From: Myxococcota bacterium
GTDB taxonomy: Bacteria > Myxococcota > XYA12-FULL-58-9 > JABJBS01
Assembly (NCBI GenBank): GCA_036339465.1
Contig: JAYZAY010000039.1
Span: 1 to 10,396 of the forward strand
Reading direction: 5' to 3'
Length of the DNA: 10,396 nucleotides
The position numbers were made by a program, and so were the translations under genes. Below, in pieces: positions 1 to 10,396 of the stretch. Below the pieces are notes generated by a model that saw only the letters and a program-made list of their open reading frames with translations, made no database searches and was not told the DNA's origin. Every line of letters begins with the position of its first letter. The first letter of the stretch is position 1.

Positions 1-60
1 AATAGAGCGGACGTGATGGCATATCTTGGGTGAATTCATGCTTTGATGAGTTCAAAAACC

Positions 61-121
61 GTGCCACTAAGATTCCTGCTTAATTATTGGCTTAAGATTC
101 CTGCTGAATTATTGGCTTGGC
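61..121. repeat. Family-1 boundary element, copy A, with a 25-bp tandem duplication
   Basis: GTGCCAC followed by TAAGATTCCTGCTTAATTATTGGCT (68-92) and TAAGATTCCTGCTGAATTATTGGCT (93-117), 1 mismatch, then a short TGGC echo (118-121). Ends 8 nt from the stop codon at 130-132. Confidence 0.9.
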
Positions 122-129
122 CTACAGAT

Positions 130-2349
130 CTAGCTAAGGGCGAAATGGTGTGTCTCAGTAACCGCTCCCCCGAGAAGATCTAGCTGCTCGTGACAAAATG
201 CGCCACACTCTGAAAATCGTTTCCAGCCCAAAGATCGTGCTTCAGGGCCTCGAGAATAAATATTTGCAATAATATCTTCGTTTAGAATCTTCGAATCTAG
301 CCCCAAAGCCAGATAAGCAACGCTAAGAGCGCGCCCTTCATCTTCGCCAAGAATCATGTCAATGAGCCGTCCAATCGATACTGCACAGCTTAACTTAGCC
401 AAAGCAATTGGCAGACCTCGTAATAGTTCCTCGGTTTGATGCCCAGAGTTTAGAAGGTTCTTTAATGTTTCAATTCTTGTCGTATCGCGGATTTCACCCA
501 CCGCAAATACACCGCTGGCCACGATACCGGCGTCGTCAGATTCGAGCATCTCAGTTATCACGACGTTGACTTGAGGACGAAGTCGCATATATTTCCACAA
601 GGCGATGCAGGTATTGGCGCGAACACGTCCCTCGGGGCGTTCTAAGAATGGTAAAAGTATCGAATAAACTCCTAAGTAGTTCAGGTAGCCAAGTCCTTCA
701 ATGGCATTGGCGACTACTCGGGTATCTTTATCCAGAAGGGATTGACGAAGAAGTTGGAAGGTCTCTTCATTGGGGTTGTGCGTCATTAAATTCTTAATTG
801 CGTATGCCTTTAACACCTTAGAGTGTGCGCATCGCCCCATTTGTATATTCCTAAGCGCTTCCGTCATGCGGAATTTTTGAAATGGATCCACATGAGTCGT
901 TTTTATTTTGCCAAGATAAGACAGCGCGGCTATCTTAACAGGTAAACAATAAGAATCATCGTCTATAATATCAAGGACGATAGGAAGACCCTCAGGATGA
1001 ATGGCCTTGCCTAAGATTTCAATCACTTCTATTTTTAAATCGACCGGCTGGTCACCCTTAATGATTCGGCGAAGCTCATTGAAGTACTCCTCTGAATCAA
1101 ACTGATCAAATAGCGCTATTGCGTTGGACTTGAGTTCATGGTCGGAAGAGCGCAAGAAAAAGAGAATGTCGGCATCAAACTTTTTGCTCGCAGAAATCCC
1201 GAGACAAACAAAGGCAATTACAACCACACAAATGCCCACTAACAGTATTTTGCCCGGCAATAAAAATAAGAAACCAACCATAAAAAACCCTGCAGATTGC
1301 GCCAAGATGTCCGACATTAAGCGTATTTGATCACGTTCTCCGCCGGGATATAGAGTTAGCTGATTGGCAAGCGCAATCGAATGTATACTTCCATCTATAA
1401 GTCGATAGCCTACGTATATAAGGATGCCAACAGTTAGAGTCGGAAATCCCAAGTAGAGAAAGGTGAATCCAGAAAATGCAAAACATGTAACCAGATATAT
1501 CCGACCAAGACCTATTTTATTGCAAATACGAGGATAGAGAAAAGCTGCAGAAGCTGTCGTCAGGATAGCCGAGGCTACATCGAGTGAGCCGTAGAGGCTA
1601 GTCAGGTTGTATTCAGATTCTTCAAATTTAGTTGCAACCAAAGACATCGCAACAAACCACAATAATGAATACAGAAATGTGAACAAACTCAATCGCCTGG
1701 GAAGTCGATACTCTTTTATTATGGACACAAGACCGCGCTTTTCCGAATTCTTCTTTTCCTGTGCCGGCTTCTCCTTCCAGGCCAACTTACTCTTTTCGCG
1801 GTTCTCCAATACAAGAAGCAGGCACCCTTGAAGCACCTGAAAACATTCAAGGCCTACCCATAGAAGTAGAAAGAAACCGATCTCGAGGTTCAATACGCCA
1901 GAGCATGCTGCCAATAATGCTCCGCCAAAGGCTCCGAATTGAGCCACGGTGCTTACCCAAGGAAAGAGTCGTTTCGACTGAAAGGGAGAAATAAGATAAC
2001 TTGCCAAAGACCACATCGAGAAATACACAACGATATTTGTTCCCATAATGGAAACAAAGGAGATTTTAGCCTTTAAATCTGGATCCGGCAGTATAAGACA
2101 ATAAATCCCAATCATCAGAAGCAAGCTATGGACTGTCAAGAAAGTGTAAATAGGACAGAGCCGTTCTGCAAAAGAAAGAAGAAGCATTGAAACGAGAAAA
2201 GTTAAAGCCGCGGATGCAGAATAGTAAAAAGCCAAATTTGCTGCTCCGATTTCCGAAATAAAGAAATCGAGGACCGCGCAACTCATCAAAACTTTCACAA
2301 AAAAACCGACGAAACCACTGAATAAAAGCAATACTTGATTTAAATTCAT
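130..2349 (-). CDS. MFS-like (TLC/Npt nucleotide-transporter-like) membrane domain fused to C-terminal HEAT repeats
   Basis: 739-aa ORF. The N-terminal ~390 aa hold about 12 hydrophobic segments split by a charged linker (KSKLAWKEKPAQEKKNSEKR) and include QSKRLFPWV, typical of the AKRLF motif in this group. The C-terminal half has HEAT-like repeats (DKDTRVVANAIEGLG, EGRVRANTCIALWK, DAGIVASGVFAVGE). AAGGGGA lies upstream of the ATG. Stop is TAG. Confidence 0.75.
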   Translation of the reverse strand: MNLNQVLLLFSGFVGFFVKVLMSCAVLDFFISEIGAANLAFYYSASAALTFLVSMLLLSFAERLCPIYTFLTVHSLLLMIGIYCLILPDPDLKAKISFVSIMGTNIVVYFSMWSLASYLISPFQSKRLFPWVSTVAQFGAFGGALLAACSGVLNLEIGFFLLLWVGLECFQVLQGCLLLVLENREKSKLAWKEKPAQEKKNSEKRGLVSIIKEYRLPRRLSLFTFLYSLLWFVAMSLVATKFEESEYNLTSLYGSLDVASAILTTASAAFLYPRICNKIGLGRIYLVTCFAFSGFTFLYLGFPTLTVGILIYVGYRLIDGSIHSIALANQLTLYPGGERDQIRLMSDILAQSAGFFMVGFLFLLPGKILLVGICVVVIAFVCLGISASKKFDADILFFLRSSDHELKSNAIALFDQFDSEEYFNELRRIIKGDQPVDLKIEVIEILGKAIHPEGLPIVLDIIDDDSYCLPVKIAALSYLGKIKTTHVDPFQKFRMTEALRNIQMGRCAHSKVLKAYAIKNLMTHNPNEETFQLLRQSLLDKDTRVVANAIEGLGYLNYLGVYSILLPFLERPEGRVRANTCIALWKYMRLRPQVNVVITEMLESDDAGIVASGVFAVGEIRDTTRIETLKNLLNSGHQTEELLRGLPIALAKLSCAVSIGRLIDMILGEDEGRALSVAYLALGLDSKILNEDIIANIYSRGPEARSLGWKRFSECGAFCHEQLDLLGGAVTETHHFALS

Positions 2350-2374
2350 AAACAGAACGTCCCCTTTATTTTTC

Positions 2375-2399
2375 CTCTCTCATTAGACCGATGAGAGAG
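2375..2399. promoter_or_regulatory. Perfect 9-bp inverted repeat upstream of the MFS-HEAT gene (possible operator or hairpin)
   Basis: CTCTCTCAT (2375-2383), 7-nt loop TAGACCG, ATGAGAGAG (2391-2399). 25 nt upstream of the ATG at 2349. Confidence 0.4.
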
Positions 2400-2469
2400 A
2401 ATTTTTCTTAACAGACGAGCGCGCATTCAACTCGAGTATTTACAACACTCTAGAATCAGAACAGAAAAC

Positions 2470-2500
2470 GAAAAAAGAAAAAAGAAAAAAAGAAAAAAGA
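2470..2500. repeat. Simple sequence repeat (GAAAAAA)n
   Basis: G-A6, G-A6, G-A7, G-A6, GA, directly abutting family-1 copy B. Confidence 0.85.
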
Positions 2501-2551
2501 TGCCACTAAGCTTCCTGCTTAATTATCCTTTAATTATTCTTTAATTATTCT
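2501..2551. repeat. Family-1 boundary element, copy B, with an 11-bp unit triplicated
   Basis: TGCCACTAAGCTTCCTGCTTAATTAT (2501-2526) matches 62-87 at 25/26. Units TTAATTATCCT (2519-2529), TTAATTATTCT (2530-2540) and TTAATTATTCT (2541-2551); the last unit overlaps the helicase stop. Confidence 0.9.
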
Positions 2552-3788
2552 TCTTTTCTTCAAATTTCTTCTGGGCCCGGAGCTTGTCTTTTTTACTTGG
2601 TCTCTTGCCCTTGACGGGGCCGGGTCCTTTTACTTCTGGTGGTCGGTCGCCCTGAATCTCAAAGCCCTCAATACTCTCTCGCTCAAGGTGTACTTTCGCT
2701 CGCTTCTCTATACTTTTAAAATGCGCCATGGTTTCATAATCGATAAAGCTTATGGCAGCACCGGACTTTCCGGCCCGCGCGGTTCTGCCTATCCGGTGAA
2801 TGTAGTCTTCCGGGGAGCGTGGTAAGTCGTAATTGATAACGCAATCAATGTTGTCTATGTCCAGACCTCTGGCCGCGATATCCGTGGCAAATAGGATATT
2901 GAACTGTTTGTACTTAAAAGCATCCAGCGTGTCATTCCGCATGTCTTGGTCCAGGTTGCCGTTGAATGCCGCAGCCTTAAAACCATGGCGTCTAAACTTC
3001 TCTGCAAGATTACTGCTCGCCCGTTTGCTTGCCATAAAAACAAGAACCAGTGGCCAATCATTTTCACTTAAGAGATGCCTAAGTAAAGGGCCGCGATTGT
3101 AGTGGTCGACCTCGATAACCCGTTGCTGAATCGACTCAACGGTCGGTGCTTCTTGCGCAATTCGCACCTCAATTGGATCCGATGTAATCCTAGATGCCAC
3201 TTGTTTGGTTTTGGCCGGGTAAGTTGCCGAAAATAGCAGATTCTGGCGCTTCTCAGGGATGGCATCGAGAATTAAATCCAACTCTTGTGCAAAGTCGGCA
3301 TTCAGCATCTTGTCGGCTTCATCCAGGACGAAAAACTCCAAACGAGATAGGTTCATCTGGTCCTTGCGAAGAATATCCAAGAACCGGCCCGTGGTTGCCA
3401 CCAAGATATCGCAACCTTGCTGAATATCATAAAGCTGCTCGCCGATGCTTTCTCCGCCAATCACTCTGACAACCCGAGGCATGTTGGGCAGCAAGCTGCC
3501 GAATTCTCTAAACACATCGGCTATTTGAAGGGCAAGTTCTCGGGTAGGTGTGAGGACAAGTGCTTTAGTCTTTGGTTTCCCTTCACCTTTGCTGGCGTTC
3601 CACATCTGTAGAATGGGCAGGATGAAAGCAGCGCTTTTTCCGCTTCCCGTTTGAGCCAAGGCCACAACATCTTGTCCATCAAGCACAAGGGGGATGACTT
3701 GCTCTTGAACTGGAGTTGGCGCGTTGTAGCCTTGTTCTTGAAGGGCTAAATGGGTCTCTTGGGTTAACCCAAGCTCGAAAAATTGCAT
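2541..3788 (-). CDS. rhlE: DEAD-box ATP-dependent RNA helicase, RhlE-like
   Basis: Q motif GYNAPTPVQ, motif I AQTGSGKS, Ia PTRELA, Ib TTGRF, II LDEAD, III SAT, V TDIAARGLD, VI HRIGRTAR. Basic C-terminal tail KGKRPSKKDKLR. AGGA 7 nt before the ATG. The family call is secure; the rhlE subfamily label is less so. Confidence 0.93.
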   Translation of the reverse strand: MQFFELGLTQETHLALQEQGYNAPTPVQEQVIPLVLDGQDVVALAQTGSGKSAAFILPILQMWNASKGEGKPKTKALVLTPTRELALQIADVFREFGSLLPNMPRVVRVIGGESIGEQLYDIQQGCDILVATTGRFLDILRKDQMNLSRLEFFVLDEADKMLNADFAQELDLILDAIPEKRQNLLFSATYPAKTKQVASRITSDPIEVRIAQEAPTVESIQQRVIEVDHYNRGPLLRHLLSENDWPLVLVFMASKRASSNLAEKFRRHGFKAAAFNGNLDQDMRNDTLDAFKYKQFNILFATDIAARGLDIDNIDCVINYDLPRSPEDYIHRIGRTARAGKSGAAISFIDYETMAHFKSIEKRAKVHLERESIEGFEIQGDRPPEVKGPGPVKGKRPSKKDKLRAQKKFEEKKNN

Positions 3789-3882
3789 CCAACGGTCCTA
3801 ACACAGCGCCAGCACGGATTGCGGCGAAAAGTTGATGAACTGAGACCATACAGGAAATTACTGGCGTTGACGAACCACAATT

Positions 3883-4050
3883 GAGAGTAAATCAACGCGG
3901 AAGGAGAGTAAATCAGCCGGCAACATTATGGGACTCTGCCCTAACTGACTAATCAAGCCGATATTTTCGTGGTTTCGTTGGGCTTAACGAAGTGCCTGTA
4001 ATGTTCCCGGTTGATTTACTTCTATGTTCCCGGTTGATTTACTTCTTTCT
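3883..4050. repeat. Family-1 element copy C plus an inverted copy: long imperfect inverted repeat with tandemly duplicated outer ends
   Basis: Left arm AGTAAATCAGCCGGCAACATTATGGGACT (3907-3935) versus right arm AGTGCCTGTAATGTTCCCGGTTGATTTACT (3991-4020): 20/22 complementary over the outer 22 nt. GAGAGTAAATCA is repeated at 3883 and 3904. ATGTTCCCGGTTGATTTACTTCT is repeated perfectly at 4001-4023 and 4024-4046. Confidence 0.9.
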
Positions 4051-4061
4051 ACTCCGACTCG

Positions 4062-5738
4062 TCACGATGAACAACTGTAGTGGGATACGCCCCCGACGCT
4101 GAAGAATTCCTCGGGCCTGAGGCGGTCGTATTTCGCCCCTATTTCCGGTGACTGCTCTTCGTAGGGATGGCTGAACACCGTCTGAAGCTCGTTGATGAGG
4201 CTGTAATCACCTTCTTCAGCTTTTTTGTATGCGGGGGCGATTAACCATTCGCGCCAGGCGTACTTCGGGTTCATGCGTTTCATTGCTGCGGAGGTCACGT
4301 TAAGGTCGCCCTCGTTTGCGAGGCGCTTGCGCCATTGCGGCAGCCATTGATCCCACCGTGTCTCAACTTGCTCTGAGGTGGGCGCATAGAAACTGTCTTT
4401 GAGAACTTCGAGTTCGTCAGGAATGTGAGAGAGCTTTCGGAAAAACATCGTGTAGTCAGCCTTGGACAGAATCATCAGTTGCAAGAGTTCTTGCACCAGA
4501 GTCGCGTCGTAGTGGGCCAGGCCAAGCTTCTTTGCCCACATGGCCTCAAAATCTCGGCGCATAACGTCGGCGAAGCCGTCTCGAGCCTTATCCAGTTTTA
4601 CCAGTGCCTCCTCGTTGCCCGATAGAAGAGAACGGATGGATGCGCAGAACATATGAAAATTCGCTTCGGCGGCAGCGGGTTGGTTGAAGAGAGAAAAGTG
4701 TTCGCCGCCCCCCGTCCACGGTTGAAATCGAGGGTCAAAGAGTTCGCAGAAACCAAAGGGACCATAATCGAGTGTGTAGCCACCCGCGGCGCAGTTGTCA
4801 CTGTTGAAATTTCCCTGGCAGTAACCAACGCGGATCCAGTTACACACAAGTGACGTGAGACGTTCTCGAAATAAGATGGCCAGCTCGACCACTTGTTCAG
4901 CAAAGGCAAGGCTCGGGTCTATTTTCTCTTTGTAGTTTCGTTCGATGAGGTGCGTCACGAGTAACTGCAATTCGTTTAGGGCATCTGGATGGTCATTGCT
5001 CCGTGCACGTCGAGCAAAGAGCTCAACCTGGCCTACCCTGAGAAACGATGGTGCGACCCGTGTTGTGATGGCCGTAGGGTTGTCTACAAGGATGTCGGGA
5101 TTGAAGGAGTTCGAGTTCTCCAAATACCAAGGCCGACGCACTCTTTCCGATTTCGATACGTATAAGGTTAGAGAACGTGAGGTGGGGACACCCAGGGCTT
5201 GCATGTATTCCTGTGCTAGAAACTCCCGCACACTTGAGCGGAGCACGGCACGACCATCTGCCCCACGACAATAAGGCGTCCGGCCTCCTCCCTTCAATTG
5301 CATCTCCCAGCGTTTTGCCTTGAAGAGGCCTTCGAACACTGAAATTGCTCGACCATCACCGTAGCCGTTTCCGGTCCCAAACGGACATTGCTGGTTGTAT
5401 TCAGTCCCGTAGATCGACAGGGCATAACCCGTCGCCCAGCCCAACGGGCGCATTGGTTCCTGCGCCACGCTTATGTCGCCAGAAAACAAACGGCCGAATT
5501 TTTCGTCAAGTGCAAGCTCCTGGCTCAACCCCAATTCCTTAAACAAGGTTTTGCTGTGCGCGATGTATTCCGGATCTGGAATTGCTGTGGGGGTCACCGG
5601 TACGTAATGCCCCGAAAACACTTCGCGGGGCCGGTGGTCGTGGCCATCTTCGGTCGCCTCAGGGTCTGCGTTGAGCGAAGTGAGGAGCGAATAGTCAGCC
5701 CGTTGTATAAACTCATCAAATGTTTTTGTTGTTGGCAT
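4062..5738 (-). CDS. selO: Protein adenylyltransferase SelO/YdiU family (pseudokinase AMPylase), Cys form
   Basis: [82 protein letters not shown], and the C-terminal SCSS typical of the family. Confidence 0.93.
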
Positions 5739-5841
5739 TGCGTTAATTCTGGCTATTTGCCTCTATAGACCCTTGGATAGCCCGTTTAATGAGCTTTACA
5801 TAATTGGTTCTGATCCTAGCTAGGGAGAGAGCAGTTGACAA

Positions 5842-5871
5842 GAGCCTAGGGAATTCAACCGACCAAAAACC
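5842..5871 (+). repeat. Degenerate isolated copy of the family-2 (MITE) terminal sequence
   Basis: GAGCCTAGGGAATTCAACCGACCAAAAACC matches the reverse complement of 7678-7707 (GAGTCTAGGGAAATCAAGCAAGCAAAAACC) at 25/30 without gaps. Confidence 0.7.
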
Positions 5872-5899
5872 CACCATTTAACAAGCAACCCAGGGTTGG

Positions 5900-6436
5900 T
5901 CAGCCAGGCTCATGGTCCTGCTCCGCATTGGTTGCAACAAGTAAAAGCGGCTCTAAGATCACCTCCACCGAAAGGGTGGGATCTCCTCGAAGCGATTGGA
6001 CCTCATTGGTTAATCGCTCACATCGGCGGACCAACTCAAATAGGTTAAGTCCGGCAACGCAGGGCTCCGGCCGTTGCTCGTCAACGCTCCGCAAGTGAGA
6101 GGAAGACTGCTTAAGCAGAGACAAAGCCGCCCTTCCGTATCCCTGTCGAACTTTAACACCTACCGCCGCGAGCTGAATGAGCCCTTGGAGGAACTCCCCC
6201 ACTAGCCCTTTCCGATCAACGGTCTTCCATATCCCTTCCCAAGCCTCGTGGGCTTCCCAATAATAGCCGGCGTTGAACAGCTCGATGCCTCTCAAATACG
6301 GCTCGCAGTGTGCCCACTCTCCTAGAACAAGCGCCTCTGCAATCTGCGGTTTTTCTCCATGGCTGTGCCCTGCTGGATCTCGCGTAGGATGCGGCCAATG
6401 CCCCGGAATGAAGCTGTAAGGGGGATACCTAGCCAT
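5900..6436 (-). CDS. DUF309 domain-containing protein
   Basis: Signatures GIELFNAGYYWEAHEAWE and FLQGLIQLAA, with a Pro/His-rich N-terminal extension PPYSFIPGHWPHP. Starts 15 nt after the stop of the MBL-fold gene, so the two are probably co-transcribed. Confidence 0.88.
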   Translation of the reverse strand: MARYPPYSFIPGHWPHPTRDPAGHSHGEKPQIAEALVLGEWAHCEPYLRGIELFNAGYYWEAHEAWEGIWKTVDRKGLVGEFLQGLIQLAAVGVKVRQGYGRAALSLLKQSSSHLRSVDEQRPEPCVAGLNLFELVRRCERLTNEVQSLRGDPTLSVEVILEPLLLVATNAEQDHEPG

Positions 6437-6451
6437 CGTGTTAAGCAGCCA

Positions 6452-7069
6452 TCACGGGTTGAGGCGCTCTTCGAGTCTGCCAACTAAGGCACAGAGTTCC
6501 TTGTGACCGTCTGCAAAAAGGTGCCACCCGTCACCCACCAACACCGTCTCTATCTGAGTATATTCCGTAAGTCGTCGGACGGACTCTAGAGCGGCTCGGG
6601 GATCTTGGAGTTTGAGATCCGGCAGTGCTATCAACGTTAGGGGGGTATGGGCACGGATGAGATCGCCGGTGATGAGGGTCGTATGCTCGTAGAGAAGACA
6701 GAGCTCACCGGGGGTCTTGGAGCCATCCATCTCGATGACTTTGAGCCCACCGGCCATCTCATCCCCATGGCCCAGCCATCGGTCGCACACATAACCAAAG
6801 CCGTCTCTGTGTGCTGCGGGTCCGGCGACCCGAGCGTTGAAGTGTTCTTGTAACTTGGCGGCGCCTCGAATGTGGTCTGAATTGGTGAGCACGATCCAGT
6901 CGATGCCTCCTAACTCATTCACGTGGTTTAGATCGTGCTCCGAAAGTGGAAGCGGATCGATCACAATATTGCCCTGGTCTAGACAAATAAGAACGCTGTT
7001 AAAGTCGATATTGCGTTCCTCGTTGAACTCGGACCAGGAAAAGAGATTGGGCAGATGCAAAGATTTCAT
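6452..7069 (-). CDS. MBL-fold (metallo-beta-lactamase superfamily) protein with non-canonical metal motifs
   Basis: GNIVIDP, IVLTNSDHIR (at the HxHxDH position), GSKTPGE (at the GHTPG position), LITGDL, VLVGDG. GGAG lies 10 nt upstream of the ATG. Confidence 0.85.
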   Translation of the reverse strand: MKSLHLPNLFSWSEFNEERNIDFNSVLICLDQGNIVIDPLPLSEHDLNHVNELGGIDWIVLTNSDHIRGAAKLQEHFNARVAGPAAHRDGFGYVCDRWLGHGDEMAGGLKVIEMDGSKTPGELCLLYEHTTLITGDLIRAHTPLTLIALPDLKLQDPRAALESVRRLTEYTQIETVLVGDGWHLFADGHKELCALVGRLEERLNP

Positions 7070-7292
7070 GGCGAACTCGCTCCAATGTTCACGGGACGAG
7101 GAGAAGCAGATTTAGGGCCCCGTCGCTTGGACAGATTCGTCGCCCTGAGGGTGATAGTCAAGATCTAAAATAGTGGTCCACCCAGGCCAGCGCGGTAGTA
7201 ATCCCGAAAATGTCGCGTAACTGCAATCTTCACAAAATAGGCTTCGATGAGTCTAAAATGAATGATGTTCTAGTTCCTGGTACATCGATTCC

Positions 7293-7463
7293 TCAACCAA
7301 GACCCACCAAGATGGCAATTCCCGTGAGTGTAATCGTGTAGGAGACCACCTCCACCTGTTGAAGCGGAATACGGTATGCGTCCGCAACAGCCGCAACGGC
7401 GGGCACCGAGTCTAGGAGAAACCGTTTCGACAGTGTCACGGCGGGTTTTACTTTCGTTATCAC
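7293..7463 (-). CDS. Possible small membrane protein or gene remnant (56 aa), below the ORF-track cut-off
   Basis: GTG 7463 to TGA 7295-7293 gives MITKVKPAVTLSKRFLLDSVPAVAAVADAYRIPLQQVEVVSYTITLTGIAILVGLG, with a hydrophobic C-terminus. No clear RBS. Confidence 0.2.
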   Translation of the reverse strand: MITKVKPAVTLSKRFLLDSVPAVAAVADAYRIPLQQVEVVSYTITLTGIAILVGLG

Positions 7464-7545
7464 CCGTTTTCAAATGGAGGAGATTGAGGGATGAAGGCAC
7501 GCTTTCAAGCCTAGGGACGCAGGAGCGAGTAGCGCCAAAATCCAG

Positions 7546-7710
7546 ATGGAGTCTAGGGAAATCAAGCTAGAAGCGAGGTTCAGTGGTGGTTTAGAGCCAT
7601 TTTGGGTGAAGAATGGCGCAAAACTAGCGGCGTACCGGTCGGACTCGGACCAAAGCTTTCGCTACTTGGGAATACCCGGTTTTTGCTTGCTTGATTTCCC
7701 TAGACTCCAT
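7546..7710. mobile_element. MITE-like non-autonomous element (165 bp), family 2
   Basis: Perfect 22-bp terminal inverted repeat ATGGAGTCTAGGGAAATCAAGC (7546-7567 and 7689-7710). No coding capacity. A related copy starts at 10280. Confidence 0.8.
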
Positions 7711-7798
7711 AAACAAGTTTCCGTCCCAAAAAGGGAAGAACGACGGAGTTATAGAGGGTTTGCCTGTCTAGAAGTTTTTGCTGGTCCATGAGATTTTA

Positions 7799-8104
7799 GT
7801 GAACCAATTCACCATAGGACAAACGGTTTACCACCGAAAATTCGGTTGCCGTGGGGTGGTCATCGGTTTGGATGAAGCCTTTCAGGATTCGGTCAAATGG
7901 TATTAGGTCGCTGCCCAATCCCTTCCTCCCAAGGATAAATCTTGGTATCACATACTCGTCCATGGAGCATCGAACCGAACCTACGTAGCCGAGCGGCATC
8001 TCGAACCAGACGACAGTGGAGAGCCCACTGAACATCCCGGGGTCGACGATTTCTTTGACCAGTTTCGAGAAATCATCTATAGCAATTCTCAAACGTTGAC
8101 TTGA
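7799..8104 (+). pseudogene. hspQ: Heat shock protein HspQ / YccV-like gene with one in-frame TAG at codon 36
   Basis: Manual translation from GTG 7799: MNQFTIGQTVYHRKFGCRGVVIGLDEAFQDSVKWY*VAAQSLPPKDKSWYHILVHGASNRTYVAERHLEPDDSGEPTEHPGVDDFFDQFREIIYSNSQTLT, stop TGA 8102-8104. Motifs FxIGQxVxH, RGVV, WYHILV, TYVAERxLEPD and HP are characteristic of HspQ/YccV. The TAG is at 7904-7906. An alternative TTG start is at 7778. Confidence 0.88.
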
Positions 8105-8115
8105 CCCATGATGCA

Positions 8116-9762
8116 ATGACTATTTTATCCCCAACCGAAGTCGTTATTCGCTATCACGAAGAAACCAAACACCATTTTCATCGTTACGCACGCTCTCTCG
8201 GATACATGGATTGGGCCACCCAGCCGTGTCCATTTCGCTACTATGAGGGAGCGCACCGTCTTGATTTGAACCGCTTTCCTAGTGCCGCCCATTTTTCCTT
8301 TGACGAATTGTATGCCGAGCCGAACCTACCTTCACGCCCTGTTGACTCAGACAGTTTGTCCGAATTCCTCCGGTATGGCGTTGGGATATCGGCGTGGAAG
8401 GAGTACCAGGGACAGCGCTGGTCGTTACGTGTGGATCCGTCTAGCGGAAATCTACACCCAAGCGAGATCTACTGCGTATTTGGCGCTTCGTCGTCCTTCG
8501 CTTCTGAGCCTAGCATCTATCATTATGTTTCCGAGACCCATTCGCTTGAGCGCCGGGGCCAGTTGAACTCCTACGCTTGGCAATCATTTGTAGAGAATTG
8601 GCCAACCGGAAGCTTCCTGGTTGTTGTGAGTTCCATTCATTGGCGGGAATCGTGGAAATACGGAGAACGAGCGTATCGCTATTGTCAGCATGATGCGGGA
8701 CATGTTCTTGCTTGTCTGCGCTTTTCTGCGGCGATGTTGGGTTGGAATCTAAAGCTATATCCAGGATGGTCCGATGAAAATATAAGCCGCCTAGCCGGCC
8801 TGAGCAGCGAAGGCAGTTCTATTGAGTTCGAACGCGAAGTGGGAGATTTTATCGCCCTGGTTAGTCCAACAAAAAAAAATGAATGCGCTATATATTCCAG
8901 TAACATCGAAAGCGTGATTCGAGAGGCGCAATGGTTCGGTCGAGCTAACCAACTCAGCAGCGATCATGTTAGTTGGGACATCATCGACGACGTCCACGCC
9001 GCAGCATACAATCCAGGAAGCGAAAGTGACGGGCAACTATTACAAACACCTATTCGTCTATCAAGAGAGTACGCGCCAGCGAACCCGTTATTAGTCGATG
9101 CACACAAAATAATCCTAAAACGACGTAGTGCTCAGAAGTTTGACGGTGTCGGGCGTATCCCGAACGAGACGTTCTTCCGCATGCTCACTCGCACATTACC
9201 CGATATTCATGCTCCATGGGATGCCATGTATTGGCCTCCCTATATTCACCTCGTACTTTTTGTTCATCGGGTCGATGAATTGGCAGAGGGCATATACATG
9301 CTTGTCCGTAACAACCATATATTGGACACGCTTAAACAGGCAATGTTACCTGACTTCTCTTGGCAAAAACCAGATAGTTCTCCTGATGAATTGCCCCTCT
9401 ATTTGCTCAAAGAAGGTGATTTTTCAGAAGTCGCCAAACAACTCTCGTGCCAGCAGGATATCGCTGGCGACGGTTTTTTTAGCCTGGGTATGCTCGCCGA
9501 GTTTAGTGAACCGATTCAAAAATGGGGACCGTGGTTCTATCGCAACCTGTTCTGGGAAACTGGGGTAATCGGACAGGTCCTATATCTAGAAGCGGAGGCC
9601 GTGAATGCTCGAGCGACCGGTATCGGGTGTTTTTTCGACGACGCTGTTCACGATGTCCTTGGGCTCAAGGGAAACACCTTCCAAATCCTCTATCATTTCA
9701 CATTAGGTACGTCTGTCACCGATCAGCGTTTAACTACCTTGCCGGCATATGCTGAAATCTGA
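8116..9762 (+). CDS. SagB/ThcOx-family dehydrogenase (tandem nitroreductase-fold, FMN-dependent oxidoreductase)
   Basis: YHEETKH, GYMDWATQP, LRVDPSSGNLHPSE, WRESWKYGERAYRYCQHDAGH, second domain ILKRRSAQKFD, LSCQQDIAGD, GQVLYLEAEA, ATGIGCFFDD, LYHFTLG. ATG 8116 (548 aa) is preferred over TTG 8101, which overlaps the hspQ stop. Confidence 0.88.
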   Translation: MTILSPTEVVIRYHEETKHHFHRYARSLGYMDWATQPCPFRYYEGAHRLDLNRFPSAAHFSFDELYAEPNLPSRPVDSDSLSEFLRYGVGISAWKEYQGQRWSLRVDPSSGNLHPSEIYCVFGASSSFASEPSIYHYVSETHSLERRGQLNSYAWQSFVENWPTGSFLVVVSSIHWRESWKYGERAYRYCQHDAGHVLACLRFSAAMLGWNLKLYPGWSDENISRLAGLSSEGSSIEFEREVGDFIALVSPTKKNECAIYSSNIESVIREAQWFGRANQLSSDHVSWDIIDDVHAAAYNPGSESDGQLLQTPIRLSREYAPANPLLVDAHKIILKRRSAQKFDGVGRIPNETFFRMLTRTLPDIHAPWDAMYWPPYIHLVLFVHRVDELAEGIYMLVRNNHILDTLKQAMLPDFSWQKPDSSPDELPLYLLKEGDFSEVAKQLSCQQDIAGDGFFSLGMLAEFSEPIQKWGPWFYRNLFWETGVIGQVLYLEAEAVNARATGIGCFFDDAVHDVLGLKGNTFQILYHFTLGTSVTDQRLTTLPAYAEI

Positions 9763-9867
9763 CAAGGTACCAGTGACTCCCGTTTCGTCCAGGTTATTCA
9801 GGGCAGGTCCTTTACTTACCCATTATACTCTGAGACTTGGTTCAGCCCAAGGAAGGCAACAGAGACG

Positions 9868-10122
9868 ATGTCCAAATATGACGTAACAACAAATGGAGCT
9901 TCCTGGGAGAAGTTACGATGTCACCTAAAAGAGATGGAGGAAATGCTCGGTCAGCCGCAATTCAACCTCGTTCATTTTGCAAAAATTTATGAAGAATCGG
10001 CGAAAACACTCTTGAAGGCCATCAAAGAACGGGGGATTTCCAGTTCTAGATTTGAAGCAGCGGCGAAAGCCCTGAACCTCACAACAGCAAAGTCCAAGCT
10101 CGACCGTTTCCTACAAGACTGA
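9868..10122 (+). CDS. Hypothetical protein (84 aa, likely helical)
   Basis: ATG preceded by purine-rich AAGGAAGG (9849-9856). It occupies an otherwise empty interval, has a normal charged/amphipathic composition and no recognisable motif. Confidence 0.6.
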   Translation: MSKYDVTTNGASWEKLRCHLKEMEEMLGQPQFNLVHFAKIYEESAKTLLKAIKERGISSSRFEAAAKALNLTTAKSKLDRFLQD

Positions 10123-10279
10123 GATGCTTCTGCTTAAGTCGAAGACAATGACCATCTGTTGTAATACGTGTATCTCCAATATAGGTTAATCTCGGTACAA
10201 ACCAGCAGGCATCTAAGACAATAAACACATTTAACAAGAAGACAGAGTTCTTCAGGATGTGGATATGCATAGAGCGAAA

Positions 10280-10344
10280 AGTCTAGGGAAAACAAGCTAG
10301 CAAAAACCGCTTCTTCCCGAGTACCGAAAGATTTGGTCCGACCG
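10280..10344. mobile_element. Second, inverted and diverged copy of the family-2 MITE end
   Basis: 10280-10341 matches the reverse complement of 7645-7706 at 54/62 without gaps. The match extends by CCG if the TCGGAC duplication (7639-7650) in the first copy is collapsed. Confidence 0.82.
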
Positions 10345-10396
10345 CAATCCACTCACTTTCCCGTGGAATGTCTGTGCAGAGCTTGGGAAAAGCCCT

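Follow-up and report, generated by a model that had tools for sequence, protein, structure and literature searches.

Why does one short, degenerate motif recur at the ends of three neighboring genes? The window analyzed here (the whole stretch of DNA, 10,396 bases) carries three consecutive minus-strand genes, and the first-pass annotation placed a copy of a motif of about 25 bp immediately beyond the stop codon of each. It was postulated that the layout resembles an array of single-gene units with a recombination or nicking site at each joint, and a RAYT-like nuclease or a tyrosine recombinase encoded elsewhere was named as a candidate driver. The layout itself holds: one related element, in one orientation, follows three consecutive genes, and its gene-facing end has been re-copied. 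The question, then, is whether these motifs are joints between captured genes or members of something else found at gene ends.

Related arms after three consecutive genes

The three genes encode a TLC/MFS-like membrane transporter fused to HEAT repeats (130..2349, minus strand, 739 aa; stop codon 130-132), a RhlE-like DEAD-box RNA helicase (2541..3788, minus, 415 aa; stop codon 2541-2543), and a SelO/YdiU protein adenylyltransferase of the picocyanobacterial type (4062..5738, minus, 558 aa; stop codon 4062-4064). Domain searches agree with the labels MFS-HEAT, helicase, and SelO given earlier. The DEAD, Helicase_C, and SelO matches are clear, and a HEAT_2 match (E 5e-15), together with about 10 hydrophobic segments within the first 390 residues, supports the predicted transporter-HEAT fusion.

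Motif copies A (61-85) and B (2500-2524) are identical at 23 of 25 positions, and the similarity extends to 30/34 when 54-87 is compared with 2493-2526 (local-alignment z 14.7). When the window was searched with a 26-letter pattern that leaves one position free, these two sites alone matched, and two matches occurred in 0 of 200 shuffles. Copy C (3992-4016) is weaker, with 18/25 identities to A, as previously described, and 17/25 to B. Leaving A and B themselves aside, no site on either strand matches A better than C does, and the tandem copy of A at 86-110 equals it (18/25 each); in Markov-1 simulations, 4 of 300 windows produced a match to A of at least 18/25. Given this rarity, the orientation that C shares with A and B, and its place after a stop codon, a chance origin of C appears unlikely. 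Judged by sequence comparison, A and B are genuine repeats, and C is related to them but has diverged; three copies in the same orientation had been claimed, and all three survive.

The arms of this family (family 1) lie on the plus strand at 61..92 for A (core common with B, 54-87; outer end at 92), 2500..2529 for B (core common with A, 2493-2526), and 3992..4023 for C. A weak candidate for a fourth, decayed copy is found on the minus strand at 10203..10224 (score 29 versus a maximum of 27 in 100 shuffles), about 80 nt beyond the stop codon of an 84-aa plus-strand ORF and in matching orientation. The family-1 loci seen, three or four in number, all lie within this window; the one genome scan returned unrelated matches only, and arms A, B, and C gave no match to tRNA, a known RNA family, or coding sequence. 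The 8-mer AATYAASC, a pattern picked after the copies had been seen, occurs 7 times versus 1.78 expected, each time inside a family-1 element or a hairpin element of the second family described below.

Tandem copies at the arm ends

The reported tandem periods of 25, 11, and 23 were all recovered by TRF, at A (68-118; period 25, 2.0 copies, 96% matches), B (2519-2552; period 11, 3.1 copies, 95%), and C (4001-4046; period 23, 2.0 copies, 100%). Across the 10.4 kb, TRF lists just two further loci, a weak one at 8710-8730 and an A-rich run at 2465-2500 that borders directly on B. At A, the outer 25 nt of the arm recur at 93..117 (plus, 24/25), with a 4-nt echo at 118-121, and the last unit ends 12 nt ahead of the transporter stop codon; such 4-nt echoes are too short for statistics. 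At C, the outer 23 nt of the right arm recur perfectly (23/23) at 4024..4046 (plus), 15 nt ahead of the SelO stop codon. At B, two extra copies of the outer 11 nt occupy 2530..2551 (plus), the last of which (2541-2551) consists of the helicase stop codon plus the final 8 coding bases. Consequently, the claim that each copy lies immediately beyond a stop codon is right for A and C but not for B, whose array overlaps the helicase gene. The final approximately 7 residues of the helicase are unlike those of its closest relatives.

C has, in addition, an inverted left arm (3904..3935, minus strand), and outside it a decayed copy (16/21) of that arm's outer 21 nt (3883-3903). All four arms therefore carry outward tandem copies, 1-2 extra copies per arm of its own terminal 11-25 nt. 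The junction falls at arm position 32, 30, 32, and 32, with a microhomology of 0-1 nt.

One explanation for such spacing is that the repeats are phased protein-binding arrays, the three 11-nt units of B being a putative Pho box for SphR/PhoB through which phosphate would control the transporter gene or an antisense transcript. With YTTAAYYW as the degenerate consensus, our own assumption for searching the window, 2518-2547 reads YTTAAYYW-N3-YTTAAYYW-N3-YTTAAYYW with 0 mismatches and is the only match in the window at 3 or fewer mismatches (0.01 expected; 1/200 shuffles matched). This is exactly the layout given for the cyanobacterial box in the relevant part of PMC1906773, namely three or more 8-bp boxes separated by linkers of 3 bp and the consensus CTTAACCT, as at the Synechocystis pstS2 site. 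Furthermore, the B array lies 170-198 nt upstream of the transporter start codon, inside the range of positions tabulated in that part of the paper. However, the boxes match the consensus on the plus strand, facing away from the transporter and into the helicase gene as antisense, which is the wrong orientation to the sole nearby gene start for a classical activator site, and no convincing -10 element was seen by eye after them. The units are 96-100% identical, "linkers" included, a pattern more suggestive of recent duplication than of selected sites; the 25- and 23-nt periods of A and C misfit an 11-nt register; and the match was noticed post hoc, in AT-rich sequence. A regulatory array seems to us quite improbable.

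A two-armed hairpin and a second family

The first-pass annotation had noted an inverted partner of C (the reverse complement of 3907-3935), and this partner is real: 3907-3928 pairs with 3999-4020 over 22 nt at 91%, and the full arms agree at 22/32. Between selO and the helicase gene, C is therefore a complete, hairpin-forming element with two inverted arms of about 32 nt and a 56-nt spacer between them, spanning 3883..4046 when the outer tandem copies at both ends are included. Its predicted fold is -41.2 kcal/mol as RNA (z -3.2) and -22.1 kcal/mol as single-stranded DNA (z -4.6), with 0 of 200 shuffles as good in either case. Single arms barely fold as single-stranded DNA (A, -3.5 kcal/mol; B, -3.1; the C arms, 0 and -0.6; none under z -1.6), and consequently they are not palindromic REPs in the strict sense. 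Inspection of the flanks of C by eye revealed no target-site duplication.

Hairpins that follow stop codons might instead be transcript 3' end signals, in which case the arm would be a shared terminator or mRNA-stabilizing module, reused after each gene. The arms do lie directly after stop codons on the transcribed strand, a T run comes 2-4 nt after a short AU-rich hairpin in A and B, and cyanobacteria are said, in a remark in 10.1101/2020.03.09.984088, to use factor-independent termination. However, a terminator scan found 13 sites versus 12.0 expected, of which none on the minus strand coincides with A, B, or C, and the A and B folds are no better than those of shuffles (z +0.57 and -0.02 for 91-100-nt pieces; +0.46 and -1.14 for short ones). 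The single base difference between the A and B cores disrupts the closing pair of the hairpin in A, C is without a T run, and the tandem copies would be left unexplained. This function for the arms is, in our judgment, very doubtful.

A second family of hairpin elements, unrelated to family 1, is present in the same window. One element (7546-7710) has 25-nt arms at 96% and a fold of -42.8 kcal/mol (z -7.5), and two partial copies accompany it, one at 10280-10341 and one, 28 nt beyond the stop codon of a DUF309 gene, at 5842-5871. These elements occupy intergenic spacers beside ordinary picocyanobacterial-type genes of the same contig, and thus small repeats at gene ends are not confined to foreign-looking genes. 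As far as the window's sequence indicates, such repeats are a general habit of this genome.

Neighboring genes and proposed gene capture

The postulated joining of genes at one site can be put as serial capture: the helicase and transporter genes would have entered beside selO successively as small circular units, each leaving an arm copy, and the tandem copies would record staggered cleavage, always equally far from a recognized motif. The arms behind the three consecutive genes share both their orientation and their placement, the 34-nt direct repeats at A and B bracket exactly one gene plus its leader, and the nearly constant junction fits such cleavage. Among the matches listed, the relatives of the three genes also differ. 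For the helicase, 14/14 organism-named matches among 120 listed belong to Campylobacterota (65-69%); for SelO, 11/12 organism-named matches among those listed are picocyanobacterial; and for the transporter the total is 3 relatives, comprising a fragment at 99% and a pair at 55% and 53%, one of which is labelled Myxococcota. GC3 is 0.42 in the transporter gene and 0.51 in the helicase gene, versus 0.57-0.61 in the next three genes; that of SelO is 0.59. RhlE-like helicases of cyanobacteria have been described as horizontally acquired in the pertinent part of PMC8190605.

Nevertheless, the label "foreign" for these two genes is soft, since only about 1/8 of the listed protein matches bear an organism name; TLC-HEAT proteins occur in Cyanobacteriota too, and a nitroreductase-like gene of the window likewise has a GC3 of 0.50. 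B and C agree at only 17/25 positions, which are scattered and include no uninterrupted stretch of identity that could serve as a crossover core, and its two arms and hairpin set C apart from a simple att-like repeat. No recombinase, transposase, integrase, or RAYT gene is encoded within the 10.4-kb window. Taken together with the second family at other spacers, these results argue against single-gene units joined at one site. The relatives and GC3 of the helicase and transporter lean toward acquired gene units; the array with a single recombination or nicking site is unsupported. Serial capture is an explanation that we regard as unlikely.

Two known systems of this kind invite comparison. 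As in integron attC arrays (e.g., the Vibrio VCRs), genes and elements alternate in one orientation, and similar elements stand just after the stop codons of unrelated genes. Unlike attC arrays, A and B lack a dyad partner and show no dyad symmetry of attC size, C alone resembles attC in symmetry and in its length of about 120 bp, and neither intI nor attI is present in the window; what we take to be the attC core consensus was compared with the family-1 elements by eye. In the tycheposon arrays of Prochlorococcus islands, as described in part of 10.1101/2020.12.28.424599, repeated short sites separate units of flexible genes and arise by serial integration at one site, and the host group is likewise picocyanobacterial. 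There, however, the sites are partial tRNA/tmRNA genes of about 40 nt accompanied by a tyrosine recombinase, whereas the arms here are not tRNA-like and the window holds neither tRNA-like sequence nor a recombinase.

The difference among the genes could also reflect an assembly chimera, in which a picocyanobacterial piece (selO rightwards) was joined within the C region to another organism's DNA and the perfect tandem copies arose as assembly errors. The left-hand genes have no picocyanobacterial named relatives among the matches listed, composition shifts at about 4000, the 23-nt tandem copy beside the putative joint is 100% identical, and the window is a whole metagenome contig. However, the right arm of C lies on the selO side of the putative joint and has its relatives, A and B, across it, and the AATYAASC core is found both to the left and to the right of that joint. 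Other contigs encode proteins that are 99-100% identical to the helicase and transporter, a finding that is silent on the joint itself, and the pieces were too short for a tetranucleotide comparison to inform (even the two right-hand pieces gave r = -0.13). A chimera is exceedingly improbable.

A proposed intergenic repeat family

These considerations lead to another hypothesis, to which we give about an even chance of being correct. In this model, the motifs are the arms of a short, non-coding, probably mobile family of MITE- or REPIN-like intergenic repeats carried by an uncultured picocyanobacterium, with C as a complete doublet and A and B as single arms. A and B would be remnants or half-copies in short spacers just past stop codons, where insertions are tolerated, and the arms would not be joints of gene cassettes; the two foreign-looking genes would be a property of the neighborhood, a flexible region beside selO. 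An enzyme encoded elsewhere in the genome, perhaps a Y1/HUH RAYT-type or a DDE transposase, would spread or maintain the copies. The driver proposed in the first-pass annotation comes close to this, although the window itself has no such gene. If the outer terminus of the arm (position 30-32) were a site of repeated DNA cutting or replication template switching, the 1-2 extra terminal copies per arm would be explained.

The RAYT-type enzyme is a candidate because TnpA_REP (RAYT) genes have been reported in LLIV Prochlorococcus and marine Synechococcus (10.1101/2020.03.09.984088). The inverted repeats that go with the picocyanobacterial RAYT subgroup have the consensus GGGG[AT][CG]A[CG] (10.1101/2020.03.09.984088), and this motif is absent from the family-1 arms. 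A census of MITEs found none in 1184 Prochlorococcus genomes, according to part of PMC11602168, and a portion of the tycheposon preprint (10.1101/2020.12.28.424599) calls Prochlorococcus nearly devoid of classical mobile elements.

REP/REPIN sequences, served by RAYT/TnpA_REP Y1 transposases, are likewise short, non-coding, and extragenic, located at or over stop codons, and they comprise inverted hairpin doublets with a spacer of tens of bases, like C, as well as singles, like A and B; in the relevant section of PMC3116915, singlets are decayed remnants. Tandem reiteration and variable flanking DNA have also been described for REP elements (parts of PMC3733652 and PMC3116915). However, each REP is itself an imperfect palindrome, whereas the family-1 arms hardly fold alone; a GTAG tag stands beside just 2/4 of these arms; and outward copying of the arm terminus from a fixed junction is not among the REP features described in those parts of PMC3733652 and PMC3116915. 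Bacterial MITEs (Nezha in cyanobacteria; Correia/NEMIS in Neisseria) resemble C in being under 300 bp, non-coding, and gene-adjacent, with terminal inverted repeats and a robust hairpin, a build also seen in the second-family element at 7546-7710. They differ in that C shows no visible target-site duplication and that A and B each consist of one arm, in direct orientation.

It should be noted that the fixed outer junction of the tandem copies is unexplained by any mechanism tested, and that three consecutive same-orientation copies at gene ends beside two foreign-looking genes fit capture of cassettes equally well. If the arms do belong to an intergenic repeat family, A and B, as direct repeats of 34 nt on either side of the transporter gene, could favor its loss or duplication.

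Repeated arms and their terminal tandem copies

A motif of about 25 nt recurs in the same orientation at 61-85 (copy A), 2500-2524 (copy B), and 3992-4016 (copy C), in each case at the stop-codon end of a minus-strand gene. The first-pass annotation had taken these as three copies of one motif, and this has stood up: A and B are identical at 23 of 25 positions (30 of 34 when extended), and C matches A at 18 of 25, a quality that 4 of 300 simulated windows reached. Outside A and B, no stretch on either strand of the window matches A better than C does, and only A's own tandem copy (86-110) does as well. Furthermore, a 26-letter pattern matches A and B only, and two matches arose in none of 200 shuffles. 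A profile built from the four ~32-nt arms (A, 61-92; B, 2500-2529; C-left, 3904-3935, inverted; C-right, 3992-4023) found no further copy in the whole window, the next best match having an E value of 0.65; a possible fourth copy, decayed, lies at 10203-10224.

Tandem arrays with periods of 25, 11, and 23 had also been described, and TRF recovers all three: 68-118 at A (period 25, 96%), 2519-2552 at B (period 11, 3.1 copies), and 4001-4046 at C (period 23, 100%). The description of the B array as lying beyond the helicase stop codon needs correction for its third 11-nt unit, which is made up of that stop codon and the last 8 coding bases. Exactly where this unit overlaps the coding sequence, the C-terminal ~7 residues of the helicase are unlike those of its closest relatives among the matches listed. 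The only other TRF loci in the window are a weak one at 8710-8730 and an A-rich run abutting B. The latter (2465-2500) is a simple repeat of about five AAAAAGA-like copies on the gene-distal side of arm B, T-rich on the transcribed strand, and it gives a spurious Rfam match to Plasmodium RNase P.

On every one of the four arms the outer end is followed by one or two further copies of itself; at C-left, the terminal 21 nt are repeated outward in a tandem copy that has decayed to 16/21. Where the copied piece begins on the inner side differs from arm to arm (arm positions 8, 20, 10, and 12), whereas the tandem-copy junction falls at arm position 32, 30, 32, and 32, with microhomology of 0-1 nt. 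This fixed junction is an odd regularity and suggests an event linked to the outer terminus of the arm.

An inverted doublet between the helicase gene and selO

Copy C belongs to a symmetric element as its right arm; in this element, 3904-3935 and 3992-4023 are inverted with respect to each other around a 56-nt spacer. The two arms agree at 91% over 22 nt and at 22 of 32 positions over their full length, and the sequences adjoining them repeat the arm ends in inverted orientation. With its outer tandem copies the element spans 3883-4046. It folds at -41.2 kcal/mol as RNA (z -3.2) and at -22.1 kcal/mol as single-stranded DNA (z -4.6), values equalled in 0 of 200 shuffles in either case. Single arms as single-stranded DNA reach -3.5 kcal/mol for A (z -1.6), -3.1 for B (z -1.1), and 0 and -0.6 for the arms of C, and a 5-7 bp AT-rich stem is present only in A and B among the four. 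Folding of the A and B regions as RNA gave nothing beyond what shuffles give. C alone is an inverted doublet with a spacer that forms a hairpin, as in a REPIN. Like a MITE, it has terminal inverted repeats, is shorter than 300 bp (120-164 bp), and is non-coding, with no ORF. By eye, no direct repeat of the kind left by target-site duplication flanks 3883-4046 or 3904-4023. No inverted partner of A or B was found within 1-129 or 2350-2540, the window ending 60 nt beyond arm A.

An intrinsic terminator consists of a G+C-rich stem-loop with a T run directly after it. This candidate was rejected for A, B, and C: none of the 13 sites that a terminator scan listed (12.0 expected) lies there on the minus strand, and the folds of the A and B regions are at shuffle level.

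The complete inverted hairpin doublet, the single arms, their position past stop codons, and the presence of a second repeat family beside ordinary genes together suggest, with roughly even confidence, that the arms are small non-autonomous repeats of a MITE- or REPIN-like kind. A REP unit is a 20-40 nt imperfect palindrome that forms a stem-loop and is present in tens to hundreds of copies per genome, with a linked RAYT gene; the four arms, folded as single-stranded DNA, differ in not being palindromic units. Published accounts of REPs and REPINs include the traits seen here, among them tandem reiteration with variable flanks and stop-codon overlap (PMC3733652, PMC3116915). RAYT genes are reported from picocyanobacteria, and the picocyanobacterial RAYT subgroup is said to accompany another repeat (preprint 10.1101/2020.03.09.984088). 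Because of this difference and the missing palindrome, the arms are filed as MITE/REPIN-like rather than as REPs proper. REPs have a conserved GTAG or CGTC tag at one end. GTAG, which marks one REP superfamily, occurs on the gene strand at 122-125 by A and at 4049-4052 by C-right, 2-4 nt beyond the final tandem unit, and is absent at B and C-left; it was sought only after its description was known.

A second repeat family

The second family is represented by a 165-bp element at 7546-7710 with 25-nt inverted arms at 96% (-42.8 kcal/mol, z -7.5), which holds a terminator-like hairpin and T run at 7666-7685. Sixty-two nt of it recur inverted near the window end (10280-10341, 87%), and 30 nt recur at 5842-5871, 28 nt past the stop codon of the DUF309 gene. 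The 8-mer AATYAASC, a pattern picked after the copies had been viewed, occurs 7 times against 1.78 expected, and 7 occurrences were reached in 1 of 200 shuffles. Its sites (78-85, 2517-2524, 3951-3958, 4009-4016, 4032-4039, 7560-7567, and 7689-7696) all fall inside members of the one or the other family, close to arm ends. This hints at a shared binding core and, given how the 8-mer was chosen, is only a lead to kinship of the two families.

The 726-nt stretch at 7070-7795 holds no convincing gene and has no match in Rfam. The HTH_29 domain is common in transposases, and a transposase remnant was considered here; it was rejected, the sole match (ORF 7376-7570) being sub-threshold at E 0.025 and 15 bits against a cut-off of 28.

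Genes beside the arms and the cassette hypothesis

The window is itself an entire contig of 10396 bases. Eight ORFs of note were searched against Pfam and NCBIfam. The five at the left, all on the minus strand, encode a polytopic membrane protein fused to HEAT repeats (130-2349; HEAT_2, E 5e-15), here called the transporter, a DEAD-box helicase of the RhlE-like type (2541-3788), SelO/YdiU (4062-5738), a DUF309 protein (5900-6436), and a Lactamase_B_5 protein (6452-7069). The transporter has about 10 hydrophobic segments within its first 390 residues, its Atlas neighbours belong to the TLC and HEAT families, and its relatives number three in total: a fragment at 99%, a protein at 55%, and a protein at 53% from a Myxococcota MAG. 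For SelO, 12 of the 120 matches listed carry an organism name, 11 of them Prochlorococcus, Synechococcus, or Cyanobium (75-77%) and the remaining one a MAG labelled Proteobacteria. For the helicase, all 14 organism-named matches among the 120 listed are from Campylobacterota (65-69%), and listed matches without an organism name reach 86%. GC3 is 0.42 and 0.51 in the transporter and helicase genes versus 0.59, 0.57, and 0.61 in the next three, and 0.50 in a peptide dehydrogenase gene farther right. According to PMC8190605, cyanobacterial RhlE-like helicases were acquired horizontally. Given these relatives, the GC3 values, and the reported acquisition, the left 4 kb looks like a flexible region adjoining selO; since few database matches carry organism names, the evidence for its foreign origin is soft. 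A tetranucleotide comparison of the left and right halves was uninformative, all independent pairs being near r = 0.

In the first-pass annotation it was postulated that the arms are joints in an array of single-gene units, recombined or nicked at the motif. A and B are indeed direct repeats bracketing one gene, and the genes look acquired. However, B and C share no identity of crossover size, C is a hairpin doublet, A and B are not attC-like, the arms are not tRNA-derived, and no recombinase is visible in the 10.4-kb window. Consequently, the cassette array is disfavored and appears unlikely. The first-pass remark that no driver is visible here is borne out: neither an integron integrase nor another recombinase was found by Pfam and NCBIfam among the 8 ORFs and 7 small ORFs of these 10.4 kb.

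Comparison with known arrays bears on the same question. A CRISPR array is built of identical repeats at regular intervals, separated by unique spacers that are alike in length; the intervals here are 2.4 and 1.5 kb and take in whole genes, in agreement with the earlier dismissal of CRISPR. An integron cassette array, headed by an integron integrase gene and attI, has after each gene an attC site, which is imperfectly palindromic, 57-141 bp long, and furnished with paired core sites. In agreement with the earlier dismissal of attC, A and B are unlike attC and have no inverted partner; C resembles attC in size and symmetry. Tycheposon attachment repeats differ in being partial tRNA or tmRNA genes, and ARAGORN finds no tRNA or tmRNA in the window; Rfam, at E up to 1, gives a low-complexity match only. 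A tRNA-derived attachment site, a Tn7-like end, a dif-like site, and NtcA and HLR1 boxes were each rejected as well, since by eye and against consensus sequences each fits at most one arm. Phage and plasmid collections, queried by blastn with 1-4100 and with the A and C regions, returned nothing, or chance matches at E = 7, and thus no link to a cyanophage attachment site.

A bolder hypothesis, which we regard as quite improbable, is that the 32-nt arm serves as recognition site for a picocyanobacterial gene-capture system distinct from integrons and tycheposons. In such a system, single foreign genes, here the RhlE-like helicase of Campylobacterota affinity and the TLC-HEAT transporter, would have been inserted serially downstream of selO. 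An enzyme acting in trans would cut at a fixed distance from the motif, at arm position 30-32, and the tandem copies of variable length would be footprints of staggered or repeated cleavage.

The B array as a putative Pho box

A regulatory role for the arms, with the B array as a putative Pho box, was also considered. A Pho box is a SphR/PhoB binding site upstream of the promoter, oriented like the gene that it regulates. The transporter gene is on the minus strand; the B array, 170-198 nt upstream of its start, reads on the plus strand and faces away from it. Its three 11-nt units (2518-2547) match the Pho-box layout with 0 mismatches versus 0.01 expected, as judged against a degenerate consensus. 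The layout, as given in PMC1906773, is at least three direct 8-bp boxes with 3-bp linkers; only B has it, the periods at A and C being 25 and 23, in another register. From sequence, such a role would be a doubtful explanation of the arms, and the MITE/REPIN-like reading is retained.

Distribution and possible significance

Genome contigs were scanned with a 20-letter pattern having two free positions, which is too short and AT-rich. At least 120 loci were obtained, and none of those listed resembles the window by blastn or tblastn. Among those listed, the ones in Prochlorococcus are within the coding sequence of a conserved AAA-ATPase, the remaining matches are scattered singles or one duplicated stretch, and the four-arm profile recovers the pattern matches and nothing else. 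Literature searches turned up no account of this repeat family, which is no proof that it is unpublished.

A census of MITEs reports none in 1184 Prochlorococcus genomes (PMC11602168), and the tycheposon preprint calls Prochlorococcus nearly free of classical mobile elements (10.1101/2020.12.28.424599). It is therefore mildly unexpected to see two families of hairpin repeats on a single picocyanobacterial contig. Marine picocyanobacteria in general have been portrayed as all but lacking classical mobile elements, and the route by which they gain and lose flexible genes is still debated. The presence of two hairpin families on this contig, one of them bracketing two foreign-looking genes, suggests that some picocyanobacterial lineages carry small repeats able to shape flexible regions, and the 34-nt direct repeats flanking the transporter gene could favor its loss. 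If the arms were recombination sites, a globally abundant group would have a new route for capturing single genes; if B functioned as a Pho box, phosphate stress would be linked to an acquired nucleotide-transporter-like gene. For now, the finding adds modestly to the known kinds of small repeats.

Other features of the window

A hairpin with a 10-bp stem (2375-2399) lies in the transporter leader, 26 nt upstream of the start and before a purine-rich stretch resembling a ribosome-binding site. At the right, a minus-strand ORF of 106 aa (7796-8116) overlaps by 16 nt the start of the oppositely oriented gene for a 553-aa SagB-type peptide dehydrogenase (8101-9762, plus strand; TIGR03605, E 8.5e-35). 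This gene is followed on the plus strand by an 84-aa ORF of no family (9868-10122), and the two may be a candidate peptide-modification pair.
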